Shown here piece after piece: positions 1 to 64,000 of a stretch of 64,000 bases of DNA; position 1 is the first letter of the stretch, and each line of letters opens with the position of its first letter. Made by a program: the position numbers and the translations under genes. Source of the stretch: Podospora anserina (taxonomy: Eukaryota); assembly GCA_017654855.1 (NCBI GenBank), contig CM030332.1:1984001-2048000 (forward strand), given 5' to 3'. The notes below the pieces were generated by a model. It saw only the letters and a list, made by a program, of their open reading frames with translations. It was not told where the DNA came from and made no database searches.

Positions 1-424
1 CGAGGTGGAGGTTGTGGCTGATGTGGAAGGGGTGGTTGTTGACCGTGATCGGGGGAGATGGGGCGGTGGTCGGCTGGGTGGAGGGTGGTGAGAGGGAGGA
101 CATTGTTCTTTGTCGGAGTAGGAGGGTTGTCAAAGGTGTGTTGCTTCCAGGCCGGAATGGTGATGCTGGTAGGGGGAGGACATCTTGGCTTGGGGAGAGT
201 GCTGTTGCTGTCAAGCGAGACAAGGGGAGTTTGGCGTTGTCCTTGTAGGAACTTCCCCATGTGTAGGAGAGAGCAACATATTTGGGCTTTTGGCTGAAGA
301 AAAAGGGGTCGAGAGTGCATACCAAGAGATCAGGAAAGTCTCCTGGCTCTATCGTGAGGATGCGCAGGGCGTCTTTCTCGGTTTCGATGGGTGGGTATGG
401 AAATGATGCATTCTTGGTGGACAT
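1..424 (-). CDS. HET-domain (PF06985-like) heterokaryon-incompatibility/cell-death protein, 5' part; runs off the left edge
   Basis: Manual translation from ATG 424 is open to the window edge; it is absent from the ORF track because no stop lies in the window. MSTKNASFPYPPIETEKDALRILTIEPGDFPDLLVCTL...KPKYVALSYTWG...PITVNNHPFHISHNLHL carries the typical HET elements LRIL(T)IEPG, YxALSYTWG and I.VN...F.I..NL. Confidence 0.88.
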   Translation of the reverse strand, partial: MSTKNASFPYPPIETEKDALRILTIEPGDFPDLLVCTLDPFFFSQKPKYVALSYTWGSSYKDNAKLPLSRLTATALSPSQDVLPLPASPFRPGSNTPLTTLLLRQRTMSSLSPPSTQPTTAPSPPITVNNHPFHISHNLHL

Positions 425-939
425 GACTGGGAGATGTTGGAGAGAAAGGATGAAAGTAAATAGAGCCCCGAACCTCTGGATTCGAAGAGGAACAACCTGT
501 AGAGTTCTGGTATCTGTATCCCCAAAACAAAATGGTATAAGATTTGTAAATGCACAATGACGGCGGGCGGAGCGGAGGAGGGGAACTTACGGTGCCTTGG
601 ACCCGGAGCGGGATGCGGGTGGTAGCAGGCTCCGGCACCACCAGGCGACTGGAGGGAGAGTGTGTGCCTAATGTAAGGACCTTATTGGGGTTGCATGGAT
701 GCCTCTCTAAATGCCACATGCAGGGTGCTAAATTGTGGCTAGAAAGTAGCAACAATATCTGCAGCTAAAAATGGACGGCATTCATGGCACATCTCGACGT
801 ACCTAGGCATGCCACATAGATCAATACTGGCTCAAGGAAGCAGGATGTTGATGAACTGCATTTCTACGTCTACCTATATGAACGGTTGTATTACAGCATT
901 GAGTCACCCTCCGTCGACATCGCACTCCAGATGGTCGCT

Positions 940-2035
940 CTACCCAAGAGACACAAGAACACCCTCCTTGGGAGATAACCCAACAGTATATCTTTGTTTC
1001 TCTGCACCGACAGGTTCATTTGGAACACCAGGCACAAGTTTTAGGTCCGGGTATGCTTGCAAGGCACGGATGACAGCGTAGCTCGCTTCCATCAAAGCAA
1101 AATCCTCTGTGACAAGGTCAGCAGGTGGGCAAAAGCACAAAGGCGGTAGAAAGACTTACTGCCCAAGCAAAGCCTTGGACCGGTATTGAAATCAATGTAA
1201 CCAGCTCCAGGCTTAGCCTTCTTAATCAACTCCCCGTCTTCTCATCTTTCTAGGCGATAGACCCCTGGGTCTAGACCATAGATGGACTCGTTTCGATGTA
1301 GGTGATACGTGGAGAATGAGATTCCGGCCCCTTTCGACAGTAGCACTGGAGATCGGCCATCAGGACCACCTCCTCGAGGGAGGATGGTAGGCTTATTGGT
1401 AAAGCGAAGGTTGAGCGGTAGCGTGGGGGTACAATCTCAAAGCTGCGGGTATCGATCGGTAAGTAAATATCCATGAAGTTGGAACGTCGGTAGAAGCAGC
1501 ATACTTTCATTGAGACAGCAGCGAAGGTAGGGAAGCTTCCTGATATAGTCACGGGTGATATCTCCCTCTGTTGGTACTGTAGCAATATCCCGCTTGAGCC
1601 GCTCCAAGATGTCTCGGTTGCGGACTAGGTGGAGGCTGTCATAACAAGATGTGCGAGTACTTGGGAAAACGAACAATGTGTAGGCAAGATAGGTCTTACA
1701 AGGTCCAAGCCAGAAAGCTCGCTAGCGCATCCCGCCCGGCCATCAAGACATGGAGGAGCTGGTCACGGACCAACTCGAAGTCCTGTATCTCCTTCCAAAG
1801 ATCGATAATGAAACCGTATTTCTCGGTGGTCGCCTCCTCGCCAAAGTCGTCCTGGTACTTCATGGCCCGGGCCGCAAAGAAAGTTGTCCAGTCGCGAACC
1901 GATTTGCAGGCCTTGTGGAACTTGGGTGGTTGTAAATCCAGGCGACATCCGCCAGGCGGGTACGGATGGCAAACACAAAGGCAGCATAGTCGAAGTTGCT
2001 CCTCACAGCTTCACGCTGTGTCTTCTCCATGTTGC
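940..2035 (-). pseudogene. CYP52-like cytochrome P450 pseudogene, C-terminal half only
   Basis: Reconstructed across 3 introns: I-helix VRDQLLHVLMAGRDA, K-helix LNE(T)LRLYP, LPRGGGPDGRSP, PERW degraded to LER* (TGA at 1242-1244), heme motif FNTGPRLCLG, C-terminus DFALMEASY...GVLVSLG*. Frameshifts near 1425-1429 (extra C) and near 1925. No N-terminal half found. Confidence 0.9.
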
Positions 2036-2218
2036 TGTGGGGGAGGGTGACAGTGATATAGCTTGTGCAACCAACAGTCAGCAACTGAGACTTCAGGGTC
2101 CCGGCAGCCCCCATTCTCGTAGCCGCACAACGGCTGATGTCGGGGCCGTGTGCGGGCGTCATCCCGCAGCAGCGTGGATCATGTCCACAGTCGAACTCCG
2201 CACGTAACGCTCTCCAAA

Positions 2219-5200
2219 ATGACGGATCCATTCGGCAGCCTCAGTGCTGGAGTCCTACTCAACGGCCTCAACGAAACCCTTGCTGCCCTCGAAAGACTTG
2301 ACGTCGACGCTATCACAACCGGCTTGTTTGAACAAATCGGCGACCTCAAGGCTATTGTCGAGTCCTTTGACCAGCCCGCCATAGCTGAGCGACGAAGTGC
2401 GTCTTTGCACGTCAGGCCTCGGCACCCAACTGAACGGTTCCTGCAGCCCCTTATCGGCAGTACCGCTGCTATCCTGATCGAATCCGGGGCTTATCTTCGA
2501 CTTTTGCTCTCAAACATCAGAGTGACCGCCGGTGAGAGGGAACAAGGTTTCTGGATTGAGAACGAGCGACGGCTGGAGAACCAGCCATGGTATCTGGAAA
2601 CATCACTTGCCTTGGGACTACACACCAGAGTGCTCAGAGCCCTTTTCACATCCATCGAGTTGCTCAAGATTCAGAACTTTTCTTCACAGACGACGAGGCT
2701 CAGTTCAGCTTCCTACAGGCTCGCTCTACTTTGTCATGCCGGCTCGTCAATAAGCTTGGATTGGCCCGAAACAGCCTTTCACTCATCACCGAAGAAGTCG
2801 TAAACTACGACGCAACAGCCGTTGCAGATGCCATCACAGCCACAGAAGCCGTCACTCTACACGTACCTGACGTCGCGAATCGTCGCTTCGTCATCCCACG
2901 ACCTCTCAGAGCCTGCTTTATCGGCAGGAAAACAGAGCTGGCGAAGCTGGACCAAGCGTTCCACGATGTCACCAAGTCTACTCAGCAACGGTTCGTTATC
3001 TTTGGACCTGGCGGATCAGGAAAGACAGAGCTTGCCTTCAAGTTTGCCACCGAGTACAAAGACAAGTTCTGGGGTGTCTTCTTCATAGATGGCAGCTCTC
3101 AGAAAAACGCCTCCAGCAGTTACGCCGAGATCGCCACCATCGATGGTGTCGAGCCAAACGAGAAGGCAGCCAAGAACTGGTTGACAACCCGCGATCTGCC
3201 CTAGCTACTTATTATCGACAATGTGGATGATGACGAAACAGATCTGGAGGAGCTGTTAACTGTTGGGGACAAGGGCTGTGTGATCATCACGACACGGAAT
3301 CCATTGCATATGACCCATGGCAATGCAGGGGATCGGTATCTTGAACTTCTTGCCATGGACCCCAAGGAGGCGGAGGAGGTAATTCTGCGAGCCGCCGAAG
3401 AGCCGAGGCCCTGGGCACAAACAACTATCGACTCGGCCAACTCGATATGCAAAGCCTTTGGTTTCCTTCCGCTTGCTCTTGTCCAAGCAGCCAAAGCCAT
3501 TCTCAAGGGCATCTGCGACTGGCCCAACTACCTCTCATCATACGACAGCGAGATCAGACGAATCCGCCGCAACTACCATAGCCGGAATAGAAGTATCCCA
3601 AGGGATAAGAAGCGCGTGGACGACGATAGTAGCTTTACAGTCTTCTCTACCTATGAGATCCTACATCGAAACCTCGAGGAGTCTCCGAGGGAGAAATGTC
3701 AGGATGCGGTGGAATTGCTCCACGTGTTTTCCTTCTTTCATTTCCAGAACATACGACCCGACGTGCTTATCAACGCTGCCATCAACCCACTCAAGGAAGA
3801 GCAGCAGCAGAGAGAGGACTCTGAACAGGAGCAGGAACTACACAGCAAGCTTCACAGCCCCAAACGCAAGCCGTGGGGGATGTTCTTCCGCGAGCTCAGA
3901 GCTTACTTTAGCTCTCAAATGGCGACACCACCCCCTTGGCCAGGAGTACTCAGAAACAGGGACAACCTTGGCCTTGAAGATCTGGAGGATGAAGTTGAAG
4001 ACCGGCTTCGAACTGCACCCAGTGTCTTGGTAGAGAGGTCCCTGGTGACGAGGCAGGAGAGGTCTACCGGCCGTTACAGCATGCACAGGCTCATCCGCAA
4101 ATGGGTCAGGGAACTCCCAGAAATGCCGACCTCCCACTCCCACCAAGCGCTCTGGTGCCAGATATCCATGGCGACTTTGTCTTCGAGCATCCGGCGCTTA
4201 CCACACGGCGATAATGAGCCAGAAAACCATGCTCGACGTGAACTACTGCCGCACATCACACACGTACGCTAATGCCAGGCCGAACTAGACAAAACTCTTG
4301 CAGAGAATGCGTTTAAAGCCAAGCCTCTCTGGCCATTGAAGAGACTTATGGGAAGCTTCAGGTGGATCAAGACGTCCGGTTCAGTCGAGTATACGAGGAG
4401 ACAGGCCACTTCGAAGAAGGCTGCGATCTCCAACAGAGCGCCTTGGAGTATGTCTCTGTCAGACTTGGGTCCTGACCATCCGATCGCCATTGCGTTATCC
4501 CTCTTGCTCACCAAGACGCTATGGCTGATGTGCGAGATGGAAAAAGTCGTACGACACATGCGGGCCACCCATCGACTGTGCGTTGACACCTGGGGCGACC
4601 ACCATCCACTCACCCTCGACGTGACCGAAACACTCGGCTCAGCCCTCAGCATACAAGGGAAATACACCGAATCGAACGCCCTCCACGTCGCCAACCTCGA
4701 AAAGATGAAGCGACTGTACGGGGACAAGCATCAAAGACTCTTGAAACTACGCGAAACCTTGCGAGAGTCCTCAACCGGCGCATGGAATACAACGAAGCAA
4801 GCAGGCTATTCCAGATTCTCTAGGAAGGCATGAAAGAGCCCCTCGGCCCAACGCACCTCGAACCTCTCACCAGCCTCGAAGACTTGTCATCCAGTTTCGT
4901 CCGGTACGAAGAAGACAACCCCGACCCCAACCTAGGCGAGCGACTGTTGCAGAGCCGCACAGACTTGACCTTTGTCTACGAGCAACGCAAGGAGCGACTA
5001 GGCAAGGAGCATCCTTACACTCTCCTAAGTTGGCTATTCCTTGCTCGCGTCGAATCGGCAGTAGGCAATAACAAGGAAGCCGAAAAGATAATCCGGCAAG
5101 GCCTCGAAGTGGCAGAACGCAACATTGGCTCGCAGCATCTCGCTGTTCTCATGGCCAAGTGCATTCACGCCGAGGTACTGGTCAAACTGAAGAGGTTCTC

Positions 5201-5501
5201 CGAGGCCGAGAAGCTATTTTACATGCTGATTGATCGGTCGTGGTACACCAAGACTGTGGGTGAAGACAGCGATCATCCTGATCGGCTTGCTAACATTTGG
5301 TTCCTCGCCATGTGCTTGGAGCAGCAGGGCAAGTGGGAGAAGGCACTGGAGCTGTGCAGGGAGTTCTCGGTCGGTATTGAGGCTATTGGTGGCCGTGGCT
5401 TGGGGATGAACCACAAGATGTATCCAAAAGTGATGAAGAAGATTGCGGAGCTGGAGGGGAAGATCGCAGGTGGGGGGCAGTTTCGAGAAGCAGCCGTTTA
5501 G
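2219..5501 (+). pseudogene. Fungal NLR (helical N-terminal domain - NB-ARC - TPR repeats), inactivated
   Basis: FIGRKTEL, P-loop GPGGSGKT, Walker B P*LLIIDNVDD (TAG 3202-3204 in place of W), IITTRN, GFLPLALVQAA, YSMHRLI, and TPR-type repeats LGPDHP, WGDHHPLTL, LGPTHLEPL, LGKEHPYTL. Further stops at 4270 (TAA) and 4821 (TAG); frameshifts near 2670, 4355, 4468 and 4733. Confidence 0.92.
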
Positions 5502-7574
5502 GGACACTGAAAAGGGCAGGAGTGTACAGATTAAGATTGAAGAGGCTTAGGTAGATGATGTTCGGACGGATGAGATAGTAATCTAAAGGGCTTTGTGGGT
5601 GTGCTTTGGAAAGTTGGGATGGAAAACTGCATGGAAGGATAGGATACCCGGGGGTGTTTGTTGCATAGCGTTTGTTTTGTATTTTCTGAGATCTTGCTGA
5701 TTCTCTTGCTCTGTATGCATTGGCAAAATGGCCCATCTCATTTGATAGGTAGATCGCAAATGTTGCATTTTAATTCACAAAGCATGTGATGTGTTCAAAG
5801 AGCGAGGACTGCTCGGTCCCCCTTTCCAGACTACTGCAGGCACCCTGCGGCCGTGTGGGTCAGGAACATGCAGAAATTGTTTGATCACCCAACTATCGAC
5901 CCTTGTTGAGAAAAGAACGCAGAACACCTCACCTTTCTGAACTGGTCTACCCCTCCCACATAAGAATTTCAGCTGTTACAAAGCTCAAGCAACTTCAAAT
6001 AACATCAAAGTATGTAGACTCGCTGTCAAAACGCTTTCCCAGCGCCACCATTCAACTCGCAGGGAGCTAATCCCGAGTACTTTCAACTCAAAATGAGCGT
6101 ACTCGAATCCGACGAAAGGAATTGCAAGCAGGAGCCCCTTCCCAAACTTCTGGCACTGACAAGCGAAAAATCAACATGTCATCCGAGCAAGCAAGAAAAT
6201 GGTGGATTGGAACGGGCACAATGGGTGGTGGCTCGGACGGCGTCTCCTCAACGTATTGGAGGCCGTAAGTTTAGTCGCCAACATGATGCTGGGAATAGAG
6301 AAGATGGGGCTGGTTATAGTAAGCTTTGATGGGATTAGAAGACACTTTAGCCTCGATTGGAGTGAGCTACCTAGCTGAAGGTAGACACTCGAATAAAATA
6401 ATATTGTGGGAGCAACTGTCAAGAGGATGAGAACAGAGCGACTAAAAGTTGATGAGAGCAACTATTGAGACGATGAAACTTACACTAAAACGTGATAAAA
6501 ACTGGGATATAAGGAGCAAAGTGGAATCCGCAAAATATTAAGACTACTCTTTACACCAAACAGATTTCTAATGGTCTATAAGGTAACTTTGTTAAAGATA
6601 TATTACATGGCCAAGATGAGATGAAATCGCCCGTGGCATGGATGCAGAGCAACAAACTCATGCCCACTGCTCTTAGCTAGACTTTTTTCAAAGTTTCGCT
6701 CTGAATTCTGCCCAAATGCACTGCTCGTCCCCAGAAGGTGGAGGCTTACAGCTGTCCAGTCAGGCACAGTTGGATAATAGCCTTGCAATTCGGTCCCATC
6801 CCTGGGGCTGATGCTTCCTCCTGTAGATGGTGACACTCCTTGTGGTAATTGATAAGTTGTGAATTATTTCGATGTGATAGCTCAAAGGCTACCCTGACTG
6901 TACTCACCCTTCTTGCGAAGGCATAGGGCAAAAGAAATAACACCATCAACAGAAAGGTCAACTCTTGAAGGATCATGGCACATTGATGAATCCAGCAATC
7001 CCATCTTGCAATATGTATATTTTAAAATGGGAAAAAGGTCTATTTCTCAATGTCTGCATTGTAGATATACCTATGCAGACTTAATCAACTGCAGAAGTAT
7101 TGTGTATCCAGTAGATGAAACTTGAATCAACCGAGCCTTCTCTTGCACATCTCAAGAACAGAGATAATCAAACGTCACTGCCTATGGACCTTTGGTATGA
7201 CGAAATGGGGGTGGATAGGTGCCGAAAGAATTGTCAGACCAGATTCAAGGGGAGAGAAGCGGTGTCGTTTCCTACTAACTGACAGGGGCCCTACACGTCA
7301 ACAGCTGCCATACCCATCTGTTCCTTCCACATTCAATACCGCCTTCTCGTGTCCAGACCCTAGGAAAGGGACCCGCACGGGCACTGAGTGGTAGATAATA
7401 CCTCCAGGCTCTTGTCAAATTTCCTTCTCTTCTCTTTTTTTCCTCATCCCATCCCCACCACCGCAACACCATCACCAAACTCTCTCCTCTCGTCGGTTCT
7501 TTCGTTCCAGCCCCATCTCACTCTTCAGCAGAATATACTGACGGCTGTTTCTATCTGCAGAAAAAATAAACAAG

Positions 7575-8149
7575 ATGAACGGAGACGTGGGAAGGGACGC
7601 TGGGGGAGTAAACGGGACTGTAAGTGATCACTCTATTCTTCTCTCGCCTCTTTTCGCCACCTATATCCCTCTGACCCAGCGACTACGAGCCTTGTATGCT
7701 AACGAACTGCGTCTCTAGGTGGGTTCGGGAGCGTCTGCCGGGACGCAAGAGGTGAGGCAGGCGGCGGTTGCCCGCTTGCAGGGAGCCACCATGAGGCGGC
7801 AAGCGGTTGGTGACCTGGCGGCGGCAACTGCCCGCCTGAGCTTGGGGGGCCCTGTTCTCACCAGTAAGTTGCCCGCATGATCACTTCTCTTCACTGCCTT
7901 TCCTCAACTTCATCTTCTTGACCGACACTCTCCATCTTCTCCACAAACCCCTTGTCCCTTCACCTTCTTAGTACAAATCATGACACTGACGTTGATGGTT
8001 GCATAGACGGACAACCCTGGGCCGCCTCGGCCTCGACCGGCAGCGCACCGGAGCTGCCACGGATTCTCATCACCAGCCCTGATGGGACGTCAGTGTGGGC
8101 AACTGACGCTCTCGGAGGGAATGGTCCCAGTGGCAGCAACGGATCCTGA
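7575..8149 (+). CDS. Three-exon orphan micro-protein (110 aa, G/A/S-rich) with a PxIxIT motif
   Basis: Exons 7575-7619, 7719-7863 and 8007-8149 total 333 nt in frame. Both introns have GTAAGT donors, GCTAAC/ACTGAC branch sites and TAG acceptors. Start context is CAAGATG. No homology recognised. Confidence 0.55.
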
Positions 8150-9136
8150 GCCTGAGTCAACGGCGGAGGCCCAGCCGTCCCAGACGGGGCAAGCCAAAGC
8201 CAGACTCGTTGGACCCATCAACCTGTCCAGCTCCAGTCCCAACCGCGAACCCAGCGCCGACAACGATAGGTGGGCGGGGGAGGAGAGGGGAAGGGGAGGT
8301 GGGAGGTGGGCTGGGAGCAGTGCGGGCCCGCGGGGGCGATAATACCTGGGCGTTTGGAGGCGGCGACGGGGGGGTTTGGTCGGTGGTTTTTTTCTAAATT
8401 TTCTTTTCTTTTCTTTAAAACAAAACAAGAAGCCCGTGTGGTTTCTTTTTGCTTCTTTGGACCTGAACAACTTCCCATGAATGATTGTGATCGTGATATA
8501 TCTGGCAATATTTACTTTCAATTTGAATTCCTTCCTCGTACCTACAACCAGCATAGTTTGACACTACTGCCCAAGGCACGACCATTACTACGGCTCCCGG
8601 CATTCTCTAGAAGGGACTCCGAGATTTAGGCTTGAAAGACTTGGATCTGAAAAAGATCACTGGGATTCCTCGAGGAGCTGAGTCGAAGAAAGGTGCACCA
8701 GTTGCCTCCTTCTGCTTTCCATTGCTTTCCATCTCACCTGTATGGCCGTTTCTTGCCTGATGTTTGCGCTCTCAGTGGCCACGCGCTGGTTCTCAGGGTA
8801 GGTACGTCAGTCTGGGTGGTAGGTGACATCGGTGGATACCTAGCACTGCTTCCGTTCTTTCCCACCCACAAAATGGTATAAGCCAACCAGCACTTGCAAT
8901 ATTTTCCGCTCCCACTTTTCTCTCCCAACCCACCACTTCTCTCTCCCCACCTCTTCCTCTCTCCATCTTCTGCTTTTCTCTCTCCAGCCCTCTTCCAACA
9001 ACTTTGCTTCCTCCCATCGCTCTATCACACATTGCTATCCATATTCTATTCTTTTACCACCATTTCTCTCACCTCTACACTGGCGTCTCATCATCTTCAC
9101 CCCAAACCTACCATACCGCAACCTAGTCGATCAATC

Positions 9137-9712
9137 ATGTTGACTGCAACCTCGACTTCAACAGCACTGAAGAGAGTTTTGGATCTCACACATTCGAATC
9201 AAACACATCCGACCTTGATTGTTCACCTGGCACGAGCCCTAAGCTTTGTTGCTCTGCCCACGTGGCCAGGCAGTCGATCGTAAGTTCCTTGTCTATAACT
9301 GCCTACCGATGGCACGAAGTAGTCTAACACTCAGAGGACGAACAGCCATGCTCGACACCGCCCCAACGATGGGCAAGTACGTGTACATGACCGTTGATAT
9401 TCCCAGCACTAGCTGCAGATGTACATCGGATACAGGGTGTCCATGAGGTGAGTCACATATCTTTAATAGGCATGATGCGAAGCTAACAACACCATCACAG
9501 TATTATTGCCAAAGAACAGTTTGATGGATCAAGAACATCGAACTTGTCGAGCCATCTCTGCCACAGGACGGCGGGTTGGCCACAGCGCCACGCCTGGGTT
9601 ACTGGTATGCTACATTCTGTCCACCGAGATTTCAGTCAAAACTAATAGTCAGTGGACAGGCTTTCTGGCCCATCGTCTTTTTGACTTGCGGGTCTCTTGT
9701 TTATCCTATTGA
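9137..9712 (+). other. Multi-intron orphan transcript (possible 117-aa ORF or spliced lncRNA)
   Basis: Putative introns 9280-9334, 9377-9435 (weak branch site), 9448-9500 and 9605-9659 join into one 354-nt open frame. The product has no recognisable motifs. Confidence 0.3.
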
Positions 9713-9790
9713 GACAATCGCTCGAGCGAATGCGACAAGAAAAACCCGCATTATCACTTCTCTTCCCTGCCTTTCCTCAACTTCATTTTC

Positions 9791-10258
9791 TTGACCGACC
9801 TTCGACGGATCCTCCTCTCCTGTCGCGGTGGTTGTCGGCAACGACAGCCACCATGGCGGAGGGGAGGCATCTTGAAGGATTGGATGGTGTGGTCGGTGTC
9901 GGGGGGTGTCATCCCCGACATTGAGCTTCTCCCAAACATTGGGGGTGCTCCTGCGGCGTGGAAGGGCACCAGGGCCGATGCTGAGGCGGAGGAAGATGAG
10001 ATGGACGGCGCCGATGAACCTGATCTTGATGCGGCTATCCACCAGGCATCCTCGGTGCCAATCCCTGATTGGTATCAGTGCTTGTGCTGTGGTGGCTACA
10101 GCAGGCTTGAAGTCCTTGACATTCTTCGACGCATTGACAATGACATGGATCTATCCTTACTGTTGTCTCGGATATTGAAGGGGAGGAGGATGGGGCGGAT
10201 GAGGCAGAATCAGATAGAGATGAAACAGGCACTTGACATTTATTTAGAACACCAATAA
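9791..10258 (+). CDS. Hypothetical protein or gene fragment
   Basis: 155-codon ORF with protein-like composition: acidic patch EAEEDEMDGADEPDLD, CLCCGG, amphipathic C-terminal helices. First ATG is at 9884; true start is unclear. Confidence 0.35.
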   Translation: MTDLRRILLSCRGGCRQRQPPWRRGGILKDWMVWSVSGGVIPDIELLPNIGGAPAAWKGTRADAEAEEDEMDGADEPDLDAAIHQASSVPIPDWYQCLCCGGYSRLEVLDILRRIDNDMDLSLLLSRILKGRRMGRMRQNQIEMKQALDIYLEHQ

Positions 10259-12241
10259 TTTTAACCTTATTATACTTGCGTTCTGTACCTAATGATGTTT
10301 CTCCCGAAGTTGAATTACGGTTGTCTAAGCCACCCTGCCCCCAGTCCCCCTAAGCAACTTTGCCGAACTTGTCCCGTCGCCTCCAGCAAGCGAACCACGA
10401 TCCGGCCAGTTGGTTGTCGGAAGCGACGTTGAGCTTAGCTTTAATTGCAGTCCGTCGGTTGGTTGTACATCTTGGCCTACCTAATAAGGTCTTTTGAAGA
10501 ATTCAATGTTAGTAGTAAAATTGATCGCAAAGCCCACAAACTCCGTCCGAGCACACTTTCTTACTCTGTAGTACCAAGGCCACTCCCAATATACGACAAC
10601 CACCATCACAATAAGCGACTCCAACTTGCACCCGAAGACGAATTCAATTTGGTACATGTCCAGTGCAATGAAGGTGTGCGATTACACCACCACGTCCCGT
10701 GACATGAACAGGAGACACGTGGAGGTTTTGTTGGGGAAACGACCACGCATCATCTGGCGTTGCCGGTTTGGGAGGTTGGGAATATCATGAAGTACCTTAG
10801 AGGATAAGGGGGATGGTGCTGAGGGAGGTGAATGGAGAGCGGTTGAGGGGGGTTAAAACCAGGTCTCTGGACGGTTACTGTAGGCGGAGTACCTCATGTG
10901 GGTTGGTGAGGAGATAAGGGATGTGAGGATGAAGGGGAGGTGGGTGTGTGGTGATCCGGCGGATCATGACGGTGGGAAGTTGAGGGGAGTGATGCGCTGA
11001 GGCACTATGAAGAGTTCAATAAGGCGATGGGTTTGGGGTGTGAAGATGGGACCAAGGCGGATATAGGGTTCTGGCTTCCTCGGCTGTGAAATTTTGAGAG
11101 GTGGAGGGGGGATGTGGAGTGGTGTGCCAGGGTGTTTGAGCTGTGGAAGGTGAGATCCTGTTGGGCAGGATTCATCGAAGGGTCCAGGAAAACACCAGGT
11201 TGAAGGATCAGGATGGCCACAGCTTGGAGAAGTGGAAATGACGGGTGAGGTGGATGTGGGAGTAAGACATACGATCAATGTATGAAATGTTCAAGATCAA
11301 TGAGTCGAAGCTTCACAATTTAGATAGATACCCAAATACCAAACAACCCAATTCAATGCCATCGCACGGCACAGCAATGATGAGCACTTTCCCCTCCCGT
11401 CCAAAAATTCCTGGTCCCATCATGTATGCGCCTTACGAAGTCGGACCGGCCCACGATAGGAAGCCCAAAGCCGAGCAGCATGCATGTCGTCCAAAAGTGA
11501 CAGGGGGGCGTTGCTGCACCTGAACAAACGACGGCGTGGAAACCGCGGGCCGTCAGCCGGGCCTTTCTCATCATCTCACCATCGTCCTATCATTGACCGT
11601 CCCATCTGCTTGAAAGGCACTCTGAATGAAAATGATCAAAATGAAGGAGCAGATAGCTTCAGATGGAGAAACCATCCCACTGTTTCATCCAAAGAAGATT
11701 CTTTATCCCACCACTGAACACGCATGACAAACAAATCTCTTCGTCATTCATCAGACAAGCACTGGGAGCAAAGCGCCCGCTTCGCTCCCCAGGCGGCTCC
11801 GGCATCCTCTTCCCCATGGGGGTGGTCCCTCCCGCTAAAGGTCTCAGGTTACACCCGCTAACGACGCCCTAGCGCGAAATGCTTGTTCCCTTGTTAGCGT
11901 AGCCGTTTCGCTACCAGCGTGACATCGTGGCCTTTTGTCTTGGTCTTTCTTGGGCTGGTCGGCATCAGGCACATGCGAGATTTCGGTGCCAAAGACATCA
12001 TCGCGTCACAAACATCAGATGAAGGAGCAAAAAGCTGTTTCAACACATTATTATTCGTAAATACCATCTGAGCATCCTCAAAGTTGGCAAATTTGGTTTG
12101 GTATCATGCACCTTGCTCCATAGCCGACCATCTTCCCGCTTGGGAACAGCTAGATTACATCAAAAACTCAACCCATTTGCGACAACACAAATACAACCCA
12201 TCGGTATTTCATCAAACTCTCGTAATATCGTGAGATGGTGC

Positions 12242-14130
12242 TTAGATGGCATCGGCGCGGTCAGCATTGCCGGAAATGCCCCTCGCGGCGGTCTCAATGA
12301 CGGTACCATCGTCAGCGAGGACGACCTTATCGACCTTGAGCGAGGCCTTGACGGGGTTGGGCTGGTCGTAGACCCAGTCAAGCTGCTCGAGGGTGCGGCC
12401 TTGGGATTCAACGCTGTAGAAACAAGGTGGTTAGCAAGGTGTAATTAGGTGGTCGGAGAACAAGAAAAACATACCAGAAGAGGTACCACATAAGCGCCTC
12501 AAACAAATCCCAGCCGACGAAGACGAAGATGTACTTGTATCCAATGTTTCCGAGAGCAATGGGGGTGGCGAACTGGTTGATGAAGGAGACGGCGTTGACG
12601 ATGAAGCCGGAAGCAGCCAGACCCTTGGCACGCATGGTGGTCTCGAGAGCCTCGGTGGGGATGACACCCTGGAGGGGAGTGTAGGTGAACGAGAAAATAA
12701 CGTTGAAGAGGAAGTAAGAGGCGAGAGCACCCTTGCCGTAGCTGAGGTCGAAGTTGCCCTCACCCCTCTCAGCCTCCTGGTTGGCAATCACGGCGGAAAG
12801 ACCCGAGTTGGCAGCCAGAGCAAAGGAGCAGAGAGTGGTACCGATGATGAGGACCTTGCGGCGAGGCATCTTGTCGGTAAGCGTGACGGCAGTAAGGGCA
12901 CCAATGGCGGAAATGCCCTGGTTGAGAATGTTGTAGCCGAGCTGCTGGGGAACCTCAGTGACACCCAACTTGCGGAAGATGGTGGTGTTGAAGTAACCGA
13001 GACCGTTACCAGAGAATTGACCAAAGATGGAAATCATGAGCACCTGGGCCATACGCCAGCGGCCGTTGTGGGTGAGGAACAGGGGGCGATAGTCCCACCA
13101 GACTTTGTCGATACCGTCGAGCTTGATACCCTCTCTCATCTCCTCAACCTCAAGCCTAACAAGGGCAGAGTTGGGGTCCTTGTTGCCGTGGTACTTGACA
13201 AGGAAAGCGATGGCCTCCTCCTCGCGGCCGTTGGCCATCAGGAAACGGGGAGACTCATCCAAGAACCAGACAGCACCCATGACGAGCACGCAAGCAGCGG
13301 ACTGGAGAATCAAAGGCACACGCCACGACCAGTTGTTGCCCATGTAGTTGGTGCCGAAAGTGACAATGGCAGCGGGAATGGCACCACCGAACCAACCGCA
13401 GTTGTAGAAACCAGCGAAACGTCCACGCCAGTGTGGGGGGGCGATCTCGATAGCGTAGGCGGGGGCGGCGACGGTCATAACGGCAATACCCAGACCAAGG
13501 ACGAAGCGACCAACGATGAACTGGGGGGTGGTCATGGCTGTGGAGATGATAATCATGCCAATGTTGATGACAACACCACCACAGAACATACCAACGCGAC
13601 GACCATAGCGATCCGAGAGGATAGCAGCGAATGGGGCACCAACCATGGCACCGACAGTGTAGAGGGAGAAGATAGCCGAGACAAGCGGGCCGGTGTCACC
13701 GACGGGGAAGACGGCCTGGTAGGACTTCATGGCGATAATCGAGGTCATGAGGGAGCCATCGTAACCGTTGGCACAGGCGCAGCAGAAGGCAATGAAGACG
13801 GACACTGCAACAGGGAACTATGTCAGCAAAAACGAAACCCCTCAGATGAGGGGGGAAAACACTGACAGTAGAGCTTGAGCGACTCCTTGCTGTATGGGTT
13901 GATGTTGGCCTCCTGGATGGCAGCATAGAGCTCGGCCTAGAGAAAACAGTCAATCTTCATCCAAGCACAGCAGCAGTACAAGAACCAATACTCACATTGT
14001 GGACCACCTTCTCCTTCTTTGCCTTCTTGGCCTTGCCGGCACTGGTGAGGGTAACCTCGGGAGAAGCAGGCGCCTTCTCAACGCTGTGAGAGATAGCGTG
14101 CTTCTCGTCAGAAGAACCGTGCGACGACAT
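12242..14130 (-). CDS. cdt-1: Cellodextrin/lactose MFS sugar porter (Neurospora CDT-1 ortholog)
   Basis: Begins MSSHGS; contains AFCCACANGYDGSLMT, SDRYGRR, EIAPPHWRGR, ESPRFL, GQFSGNGLGYFN, YTPLQGVIPTEALETT and last exon VESQGRTLEQLDWVYDQPNPVKASLKV...DAI*. This closely matches my recollection of N. crassa CDT-1. Three introns (about 13937-13995, 13808-13867, 12416-12474). Confidence 0.93.
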
Positions 14131-16877
14131 CTTCGCGGTCGAGTCCAAGCTGGGACTGTTGGTTTGGCGGGAAGATGTTCAAGCTGGGAGGTCGTGAGGA
14201 CGCACGATCAAGAGAAGTGAAATCCAGAAAGTTGGGGACCCCAGTGGCACCTTTTAAGGATATCAAAAGGAAGGCACGCGCACACACGGTCGAGCCCTCC
14301 TGGGGTGGGTAGCATCTCGGTATAGGCCATACCAAAAAGATTCCATGTAAGTAAGCCCTGTAAGATGCCGTCTCACACCAGCCAAGGTTTCATTCCTGTC
14401 CGCTTTGGGACTCGGAGTGCCCTCCTCCGAGGTCCTCTTTTGGGAGGGAGGAGGATGCAACGCCTGGCGCGCATTATGATTGACCAGATATTCTCCGACT
14501 GAATATGGGCCTTAGGCTTCTCCGGATCTGCTCCCTAGATTTCCCCATGTTCACAGGGGGTTGAGGTGGATTTTCAAATTCGCGCGAAGTGGTCTCTGCT
14601 TTCCCGAGTTCCTCTTGCAAACATGAAGGCGTGACCTGAACGCGTGCCACAATCCTGACGGCTTCCGGGCCTTGGTTCCTTGAGCTTAGCTAGGTAGGGT
14701 GTGGGGGCCATCCACCACTGCTAACGGCTTTTTTTATTGTGGATGTGTGGTCCTTCCTGTCTCAGCGCCCAGACAAAAAAGAATGATTCCAGATCTTTGG
14801 TACCAGAACAAATTTGACGTCCAATGTTTAATATCAAATACCAAACCCTCCCCTCTTATTAGGTGACCCACCCTAAATTATGCCTCTCCCGGCCACGGAC
14901 ATGTTCCATCCACGGTCCCTGTTGCTGCTCTGACCAAGCATAGATCGCACTGGTCGACTCGACAAATTGCACACTCGCAAGCAAAACCGCCGTCTCGCCT
15001 CCCCTACCCCAAAATACCCCAACCGTGCTAGTCCGAGGTGGGTATCACTACAGGCTCGCGCCGCCTGCACGTTTTCCGGGTCACACTTTTGGCCTAGGCC
15101 CACTCACCACTACAACAACAAATCCCACAAATCCATGGTATCCAATTCACCCCCCGGGGGGGGGCCTTCGGGTGGATTTGCTCTGCTGTTCCGTAAAGTC
15201 GGACCATCCTTGTGCATAGACGAGCCGGAAGGATGGCGCTAAACACCAAATTCTCAGTATTCCAAGTGGGTATCAATGGGCAACGTGTGGACCGTTGCAG
15301 TTCCAGACCCGGCCTCCAGGAAACATATTCCGTTGGTGCTTCGTCTAGTGTAGTGTAGTGCTTGATCGAATAAGGCATCTCTCCTCACGATAAACGAGTC
15401 GCCTGCGAGGAGTGTGATGTTTGTTGTGAATGTTCGGCAACAAAAGTGTAGCGAAGCTTGGTGGGCTGCATATTCTTGGACGGGATTTTTGCTCCAAACG
15501 AGTGTACCGTTTGCGCCCTTGGGAGCACGTAATGGTCTGATAACTTGTTTTGGTTTGGCGAGTTCGGAGAGTTTCTATTCGGCATCTAGATGGGGCTTTC
15601 GGATCGTTGTGAGGCGGGATCCGGTTCGACAGTTGCTAGGAGCAGGTGACAGTTCGTGATCAACGCTTTCTAATGTCCCGAGGTCAAGCTGTCAGGAAGA
15701 GGGTCTTGTCGAAGTCCTGTACACCGCAACATACGCAGTACCTAGGTAGTCAAGGCTTGTCATTTGACAACATTAGTCGTCTCACAGTGAAACTCCCCTT
15801 GTTACCCATCCAAGAGCCTCCAAGCAGAGAAAAAAGTCTTGACCAGCGGCCGATGGGTAGAAATCTCGGTACCCTAGCTTGGCGCCCGTGATGCTGTTCT
15901 GGAGCACGCTACCCAAGAGCGAATAGATCAGCGGTAGCCGCTGTCACGGTGTCATTCTCCATGCAAGCTGGAGGCTCAACACATGAAGGGCAGGGATAGG
16001 GGACGACGTGGATTCGTCTTGTTCCATTCCCTACCCCAGAAACCCCATATGCTTACTCCATCGTAACCTTGCCGAGCAAGGGGCCGCTCTGGAAAGCAGG
16101 ACCGGTGGGACGGTGTATGCTACCATGTGAAATATGGCGGTCATGATGGTCAGGAAGTCGAAAAAGCTTTTACTGTGCCAAGGTAGTCGCACCAATGTTG
16201 AGTGAGGCCGAGGTATGGAGGATCAATATCCTCGAAGGTTGGGTTCCAGATCATGACGAAGATCTCGTCCAAATGGTGGCGACCAGCCAGACATTGAGCC
16301 GTTGTGTGAGGTCTCAAGCGGAATCTCTTGCAGATGTAGAGAGGATCCAATATTTCCTCCCGACGAAAGGTCGGGGCCCAGAAACGTCAGCAGCAAACCT
16401 CGCTTATGCAGAGATCAGGAACATCTGGGGTGGCAAGTGGCTCCAGCCATCTTTAACGGATGGACATGCATGGCGTACCCGTCCCTAGGTGGCTCCGTCT
16501 GTCGGTGACCCCTATTTTGGGCAAGCTTGGTGTGTTGCAGCCATCCGGGGAAAATCTCTGCCCAGGCGAAGAGAGTGGGTGGCCGATTTGCCGTTGGGTT
16601 CAGGAAAAGTTGACCAACTCAACACTGATGTCCGTTAGGCCTGGCTGGAGCATCTCAGTTACGGTAGGTGGGTTTGCCTCCGGGGAGGCGGAAAGGAGAA
16701 CAGAAGAGTGAGGGTAACATTTATTCCGCCACACGTACAAGATCGGACATCTAGCTCCGTCGAATTTGGGTGTCTTCCTACTCGACAACCGGCTCAGTAT
16801 AACTGGTCCCTCTCGGTTGTTCCTCAAACCTCACATTCTCTCTCTGTCCAAATAAAACTAACGCCGCCTCTCAGGAA

Positions 16878-18053
16878 CTACCTCGTGGTTTCGTTCATCT
16901 CAACCTCAGTCTTATTTGTCTGCTTCCGCATCGCGTTCTCCTGCAAGAACCGAGATATTCCCTCCTTGGCGACCTCGCTTTGTGAGTGCAATGCCATGAC
17001 TCTGCCAGCAAACGCAACGGCGTCCTCAAAACCATCCCCACCGCAGCCGTCAACCTCGACGCCATCAGCGTTGACGTGAGGCTGACCTCGAAGACCAATC
17101 TGGGTCCAAAACGCCCACTTCGTGATAGCCGTTTGCTGAGTATCTCTCTTCGTGAGTCGCCTCGCCAACCTGTAGACCAGGTGGTCCAGCGATAGGCGAT
17201 GTCGCACAATGTCCTCGGCGGATCTACGAGGCAGAGATTTCTCCGACGATGGAGGTCCCTCAAAAAGGATATTTGCCTGCTGCTCATACTGTGATTTGTC
17301 TTCTTCAGTTTTAGTAGCAGGGTCATCAACCTCCACACCATGCAGTTTCAAGTCCGCCCGTACATATCCACCTTTTGCGAGCTCAAGCCAGGTTCTTCGG
17401 GTGCCTAGAACACGACTCAGTCCTGCAGCAGGACTTGTGCAGGGAAGGCCAAGGTCAGCGCCAGGCAACCAAAGTTCGGTGAGAGACCTGCTCGCAACAG
17501 GAACGTCTGTGGCCAGGGCGAGTTGTGCCCCAGCGCCACTCGCAATACCGTGGATCTTGCCCATGACCAGTATGGCGCTGCGCCGAATCAGACTCATGAC
17601 TTCAGCACAGAGGGCGAAGATCTCCCTGACTTCCTCCGGGGAGCCATTCTTGATTTCCGTCAGGTGATGGCCAGAACTGAAAACCTTGAAGCCAGGTGAA
17701 GCGAGCACAAGCAATTTTGGCAATCCTTTACGCTCTTCTTCCCAGACACGGCTGGAGACAAGCCATGCGTAATCATCTGCTTTGCCCTCTTTCGTAAGGA
17801 GCTCCTGAGAACGTTCCAGGTGTCCAAGAGTCTGGGGCTTAAAGGCGGGGAGAAACAACTGGCGGCCTGTTTGTGGGTTTGTGTTTGCTTCTATCAACTG
17901 GTCTTTGAGCCGCTGAAGCTCGTGCTTCGTCATAGCATTTCGTGTTCCGTAGTCTCCAAAGTGAAGGTAGCTCGCGCCGGAAGGCAAGGGTCGGTGCGTT
18001 ATTCGAGGCAAGAGTGCGCGTGACCTCGCAACTCCTCGTTGAATCTTGTCCAT
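16878..18053 (-). CDS. Enoyl-CoA hydratase/isomerase (crotonase) family, ECHDC3-like
   Basis: Single 391-aa ORF with RNAM, VFSSGHHL, IFALCAEVMSLIRRS, IHGIASGAGAQLALATD, LPGADLGLPCTSP and AKEGISRFL. The basic N-terminus could be a mitochondrial presequence. Confidence 0.85.
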   Translation of the reverse strand: MDKIQRGVARSRALLPRITHRPLPSGASYLHFGDYGTRNAMTKHELQRLKDQLIEANTNPQTGRQLFLPAFKPQTLGHLERSQELLTKEGKADDYAWLVSSRVWEEERKGLPKLLVLASPGFKVFSSGHHLTEIKNGSPEEVREIFALCAEVMSLIRRSAILVMGKIHGIASGAGAQLALATDVPVASRSLTELWLPGADLGLPCTSPAAGLSRVLGTRRTWLELAKGGYVRADLKLHGVEVDDPATKTEEDKSQYEQQANILFEGPPSSEKSLPRRSAEDIVRHRLSLDHLVYRLARRLTKRDTQQTAITKWAFWTQIGLRGQPHVNADGVEVDGCGGDGFEDAVAFAGRVMALHSQSEVAKEGISRFLQENAMRKQTNKTEVEMNETTR

Positions 18054-18194
18054 GACCTGAGAGTTTATGATGCTGGATAATGTGGGGCCGTGAGTTGGTG
18101 AGATGTTGTCAAAATGCGTGGATTGAGAAGGGAATTTATCCTGCTATACATACAGGGGCGGAGGATGTTTGGCGGCTCGGCCTGCGGTTTCCCC

Positions 18195-19866
18195 TCACTC
18201 CAACCCCCGCTCTTGGTACCGCCTACGGACAAAGTAAAACACCAACCCCGCTACCCATAACCCGACCAAGACAACGGCGGGAACAGGCGCGAAGACAGCT
18301 CCCCGAACAACGACAAACCCGCTGACCAACGCAAACACGATTGGGATGGCAATAAGGGGTTTATATGGCCGAGCCAATTGCGGTTCCCTGTACCTGAGAA
18401 CAATAGCCCCTACAACCGTCAGAAAGAAGAACGTGTACTCTCCCAACCCGTTGAAAGTCAGCAACGCCCTGAAGTTTCCAAGCAAAATGTATAGCGAGGA
18501 GAGAATTGTGGATACGATGATGGCGTTGACTGGGGCGTCCGACGTCGTTTCGCGCTCCTCCGGCTTAAACCCAATGCGCCCAACAATGCTGAGTGGCTTG
18601 GGCAACCAGCTCTGATTTGCTGCTGCGACCGCCATACGTCCGGCCACAAATGAGTTTCCTAGGAGAGAACCAGCAACCACTAGACAGATGAATACAGCCG
18701 CAAGGATGCCAAAGGCAGGACCAAGAAGTCGGGTTATTGCCGTCTGCAAACGTTAGCATGACTTCGACAACAGCAACTTGACAGGGTATCAACTTACCAC
18801 AGCGACGCTATCCGTTCTTGAAATCACATTCCATGGCAGTAAGATGTAGTAAGCTGCGTTGGCTGTGATGAAGCAGAGGATGATGGTCGGTATGGAGGTG
18901 TTAATGGCCAGGGGTAGTTGGCGCGCCGGTGATGAAAGCTCGGCAGAGATGTAGATCGCCTTGTCCCAGCCAGAATATGCCCACAGAGCAGCGTAAAGAG
19001 CAGCGGAGAGATATCCAAAAAGCTCCCACTGGGTAACATCGGCCCAATGCGTCACGCTGCCGTCGGGGTTGACGCTGTCTCGATATCCAAACCAAGGTTG
19101 CTTGACCCAGTCACCGCCACCCACAGTTCGGTTCCGATCCACAAGCTGCAAAATGACAACAACAACGCCCGCAATAACAATCGCGGCGATGGTGACAAAC
19201 TTTGTGACGACAAAGAAGTTATTGAGCCTTGTGCTGGCCTTGGTACTGATCGAATTGGCGACACTGATGACAGAAAGGACGACGATCGAAAGCAGTTTGT
19301 GAAGGAGGGTACCTCCTTGATCTGTGACTCCGGCAGCTGAGTAGATGCTTTCAATGAAAACGATGCTCAAGATGGCCAATGTTGCGGGCATCACTGCCAC
19401 TACCCAGGTCCAAGCCGCAAGGAAACCAAACACGTCACCGAATATGTACTTGAGGTACGGCTGTACACCACCTGATCATACAGTCAGCATCTTTGCTCGA
19501 CCTCTGTCATCCTGCCAACCTGAACTTACCTTCGCCAGGAATAGCAGTCCCCAACTCCGCCATAGTACTAGCTCCAGTCCATGCCAATACACCACCCACA
19601 AACCAAATCACGAGAGCCGCACCGGGGGAGGGGACATTGGTGTCAATAGAGCCAGGGGAGGTGAACACGCCACTTCCGATCACAATACTGATGACAATTG
19701 CAAAAGCCTCCAGAGTGCCGAGATTGCGTTTAAAAGTCCCAGTTGCTCCTCTTCCTTCCTCCCCTGAACCTGTGCGTTGCCGCGTGTCCGCCCCGGCGAC
19801 TCCAGCATCCAACGCGCCACTTGTTGCAGCCAGCAGAGGCCGGCGTTCTGGTTCTTCTGATGCCAT
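18195..19866 (-). CDS. APC-superfamily LAT-type amino-acid permease (Mup1/Mup3 methionine-permease-like)
   Basis: FKRNLG...VIGSGVFTSPG, AELGTAIPGEGG, ALYAALWAYSGWD, ELSSPARQLPLAI, DAPVNA, LRYREPQLARPYK. Introns about 19472-19529 and 18746-18797. Confidence 0.9.
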
Positions 19867-21356
19867 CTCGTTGTGGCCAACGACAACTTGTTACTGTGTA
19901 TGGATCGGTGCTCTTGAATGTACTGAAAATGGACGATTGAGTCAAAAGCTGGGATGATGTAATGAGGAAGACGCGAATTCTGATGTTGACAAATGTGATG
20001 ACTCGTTCAAAATGGCGGCTGTTTACTTGGGGCCCAGCAATCCCCGCTTTCCTGACCTTAGCACGTAATTTTGATTGGACCTGACGCCTCGGAATCTGGG
20101 GTGCGGGAGCTGCCGCCATGGCGTGAGCTTGGCATGACTTGGTTTCAGGCGGTTGTGAGCAAGCTGGAGATGTAGAGGTCCTACCTAGATAGATGATCAT
20201 GAGGACTGAAAATATGTGAATCTCAACATCTTTGGTGGGCTCTATTTGAATAGGGAAGGGCATTCTTTTTATTGGGACGCTTTGCAGTAAGTATCTCCTA
20301 TATATCAGCTCACAATGTTACACGCTGCATGCTTGTCAACAAGGATCATGAGTCCAAAGCAGGATGTCAGTGCTCCTGATAATTGAGCAAACAACATGAA
20401 TGGAATGGTTCATCGGCAAAAAGACATGAGACACCATATCACCATTTGGATTAATGCTGTACTGTAAAATGGGTAAGAGACCTCATGCTGCATGTGATAA
20501 TGATCTCTTTACCGCCTCACACTATCACTTGCCACAAGAATAGCAGTTGGGCTACTTCGATGAGTTACAATGTATGATTAAATTTCTGAGATCGAGTGCT
20601 TTGCTTAGGAAAACCACATAAGCAGCAGCTGGCAGTCTGTCTGACACTACATCGACCAAAGGAGGCTTGTAGATAGACTGACCAGCTTTGACAGTCACCT
20701 CGAGAATGTAAGAGCAGTTATATATCCAACATCCCAATTTTGCATGTTAAATCCGGGGTTCCAAAAGTCACTTGAGAGCTGTGAGATATAACATGCTAAC
20801 TGCCTAGGATCTGTACCAAGACCATCGCTTCCATTACGGCTATTCTGTAGCTCTTACTCCAACCCAGAGGTCTCATTTTTACGGGGACTCTTGCCCTCCG
20901 TGTTGGTTCTGTCTCGGCACACTGCTCCTTATTCCTTGCTCTTTGCTTGACCAGCTGGCACCACTTCTACATCGGGGTTGCGCGTCTTCCTTCTTTCCTT
21001 CTTTTCCATCCTTCCTTCCTTACCTACCTCTAAGACCTAAAACTTATTACTGTTTTTCCTAGATTTATCAGCTGCCTTTCTTCCCAGTCATCTTCGTCTC
21101 AGCCAAGGCTTGCTGGTTCTGTTTTGCTCACTCTTCTCTTGACAATCACTGAGCTTTGCGGAATCAATATTATAGACTTCATTCGATTTCAATCTGAGAT
21201 TGACTTCCTCGACCGACACTGTCCACTGTATGTTGTTCCCCATTCCTGTTTTGCTATTAATTGTCCATTTTCCCCGTCCCAATCTTGCGTCACCCGCTAA
21301 CCATTTGACTCCAATCATACTTAGCCAAGCGACCCAGCCAATCCCTCAAACAAGCG

Positions 21357-21638
21357 ATGTGTCTCCTGTCCCGAGTCCGCCACATCTGTGGCCACATCTC
21401 TCTTGACCCCAACAACGACGACGGATACTCCTGGACAGTATTCCGAGCCTGCAAGTACGCCGACGAGCTTGATGACACACTATTTTGTGCCTATGGAGAA
21501 GGAATGGTCTCGCAGACCCACACAAAGTTCGTCGACCGAGACGATTTTTGCCCTTTTTGCGCTCAGGAAGGGGGCGTGAAGGAGAAAGAAGACCCGGGTA
21601 ATCTGGCCGACGATGAGAACTCGCAGCCGCGCGAGTAG
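21357..21638 (+). CDS. Small MC...CGH...CxxC protein (93 aa), putative Zn-binding
   Basis: MCLLSRVRHICGH...RAC...LFC...FCPFC followed by an acidic tail. A canonical upstream intron at 21228-21324 (GTATGT..GCTAAC..TTAG) suggests a transcribed 5' UTR. Confidence 0.65.
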   Translation: MCLLSRVRHICGHISLDPNNDDGYSWTVFRACKYADELDDTLFCAYGEGMVSQTHTKFVDRDDFCPFCAQEGGVKEKEDPGNLADDENSQPRE

Positions 21639-23480
21639 AGTGGTCCCAGAGGTAGAGGAGGAATACAGCGTCGGTAAGTCAAGCTGAGATGGGGACAGTG
21701 CTGAGTAAATGCTAAATGGATTCTTCCTTCAGGGGGGTGAGGAACCCAGAAACTGAGAGGATATTCACAGTCTGGCGTATCCGGTTCGAAAAAGCCAACC
21801 CCTTTAGGCCGTCTTGGTAGATTTCTGCTGGGCAGGAGGAGATTGTGACTCCGGTCACTTGCCCCACGAGAACTTGCTCTTCCTGCCATCAGGAGAGTAG
21901 ACAAATTTTCACCATTGGCTGGTTCTGCCTCCAATCAGGCTGCAACAGGTACTATCGGATGTTGCCCGGCCAACTTGTCGGCCTCGATGCCCTGACCTAG
22001 AGCGGATGAAGGGTACCCACCCCATGAGGATTGGAAAGACGAGAACAGCAAGAAAGGTTTACATCGTGTGCCGTTGATAAGGGATATCTTGGGAGCAGCC
22101 TGGTAGTTATCATTTCAGGAAGGGCTGGGCTTATAGAATCATATTCACATAGACTAGAAATAACTCGAGTCTTGCAACGAAACTATCCTCGCCAGCACTG
22201 TTTCTCTATGATAGCTGTTACTAAGAGCGCGAGTTTTTCCATCTCGTCAAAGCTCGAGTGGATTCAATATCATCTGAAGCTGCTCGTGCTTACCGGTGTC
22301 GTTGCAAACACTTCTTTAACACACAGCCACCACACATGCTCGACCGCCTCATCTCATCATCTGAGTTCCTGACGTGATCCAGGCACCCGATGTGCTGTCA
22401 AGCATCTCCAACCGCACCTCGGGCACACCCTCATCCTGAAACAGAATTTCTCCCCTCTGACCCAGCCATTAATTGTCAATAGTGTACGTGTTCCCACTTT
22501 GTCCTCTCGCTTTGTCCAGCAACTCAAGCGAAAAGTAAGATAAACACCAAGGTCTCCCTTCTTGTCACCCTGGCCATCAAGGTCGAGCTCATTGTCGCGT
22601 GCCAGCCATGACACACAGAAGTCTTGGTCTCCCAGGCTGGCCACCCACCATCAATAGTTCATCGCAAATTCGCAGCTCCTTCCCATAAACATCCTCCCAC
22701 ACATCGATACCCCCAAAAGCGTCAGCTTCTCCCTCTGTATAACCTCAGCCATCAAGGTCGGAGATAGTGGCAACTACTTAATAGTAAAGCTTCCCTTAAC
22801 TAGCCGACTGCCTACTATCATCAATAATCCACTGCAACTTCACGACGCCTCCTCATTAAATAGCCTCTACCTGTACCTGTAACCGTGTCAGATCCTCCCA
22901 TAGCCTGAGCTATCAAGATCCAAGAAACTGCCTCGTCCATGGTGTGCAGAAACCTTTCTCTGCCGGCGGTCGCAACCATCGCAACTTTACAGCCTCTCCC
23001 ACGAAACATTCTCTTGTAGAGCGAGATTTGCAACATGTCAGAAGCCCCCTTTCCGCCTCGCCCCGTCCACAAAGGTCATAGACACCGCCATGGCCATGGG
23101 AGCCCGGATTTTGTCCCCCTCACGAACCACACCCGCGATCAACAGTCCATCCCAACTCCAACAGCGCTCCCACGAAACGCCCTCCTACACAGTCTCAGAC
23201 CCGCCCCCCCCCCCCACTCCTTGCCCCAGTCATCAAGGCAGCAAGCATCAGTTCAGTCATCAAGGTACCAAAACCATGGACTACATAAACACCCTCTGGC
23301 CTCCCCCTTTCTGGCCCCCAGGCTCGTTGTTCTCCAGTCTGCTTGACTTCCAGTCCACTCCACAATCATCAAACGCAACAACCAAACCAACCAGCCGCAC
23401 CAATCTTCAACCTCCCAACCTTCGATCAACCTAACCCCGTGCCACCGTCAGCAACACTTTATATACACCTAATCACCATC

Positions 23481-23693
23481 ATGTGCGTCAAGGCCATGGC
23501 CGTACACACCCACCCCGGCAAGGGTGTTGGTCACGTCAAAGACATAAACAATTTCAACAGACATGTCTGGGTCATTAAAGACCAATGTGAAAAAGGCCCT
23601 TGCCAGGACGCCGATTGTACATTCGACACAGTCTCGAAACAGGAGGTTGTTGGGCAGAGAACATGTGTGTTTTGTTATCTAGTGGAGCAGTAA
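23481..23693 (+). CDS. Small MC...GH...CxxC protein (70 aa), putative Zn-binding
   Basis: Strong start context ATCACCATCATG; MCVKAMAVHTHPGKGVGH...QCEKGPCQDADC...TCVFCYLVEQ*. Confidence 0.55.
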   Translation: MCVKAMAVHTHPGKGVGHVKDINNFNRHVWVIKDQCEKGPCQDADCTFDTVSKQEVVGQRTCVFCYLVEQ

Positions 23694-26600
23694 GGGGTGG
23701 CGGAGGCAGGAGAAGGTTGACAGACTGGAGGGAGAGGTGTCCTGAACTGGGGATGGGTAACATCAAGGCTGGACCTTGATGGATGTGTGTTATTTGCTGT
23801 GGTTTTATGTTTTGCTTCTTGTTGGTAGGCAGGGATCGGAATCCATGCTCAACATGCCTCCGGGGCAAATCGAACGGTGATTAATGGGCCTCTAGGGGGA
23901 TGGTGTGGGGCTTGGATTGGATCATGGCAGGATAGTTTTGCAATTTCACCTTTGACAATAATGCAAGTAACATGGGCGAGTCAACAAGAACCAGGTGGTT
24001 GAATATGGTCTCCATTGTCACGAATTGCCATGTCCTGTCTGACCAAGTGCCAAACATGCCGATATTCACAGGTTCAGCGAGCCGCCGGTTGGATTGACAG
24101 CATGTATAGGGTATCCATGCCTTGACGTCTAAATACACTGCATCACATCATCGCTCAAGAAAGCAGAACACAGCACTGGTGCTAATAAAGCTTCTGAATT
24201 ATTGAGCATCTGTCTAGCCACTCCCACTTGCCACATCGTTATAATGTTTCAACCTGCCACCGTCTCCATCGCCCATGGTCCACCGTTTCCTCAAGCCCTT
24301 CTGCTCTTGAACGCAGCCTTGCTGTCATCTGTGAAAGTCTCGTGCAGACCAAAGAGTTCCTTGCCACGTACGAGTTGCATAGACTGGCGTTCCCCTGATG
24401 TCACACGGGCAAGATTCTCGGGCATGGAACTCTGCTCTAAAAACACAAGTCCGCGGCATGTTCCGGTATGACGCTCCTGCTTTCCACAATGACCTGAATT
24501 TGACTCACGGGGTTGAGATGCTGCATCCGGTTGCTATTGTTATTGCTGTTGCTGCGGGCCGGAAAGGCAATGTGATCTGCAACAGAAGGGCGCCATGTAG
24601 TGATGGAGCCATAGGTGGACAGGTCTGGGACTGTTCTCCAGAAGGCGAGAAGAGCACCATTCTCAACTGGAAAATACTGGGTTGGGTGTCTGAGGCAGCG
24701 GGATGTCCAGCCGTGATGGGATGGTGTCCAGATTTCCACCTGGGAAGCATGACATCGCGCGCGAGCGGGAGGAAGTATTGATCATGGTCTATGTCGCGGA
24801 AGACGACGCGAGCTCTTGGCTGTAGTTGAAGTGGTGGTGGAAGTGGACGCCTGAATGCCAGCAACGTTAGCACGCCGCCATTATTGGGGAATGGAGGGGA
24901 ATCCTACCAACATGCTCGGCATTTTCACAGCTCCGCTTCATTTTGGACTGGTTGTCCTGACCCAATCCAGCCGCTTCAAACACTGTGCTGTCAGCAAAGT
25001 CTTCGCTGAAGACTCGAGCTTGGTAGGCAGGTCGGGAACACCAGGAAAATCCAAGAACCAAGAAAGGGAGGAGAATGTTGGAAACATACGTACCATTGAC
25101 CGTGCCGACGATGTCGAACTCACCGCCCGGCCCGACTGCTCATACTGAGCAGTCGTGGCCAGGCGGTGAGTCGATTCTCTCGGGCTCCCCCGTCAGTTGC
25201 TTGTTCTCCTGGCCACGCGAGGCGAGCAAGAGCTGTGGTTATGAGTGGGAGAAGAAAGAGAATGGAAGGATCTGAGAGTGAAGAGAGAGAGAGCAGATAA
25301 AAAGGAAATTCTCAGGGAACTCTGGTGGATAGACTACGTCACATGTGGACGAGCTAGAGCCAACCAGACCAGACATGATCCCCACTGCTGCTTCAAACAA
25401 CTGAAAGCAGTTGCCAACCAGGCACGCCTGTGACCTCTGGCTAGGGACGGGCTAGCTTGCCTACAGTCTGGTAGGACTGTGAGCACCTGCCGTTCAAATT
25501 CAGTGTATCTTTGACACCAGAACTCCGATGATACCCCGTCATCAGGTACGTTCCATGATCGTCTGATTGCGCAATCTCCCACTCCAAGGCAGCTGAGGCG
25601 GTCACCCAGAGGGAAGGTAGGCACGAGGCAGTAGCCCCGGCCTGAAACAAAGAGTCACTGTATTTGTGTCTCTATCTGAGCAAGAGAATGTGTTGGCCAT
25701 CCAGGTGAGCTGACTTCTTCTCCGCGGGCACTCCTTCCAATCATTGAGGTCCCAGGTTTGTCCCCCTGATTCTAGTCTCTCACCAATTGTTTCCCCAATC
25801 ACAATCACCTCCTCCCCCTTCCCGCTCAACAAACAGCTCGAACCAGAACCGCCAGGCAGCAATATGCTCATACGTCCGAAGCCGCTACTGGTGCGGCTGC
25901 CACAAGCTTGAGTTCGGGAAGCGGTGGCGGTCCATGGACTGAGTGGTTTGAGAGTAGGTATGAACACTGGCGATTGCCCCGGACGGAAATACCTTGGGTG
26001 ACGAGGAAGACTCGCATCTGGAAAGATACTGCAGTGTCGAGGAGTGGCTTGGCTAACCGAAAGCGAGCGGGATGACGCAAGCAAAAAAACAAGAGGAAAG
26101 CAGAAGGCCACGCTCGTGGAGGCGGAGATGAGGAGGCAGACAGACAAATCAGAAGAGCAAGATCAAGCTGAAGGAAGGCATGTACTTATACGATGATTAG
26201 ATGTAATAATAGGAAGGATGTTTGCTTGAGGGCCAATGTGCTTTGTTTATTCCGTTGGTTTCCCATGCTATCTTATGTTCCAAAGAGCCAACTGTAATGG
26301 CATGAACGCTACATTTGTACGCCGCAGAGAAGATCTACCTGGTAGTCAAGGCACAGCCGGATCACCAGTGTACAGGGCGGGCTGTGTCACTTTGATTGTT
26401 CAAGATGTTGTGCGAATGAGATTGATTGTGTCAAAGCCCAATGACTGTTTTTAGTAAAATACTTGTACAGGTCACTCCATTTCTCGACCCCGTCCCTCAA
26501 TCTTCCTCCTCAAACCATCCCCATTCCCCTCCTCAAGCCATCCTCTCCCCACCCAACCTTTGCCACTCAAGGCACCCAAACCTCTCCTCCGATGATTGCG

Positions 26601-28668
26601 TAGCTTCGTTGAGACTACTTCGCACTGAACAAGTGCTTCGGCGGCGGCGTCCTGGAACTGGCGCTGGAGGTCGGGTAGCCGCCCGGACTAGTCGAAGGAT
26701 TTGGAACTGTCTTTATCTTGTTGAAGAAGCGGGAAGCCCAGACGGAACTGTTGAACAGCAATGTTAGGAGATGACAAACATCAAGGCGGAAATGCCATGG
26801 GCACAGAGAGTAGGGAAGTGACTCAATGAGGCAGCCAACCTACCATTTGAGTTTGATTGTCCGCGACGGGGGATGATAAAGTCGCTAGGTGATTGAGCCG
26901 CGCTGGGGCAATACCTGATTGTGACCGGGGGTGGTCTATGAATAGGTGATAGAAATACTGAGAGACTGGACGGGGGGCTAAGAAAAAATCAGTCAGGGAT
27001 CGAAGTTGGGTAAAAGGTAGAAAAGAATGAGCCAGATCAGAAGAATGTTACTGAAAGTAAAAGGCGAGGCAGCCAGGTCGATAAGTGATTGGAAATCACC
27101 GAAAGATGGAGTGATTGTGTTGTTATTAGATGTCATGATGGTTGATGTTGTGCGGAGAAGAGGAAGAATTTCCGCAGAACTTACCTTAGTAAAAGAGTCT
27201 CAACAGGAGAGGAGAGACAGGAAAAGAGACACCCGACAGGGCAAGGGCGGAGAAGTAGGACCGGGAACGCAGTCCTGTACCTAGTACAATACGAAAGCTT
27301 ATTTCCTTCCCTTCCTTCTCTGTTGATCTCGTACTTACCTCAAGCAGACAGCAAGGTGTGGTGATGGACAAGTTCACACAGCATTGCCAGGCGAAGCGAT
27401 GGCAGTCGGTCCCAGACACTTGTTGACTCTACCCCAATACAAGATTGCTGGCATGGTCGAACCCATCGAAGCAAAGGCAAGGCTTTCTTCGGAGGAAGTC
27501 GCCTGTGATACTGTTAATCAAATGAAGCAAACCTGCCAAAGATAGTCTCCACCCATCACCAGCTTGGATGGCACGTTCCCGTTTGTTCTTTTATTAAATT
27601 CATGTGATATATTCAGAGTCGTTCTTTTCCGTTTACCTTATCAAACTTGCTTGCAGCTGCCCAACTCATGATGACAGAGTTGCTGGAATCGAGGTTCCGT
27701 TGCAAATCAGCCGGAGTGCAATCCACGTGAATCTATCTGGCACAGAGTGGGATTGTCACAAAGAGATGAGGACATGAATGATTGTATACTTGTTCAGATC
27801 CTCCTGCTGAATGAGAATCCATCTGTTTATTTTAATGTGATATCTTGTCATGATGTAATGTTGCTATCTTGCTACGTCGGACTCGTCAAAATTGACCACC
27901 GACACTCACACGAAAACAACTTACCGGAAAAAGAATAATGCCTGCACAGGCAAGAACAGGTTTGGTATGAAATTTCCCACCAAACTGCCGACTCGCAATG
28001 CATTCGATTTTCCCTCGCCAGTTGACGTGATCTCCCATGGTGCAGAGAGCCTCTCCTCACCAGATCACATAGTGACCAAAGGGAAGGAGAGTCGCAAAAA
28101 TTGTCTGCATCCTTTCTGAATCTTCAGTTGTGAGAATACCAAGTGACCCAAAGTATTCAACTGAGATAAACCCTAGAATGCATTTTTTAATTCAACTTGC
28201 CGCCAGCTCAGGTGACAGCTTATGGACTGAAGCAGCACCCCCGAAAGAGCCACAAGGGTTACTGTACTGAACAAAAGAAAGGAAAGGAGAGAGAGTTGTG
28301 GGAAGGTCTGGGAGATCATATACTCTTCCCAGGGCGGTCAGTGCACACTCGCAACTTTCTTCTACGCTCTCAAATCTCACTGGGGCTGCCGATTTCGTCA
28401 GGCATCCTGTCACCGGCGCCGGTCCCGGGTGGGTCCAGAACTCTGCGGAAGCATGTCAGTCACTGCTGTCAGCAGGTCACTAGGCAACGACAAGGTTGGA
28501 AATGCAATGGTAAGGAGCTCATGGATACCTAAATATTGGACTTGATGTTGGTTTTTATGGCTATATTCTCTGAATAGAGGCAGGTAGCAACACTTCATGT
28601 TTACAGACAGGTCTAACAACTAGTCTCCTGGTCCTCTCCATCCTCTTTGTCTTCTTCATCCTCCATGC

Positions 28669-29851
28669 TCACTCACGGATCGCCCACGTAAGCCTTTGGA
28701 TATTTTCAGGCGTAGTTCTACAACAGCCACCGATCAAGAATGAACTCCATCCCCCAGTATCATAAGCCTCCTTGACCACCATAGCAAGCTGACGTTCCCA
28801 TGATACATCCTCCGGTGTCTTCTTGGAACCCTCCCCCGATATCTCCCACTCCTTTGTCGCAGTATTGTACCGCTCTCCCACCTTCGTGCCATCAGGATAC
28901 AATACCAAACCAGGCCATTTTTCCACGGCCCCCGTCGCGACCAGCTTTTCCACAGCCTTGGTAAACTGTCGAACTAGACCCTCGAGCTTGGAAACTTGAG
29001 TACAGTTGATCCCAACAAACTGTGGCGTCTTACTTCCAAACTCTTTGCTAATCATAGCGGCTACCGCGTCTTCTACACTAGTGCCATCCGGCATTTTGTC
29101 GTCATCGCTAGGGAACAGAACACTGATCCAGACAGGAATGTCATGGTAAAACTCGCGCGGGCCTAGCTTTACCCCCCCGCTGATGTCCGCGTTCAAAAAG
29201 CGCCTGATTGCTAGTATCTCGTCCAATCGAGGGATGGTCTCGAACGCAATGTAGGACACATCGAACAGCAGGTTGGGGACTTGAACATAGAGGTTGTACC
29301 GCTCGCTGTGCCAATGAAAGAGTTTATCGACGATGTCTTGGGAAGGCTCGATGTCGTAGTGGCCGGTGTACTCAGTTGAAGGTATCATCGTAGCCCCATA
29401 CGGTCCAAGACTGAGAGCGACTCGGCCACCAACCTTGCCGGCGGCCCTCCTGGCGATGGAGACAGCATCTTTGAGGAAGTGGCCTATGTTGGGGAGGGGC
29501 ACACCGTTCGGCCTACATGTAGTGGATTAGTTGGCTAGAGTGTTCACTTAGAGCGGACTAGGAAGAGCGACAAACTGACCAGTTCTCTGTCTTTGTATTC
29601 TTGAACCCATTGATCGACGCCTGGTATGTCGCGGTTGTGATGACATCTGCACCAGCTTTGGCAAACGACATCTGGCAGTCCGCCAGGGTTTGCAAGTCTG
29701 TCAAGAGAAGGTGGGAGGACCAGAGTGGCGTCGACTCGGAGAACTTGACACCATGGATAGTTTCGAGGGTGGTTCCAAGACCACCGTCAAGGAATTTGAT
29801 GGTTCTAGGCTTACGGCCCTCCATTATTGGCGTCTGGAAACGAATCGACAT
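28669..29851 (-). CDS. Homocysteine S-methyltransferase (Sam4/Mht1/MmuM family)
   Basis: FLDGGLGTTLE, PLWSSHLL, AGADVITTATYQAS, SLGPYGA, IAFETIP, Zn ligands VGINC and IGGCCRTTP. Intron 29513-29579. Alternative start at ATG 29824. Confidence 0.93.
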
Positions 29852-31605
29852 AATTCGATTCGATGATTCTCGTGAGCGCACGAGTATTTGGAATTGTTCT
29901 CCGGGATCAGAAGGCAGACGAGATCAAGCTCAATTCGGGCTACACCATCCAATGAGCGCAGCATTCGCTCAAGCTTGCAGGATTGGTCATACCGTACAGC
30001 TCAGCGTACAGTGTGGACTTTAGAATGCACAGTGCCCTTCAGGGGTCTGATTCTGCTCTTCTAGACTTGCAACGGAATCCGGAATAATACACAGGGCAAC
30101 AAACTATGCTAACAGAGAGAATAAATCTTGATGGAGATGCCTCTCCCATTCACATAGCCCGTTATATACCGAAGCTTCTCACTGTTGGAATGCATCAATC
30201 TTTAGTGCCCATGCTCAGCAGTATCCTTTCATCAATGAAACATGGCTCCCGAGGTCGGAGAATGTGGATGGGAGGAGCACCTACTTGCTCCTACCATCTA
30301 AGAGCCCACAGCATCAGATGACGGCCTGACCTTTTGTCTGCCTAAAGTGCAGGTGGTCCCAAGTGAAACAATGTAGGACAAGTGGCAGAAAGCGGGGAAA
30401 CTTTTCCCAGAAAACCTTTCCCGATCTTCCCAAACTCTTTCATCACAAACCACAAACCTCAAACCCAACTCCAAGAAGCTAGAGTCTTCGGACCAAGAGT
30501 GGCAATCTCAGATTTGATCGAGGTATGTATTATGGCCTTTGCAAACGCACAAAGCCTTTACCTTTGTCCGCAGCCTAACATTTTGTCAAAACAGATGTCC
30601 AGTTGCCTGGTACACTCTTTCGACGTTTCTCTCCCCACCATGTCTACAAGATTCTTCCCGTTATCTTCCCTTCATCTATCTCCGCCTCTGTCACTCTTCC
30701 CTTGATGGAGATGCCACTGGTGGTTCACCGCCACACAACATTGACGACCCCGATGCCCTGGCAGGATTTCGAGCCCATTGGTTTCCACCCCGACGGTCTT
30801 CCACGGGGTGTGACAAGCAGTCTGGGAAGCCATTCGCCAACGGGGACATATCCGGAGGTTCTTTCGCTTGGTGGCAGCAGCGGTAATGGCTGGACAATCA
30901 GACATCTTCACACCTTCCATCACCTCCCGTGCACGCATTCGAGGGAGAGAGAGGGTCTCATCACAATGTCCACATCAACTTGTGCCGCCCATCGCCAAAG
31001 ATCGTACCAGAGTCTTTTTGCGACTCATCCATCTTCATCCCGCCTTGTCACGGAAAATCAGTCTCGCTGCGTTCCCACACCTCCCATCATCTCCTCTCGT
31101 GCAATGGCAGGTCTATAGATGTTTCTGTTTGGACCAAACCGTGTCCGGAATATGCGAAAGGATTAAGAGAAAACCACCCGGGGGCACACGGCGGTTGGGG
31201 AAGCCGGTCAGGGCGGACCTGAGGAGACAGGCAAGACAGCTCAGTTGAAGACCCGTGCCACCAAGCCATCGGCTGCTTCCTCGAAACCCGCCAACGATAG
31301 CTCCGATGACGAGGTTGACAACAGGGAGTTCGCGATCAAGGAGACTGGCTTAGCATTGAAAAACAGAAGTAGATTCTAAATTGACGTGCTCGACCAAACA
31401 ATCAAGGAGACTGGTCTGGAATAGGAAAGCAGAATGAGATTTCACTTCCCTTCCCACGAACATTGTCCCATCTGGTTTGGTGCAACTTCACAAATGTCGT
31501 GTTAATTTTCTACCATTAATATTCAGAGGTTCAACGCCGCTTACCTATGTCATCTAGGAAGGAGTTCAAAAGACTTCAACACGTGGTGAAGTTCAATGTT
31601 GACAT

Positions 31606-32708
31606 CTAAGAATGCCCACCCTTGCCCATCATCTCCAAACTCTTGTGATAGTCACTAGTCCCATTGTTAGGATCCTGGTCCTTTGCCTTGCACTTGCTGT
31701 AGGTCTTGCCATTCCCATGAGCACCATCAATCCTCATAAAAGACTGTCCCTTCGCCTGCAACATCGCCTTTGCCGCGTCGTCATACCAGCCGTTTATAAA
31801 GTCGCCATGGAAGCAATAACCAACACCAATCTGTCCACGAAGTTGTCAGTGTAATGTCTCTTGCATTTCAAACAAAAAATCAAACGCAACAAAACAAGTA
31901 ACAAACCTCCCCACAAGCCAACTTGATAGGCGGCACTCCCTTCCACCCCTGAGGAATAGCCCCGCGGGTATTATACCTGATCGAAAACCGCAAGCTAGGC
32001 ATCCTCTTCATCCCAACCGGGCACTTGTTCCCTTGGGCGGCGGCGTACGTGTACTCGGAGATCTTGTCGGGGTTGACGCAGTCCGGGAACCGGAGGATGG
32101 CCTGTAGGTGGGCCGAGCAAGTCGACAGCGGGAGGGCTGCGCGGTCACGCCGGTTGCGATCTTCGGGGCCGTTGCCGTCGCACCACCAGGTGATCATGTT
32201 GAGGTTTTCCTGGACGTCGGTTTGGGATTTGGCAGAGGCGTTGCCTGCCACCATTACGAGGTCGCGGGGGAAGGGGATCTCGGCGCGGTCGATGTTTTCG
32301 TAGTAGGTTTTGAAGGTGGCGGGGTAGATTTCCGTGTGGGTGTTTCCGTTGACGTAGTAGAGGGTTGGTGCCCCTGGGTGGGTTGGTTCTTAGTGTTTTT
32401 TCAAAGGAGGGGTTTTCAAACGTCTTTGCGGTGTTTTTTTCTGGTCTTTGTTGGATGGGGGGAGCAGATGGCATACAGTAGACAGAAAGATCGTTTGGGT
32501 TCTCTCCGGAGGGACATCCTTTTTGTAGTTCTGCTGTTGTAGGGAGGTCTTTGGTCAGGGCGTCTGAGCCGTAGAAGGAGTGCATGTGGGAGACGTATTG
32601 GCCGGGGTAGACAATCGGATCGATGTTCTTGCGCATGAAGGGCTTATGCTCAACCACGGTCAGGCCTGATGCAAGGCCAGCCAGGAATAGAGCTTCAAGC
32701 GACCACAT
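31606..32708 (-). CDS. Secreted DUF1996-domain protein
   Basis: Signal peptide MWSLEALFLAGLASG; KNIDPIVYPG..SHMHSFYGS, DLSVYWAPTLY, FPRDLVMVAGN, LRFPDC, GYCFHGDFINGW. Two introns. Confidence 0.9.
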
Positions 32709-33604
32709 TGTATCAACTTGCTGGGAGTCTCCGTATGACGGTGTTTGATATCGAAGTTGTTGGAAGGGAACTCCGGCTTGCTTCTTGACGAGGATCTCAG
32801 AGCAGGCGAGTGCTGGACGTATTTGTATGCTTCTTCCCTCATTTCCCCTGATATATCGGCACTTGGACATTGCATGGCGAGTTTATAGTGGTAGGGTTCA
32901 TGGCTGGGCGCGGCTAATCTGATGTTAATACCAGGACAATGTCTGATTGCATGGCTCATCTGGGGAACCGCTGTCACAAGGTTGACATGGATGAAGACTT
33001 ACTTCCATTGGCGGAAGAGTTCCTAGTTGACATCCGTATCCAAAATGCTTGATTTGACCGCGGCGGTCGTTGCTGGCAATCTTGATCTGAAGGTTATGGC
33101 AAGAAGAGCCATCAGGGGTATCACTATTTCGGGAATAGTAGGTATGTGTGGGGGTTGCATTCTGCCGATATCTTTGCTTTCTATGGTTTTTTCTTGCAAA
33201 GTAGAGACAGGAACAGAACTCGTGATATCAGGGAAATCGAAGTCCTCCGTGGGGCTTGGAAATAATTATGCCATACCTATGGTGCTCTTCAGCAGTCATG
33301 GTGCCTGAAAATGAACAAGGGCGCCCCGGCAAGGCGAGAACACACTGAACCCACCTCTCCGCACACAGATACCCGGGAGTGGGGGGAAATTGTCCGAGAG
33401 CGGCTGTCCGGTCTTGGCCTGCCGTCGTGAACCTTCCTTCTAACCACCGTCCGGGCTTATCTGATGATCTGATAATCCGGTTTCAGTCCTTCAGCATCCA
33501 ACGTGTCACTGCTAGCATCTTTATCGTTGTCTTTTTGCTTGACAAAGCGCATTATACCACTTGATCGCCCTGAAAGCAAACCCCAGGCCCAAAAACCGCG
33601 CACC

Positions 33605-36600
33605 ATGGCAGACACCTCTCTCCAGAAGACTCTCCGGATAGGTGTTGATGTTGGAGGCACCAATACTGACGGCGTGATCCTCGATCCCTCGCGAGCCAAC
33701 GACCCCCAGACTAGAGGCATCCTGGCATGGCATAAAGCAGCCACCACGCCCGATCCAAGCGATGGAATCAGCAAAGCTGTCACCACCCTGTTTACCTCGG
33801 CCAACATCTCTCCCGAGCAAGTGGCAACTGTCACCATCGGCACAACACACTTCGTCAATGCCATCGTCGAGAGAGACGAGGCCCGTCTCAGCAAGGTGGC
33901 TGTCATTCGACTGTCAGGCCCCTTCTCAAAGCATGCCCCCCCTTGTGTAGACTGGCCCGACGATCTGAGAGAGATTATTCTGGGTTACTATGCCCTCGTC
34001 AAGGGAGGACTGGAGGTGGATGGCGAACTGATCAGTGATATCAACGAGAACGAGATTCTGGAACATTGCGAAGAAATCAAGAAAAGGGGCATCACCAGCG
34101 TTGTCGTCAACGGTGTTTTCAGTCCCATCGACACCGTGGAAAGACAAGAAGAGAGAGCTGCCGACATCATCCGAAGGCGAATCCCTGGTTGCGATGTTGT
34201 CTGCTCGAAAGAGGTGGCCAATCTTGGTTTCCTTGAGAGAGAAAATGCTGCTTTGCTCAACGCTTCGATCCTCCGCTTTGCAAGGAAAACGATCAAGTCG
34301 TTCCAGAAACCAGTCAGACAACTAGGCATCAAGTGTCCTGTCTTCATTACCCAGAACGACGGGACGGTTTTGTCAGGCGAGGTGGCTTCCCGGTTCCCCA
34401 TCAAGACTTTTAGCAGCGGGCCTACGAACAGCATGCGAGGGGCGGCCTTCCTTGTTCAAGGAGAGAACAACGCAACCGCCGATGGACAAGGAGAAGGGAT
34501 GATGGTGGTGGACATCGGTGGCACTACGACGGATGTTGGACTGCTGTTGCCGAACGGCTTCCCAAGACAACAGGCGGCCTATAGTGATTTTTCTGGTGTT
34601 AGGATGGTCAGTGTCCTTTCCACTTCCCCAAGATGCACAGTGCTGACAATAATGACAGAACTTCTCCTGTCCCGACGTCAAAAGCATCGGACTCGGTGGC
34701 GGCTCCATCGTTAGAAAAGGCGACACCTTCTCGATCGGCCCACACAGTGTCGGCTACAAGTTAACCAGCGAGTCTATTGTCTTTGGAGGAAAGACTCTCA
34801 CAGCAACCGACTGTGCAGTTGCGGTCAATCCTGCTCTTGGCATCGGAACCCCTGAGCTGGTTCAGGGGGCACTTACACAGGACGAAGCCTCCGTCTACGA
34901 GACCCTTGTAAAGAAGAAGCTCGAAAAGATCATCGACACAATGAAGACCTCCCCTGCGGATACTGCTGTGGTTCTCGTTGGAGGCGGTGCCATCATTGCC
35001 CCGAATCAGCTCCGTGGTGCCAGCAAGGTGCTCAAGCCGGAATGGTCCCAAGTTGCCAATGCTATCGGCGCAGCCATTGCCCGTATTAGTGCCGTCGTAG
35101 ACACCATCAGGTCCACCGAAACCCAGACAGTCAAGCAATTGTTGGCAGAGATATCAGACGAGGCAAAGGCAAAGGTCATTGCCGCTGGCGCAACGGCTGA
35201 GTCGGTCAAGATTGTCGAGGTGGAGGAACTACCACTACAAGTAAGTTTTATGTTTAGATACCAACCTAGACATTGCACAGGTCTACTAGAAAGGGAGCTA
35301 ATAGCAGTGCCAGTATGTAGCAAACAAGACCCGCTTCGTCGTCCGAGCTGCCGGCGATTTCGACCTGTCGCACACTGACACAATCGCCGAGCTATCGTCG
35401 GAGCAAGCATCTGAACAACAGGAGACCGAGTCAGAGCAACCATCTCAACAAGCCGCAACTGGTGGACAAAACAAGAAGCAAGTGGGTAAAGAGGCGCACC
35501 AAGTGGACATCTCAACCTACAAGCCAGACGTCCGCAACCGCGTCTGGCATGTTAACGAGACCGACTTGAGCTGGATCTCTACTGGCTGTTACATCCTCGG
35601 TACCGGTGGTGGTGGATCTCCTTATCCACATATGATCCTACTTCGACAGCTGCTCCGAGCCGGGGCAACAGTGCGTGTCGTCAGCCCTGAGGATGTAGAA
35701 GATGACGCAGCTGTTGGTTGTGGAGGTGGTGCAGGAAGTCCAACTGTCAGTATCGAAAAGCTCCAAGGGGACGAGATGATGGAAGCTCAGAACGAGCTGT
35801 ACAAGATCTGTGACGACCAGGCCACACACATGATTGCTCTTGAAATAGGGGGAGGGAATGGCCTTCAGGGTTTGACGCTGGGAGCAAGCAGCAATATGGA
35901 TCTTCCTTGCGTGGACGGTGACTGGATGGGACGGGCCTACCCTACCAAGTGGCAGACTACGCCGGTGGTGTTTAACGAACGACAGCCTATCTGGTCTCCG
36001 ATCTGTATTGCTGATGGCAACGGCAATGTCGTCGTTATGCCCAAGGCCTCTTCGGATCGTCAAGTGGAGAGGATTATGAGAGCTGCTCTCAGTAATATGG
36101 GCTCTCAAGTCGCTGCAGCGGAGCCCCCTGTCACTGGTGCCGAGATGAAGAGATGGGTGGTGGAGAACACGATCTCGCAGGCATGGAGGATTGGAAGGGC
36201 TGTTGCAAGGGCCAGACAAGAAAATCGTCTTGAGACTATGGCAGAGAGCATCATTGACGAGTGCGGGGGTTCTGCGAGCGGCAAGGTCTTGTTCAAGGGC
36301 AAGATTGTTGGTGTGCAACGCACCCTGAGAATGGGTCATGTCTATGGAGAGTGCATCATTGAGGGAACTGATGTGTCTGGGTCGGACTATCCCACGACTG
36401 GGAAAGGAAGAGAGCAGCAATTCACTGGCCGTATCAAAATTCCATTCAAGAACGAAAACATTGCCGCTGTCAAGATTCACGATGGTCAAGAGGAGGGTGT
36501 TCTAGAGAAACGGGAAGATGTCCTGGCTATTGTCCCAGACTTGATTTGTGTTATTGATGCACAGAATGGGGAGGCTATCGGCACACCCGAGTACAGATAT

Positions 36601-36774
36601 GGACTGCTGGTCATGGTGATTGCCCTCGCGGCATCGGACAAGTGGACGGATTCAGAGAGAGGCATAGAGCTTGGAGGTCCCAAGGCTTTTGGATTTGGGC
36701 ATCTTGAATACAAACCAGTGGGCACGTTCGTCAAGCCTGTCAGTGTTATTGACGAGTTTAACGCATCCGGTTGA
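33605..36774 (+). CDS. Hydantoinase A/5-oxoprolinase-like N-terminal domain fused to DUF917
   Basis: RIGVDVGGTNTD, IGTTHFVNA, LERENAALLNA, SSGPTNSMRGA, VVDIGGTTTDVG, SIGLGGGSIV, VLVGGG, VANAIGAA, then DUF917 motifs GCYILGTGGGG, GSPTVSIEKL, EIGGGNG, DGDWMGRAYP, FKNEN, VPDLI, YRYGL. Introns 34607-34658 and 35241-35313. Confidence 0.92.
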
Positions 36775-37874
36775 GATGGCAAGTGCTGGATATAAGAAAA
36801 CTCTCTGTCAATCAAGGCCATCAGGATGTTGGGCAATGGGATAGTTTGTTGAGTTAAAGATATCATAAAACAGTAAGCTGTAGCGCGGTTGAGAGCACAT
36901 GCTCTGCCGATTTATTGCTTTGGTTACTCGATCGCGGAGGTTTCATCTCGACCCGCTACTATTGACGATTTTGGAAGGGCTTTCCGATAGCTCACGTATG
37001 AAGATATCGCCACCTCTTCCATAAACATCTTCTGATTCTGCATTGAGTGATCCAGTGGGTGTCATTTTTGCTCGGCTTTGATGTTATCTCTTCGAGTCAC
37101 ACCCAGACAGTGCTCTGAACGTAAACAAGGTGAATGACCCTCAACGCCAGGGAGCACCAAGTCAGTAAGCGTTGCATACCATGATAGAATTCGTAGAAAT
37201 TCTTCGATTCAACTAGCAGATCTCGATTCGAAGATGCGGGTGTCTTCTAAATAGCATCCGGTTGTGGGCCATGTGCTTAGCCCACCGTGTGATGGGTGTC
37301 GTGTCATGACGCCCAAGGTTGCAGCAAGGTGACTGTCAACAGAAGGTTCCCTCTTTGTGCATCTTGAGAGTCCTCGATCTAGCTGTCCCTCGCAAGCTGT
37401 CAGAGCCATACTTGGCATCGTTTGCTTCTCTGACCGCCTATCAACCCCGTGGGTTTCGCTGGTGGGAGCAGTGGAGGGTGACGCAAATTCAATTGTCCAC
37501 ACAGCATCGACCCAGCAAAACGCAGTGAACCGTGTGATCGTGCTTGCATGTAGACACAAACAAATGCACCTTGGCCTGCAGCTGCACGGCCTAATCTATC
37601 TTACCTGCCCTCGGAAGGATTCAGGAAAGTTTGTTGCTCTAGTGACTTTCTCAGGCCAGGAACCAGCTGTTCTCAACCATTCTCTTCTCCTTTCCACTTT
37701 CTGGAAGCAGTAACCATTTCATCCATCTGAGAAGAAGAAAAGGCTCGCCTTCCCTCACAAAGCTCGCGTTCACGCTCGCTACTACTACCATCGCCGTTCG
37801 AGCTTCCGGCCCCTGTTACCCTTGCACTACTCGTGCTCGGCCCTGAACCGGTAGCCGAAGTGCCCGACTTACCG

Positions 37875-40502
37875 ATGCGTGAGTGTCTTCCGTGTTCTTA
37901 GCTTCTCTTTTTCTGAATTCTCTGCAAACCATCGTTTTCATTCTTCTTCCAGTTTACCCTTTTTACCTTTCTGCAGAGTCTGTCGTTGTGTTGTTGACGT
38001 AGATGTTCTGCCGTTGGGCAATGGGAACGTTGGCTTTATCTTTAACCCCTTCATCCTGATTTTTTTGGTTTAGCATTCATTCTTCCCTCTTGTTTGATAT
38101 TCTTCTCCTATCATTACCTTTGCATCCCTATCATCAAGAACCAGCTGCTCACTTCGGTGGGCAACAACGCAAAGAAGCCCGTTCTCCGCCGAGGAAATGT
38201 TGTGCGAATGTAACAAGTTCCATTGCAGGATTGCTTGAAACAGTCCCAGTTGCAAGCCCGCTCCTTTCCAATCCCCTGGTCACAGTCTTCTGATGAAAAC
38301 GGTCGGTCCGGATCCGTTGCCAAGGCGGAGGGACAACCATCAGTCGGGCCAAGAAGAGTTCGAGGAGCTCTCTCGGCGAATAAACACAGCACAGACACAC
38401 AAACCACACAACCACACACAGATGTTGACAAGATTCTTCAAGATCGCATCCGAACTTGGGCGAGGGCAAAGGCCCATGGCCCTTCTCCCCTTACCGGGAC
38501 ACCCCCGAGGACCCATGCTGCCGAAGCTGGGAACGAACGACGAGAAGGACGCCGAGATCGCCCAGCAGAAGACACCTCAAGGAATGCCTTCACAAGCTTC
38601 TGGCTAACAATACGAGCTATCCTGTTCTCGAGCATCGTCAATGTACTACTCATCTTTGTCCCAGTTGGGTTTGCTGTCCGTATGTCGTCGCTGCCCCTGT
38701 TGGTTCCTTCAAAGTTGGTGATTCTGACAAAGCAATAGGTTTCGCGCATTTGCCTGCAGGCGTGGTTTTCGGTGTCAACGCTGTTGCAATTATTCCACTC
38801 GCCAGTTTGCTCAGCCATGCGACGGAGAGTGTAGCCAGCCGAATGGGCGATACCGTGGGGGCTTTGATGAATGTCACCTTTGGCAATGCTGTCGAGCTGA
38901 TCATCTTCATGTTCGTCTTGGCTGTCTCATCTTGTCTTCGTGTGCTAACATCCCCGCAGAATCGCCCTCTGCAAGGATCAGATTCGAATCGTTCAAGCGT
39001 CGCTTGTGGGCTCGATATTGGCTAACGTCCTCCTGATCCTCGGCATGTGCTTCCTCCTCGGCGGTCTGCGGTTCCGGGAGCAAATCTACAACTCGACCGT
39101 CACGCAAACCAGTGCCTCGCTCTTGGCCTTGAGTGTGATGAGTCTGCTCATACCGACCGTTTTCCATGCCTCTTTCAGCAAGATCCTCACGGCAGACGAC
39201 AAGGTCCTCAAGATCAGCAGGGGCACATCGGTGATCTTGCTGCTTGTTTATCTTCTCTACCTGGTGTTTCAGCTGAAGTCACATTCGTACCTGTACGAGT
39301 CGACACCACAGCATATCATTGAGATGGAGACCAGGCCTGGACCGGCAGCGCACTATTTCCACTCGTCGAGCTCGTTGGATGAAATGGACAGCGACCACAA
39401 TACTTCGAGCGACGAAAATAGGGAAGACGAGGGGATCGGGCGTGGAAGACAACTAGAGGCACTTCAACTTCATGGCACGGGATCGGCAGAAGACACCCAC
39501 CCTGACGCTGTCACTGACGGGCACGAGTCGGGTCAAGGAGCTCCTACCCACTCCCACAAGAAGTCAAAGAAGTCGAAACATCACCACAAGCGACACCATT
39601 CCAAAAAACATTGTGACTCTGGCGAGCAGACACAGCCATCGGTCCGCCGAGTGGCCTTTGAAGAGGGCCCCTCGCTGGAAGCACAACCTGTCCCATCCTC
39701 GCCACGACCTCTGTCGTTGAGCTTTCGCCAATTACCTCTCTTCACACCCCGTCAGTCAAGACTGAACATCAACAACCCCTCCAATCTCCCACCTGATTGC
39801 CCACGCCGCGCCCGTTCGCTCCCTCTGAACCGTGGCCCTCCCACTTCTTCCTCTATATTTGATCCCAGCTTCAGGTTTTCCACTGTCAATGCTGATCCCC
39901 AACCGTCAACTACCTCTGCCCCTACGACTTCTCCCGACGATGGTCGGTCCACCACCACCTCCAAACCTCCAATCTGGCCTCCCATCCTTGTCCTGCTCAT
40001 TTCAACGGCGTTGATCTCCCTCCAAGCAGAGTTCATGGTTTCAGCCATCACACCACTTTTGGCATCCGATACGGGCTTGTCAGAGGCGTTTATCGGGCTG
40101 ATCCTGCTCCCAATTGTCGGCAACGCAGCAGAGCACTTGACAGCTGTCACAGTCGCTCTCAAGAACAAGATGGATCTTGCTATTGGTGTTGCCGTTGGTT
40201 CGTCAATCCAGATTGCACTGTTTGTCACACCTCTCGTGGTAATACTAGGGTGGGCCATGGGCAAAGATATGAGTCTCTTCTTTACCTTGTTCGAAACGGT
40301 GTGCGTGGTTGTCTCGGCATTCATTGTCAGCTTCCTCGTGCTGGATGGAAGAAGTAATTATCTCGAGGGAGCTCTCTTGGTTGCGGGCTATGTCATGATT
40401 GCGGTAGCGGCGTTTTTCTATCCGGATGTTGCTGCGGCGAATTTGCTGGGGGGTGGGCAGGATGAATTGTTGAATGGGGGCCCGGTGAATGGGAGTGGGT
40501 GA
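37875..40502 (+). CDS. vcx1: Vacuolar Ca2+/H+ exchanger (CAX/VCX1 family)
   Basis: Alpha-1 repeat [11 protein letters not shown] and alpha-2 repeat [52 protein letters not shown]. Introns 38680-38738 and 38911-38959. The start is inferred: ATGC at 37875-37878 spliced to 38443 gives [11 protein letters not shown]. Confidence 0.88.
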
Positions 40503-40824
40503 TACCTAGGGCAAAACTGGAGCAGGGACGGTGTCGAGCAGAGACGGCGGTGGGCGTCGAGTAGGAGCAGTCATACGGGAAGGAGCGGTGTCAGGGTTGG
40601 TGTTTTACTATATGCATTGAAGGCGTTTCTTGACAGCCAAGGTCAGGAGCTTGGAGGTTATTGCATTCTTTTCTTTTTGTGTTTCCTGGCCATCTAGCAT
40701 GTAAGGAATAGAAGAGGTACCGATCATTCACTTTCTCTAACCATTCTTGTCGTCATGATTTTCGTTTTGGGTATCATCATTCGTCGTAACATCATCTCGT
40801 TGTCTCTTCCATTGTTTTCCCAGC

Positions 40825-41192
40825 TCAGTCATACTCCCGAATCGGACAGCAAGTCTCATTCAAGCAATCACAGCACACCCAGCAGCAACAACAACTAGCA
40901 CAAAACCACGCCCAGCAACCAATCGGCTCTGGCTGTCTCCGCCTCCGCTTCTCCTGCACAACAACCACTCTTGTCGGAGAGGGCGACAGCGACCGCTCTG
41001 GTCCTTCAACGTCAATGACGTGCGCGGTTCTGCTTGTTCGGGTGGTGGACTGGTAGTATGCTCTTGGAGGGGGCCTTGTGCTGGTTGGTTGGTAATTATC
41101 AGCTTTGCCGAAGAGAGTGTCAGCAGAGAGGAAGAAGAAGATGCGTACTATTGCGGACGTGGCTCTGTTTCGTAGTAGTATCCGCCGCCCAT
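40825..41192 (-). CDS. CYSTM-like cysteine-rich tail-anchored peptide (99 aa)
   Basis: Exons 41149-41192 and 40825-41080 (intron GTACGC..GCTGAT..CAG). MGGGYYYETEPRPQYTRPPPRAYYQ...KRRRRQPEPIGCWAWFCASCCCCWVCCDCLNETCC. A P/Y/Q-rich N-terminus, basic patch and Cys-rich tail match the CYSTM architecture. Confidence 0.8.
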
Positions 41193-42491
41193 TCTGTCCA
41201 ATTCCTTGGTTCAATTGGTCCCGGTTCGAGGCCGTTTTGAAGGCCGTTTGGCGATAAGAACACTCAATTGATCGCCCTTGACTGACTGCTTGGTATCCTG
41301 ACAGGGAACACGAAAAAGGTGGGGTGGGGTTGTTGGTCGATGTGTCAGTTCCAAAGACCGCACTCTTGACCTCGTTACCGAAGGGGGGAAGTGAATAATT
41401 GATCGGGGAAAAAACGAGATCCTTTCTAACACGAAGACCCGTGGTCAGGACGACGGACGGGCTGGCCGTGGGGTTTTATAAACTTGTTTCGATCGAGACA
41501 AGGAAGACCGGAGAGAGAGGGGACGACACCATGGCTAAGGCTGACGGGCAGACGCTGGCTTGCGGCGTGGGAGCGTGTTCTTTTTTGGTATACATACATA
41601 CAAATGGGTAAAGCGGGAAGGAATTTGCGGCGCAGCAACACCAGGGAGGGGAACTGATTGGCGTGGTGGAAAGTGGGGGAGGATGCTGGCCAACTGAATT
41701 GAGGCCTGCTTGGTCGAGGCCGGCGAAACCAGTAGCTTTTGACTGTCAGCGCCGGCTGCTTGGTGATGGGGAGAGGAATGCTCTAGAGGGGCACAGGGGA
41801 AGATGGAGCGAGTAGAAGGACGGGAGTCATTGTCTTTGCATGATAGTGTATGTCATAATGTATGCGGGCGAGCAGATAACAACAATGGGCTGAGTTCCAA
41901 AAGGGGAGATATTTCTCGTGTTTCTCAGAGTCGCAACAGCTCTGGATCACTTGGTACTCGATTTGTCCCACACGAGATGGGGGCCCGTTGTGTGCTGCCT
42001 TCTAGAAGGCAAACAACCAGCAGTGGTAGGGGAACCATGGGCAGATCGAGTTGATCTCTGGCCTGGTCATGGAAGAGCAACAGCTTTGCACGGCCAGCAG
42101 ATAGAAAATCCATCACTCGGGAGAGCAATGTGCCAAGCCCGGTCCGAACAGGGCGAGACGGGGCCGGGCCCGGGCCTGTGAAGCTCACCCGAAACAAGAG
42201 AGCGATCAACAGACCTGACCAGGTCAAGCACCATGAGAAAATCGTCTCAAGTATTCGCAACATGTTTTTCCAGGTCGCCGGTGTCGCCCTCGCACTCAAC
42301 GGCTCCCGTTCCTTTTCTACCAGCTCTCCCTGAGCCCCAAGGAATCGAAACCCTTTCCTCCGACATCATCAAACAGTTCATGCCAGCAGACAACGCACCT
42401 GACTCTCCTCAACTTCCTCCTTAGTCTCCCTCCGCCGTCTTCCAGTTGGAAGAAAACCAGAGGTCAATCATCACCTAACCATCTCGCGACA

Positions 42492-43209
42492 ATGGGTGTC
42501 CCCGTCGTTTTGGCAACGGTTGCTGCGTGCGGTAGTATCGTGACGTCGATCAAGTCGAGCTGGGAGCTCCGGCGCATGGTCAAGAGAAAGAAGGAGCAGC
42601 ATGAAGCTGATGATGAGGCGCCCTATGTCTTTCGCAAGTTGCGCCAGGCGTACTATGATGGGCTTATGACGGTGCCCGAGTACGAGCAATGGTACGAGAA
42701 GTTCCTCGTGGCCAAGGTCGAAAAGGACTGTAAGTTTGTGCTCCATTCAAGTCTTCACTGAGAGCAAAAGGTATTAACCATTCGCAGTGGCCGGCCTTCG
42801 CCGTATCCGCGCGCATCTCCGCATCATTGAGAACGGAGCGCCCATCACAGGCAATCGTCGATCGCGGTCGGTCGAACCAAGCAGGCGTCGGCAGTCTGTG
42901 ACATTTGCGCCGACTCCCCAGCATCCGGCCTATGTCGACTATCGACAGCCCAACCGTGGAAACATTGAGTACTATGCGGACCCACGCGCCAGGGTTGGTG
43001 CGCACCCTGATGAGTTTGTTCGACTGGAGCGGCAGTCGACGTACAGTCGTGCTTCGTCGTCGGACGCGCAGTCGCGTGTCAGTCGGAGCTCATCGGCGCG
43101 GCATGAGTCTAGGGGTCGCTCGAGGAGGAGGTATGATAGCAGTGATTCGGATAGTGACGACTACTACTATGAGAAGAGGAGCTATCGCGGTAGGAGCTCA
43201 AATCGGTAG
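42492..43209 (+). CDS. Hypothetical protein with hydrophobic/helical N-terminal domain and R/S/D/Y-rich tail
   Basis: Two exons (intron 42730-42787, GTAAGT..ATTAAC..CAG). MGVPVVLATVAACGSIVTSIKSSWELRR...; C-terminus SRGRSRRRYDSSDSDSDDYYYEKRSYRGRSSNR*. Confidence 0.8.
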
Positions 43210-43701
43210 TCGCGCATTTTGTCTTTTGCGACTGATGTCGAGAGGGGCGGTTCTTTTCAGGCGTTTGCGAGTAGTGGCAGGACTGGGTTGGACTTATGAT
43301 GAATTTTCCTTTGTACTAGCATAGCGTAATGAACAAGAGTAGTGCATTTCCATTTGTCGCGTTACTCCTTGGTTGTGAGGAAGGAGCGAACTGTATGGAC
43401 GCAGAGTTGTAGTTGGAATGGTCGAGGGCAAGCAGCCAGTGGAGAGCTGGAGCAATTGGATTTGTAGCTGTAAGGCTGGAGCCCGAAGCTCCAGCCTTTG
43501 GGCAGGGGTCATCCGCGTCAGCCCCACATGGCGCATCCTTATGAAGATGGGGCATCGAATTCTGCATGCTCTGACCGCCAAAATTTTGAATTTGTCCCCA
43601 CCAGAGAGTGTGCTGACCCTTGCGCGCTGTCCTAGAATGCGCCCGCAGTTGTTTTCAACATAGGCATAAACAACACCGCAGACTGCCCGCTATCTACAAC
43701 C

Positions 43702-45501
43702 ATGGCCACTGTAGCCCCCCCTCCCTCGAAGAGGCAAAAGAGAGAAGAGATCGAGCGCACCACAGTCCAGCAAGATGTTTCCCCTCTGCTTGCGACGGAT
43801 CTCGGGTCCTTCAAGGCCAATTTTATTGATGGTGATGGGAACCAAATGGCCGATGTGATTGAGATCAACTTTGCCGATGCCTCCGAGAAGAATGTGTCTG
43901 CCTTGTTGAACACTATGATGGGGAGGGTACGATCACACCGGAGTCCCCTATACTCAACCTACCTCTTGAACTCATGCGCTGACACTTTTAACCCCAATTC
44001 AGGATCGTGAAGAATTCACCCCCTACCGCTTTCGCATCCACATCCCCGGAAGGGACGTCATTGTAGACCAATATCCCACAGATTTACTTGGACTCCTTAA
44101 AAAGCATGGCGTGAACAACCCCTTCGAAACGACCATCACCCTCTCCGCCGAGCCCCAGGCTGTTTTCAGGGTCCAGGCTGTCTCCCGTATGGCCCACAAG
44201 ATCTCCGGCCACGGTCAACCTATCCTCTGCTGCCAGTTCTCTCCTCTTTCCTCCAGCCGCCTCGCCACAGGCAGCGGCGACAACACTGCGCGCATCTGGA
44301 ATGTCGATACCGGTACACCCGAGAAGACGCTATCTGGGCATACAGGCTGGGTGATGAGTGTAAACTGGAGGCCAGATGGACAACAGCTGGCTACCTGCTC
44401 TATGGACAAGACTGTGCGGGTATGGGACCCGGCGACTGGAAAGTCGACAGCCGAGCTCAAAGGGCATGCGAAGTGGGTTTTGGGATTGGCGTGGGAACCT
44501 TACCACTGTAAGTTTGGTTCTTGATTCTAGGGAAAACAACTTGTCATACTAACCGCAAGCAGTGTGGCGTGATGGCACGCCTAGACTTGTCTCTTGCTCC
44601 AAAGACGGCACTGCCAGGATATGGGTCGTCAACACTGGCCGTACTGAGCATGTGCTGAGCGGTCACAAGAGCTCAATTACCTGCGTGAGATGGGGCGGGA
44701 CAGGCCAGGTATGGACTAACCTCAACATATCCACAAGATGACCTCCCATACTGACGAGTCCCGACAGATTTACACCGGCTCTCAAGACAGAACTGTTCGC
44801 ATCTGGGATAGCGTAAAGGGCACCCTCGTCCAAAGTCTAACCGCCCACGGCCACTGGATCAACAACATTGCTCTCTCTAGCGACTTTGTCCTGAGAACAG
44901 GTTACCTAGACCACAGCAAGGAGGTCCCAGAGACAGAAGAAGCCAAGAGGACCAAGGCCAAGGAGAGATTCGAAAAGGCCGTCAAGATCAACGGCAAGGT
45001 TGCCGAGAGGTTTGTCTCAGCGAGCGACGATTTCACAATGTACCTCTGGGATCCAACCGACAACGGGAACAAACCGGTGGCCAGACTGTTAGGTCACCAA
45101 AACAAGGTCAATCAGTGTGCCTTCTCGCCAGATGGCACCATGATTGCCAGCGCTGGTTGGGACAACCATACTGTAAGTTTTATTACATAACCTTTGTTCC
45201 TTTCCAGTCCAAGGCTCACATGAAACAGAAACTATGGAACGCCAGAGACGGCAAGTTCTTGACCACTCTCAGAGGCCACGTAGGTCCGGTGTTCCAATGC
45301 GCCTGGTCAGCCGACAGCCGCTTGCTTGTTACTGGTAGCAGAGACTGCACCCTCAAGGTGTGGAACGTTTTGAAGGGCGCGCTGGCGAGGGATCTGCCGG
45401 GCCACGAGGATGAGGTGTATGCTGTAGACTGGGCGCCGAGGGACGGAGCCAAGGTGGCGTCTGGTGGGAAAGATAAGGCTGTCAGGACATGGATGAACTA
45501 G
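43702..45501 (+). CDS. RSA4: Ribosome assembly protein 4 / Notchless (NLE domain + WD40 repeats)
   Basis: MATVAPPPSKRQKRE, NLE domain, AEPQAVFRV, LATGSGDNTARIW, LAWEPYH, AHGHWINNIALS, VSASDDFTMYLW, DLPGHEDEVYAVDW, SGGKDKAVRTW. Four introns. Confidence 0.96.
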
Positions 45502-45907
45502 AGAGGAGGGGATGGTTGGTAAGAGTAAAGGAGAGGGGGGCGAGGAGTGATGATACCCTGATGGTAGAGGAATACAAAAAAAAAGATGATCGTTTATGTT
45601 GCTATTCGGAGGCAAAAGGTTGCATGTGACTAAAACACTGGAAATGAACAAACCTATCGCGAATAGGTCTTACATAACGGATAGAGGAGTACAGCATCCG
45701 GGAGGGCAAATCCGCCCTGTCACGACAGGTTGATGGGAACTTGACCGCCGAAGAACGGGCAATAGGGACGGGGGTCATGTTCCGTGATATCCTGTCCTGC
45801 CAGAAGGCTGCCCATCAAAACTGATGATCACGAAGTTTTACCCATACCTACTACCTGCCTTGCCTTACGTACCTACGTACCCACGTACCCAATGCTGGAA
45901 CGAGGCG

Positions 45908-45920
45908 CACACACACACAC
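45908..45920. repeat. (CA)n microsatellite near a degenerate TACC/TACG repeat tract (about 45845-45890)
   Basis: cacacacacacac and tacgtacctacgtacccacgtaccc are read directly from the sequence. Confidence 0.6.
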
Positions 45921-48771
45921 CCATCTAGCTAGACGAAGACGAGCCGTGAGGTGATTCTTCATTCGGCCGGGCCGTCTTCAGCTACTAGAATTTGGAGGTG
46001 TTCTCGGCATTTGTGGTACTGGGCGAGCCTTGGCTCATGTGCCGTCCCCGAACAGGTAGTTGTGAGAGGTTGATCGGAGGATTTTGCTGAGTTTGGATCG
46101 TCATCACAGAGAGTATGTATGAGAGAGTTTCTATCTTTGCCGAGCTTTCACCGCTACTGTCTCATTGTGGGACGGGAGTTTACTCCAACACTCTCAGACG
46201 AGAGAGATAAAGAGTGGTAAAATGCCGCCAACCGAGATGGGAAATCAGGGTTGAGAATAAGGCCGGTTAGGGAAAGACGGGAATAGCAACTCCTATCTGC
46301 AGAAGAGGAGAGCCATGGTTTGGCTTGTGATTGTTACTGGATACTATGTGTGAACTGGGCGGGATTTTCACCATGGCATGAAATGAGATGGTGACATCCT
46401 TCCCCTGGGATGCTTGGGACACTTCTTTTTTTCCTGCAATGGGCCATCCCCGGCAGATCGTGGTGTCTAGACTACTGCGTAAACATGTGTGTGAGCAGAC
46501 GCCGTGCATTAGTGGGTTGTTGCTGGCTTTGCTGCAGCTGTCTCCGATAGGTCCCGTGGAATCGGGGTTCGTGGATGAGGTGTCTGTGGAGTGTTGATTC
46601 TCGGGGATAGCCCACAGGATGATGGTGCGGAGTGCATTGGAGAATGAGGGGATTGAGGGGACACACGTGGTTATGGTGTCCTGACTATTAGGTGGTGGTT
46701 TGGCGAGAGAACAGCCGTAGCAATTGTCCCTGTTGTCAGTCTGATGATAGGCATGGGTACCCATAATGTCGAGCTCACCATCAGATACTGGTAGTGAAGA
46801 TACAGAGAGCAATCTTGTGAAGAAATCACCTTGACAGAAGATGCCACAAATGACGGCATACATGTAGCCATCACGGAGATATACTCGGCCATTCGTCTCA
46901 GTCTAAAAGTAGGATCATGGCTGCTTGGTGGCATCATAGCGTTCGTTCAAACAGCGCCGTCAGAAGCAAGTCTCCGTTTCCAAGCATGTCAGAAATTCAC
47001 TATGAGCTATTTTCTTCCCTGGGTGTCACATAACAGTGCGGCCAATGGAGAAATTGAAGGCATCAAATACCATGGTACTTGACGGCCCTCCGATGTATGA
47101 GATGTCGTCGGCGGGTGGCGTCTGATTTTAGCCTATCAAAGCCCTGTGTGGGCTCGGGAGATCTCGGGACTCCACGGTCAATGGTTCCATGGCGCACATC
47201 AAACGGCCGTCCATGTGGCTGGGACAGGCTCATCGCTTCGCTTATACTTCGATCGGCCCGTGAAGCATGAAAATTTTTCCATTCTACCTCTTCACGATGG
47301 ACTGTCACCAAGCCGGTGATGGTCGGGTAGGTGATTATGTTGAGAACAATAAGCGCGCCCAGCTTACCATCATTCGGCCAGGAAGGGTTTCCGTCTGTGC
47401 CTCATGACGGCACTTGCTGCCGAGTATTCCATTCCTGCGTGCTTTACAGACCTGATAAGAGGTCGACACGTTTCCCATGCTGTGCCTCTGACTGGACCGA
47501 CAACGCTCCATGGGACGGCAGAGGAGACTCGGACCTTTTTTTCTCCGTTGAGGAGTTGCTCAATTAAGGTTGCTCATAGTGGAATCTGACGTGTTTCGGT
47601 GGCTCATCTGTCTGGAAACGCTCCAAACAGCGCCGCCGGCGCCCAGCCTTCTGGCCCCTCCCGCTCACCACAGCCCTGCGCTGTGACCAACCACCAGCGT
47701 CATCTTCCCTCTTCTGAACCTCTTCCCTCGGCCGGAGTAACGGACTCGAAGCCGATAATGGCTCTTGTCTATTTCCTGCGTTTGAGAACCATTGCTTGCT
47801 TGAAATCAAGATATCACGGTCATGGATCTGATACAATATGTAGACCAAAGGCAATGACAAGGACAAGAGCTGTTATCGGCAGACCAGGCTACTGACCGGC
47901 ATCAACTATCTCCACTGTTCCAGGCCCGGACCTTCCATGCCTCTGGAATCCATCCGCTGATCTGCTTTTCAAGACCGGCAACGGTCCCAAGAGCCTGTGT
48001 CACGGAATTCGAGTGAGAGTCTTGGACCGGGTAATGGATGTCTCGATTGATATCTTGGTGCAGAACTTTCTTGTAAGAGGTCCTTGGCAAAGCATCCATT
48101 ATCCAGGCAGCCAAGCCCGGCTGTTCAGGGTGTGGTTGCAGAACTGCATGTGGTTGACAGCGCTGTGATATCCAAGTCAAGCAGGAGGTACATAGTGGAC
48201 ACGGCCCATACACATTGGAGGCCGCCGCTGAGGTGGGAGAAAGGATGGCGACCGCGAGCTTACTGGCCTCTGGAGCAGCTGCTTGTAAAGGAGGTGCTAT
48301 CGAGGAGTTGAACTCCGCCAGGCTGAGCCAGACGTCAGAGTGATAGATCAAGTTTTTCTGTTATCAGACATCTCCTTCCCACAGCTCAACCCGTTGGTCA
48401 CACTGTTCGCCATCACCTGGCCCTGACATGTGGCCTCGATTTGGTAACAGGAGACTTTAGATTACGTGATTGCCTGAGAGAAACGGCCGTACAACATGAA
48501 AGGCATGCTCAGAATCTTCGATCCATGACAGGTGCCGAGACAATGCGCAGGCAAGCCGCTGCATTATATAAGTAAGGAAGGCCGGAAACTGTTCGGAAAG
48601 AGAACTCTGTAACGCTCGCAAACCACCGTCGAATAAGAGCTGCAGTTATAACAATAGGCGGGAGCGATTCGAGACTGATATTGGATAGCAGGAAGGAAGA
48701 CGATCAAGGGATCATCAACAAGCAAGCACAACAAAACTCTTTGGGAAAACTTCCAAGGCATTGAGTGGTGG

Positions 48772-48826
48772 GCTGGCCCCCTGTCACTGGATGGAAGCTG
48801 CGGAAGCCCAAGCTGGCCCCTGTCAG
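48772..48826 (+). promoter_or_regulatory. Direct repeat GCTGGCCCC(C)TGTCA, each copy containing a STRE (CCCCT)
   Basis: Copies at 48772 and 48812, about 1.25 kb upstream of the TPS3-like ATG; further CCCCT near 49172 and 49221. STREs are established in yeast trehalose genes; function here is inferred. Confidence 0.35.
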
Positions 48827-50073
48827 TCTTGGCATTCCTCTCGATGCCACCCTCGATGTCCCTTGTCCATCTCCACTGGTTTCGGGCTGGAATGACGAAC
48901 AACGGGCTGGCGGGACGCTGCTTCTTGGTCCGTAGGCCCCACTTTCAGCGCTCCCTTGAGCATTTTGCAGGCATAGCAGCGCCTATGAAGCGAGCTCCAA
49001 CACCGATTAAAAGTGATCGAAGCTCCTCCAAGTTTCCATGATTTCCGTGATCTTCTTGCTTGCTCAAACCAAGACTCTTTCTCGGCAGCAGATCTCCGAT
49101 CAAACTCAAAACCTGTTAGCCTTTGATCTTCACCTAGCTACGGACCAAAAGCCCCAGAACCCCCCTGGTCTGCCACCCACACAGTCTTTAACCATCCGTC
49201 TCCAAAAGCTCGTCAGAGAGCCCCTCACCCCGTCACACTCCCTAGTCAGCGTTTTCTGCAACGCCGTTGTCTGTCAACAAATAGAGACATCCGATCTTCG
49301 ATCTGGGTGGCTATCAACAGGCAAGTAGGTATGCCCAATCCTTAGCTCCCTTCTCGAGCGATTCACCCGTGGTTACTGCCATCCACTCGAGGGAAGAAAA
49401 GCCCCGGCTCTGGCTCGTTACGTCAGAGGGTGGACCACTGGGCACTAACTTGATCCCCGCCCTCAAAATACTATGCTGCCCTATTTTGAGTGACAAGGCC
49501 CAATTGGTCTGACTGGAGATATTTCCTAACAGATTTCGAGCACCAAGTCTCGCGAAGTCTTTGTTTTCCTCTCCCGCCCCCCCGGCATCTTCCAGGCTCT
49601 TTTACGCTGCGCAACTCTTTCGTCCGTCCACCGAGAAGTCTTATCAGGCTTTACACCACACTAGACGCGCCATCCCCGTTTGCCGCAGCTCTTCTGGCCG
49701 CACCGTTAAGCTTGTTCACAAAGCCACCTTGCGTCACTACAATCCGAGCGTCAGCTTAGCTCCTTTATGGTCATCCGCCCTAAGCTCGTCCCACATTTGT
49801 TGAGACGGTGACATTTCCTGGTTCTGTTTGGGCACTTGTGACCTGTCGACAAGCCAAAGACGCCGTTACCGACAGCACTCTCGCGCATCCTGCAAGCTGG
49901 GCTGTTTACCGTTGGGAGAATATCCGTTGCAAAAGCTTCATCCTTGCCCTTGGCCCCCATGAACTTGTCACTGGGGATTTTCCAGTAGCTACAACCACCG
50001 ACTCCTCGCCAACGGCCCTTCTACAATCCCACCTACCTGTTGATAGCAAGAGACGGCCAGTCATCTGCCCATT

Positions 50074-52977
50074 ATGACGGTTTTTATTGCTTCACTGTGA
50101 GTCTCTTGCCGTCAATGCTGTGCGGGCTGCCTGAAGCACTATACTTACGTTTTTCTGTACAGATTCCTCCCCAAGACTATTCATTTCACACTCCCCGGCA
50201 CACCTCCGCGCGGGTCTCGCTCCGAGAAGCCTCAGCCCAATCCGAGGCCAGCGCCACCTGAGCGGCAGCCTAGCCTGTTCCAACCGCCCAGTATCACCCC
50301 GCCTCATACTCCGACCGACGAGAAGAAGCCCAGCGGTCTCTTCACTAACGAGGATGGGCTGCGGGTTCATATTCCAACAACGACAGCGATTGGAGAGGAT
50401 GGTGTTCGTGCGCCAGCTGACCGAAGCTCTCCCACCTGGGGAGGTCGTTTAGATCAGCCAATGTCGCGGGCGAACTCACCGCCACCTCCTTCGTTGATCC
50501 AGAAGGCTAGAAACCTGCATCAGAAGGCCAAGGAGATGGGTCGGGCCGGCATCACACAACCTCGCACCCTCGATAGAAGCGAGAGCCACGAGAGGGTTTT
50601 TGCACATGCCAACTGGAAGATCGTTAACGCTGACCAGGGAAATGGCGGTCTTCGAAATGCTGCCGAGGCGGCTTCCAGAGAGGGAAAGGTTGGAGACTGC
50701 ACTTGGGTCGGCACCCTTGGTATGCCCACGGATGCTCTCCAGGGCACTCAACAACTCCAGGATATTCAGGACAAGCTCGCCACGGAGCACGACATGCTCA
50801 GTGTCTGCCCCTCCGACAAGGACTTTGATGGACACTACTCTCACTTCTGTAAACAAATTCTGTGGCCAGTGTTTCATTACCAGATTCCCGACAACCCCAA
50901 GAGCAAGGCATACGAGGATCATTCATGGAAATACTATGTCAATGTCAACCAAGCGTTCGCCGATGTCATCGTTAAGAACTGGAAGCGGGGCGACGTCGTT
51001 TGGGTTCACGACTACCATCTTCTCTTGGTCCCTGGCATGGTACGAAAGAAGCTGCCAGAAGCCAAGATTTGCTTCTTCCTTCACGTGGCCTTCCCGTCAT
51101 CTGAGGTGTTCCGTTGCCTGGCGGTTCGGAAACAGCTGCTGGAAGGCATGCTCGGTGCCAATCTGATTGGATTCCAGATCCACGAGTACACGAGACATTT
51201 TCTTCAGACCTGCAGTCGACTCCTTAGTGCGGAGGCCACTCCAGACGGACTCCAGTTGGAAGACCGCTTTGTCGACGTTGTCAACCTCCCAATCGGGATC
51301 GATCCTGTTAGTCTCAGCCAGCATCGTGAAGAAGACGAGGTTAAGAGATGGCTGGACACCATGAGGGAGCGTTACGCTGGCAAGAAGCTCATTGTTGCTC
51401 GCGACAAACTGGATCACGTTCGTGGCGTGAGACAAAAGCTCCTCTCATATGAGCTTTTCCTGAATAAGAATCCGGAGTGGAGGGACAAGGTTGTCCTCAT
51501 CCAAGTGGCGCTTTCCACCAGCGAGAAGAGCGAGCTGGACGCGACTGTTAGCGACATCGTCACTCGCGTCAACTCCTCGTGGGCCAACTTGGCGTACCAG
51601 CCCGTCGTCTACCTCAAGCAAGACATCGACTATGCGCAGTATCTTGCTCTATTGAGCGTTGCGGACGCCCTCATGATCACCAGCCAACGCGAGGGCATGA
51701 ACTTAACCTCGCATGAGTACCTCTTTTGCCAGGACGGCAAGATCAGCGAAAAGAAGCATGGATCTCTGATTCTCTCTGAGTTCACTGGCACGTCGTCCCT
51801 CTTTGGCGGAAATGAGCTTTCGGTCAACCCTTGGGATTATCGGGCCTGTGCGGATGCGATCAAGAAGGCTCTGGAGATGGAGGATGAGGAGAAAGAGATG
51901 CGATGGACCAAGCTGTACGAGGCAGTCAACCACCACACAGGGTCTCATTGGTTTTCCGAGATCCTGGCTCGCCTCGATATTGTGTATGAACAGCAGCACC
52001 GTCACGACCAAACCTCTGTTCCCCGACTTTCACTCAACACGCTGGTTCAACAGTACAACAGGACGGAGAGAAGGCTGTTTATCCTCGATTTTGAGGGCAC
52101 CCTGGTCAGCTGGGGGCCAGTCAACCAGATCATTCCTGTCAGCCCACAGGTATGCTTTCTTCAGCAATTTCCTTTTGAGTGATCATCAACTAACAGAGCA
52201 CTACTAGCGCACCCTTGACGTATTGAACGACCTGCTCCTTGACGATCGTAACACTATTTTTGTTATGTCTGGCCGCAGACCGGAAGAGCTGGATCGTCTG
52301 TTCCGCCGTGTCCCTAATCTCGGCCTCATTGCTGAGAACGGTTGTTTCCTCAGAAACTGTGGTAGCACGGAGTGGACCGAGATGGCTGATGCGGATCAAA
52401 TTCGCTCCTGGAAGGATTCCGTCAGAGGTATCCTGACATACTACATCGAGCGCACCCCAGGCGCCGAGATAGAGGATCGGCGCTGCTCGCTCATCTTCCA
52501 CTATAAGTCGGCGGAAGATTACGAATCTGCCACCCGACAGGCCTTGGATTGTGCTAGTCACATCAACGACGCTTGTGAGGACCAGCGAGTCCACGCTATT
52601 CCCATGGAGGGCTGCGTCCTTGTGGAGCCGCTTGACTGGACCAAGAGCACGGCTGCCCAAAGGATCTTTTCCGATCTTCGCGACCGCATGGCGCCAGATG
52701 CGACTCACACGTCGCCAGTGGACTTCCTCATGGTTGTCGGTGATGGACGTGAGGACGAGAAGGTCTTCAAGTGGGCCAACGGTTTGGGCGAGGAGGGCCT
52801 TGTGGAAGAGGTTGTGACGGTCAGCCTGGGAACAAGAAACACGGAGGCGACCGCCACCATGACACAGGGCGTGAGTGGTAAGTGACAACAATCACGGAGG
52901 ATCGATTTGCAGAGTCAAGACTAACACGCAATACAGGTGTACTCATGGCTCTACAGAGACTGGGATCAATCGCGTAA
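50074..52977 (+). CDS. TPS3: Trehalose-phosphate synthase complex regulatory subunit (TPS3/TSL1-like)
   Basis: MTVFIASL|FLPKTIHF; GT20 motifs WVGTLG, FCKQILWPVFHY, WVHDYHLLLVP, FFLHVAFPSSEVFRCL, REGMNL, LILSEFTG. The HAD-like domain has degenerate ILDFEGTL, lacking the second Asp of DxD. Introns 50097-50162, 52150-52207, 52878-52936. Confidence 0.9.
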
Positions 52978-54362
52978 GCAGTTGCCCCATCCCCTCCCTA
53001 GCCTCCTTTGCTAGGCCAGATGCCAATGGTAATGTTGCAGGTCCGTTGTGCCCACGCAACATCGCCGGAAGAGCTCTGTTAGAGGTGTGATTTTGCCGCC
53101 AGACGCTGAGCTCCAGTTCCTGCCGACGTCGTAGTTGACTCGGGGGTCCGTGTGGGGTCAGTGTGGTGTGCGCCGTTATTCGGTGTGATGAGGTGTGGTA
53201 CCTACCCCGCCTTGTTGTTGTTTTGCTTGGCTTGGTCGGGTTGATTTGTCGCCCCTTTTTGCGAGCATATACTGCAGCCTTTCTTTGTATGCGCTCGGCT
53301 CCTTGCATGGTAGAACCTCGTGTGTTCTGCCAGCGCAGCCAAGACTGTTGTTTTTGTGCTTCTGGGTCTTGTCGCAGTTTTTACGCCGTCCTGTATGGTA
53401 TTCTTTTACGATGAGGCAAACCTCTACGTTCTACAGTGGACTGTGAGGTGATTGGGATGGAAATTCTATGGGTTAACACAAAGAAAAGCAGACAGTCGAA
53501 ACGCTATGATACGCGAACTCGTCGATAGTATCGAACGGATTCAGAGGGCAAAGAGAGAGAGAGATTGGAATCGCTTCAGCAATGATTAAGGGCCTCGGTA
53601 TAGATATGGGATGGGGGTTTATTTCTTTTCGGTGGTGGAAACTTTGGTGGCCTTCTCCTTCTTTGCTCAAGAGTTATTAGCCTGCACATGTTTTATCAAT
53701 TGCATGTTTATATGGATCATGGCGTTTGGAGCCTTTGTTCGTTGGTTGATGAGCTGTCCCAGATCATGACAGGCGGTTTACCTATCTTACCTAGTTTATG
53801 TACTGTACAAAGTGGAACATGGAATACATTTTTGCTCTCCTCTGCTCCCTAGAGACCTATGTTTTGTTTGCGTTCGGAACCATCACCAACATTGACCCCC
53901 TTCGGCAATGACATCATGTTCCGCTATCGGATGGCGGGGTTTGTGCTGGTTCTCTTTTCCTAGGTACCCCGCGATTTCCAGCCAATCTTGCATTATCCCT
54001 GGACCCCTGAAAAGAGCTTTGACGAGCTGCCCCTCATTCAGTGGGCAGCCGCGAGACAAGCCGAATCGGAGAGAGCTCAGGTCCCGAGGACATTAGGTCG
54101 GGCAATACCATCAGAGCAAGTGGCTTGCTGACCTCGGACTGTTTCACACCGTGTTTTGAGCGACGGTCAAGTCGAGGTATCATCACTCGAATCCGTTTTG
54201 GTCTTTGTAGTATTCGAAGACTGAGACTTTCTGGTTTGTACCTAGGTAGTTTGCTTTGAGTCATCCCCTATTGAGCTACTTCGGCGCAAGATCACCTGCA
54301 CAAACGGAAGGGCGGATTTACAACACTCCTACCGCATATCAAGTCAACAAAAAACATCCAAG

Positions 54363-55681
54363 ATGGCTTCGACGTTTCCTCCCCCTCCGGTCAACACCAT
54401 CGACTGGTCCAATGTCGGCTTCAAAGTTAGAGAAGGTCCGTACCACCTACTACCAACCACCACAAGTTCCATTGACAAACCTTGTATTACTTACACACCT
54501 CGACAGTAAACGGCCACATTGAATCCCATTACTCGGTCAAGACAGGCCAATGGTCACCCCTCCAGTTCGTCACCGACCCCTACATCCGCCTCCACGGCAT
54601 GGCCCCGGCCCTCAACTACGGCCAGCAAGCCTACGAAGGCCTCAAAGCCTTCCGCCTCCCGGGCAACAACAAGATCGCCATATTCCGCCCTGACCGCAAC
54701 GCGGCCCGGCTCCAGCACTCGGCCGAGTTCATCTCTGTCCCTCCGGTCCCTGTCGACCTCTTTATCGCCGCAGTCAAGGCGGCTGTCGCTCTCAACGCCG
54801 AATTTGTGCCTCCCCACGAGACAGGCGCGGCGATGTACATTCGGCCGCAAGTCTATGGTTCTTCGGCCCAGTTGGGACTGACGCCGCCGGAGGAGTACAT
54901 GTTTTGCGTTTATGTCTTGCCCACGGGGGTTTACCACGGGACTCACCCTGTCAGGGCGCTGATTATGGATGAGTTTGACCGGGCTGCCCCGAATGGGACG
55001 GGGAGCGCCAAGGTGGGGGGGAACTATGCTCCTGTGCTGCGGTGGAGTGATAAGGCTCGGGGGGAGGGGTATGGCATCACGCTGCATTTGGACAGCAAGA
55101 GGCACGAGGAGGTGGATGAGTTTTCTACGAGTGGGTTTATTGGGGTTTTGAGGGAAGGGGGCAAGGTGACGCTGGTGGTGCCGGATAGTAGGGCGGTGAT
55201 TGACAGTGTTACTAGTCTGAGTGTGCAGGAGATTGGGAGGGATTTTGGTTGGGGGGTGGAGAAGAGGGCGGTAGGTTCTTCATTGTGGTGAACACGAAGG
55301 CAAATGGCTAACGGCGATGGGTTGTGACAGATCAAGTATGACGAGCTGCCCAAGTTCTCAGAGGTGCTGGCTGCGGGCACGGCAGCTGCTCTTGTGCCCA
55401 TCCGGTCGATCACCAAACGTGACAGCAACCGGCTTGCGGGACAGGCTCGCGTGTCTAGCAGCAATGGCGCGGAGACTGTTACGTACATTCCCGAGGGTAT
55501 CGAGGAGCCAGGCGAGATCTGCACCAAGCTTCTCGAGCAACTTAAGGGTATCCAGCTCGGCAAGATCGAGGACAAGTTTGGCTGGCGGTTCGAGGTTACG
55601 GAGCAGGATGGCAAGAGCGTTGTCGGCGAGAGTGACTCGGGTGGCGCTGCGGATGCTGATTCTGTGGACCAGCTTGACTAG
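54363..55681 (+). CDS. Branched-chain amino-acid aminotransferase-like protein (PLP fold IV, TOXF-like subfamily)
   Basis: IDWSNVGF, LNYGQQAYEGLKAFR, FRPDRNAARL, MYIRP, PLP lysine AKVGGNY, DEFSTSGF, IDSVT, EVLAAGTAAALVPI. Introns 54436-54507 and 55271-55330. Confidence 0.93.
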
Positions 55682-57872
55682 GAGGTTTCGTTTTTTGGAC
55701 CATGGGACTTGTGATCCGTGTTGTCACTTGGACGATGGTGTAGTGTAGGAGGTATCCTGGGCCGCGGTGCATTACCCGAGGCTCACCATCTTTATTACCT
55801 TACGGAGGTTGTTGTCGGGATAAACAAAAACAGGGTTAAACAAGAGATGTCACTAACAAAAAAAAAGTCCCGCACTTTTCTCGAGTTCAGACAAGTCCCC
55901 CGCTGTGAAACCTTTGCATATTCGATCTTTGCACTGCCACAATGTCGGCTCCAAAACCCCTCACTATCGTGACCTGCTTGTCCGGAGTGTGTTACAGGTC
56001 TTGGCGCATGGGAAGGAAGGGGACATTACCGCGGGATTTGCATTCTGTAATGGCATTCCTTGGATGGTGGAAACGCATCTGGCGGGATGCTGTTTTGAGG
56101 ATAGAGGAGGTGGGCTCAGTCAGGATCGACTCTGTTGTGGAACCCCTGGATGTGATGGTGGCACCATTAGGGATAGAAGGAGGGGGGTTGTTTACGAGCT
56201 GAGGGATATGGGGGAAGCATAGTTACTGCTCTGTTGCTGCATTTGCCCATGCCGTGAGATGGATGTTGGAGGTCAGAAAGAGGCCATGTTCGAGGTTGCA
56301 CCGTCGCTCTTTATTCCATGAATCTTTGATCATTACATTTCGAGTCACCACAGCGTTTTCTCTTAAAGACCACACTCTCGCTCGTTCAGTGACGCGCGCT
56401 CTTGCTGCTTGGTGATCTTGAATTCAACTCCCTCCCGCACTCTGCTGTCGACGGTCAAAACAAGAAACCCGAAGGAATCCAAGCCATCACCTGTCCTCTC
56501 TCCAAAAGATCCCAGCCCAAATCCCCGACTTGGCACATACCCGGAACGCTGCCGCGGTGGGCGGCCTCCGGGAGTAAAAGAGACATGTGCCCCTGCCAAC
56601 CCTTCCTGGGTCTTTGGGTACAAACCCGGAGGACTGGGTTGTCATTGAATGGTGCAAGGGTTCTGCTTGGCAATAAGGTTCTGGGCTTGGGTGGAGCGAG
56701 CCAGAAAGCTTGAGGCTTGCCAAGAGCGATGCCAAGGCCAGCTTGGCAGCCGTTGGGGTTTGGAACAAGACATGGAGGTGGTGGAATTTTGATGTCTTCA
56801 TCCGAAGTGGATTGAAGATGGGAGGGGATGATGGGTTGGTGAGGTCATTGAGGGAGGGGGAAGATGTGTGTTATCGGGTGAGTCTGAGGCTCTGAAGTGA
56901 AGTGTCGGTTGGAGTTGGGCCGTTTGCTGAGGGGCATGGGGATCTTATCAGACCATGTTGTCTTCACACCTCATTTTCTGGCTCTCAACTCATTCTGGGA
57001 TGGTTGTGAGGTTGGACTTTTGGGTTTTGGTGAGTTAGACTGGGAGACGGTCGGCCTCTTACATTTCACTGTCTCTGATGGGCCAGTCCATGGACTTCGT
57101 GTTCGAAGTGGACGCCTTAACGGGGCACGGTGTTGATTCCTTACCTGAGGTACCTTACCTATCTTTCGTGGTCCTCAGCTCACAGACGACCGATACTTAC
57201 ACGGTCTCGTCCCCAAGCCTCAACATCCCTATTCCTTGATTCCTTCGTGTCCTTGCCGTGTCGATCTCTAACCTGCTTGGTAGGTAGGTAGCATCAACCA
57301 CGCTTCCACCACTTAACCCGATGGCTGCCGCGGGGCATGCCGGCCAGGGATAGACCCCCGCGGCTGTAGACGGTGACGGGAAGGATGAAGCAGGGAGGTG
57401 CTCAATCAAGCGCGCATGCATGACTTTCACGAGCATGTAGCTCACCCTCATTGACACTGACCACTCACATGAGATATCGCTATCTGCCCTTAGAATGACT
57501 AGAGGACGGGACGTTGAGCTGGACCCAAGGACCCAGCGCCCTACCACAGAGCTCCCCAGAAGCTCGTGTGCTCGCGACCCCCATGACCCACACCACTGAA
57601 CGTTGCGAGAAACGTGGTTTACCGATATCTCATTATGCAAATCTATCTCGCATCCTTATCTCACGGTTGTTTCGACTGCTGGACGAGAAGCTGAGTCTCG
57701 TCTTGAGACAAGCTGAACTATAAAGCCGACACAGCACGATCCTGTCGGTTTTGTTCCGAGATATCATCCCTTTTCTTGACTTTCATTTTCATCATACCAA
57801 GTCTTGACCCCATTCCATGACCAGCAACGCAACAGTTCAACGTTCAACTGCCGAAGCCATAACCCTGACACC

Positions 57873-60622
57873 ATGGCCGACACACCACCACCACCGATAA
57901 CATCGAAGGCCAATGACGACCTGCCTCCCCTAAACAATGTCCCGTCTGAACCCACGGCCCGCTCTACCGGTATCTCCTTTGGGCCAGACTTGCGAGGAGA
58001 CATCGGACCTAGCCAGGCCGGCGGTATTTACAACACCAGAAGCATCACAAGGGCGTCTTTTGACAGACGAACCGCCGGTGACATCTCTCAGGAGAATGGT
58101 GGACCTTCCAACAGTAGCGATGATGTGGAAGAGGGGGATGACTGGCGTGATAAGCATGGCAAAACGAAGCAGGTGTTTAAGGGTACTACACTGTTATGGT
58201 GTGTCGGGCTCCATTTCCCTTTTTTGATGCTGCTCTTTAGGATGTTGTGATACTAACAAGATTCTGCATGTCTGTAGGCTAGCATACCAATCCATCGGTG
58301 TTATCTACGGAGACATTGGCACCAGGTATGATCGTCAGACGTCTCGGTTGCTGTCCGGTAGCAATGCTGATCCACAGGGGTAGTCCCCTGTATGTCTACT
58401 CGTCGACATTCCTCGAACCGCCTACTCAAGAAGACCTTCTGCAAGTGCTCTCAGTCATCATCTGGTCGTTGACCATTATGGTCACGGTCAAATATGTCTT
58501 TATCATCCTGCACGCGGACAATGAGGGAGAAGGTGGCACTTTCAGTTGTTACTCACTCCTTACCAGATTTGTGAATCCCCTCAATAAAGCCCACCCTCGA
58601 ATCATGCTGGCAATTACTTACAGAGGGGGACAGGCAAACATCACCTCGCGCGACCCTCGAGAAGAAGTGCTTGTGCGCATGGAACGCCACTCGACAATGG
58701 ACATGCGCAAACCGAACCGTACCATTCGCGACCGGATCGAACGAAGCAAGTTTACCCATGGGCTCCTCAAGACGATTGGAGTCTTGGCCGTATCCATGGT
58801 CATTGCCGACGGTGTCCTTACACCCGCTCAATCCGTCCTTGGCGCTGTCCAGGGGCTCAAGGTCGTGAAGCCAGACCTGTCATCTTCGGCGATTGTCGGT
58901 ACCTCTTGTGGCATCCTCATTGTCTTGTTCCTGATACAGCCGTTCGGAACCACCAAGCTCGCCTCGGCGTTTGCTCCCATAGTCATCATTTGGTTGGGAT
59001 TCAACGGCGGTTTTGGCATCTACAACCTCGTAAAATACGACTGGGTGGTGCTCAAGGCCTTCAGTCCTTATTTTGCCATCCAATTCTTCTCGCAGCACAA
59101 GACACACGGTTGGAGGATGCTGGGCGGTATCCTGTTATCATTTACGGGAGTGGAAGCATTGTTTGCGGATCTTGGTGCCTTCAGCCTTCGCGCTATTCAG
59201 CTGAGCTGGATGTGCTACGCCTACCCTTGCTTGTTGCTGGCGTACATCGGTCAAGCGGCCTTCATCAGTGTTCACCCCGAAGCCTATGCCAACCCCTTCT
59301 TCAACTGTGTCCCCCCGGGCATGCTCTACCCCTCCCTGGTGGTAGCCGTCCTGGCAGCCATCGTCGCCAGCCAGGCCATGATCACAGCAACATTTCAGCT
59401 CACCAGCCAAATCATGAAGCTCTCCTACTGCCCCCAAGTCAAGGTGGTGCACACCTCTCGCGTCTTCCACGGCCAGCTTTACGTCCCCTTCCTTAACTGG
59501 ATCCTCATGATCGGCGCTGTCCTCGTCACAGCCGTCTACAGCGACACCACCCGCCTCGGCAACGCCTACGGCGTCTGCGTCATGTTCGTCACCTTCTTCG
59601 ACACCTGCATGGTCACGCTTGTGGCGCTGATAGTCTGGAAACTGTCCCCCTTTTTGATCTTCATCCCATGGCTCTTCTTCGCCACCATGGACGGGCTGTA
59701 TCTTTCCTCGGCTCTCAACAAAGTCCCCGACGGGGCGTGGTTCACCATCACCGTCTCTGGGATCCTCACTGCCATCTTCCTCCTCTGGAGATTTGGCAAG
59801 GAGAACCAGTGGCGCGCCGAGGCGGAGGACCGCTTCAGGCCTACTGAACTTGTTGGTAAGGACCAGAAGGGACATTTGTGCCTTACGACCAAATGGGGAG
59901 GTGAACCGTTGAGTGTCATTAGAGGTTTGGGGATCTACTTTGATAAGACGGGTGTGATGACTCCAGCTGTTTTCACACATTTTGTCAGTAAATTTGTTGC
60001 TGTACCTGAGGTGGCTGTGTTTTTCCATCTTCATCCGGTGGAGATCCCGACTGTTTCCCCTGAGGAGAGGTATCACGTCTCAAAGTTTGGGACTCTACCG
60101 GGGTGTTACCGGCTGGTGATCAAGCACGGGTTCATGGACGAGGTGATCAGTCCTGATTTGGCTGCGTTGATATACAATCAGGTGAGGAAGGCGATTATCC
60201 GGCAGGCGAAGGAGCGGCTGGGACTTGGCCCGTCAAAGGAGGTGGGGGATGAGGACGAGGACGAGGTCGGTGGGGAGAAGAATGGGGATAATAATACCAC
60301 GAGTACCAGCACCAGGACTACTACTACCACGGGGTTGGCGGGTGGACCTCCTGGGCTGAACTCGAGGTCGAATAGGCTGCCGGTGGAACTGAGGGATCAT
60401 GAGGTTGCGGATGAGCTGGCCAAGCTTGATAAGGCTTTTGCGGCGAAGATTATGTATATTGTTGGCAAGGAGCAGATGAGGGTGAGGAGGTCGAGCTCGA
60501 TTGGGAGGAGGATTGTGCTGTCGATTTTCTTGTGGATTAGGGAGAATACGAGGGCGAAGATTGCGAATTTGAGGTTGGCTATGGATAGGGTTGTTGAGGT
60601 TGGGTTTGTGAAGGAGATATGA
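57873..60622 (+). CDS. hak-1: HAK/KUP high-affinity K+ transporter
   Basis: LAYQSIGVIYGDIGTSPLYV after splicing, ADNEGEGGTF, DGVLTPAQSVLGAVQG, TGVEALFADLG, AIVASQAMIT, GQLYVP, LGNAYG. Introns 58199-58277, 58326-58383 and 58571-58633. Confidence 0.94.
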
Positions 60623-60998
60623 GGGGGGGTTGGGTGGCCCGTGTAGGTCGCGCGATGTTGGATCAGGAGCAACTTGTTGTCAATAAGTGGGGCCTCTTTG
60701 TGTGGATGGCTTTGGCTGATGGAAATCATCCCCTGAGGAGCAAATTCTCTTCAAAGAGATTATGAGAGAATGATACTTGTTTGATTGTTTACAGTTTCAC
60801 AGAGAGGCTATTGACACGGGGTGAAGCAGTTCAGGGGCAGCTCGGCAGGGGACATGTCACCACAGCGCCAAAACCGACAGATTGTGCTTCCAATCACGAG
60901 AAAATAAGTCTTTTGCTATCCAAAAAGGAATCTCCAAGACTTGTTTGTTGCCTATATTTCCCACCATACTACACCAACGCTGACCCCAAAGCGCTGCA

Positions 60999-61962
60999 TC
61001 AGAGTGTATGCCTCGGTGCAGCCCACCTCTCCCCATCCACAAAGTTTGCCTCTCCATCCTGCATTACCACCGCCAGATTCCACCTTTTCAGGCCAGGAAA
61101 GAAGTTACCCTCCTCTTTTCCCCCTTCTCCCTCTTCCCTCTGATCCATGTCAGCCCACATGATCTTGCACTTCTTGGAGACTTGTTCATACCCCCCCATC
61201 TTGACCCACTCCTCCCCCGTTCCCGGGAGCTCTTCTTGGGAAGCCTGGCTATTTTCTGGTAAGGGAGGTTGCACCAAAGTGACGTCGATCCTTAACCTTG
61301 GAAGCCAGTGGTTCGAGAAGGGGAAGGATGGGAGGTAGGGGATCATCTTGAGGGTGCACTTGAATAAGGGGGTGGTGCTGGGGGTTGATTCAGTTGGGTC
61401 GTAGGGAGTAGTGTGGTCGTGGGGGTAGACTCGGAGGGTTTGGACATTGGGGTTGGATGGGTCGGGGGTTGACCAGGTGAATTTGGCAAGGTGTTTGGGG
61501 AGGTTCCAGACTGTGATGCGGTGTTAGACTGGTCCATGAGAAAACAGAGTAGTGGGGAAACAAACGCTTTCGGCCGTTCGAACAGGTGTATTTCTGGCTG
61601 ACGTAGATTCGGGTGATCCTCATGGCCTTGCCGGTTTTCTTCTTGGTTGAGCTGGCTTGGTCGTCTGGGAGGGGGTATTCGAATGTGCCGGGACAGAGGA
61701 TGAGTTCGTCGTAGGGGCCGACGGGGGTTTCGTGGTAGCGGATTATCTGGACCATGCTGAGACCCCCGAGGGGTTTGCCTGATGCTTGGGGGGAGGAGAA
61801 TGAGGACTGGTATTCCAAGGGGTGGTAGGCCTTTTGGGGGAGGTTGGCTGCGGTTTTGGAGGAGGTCCAGAAGGGGATCAGGTACATGGTTGCTTTGGTG
61901 TTCCATGGAGGAGGGGCGGCGAGGATAGGTCCTGTTGGGACGGTGTTGGTTGAAGGAGACAT
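60999..61962 (-). CDS. Conserved fungal protein with acetoacetate-decarboxylase-like fold
   Basis: APPPW, GGLSMVQIIRYHETPVGPYDELILCPG, RITRIYVSQ...NGR(K)|LWNLPKHLAKF, LVQPPLP, NFFPGL. Intron about 61511-61565 joins track ORFs 61390-62124 and 60999-61346. Confidence 0.82.
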
Positions 61963-63172
61963 TTTGATTGGTGTTTTCTTCTCGGTGTTGGACGAATTAC
62001 TATGACTAGAGTCGCAATCAGACAGAAATGTCACAGAATTGGAGAGCTGGCGAGAAAAAGTCAGTGTTATTTTGCCTTGGTTTTCGGATGGTCGTGTCTC
62101 ACATGTCAGCAACCGACCCACCAAAAACCATCAAATCAGGGCCCGAATGGCGTTACATCACTGCATGTGCCAAGCGCAGAGTGCATAAGCATCTTGCATA
62201 GGGCTAAGCGATTCTCTCTTGATCTCAAACAACTTGTCTGGGCTTGTCAGCAGCCTGGAATATATCTAGTTATTCGGTTCAACACCATGTTATGTATTTG
62301 ATTACGGGCGTTGTGGTTAGCGAATAGGACATATTGATGGACGATGAGTGTCACCTAGGATTGAGAGGAAATTGCTACATTGTGTTGAGCTAGGTGTGAT
62401 GTTGATATCTTCACCATGCCTGAGGATGATGACACTGTCTGTATATAATTATCCTTGTCAATGGCCTAGTCACGGCATCATGTCATGGTGTCATTCATCT
62501 CTACCACCGGGCACCTCATCATGGAACTAGTGGTGTTTCTCAATGAGTGTGGGAGTGCCTCTCCAGGGGTATAGGAGTTCCTCTCAGGGGTCATTACACT
62601 CTGCAATACTGGTCCTATTTCCAACCGCATAACCCCTCGTTTTCCCAACATAATAACTGTTTCTTAATCTGTATCTTTGAGAATCGTTAGATCGTCTTGA
62701 ATGCACTAGGAAGGAGCCTCAGGTAGTTGCCTGGAGGTACTCTGGTCCGCTCCTTCCCCCTTCTGTTACAAGGTTGCAAAGCCCTCGGAGGAGTTTCGGC
62801 ACACACACGACTAGTTCTTTTAGGTGTATTTCAATTTCTGCCAGGCTTCGAAACTTTCCTTTGATCTCTCCCGGCCTTCATCAAAGACATCACCATCGTG
62901 CTTGGAACGCCTTCTTATGATCCAACCCATCACCACTATCTCGCAACGCCCTCTCACGATCTTGTAAGACCTCCTCACTACCATTGAAGGTATTGATTCT
63001 AACCTTTTAGGCCTTTCGATTTCAAAATTAGGCCTCGATCTTCTGTTCCAACTCCTTTCAAATCTCTCGATAGGCCTCAATATTATCTTTGAACGCTTAG
63101 TCACTATCTTCGAACGCCCAGTCAGCAGCTTCGAACGCCTCGTTTTTCTCTTCGAAGACCCTCAATTTCACA

Positions 63173-64000
63173 ATGGACGCGTCCAGCAGTTTTTCCGACT
63201 CCTCCATCATCCGGAGAGAGGCTCCTCCAGCTATCGTCAGGAGCAGCAACTTTACCCCCCGCCGGCCTACCACTCCCACCCTGGACAGCTCCCCTGACGC
63301 CTCCAACACCTCTCTTGGTCTCTCCAGCGCCGCTTACTCTGCCACCTATGACGCCTCGTTGGCTCCGTCTCCCTTTGCCGCTCCCTCCTACTTTGAAGCT
63401 GAGGAGTTCCAACATCATGTCGTCTGTGCTGTAGCCGAATCTCGCTCAGCCGGCGTTATCGGCCTCGCCACGATCAATTTGAACCTAGCCAGCTCCCAGA
63501 TTATCACCATTGCCAATGAAAGCAACTATACGACTCTCAAGCAGACTCTCTCTGCTATGCAGCACAAGCCGACCACATTCATCACTCTGCCCCGTATCAC
63601 TGCGGACCGTGCCTCTTCCAGACTGGCCGAGGTCTTGGAAGACGAAATTGGGTGGCCTACTTACACCACCACGATGCCCAGAGGATGTTGGGACAAAGCT
63701 CTTGGAATCATCAACATTGAGTACTACGCCTATAGCGACCAGATTGTCCCTCTCAAAGTCATACTGTCATCCAACAACTTCTACGCCGCCTGCGCCTTCG
63801 CGGCCGTACGTATATCATATCCTAATCACTTGGTTGACTGTCATGCTAATGAAATCTAGGTCGTCTCCTACATCGAGAGCTACCATGGCCTCGCAATCCG
63901 AGCAGGCGCACTCAACATCGAGTACGTCGAGCCCTCCGGAGTCATGCGGATGGACAAAGCAGCCATCCAAGCATTAGAACTCCTCCGCAACGGGCGCCAA
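63173..64000 (+). CDS. MSH4: MutS-family meiotic protein MSH4-like, 5' part; runs off the right edge
   Basis: S/P/T-rich leader followed by HVVCAVAESRS..VIGLATIN, FYAACAFAA|VVSYIE, LNIEY, MRMDKAAIQALELLRN (MutS connector/lever onset). Intron 63806-63859. The ATPase domain is outside the window. Confidence 0.75.

Follow-up and report, generated by a model that had tools for sequence, protein, structure and literature searches.

The window, a stretch of 64,000 nucleotides of Podospora anserina contig CM030332.1, carries a decayed copy of a conserved gene cassette with the layout HET <- P450 <- -> NLR (Table 1). The P450 gene is the conserved partner of the NLR, and the HET gene is optional and joins one NLR subfamily only. 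Judging from sequence, the P450 and the NLR very probably act in one pathway or module; that this pathway is one of regulated cell death or defence is the favoured reading, held with less assurance.

Table 1. Positions of the cassette remnants in the window
Feature	Position	Strand	Remarks
HET gene, 5' end	1..424	-	ATG at 424, 141 codons, continues past the window edge; third, optional cassette gene
Cytochrome P450 relic	868..2042	-	Source names point to the alkane-hydroxylase type; the last ~305 of ~529 codons remain
Deletion junction	2043..2218		Lacks the first ~220 P450 codons and, wholly or for the most part, the promoter region shared by the divergent genes
NLR pseudogene, intronless	2219..5586	+	N-terminal helical bundle, NB-ARC-type ATPase, TPR repeats
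First NLR frameshift	2675..2685	+	Shortens the product to 194 codons; from three-frame translations and tblastn frame changes
Premature TAG	3202..3204	+	Directly before Walker B of the NLR

The cassette remnants in the window

The initial annotation had described a broken NB-ARC-TPR NLR on the + strand, and the sequence agreed with it: behind a helical bundle (~2219-2850) lie a P-loop (3004-3027), Walker B (3205-3222) and a TPR part (~4340-5450), the latter recognised by Pfam as TPR_12 with E 2e-17 in the window piece and 5e-31 in P0002. The pseudogene is 81-83% identical to the proteins P0002-P0004 (1120-1123 aa), whose reading frame is intact, so the expected intact NLRs do exist elsewhere. 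In NLR relatives, Pfam found AAA_16 and NB-ARC, with NB-ARC exceeding its cut-off only in P0121, and the model of the relative P0005 resembles the STAND-TPR protein 6mfv and plant resistosomes. The gene had been annotated with a single lesion and an end at 5501. Instead, we counted four stops (3202, TAG; 4270, TAA; 4821, TAG; 5548, TAG) and about five frameshifts (approximate positions 2680, 4340, 4468, 4734 and 5475); the ancestral end is at 5586, and the stop at 5501 belongs to a shifted frame. An unspliced contig of run X15 spans 2282-5754 over the NLR.

Three of the NLR stops are TAG at tryptophan positions. Rescue of the NLR by A-to-I editing of stop codons was ruled out, since the TAA and the ~5 frameshifts would remain. 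The decay bears no signature of RIP (GC 53%, TpA/ApT 0.65, (CpA+TpG)/(ApC+GpT) 1.25), which was rejected as its cause.

Upstream of the NLR, on the - strand, Pfam detected p450 at ~943-2042 (E 7e-4), and the relic is 74-82% identical to a full-length P450 of Cercophora samala. Its exons (2037-1700, 1635-1505, 1442-1160 and 1106-868) are separated by three GT-AG introns that were spliced in two RNA runs, X15 and X17, and the relic is thus still transcribed. These two runs were taken as RNA because of the spliced joints; none of the listed runs is recorded as RNA, and uncovered parts carry no evidential weight. The relic contains a TGA stop (1244-1242) and two frameshifts and keeps the heme cysteine motif, with 11 of 123 conserved columns changed (4 of 124 in P0177). 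When P0177 was compared with the relic by tblastn, residues 211-529 only were covered, real likeness starting from about residue 223. The relic can be aligned as far as 2078, which leaves 141 bp up to the NLR ATG; in L001, L005 and L007, 1.1-1.4 kb separate the point matching 2078 from the start of the NLR. A deletion in the Podospora lineage would have removed the 5' part of the P450 gene together with the shared promoter region.

The HET ORF proved open from its ATG to the window edge on the - strand (141 aa), as annotated. The Pfam HET match of this piece is weak (E 0.072), with the first conserved block only being visible, and the gene was identified through its homologues. Thirty-three were found, 32 of them with PF06985, the best being from Triangularia setosa (76% identity, 758 aa), and the full-length relatives P0122 and P0128 exceeded the PF06985 cut-off (E 1e-26). 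The tryptophan-glutamate block is invariant in the 30 sequences aligned. No HET protein of at least 248 aa from P. anserina itself was present among the 33 homologues or the 150 matches listed; the latter are 50%-identity representatives and uninformative on this point. An RNA contig of run X17 covers the HET 5' region (152-531).

The distance and orientation given for HET and NLR were correct, with ATG 424 and ATG 2219 lying 1.8 kb apart on opposite strands, but the two genes are not direct neighbours. The 1.8 kb contains the P450 relic on the - strand and is not a shared promoter. A P450 also lies between HET and NLR in L001-L004, L007, L009 and L010 and, by accession order, in all four genomes checked. 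The idea that the relic marks a chance rearrangement between unrelated genes was overturned by the conserved linkage in relatives.

Linkage of P450 and NLR across fungi

We have tested the linkage on 80 metagenome loci fetched with the NLR alone as query. A P450 gene was divergent upstream of the NLR in 59 loci, convergent downstream in 3 and absent in 3, the contig being too short in the remaining 15. After dereplication at 90%, the corresponding numbers for the 45 clusters were 32, 2, 1 and 10, i.e., a divergent P450 in 32 of the 35 informative clusters. The divergent P450 was also found beside NLRs whose ATPase identity is as low as 32-49%, and the shared upstream region measures ~0.5-0.7 kb in L001 and L005. 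Consecutive GenBank accessions for the pair occur in Sordariomycetes, Dothideomycetes and Eurotiomycetes: HET, P450 and NLR were consecutive in the 4 of 4 genomes with the middle accession seen, and NLR and P450 in four further genomes, including Lophiotrema, Tothia and Penicillium. Exceptions were L035, where an apparently intact NLR has no P450 within 10 kb, and L009, where a P450 without its first ~120 residues stands beside an apparently open NLR.

In trees of 36 NLR/P450 protein pairs, the distance correlation was 0.74 and 5 of the 10-13 well supported splits were shared; for 29 locus pairs the correlation was 0.53, with 11 of 17-18 supported splits in common. The permutation p values for this co-divergence ignore relatedness, and linkage alone yields co-divergence; gene order is also common among kin. 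The main groups of the protein trees mix fungal classes, which would fit movement between lineages of a mobile island holding unrelated genes by chance or hitch-hiking. This is nonetheless a very improbable account of the pair, as orientation and spacing are fixed over deep divergence while the flanking genes vary between loci (43 ORFs scanned). Moreover, the background was only 10 P450 matches in 659 kb of other flanking sequence; seven of these are second P450s that belong to a single cluster, and three are the convergent cases.

Age of the decay and place of the HET gene

The NLR lesions are present in all three runs that cover every lesion, and two close Logan relatives share 16 derived residues with the window copy. 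On this comparison, the NLR loss is best read as an old decay and not as the allele of this strain that had been proposed, because the lesions were unrepaired in the other strains compared and the decay is common to two close relatives. Neither a different haplotype, a repaired lesion nor het-type allelic polymorphism was seen in the 4 of 24 listed runs compared, a list that favours near-identical strains. The P450 and the NLR would have decayed before the sampled strains diverged. Joint decay of both genes also occurred in L010 and L053/L056, and intact cassettes persist in Triangularia and Apiosordaria. The window copy itself is dead, but it displays the joint loss of P450 and NLR, and P. 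anserina-type laboratory strains offer a natural null background for expressing the intact cassette of a close relative.

The locus had been proposed to be a two-gene sensor-executioner het locus, in which the NLR senses, HET executes, the dead allele is strain-specific and, in view of the present data, the P450 would be a passenger. Linkage of HET and NLR in relatives was indeed found beyond chance. It held in all 10 genomes looked up, with accessions differing by 2 in eight and by 1 in two (pairs picked on equal-sized contigs), and 17 of the 33 HET matches had an NLR match on an equal-sized contig. The two genomes with consecutive accessions, in which no gene is modelled between HET and NLR, would suit such a locus, as would the little decayed visible HET part (1 of 31 conserved columns changed; three intact relatives have 0, 0 and 1). 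Both genomes are also exceptions to the cassette layout, as is Xylaria acuta, whose HET and NLR matches are on contigs of unequal size. However, the constant neighbour of the NLR is the P450 (32 of 45 clusters) and not HET (7 of 45). Within the close NLR subfamily, HET stands beside the pair in 7 of 8 clusters, and in the 37 others it never does. The head-to-head partner is thus the P450, with HET as an optional third gene. The sharing of lesions with other strains and of decay with close relatives also speaks against the two-gene proposal, and PMC13449251 calls all nine P. anserina het loci characterised, only het-z being NB-ARC-TPR. We therefore regard it as quite unlikely.

Possible mechanism and known systems

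The NLR had also been taken for a sensor lacking an effector, but modelling gives it a helical bundle at its own N-terminus, with a probable kinship to PigL_N/HeLo-like domains. The N-terminal profile of the NLR subfamily matched the PigL_N-positive relatives P0114 (E 5e-10) and L021 (E 8e-5), and matched none of the 7 most distant N-termini tried. The N-terminal model is a confident helical bundle that aligned with MLKL (Z 9.5, rmsd 2.6, 98 aligned) and with Rx-CC (Z 9.5, rmsd 2.8, 105 aligned); the MLKL match ties with unrelated helical bundles, and its Z falls short of the ~13 required by the tool for folds of this type. With this model, Foldseek gave no match under E 0.001, and Pfam gave no direct match on the N-terminus of the subfamily. 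The Atlas scores for the domain (0.83-0.86) are leads only.

The most likely order would place a membrane-anchored P450 upstream of the NLR. The P450 may be guarded, the TPR domain detecting when it is inhibited or modified, or it may oxidise a lipid or a foreign hydrophobic compound into an NLR ligand. The NLR would oligomerise via its ATPase, and membranes would be damaged by the four-helix bundle at its N-terminus; one NLR subfamily would have gained the HET (TIR-related) gene as second executioner or amplifier. We hold this mechanism as a whole, with a guarded or ligand-making P450, a killing bundle and HET as an add-on, only tentatively. A complex prediction for P450 P0164 (45-521, with heme) and the NLR TPR part of P0015 (540-995), run without alignments, scored 0.12 against a mark of 0.34 and speaks neither for nor against binding. 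Somewhat more speculative is its extension to an immune system widespread among fungi. There, the P450 would be the chemical antenna of the NLR, as guarded bait for P450-binding antagonist compounds or maker of an oxidised-lipid ligand, and the output an MLKL-like bundle plus, in one lineage, the HET/TIR gene.

The P450 could also act downstream, the activated NLR turning it on to kill or signal through membrane-lipid oxidation or leaked reactive oxygen. Full-length homologues do keep the enzyme motifs (heme cysteine 43/44, ExxR 44/44, I-helix 40/44), a finding that also counts for the preferred order, and enzymatic effectors such as lipase and phosphorylase domains are common in fungal NLRs, according to PMC4986451. 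Two Sordariales NLR gene models with a p450 domain (in a supplement of PMC12258605) and the Apiospora model P0282, which fuses P450 to HET, point the same way, all possibly being annotation merges. An executioner is, however, not missing, because the NLR owns its N-terminal bundle and one subfamily also has HET. In addition, P450s require a reductase, and they are not known to be activated by oligomerisation. We thus consider a downstream P450 unlikely.

Similarly low is the probability we give to a non-immune module, in which a lipid or xenobiotic would be sensed by the STAND protein, itself regulated jointly with a detoxifying P450. The precedent is MalT, a metabolic STAND regulator that PMC13449251 raises as a non-immune STAND. 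Conservation of the NLR is high (~60% between Sordariales and Xylariales), unlike that of the known fast-evolving het genes, the N-terminal fold match is generic, and sources name the P450 homologues n-alkane-inducible P450 or alkane hydroxylase. Against such a module, Pfam found no DNA-binding domain, HET, a cell-death domain, is fixed next to the pair throughout one subfamily, and patchy presence with repeated decay suits immune genes.

Among known systems, het-z/plp-1 with sec-9 (Podospora, Neurospora; vic2 in Cryphonectria) is alike in joining an NB-ARC-TPR NLR to a partner proposed as guarded, as described in PMC12881547 and PMC13449251; the former also covers the PLP-1/SEC-9 guard model and the link of HeLo-like domains to MLKL, and the latter gives het-z, with its patatin domain, as the sole NB-ARC-TPR member of the nine. 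There, the N-terminus is a patatin and the partner a SNARE, whereas here we found a helical bundle, a P450 partner and no polymorphic alleles. In nwd2/het-s and other pairs of an NLR with an adjacent effector, the NLR likewise adjoins a cell-death gene and the partner decays on some haplotypes (PMC13449251). Nwd2/het-s differs in having NACHT-WD40 and a short amyloid motif instead of NB-ARC-TPR, a full 200-residue N-terminal domain and an enzyme gene between NLR and HET. [quoted passage not shown]

Our literature search returned no paper describing an NLR-P450 pair, although the supplement of PMC13449251 may list the pseudogene; "P450" has 0 occurrences in the main texts of PMC12258605, PMC9815663, PMC4986451, PMC3689799, PMC13449251 and PMC12881547. 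P450s are reported to be induced in barrage (PMC7849911, where the id of the Cryphonectria NLR is not mentioned). Most fungal NLRs are of unknown function (PMC13449251), and the question of what sets them off naturally, allorecognition apart, is open; the conserved P450 is a candidate input or output in a large NLR lineage. If the proposed link is true, a fungal NLR would gain through the P450 a trigger that can be tested and that lies beyond self/non-self fusion, and the pair may travel as one unit from one fungal class to another.

Plant head-to-head NLR pairs share the divergent genes and short common upstream region, but the partner here is an enzyme and not a second NLR; in Sordariales, NLR-NLR head-to-head pairs are rare, making up 13 of the 225 clusters with two NLRs (PMC12258605). 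The P450 resembles the CYP52-clan alkane/fatty-acid hydroxylases in source names and in its heme, ExxR and I-helix motifs, and differs from them in being tied to an NLR. The CYP52 label is one that we presume from the source names only. A PDB sequence search with the L001 P450 exon gave no match; among solved structures, carotenoid hydroxylases, BM3 and CYP3A5 come closest to the P450 in sequence.

A decayed copy at the left edge of the window

The window locus is a real but dead copy. The NLR, an NB-ARC-TPR immune-receptor gene, combines premature stops with about five frameshifts, and its nearest relatives are intact proteins of 1120-1123 aa (81-83% identity) from Apiosordaria backusii, Triangularia verruculosa and T. 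setosa. The window is thus fungal DNA, with Podospora/Triangularia as the indicated affinity. The minus-strand HET ORF is apparently open, as the initial annotation stated. Of 31 conserved columns in the part within the window, 1 is changed. PF06985 was present in 32 of the 33 HET homologues from the homologue search, and intact HETs match the HET domain at E 1e-26. A long HET protein from P. anserina itself was absent from these 33 and from the further homologue matches listed.

Features of the window and consecutive accession trios
Feature	Position or accessions	Strand	Basis or content
HET-domain gene, 5' part	start 424, open to window edge	minus	open reading frame
P450 relic	between HET and NLR starts (1.8 kb gap)	minus	
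NLR pseudogene	2219-5586 (5586, ancestral end)	plus	homology
NLR premature stops	3202, 4270, 4821, 5548	plus	
Ordinary genes	12411-60619		sugar transporter, enoyl-CoA hydratase, amino-acid permease, homocysteine methyltransferase, hydantoinase-like, Ca exchanger, WD40, trehalose synthase/phosphatase, aminotransferase IV, K transporter
HET/P450/NLR, Hypoxylon trugodes	KAI1393502/03/04		
HET/P450/NLR, Podospora australis	KAK4184533/34/35		
HET/P450/NLR, Apiospora	KAK8136874/75/76; KAK8046223/24/25		

The P450 relic aligned to a 529-aa P450 from Cercophora samala (residues about 223-529, 74-82% identity), with one stop and two frameshifts, and showed three joints with GT-AG ends in two runs. The alignment stopped 141 bp from the NLR ATG, whereas the equivalent point lies 1.1-1.4 kb away in the metagenome loci L001, L005 and L007; a deletion has thus removed the beginning of the P450 together with the upstream region that it shared with the NLR. 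Both pseudogenes are still transcribed (2234-5754 for the NLR and 868-2037 for the P450), and the P450 relic is spliced correctly despite the largely deleted shared upstream region. Short contigs from both RNA-type runs covered 5886-6306, which carries no assigned gene, and 7872-8158 contained ~50 bp dispersed repeat pieces also matching other contigs.

We have compared 4 of the 24 listed runs, from a list weighted to near-identical strains. The DNA runs X9 and X13 each spanned 1-8070 as a single gap-free contig; of the 8 differences, none is listed for the NLR. X15, taken as RNA, spanned 2282-5754 gap-free with 2 substitutions, and X17 covered the locus partially. The NLR lesions are thus common to the three runs that span them all. 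The first two stops are missing from two Logan ORFs (P0018 and P0020, 89-91% identical), which nevertheless end early and have 16 derived residues in common with the window. In 112 conserved NLR columns, these three copies have 10, 10 and 12 changes, vs. 0 in the homologues P0002-P0004 and 0-20 in more distant aligned homologues. The decay therefore predates the split of the three lineages. Hence, the NLR is dead, as first annotated, but its inactivation is not specific to this strain; intact NLRs occur in Apiosordaria and Triangularia. An origin of the lesions in RIP was rejected, as no RIP signature is present.

Linkage of the NLR to P450 and HET genes

The initial annotation paired HET and NLR as a two-gene het locus. 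The two are indeed linked, their accessions being 2 apart in 8 and 1 apart in 2 of 10 pairs chosen as putatively same-contig, but the gap between them holds a P450, which was the middle accession in 4/4 genomes where it was seen; the two-gene reading is quite doubtful. As lower bounds, at least 17/33 HET and at least 35/120 P450 matches are putatively on the same contig as an NLR match. Apiospora marii, Lophiotrema nucula, Tothia fuscella and Penicillium macrosclerotiorum each have NLR and P450 under consecutive accessions, and in Nemania the two adjoin by locus tag, so that adjoining pairs spread over three fungal classes. In Apiospora kogelbergensis, a single 1174-aa gene model (P0282) unites P450 and HET; it probably reflects tandem genes merged during annotation, and possibly a genuine fusion.

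Of 333 metagenome loci, we have examined the best 80, chosen by NLR alignment alone and therefore unbiased for P450. The P450 was divergent upstream in 59, convergent downstream in 3 and absent in 3 that have at least 4.2 kb of upstream sequence, and 15 loci were too short. Dereplication at 90% gave 32, 2, 1 and 10 of 45 clusters for these classes, and at 70% gave 21, 2, 0 and 6 of 29. Since the L053/L056 cluster, scored as short, is a deleted locus without P450, the stricter figure for a divergent P450 is 32/36 clusters. The remaining flank, 659 kb, held 10 P450 matches, and association by chance is very improbable. In L049, L050 and L077 the P450 is convergent downstream of the NLR, indicating that linkage outlasts rearrangement. 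Genes outside the pair vary among loci. With two close-subfamily HETs as queries, which distant HETs could escape, HET was detected in 7/8 clusters with a close-subfamily NLR N-terminus and in 0/37 others. It follows the P450 in tandem, which is also the arrangement of the window; L008, with an inverted HET, is the exception. In L057-L061, L075 and L076, another, related P450 lies near the pair on the opposite strand, some 8.5-10 kb upstream of the NLR ATPase.

Tree distances of NLR and P450 correlated at 0.74 over 36 protein pairs, and the main groupings, which combine Sordariomycetes, Dothideomycetes and Penicillium and place Hypoxylon in two groups, were largely repeated in both trees. Over 29 locus pairs the correlation was 0.53, with 11 of 17-18 supported splits in common. 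The co-divergence is evidence of long co-inheritance, as distinct from interaction. Decay was joint in L010 (P450 5'-deleted, NLR frameshifted, HET reduced to a stub) and at L053/L056, whereas L035 has an apparently intact NLR without P450 within 10 kb and L009 a 5'-truncated P450 beside an apparently open NLR.

Possible roles of the module

Fungal NLRs with linked partners, plp-1/sec-9 and nwd2/het-s, and common NLR pseudogenes in P. anserina are described in PMC13449251. Here the partner differs, being a P450 with an optional HET. We found no description of the NLR-P450 pair in the literature searched, which left subscription journals largely outside its scope. P450 has zero mentions in the main text of PMC12258605, PMC9815663, PMC4986451, PMC3689799, PMC13449251 and PMC12881547, and a supplement of PMC12258605 lists a p450 domain in 2 NLR gene models. 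The value of the finding lies in the conserved pairing of NLR and P450, to which HET is an optional addition, as a variation on fungal NLR-partner systems.

The two proteins very probably act together. The homologous P450s keep their catalytic motifs and carry the source name n-alkane-inducible, which would suit a metabolic STAND module, an improbable reading; the domain architecture of the NLR, the HET gene attached to the pair and a distribution that is patchy and prone to decay incline us towards an immune or cell-death role. The P450 could itself be the effector, but this is unlikely, and outputs would already be present in the NLR N-terminus and HET. We would therefore place the P450 upstream of the NLR, as a guarded protein or ligand maker, a whole model that we hold tentatively, at slightly under an even chance.

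The predicted model of the homologue P0005 (pLDDT 82.6) begins with a helical bundle, followed by a STAND ATPase and TPR repeats, with a STAND-TPR protein and plant resistosomes as top fold matches. By profile, the NLR N-terminal domain connects to relatives positive for PigL_N, which we take to be Helo_like_N under a new name. Its structural matches include MLKL and Rx-CC at Z 9.5, level with unrelated bundles, and are consistent with a putative HeLo-like executioner. Helo_like_N is aligned with MLKL in PMC9815663. In the distant P450-linked NLRs L052, L054, L057, L065, L072, L074 and L078, the N-terminal regions had no match in Pfam or to the subfamily profile and are possibly undescribed domains. 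Directly after the NLR, L078:8445-10199 encodes another ORF that contains TPR and has an ECM29 N-terminal match.
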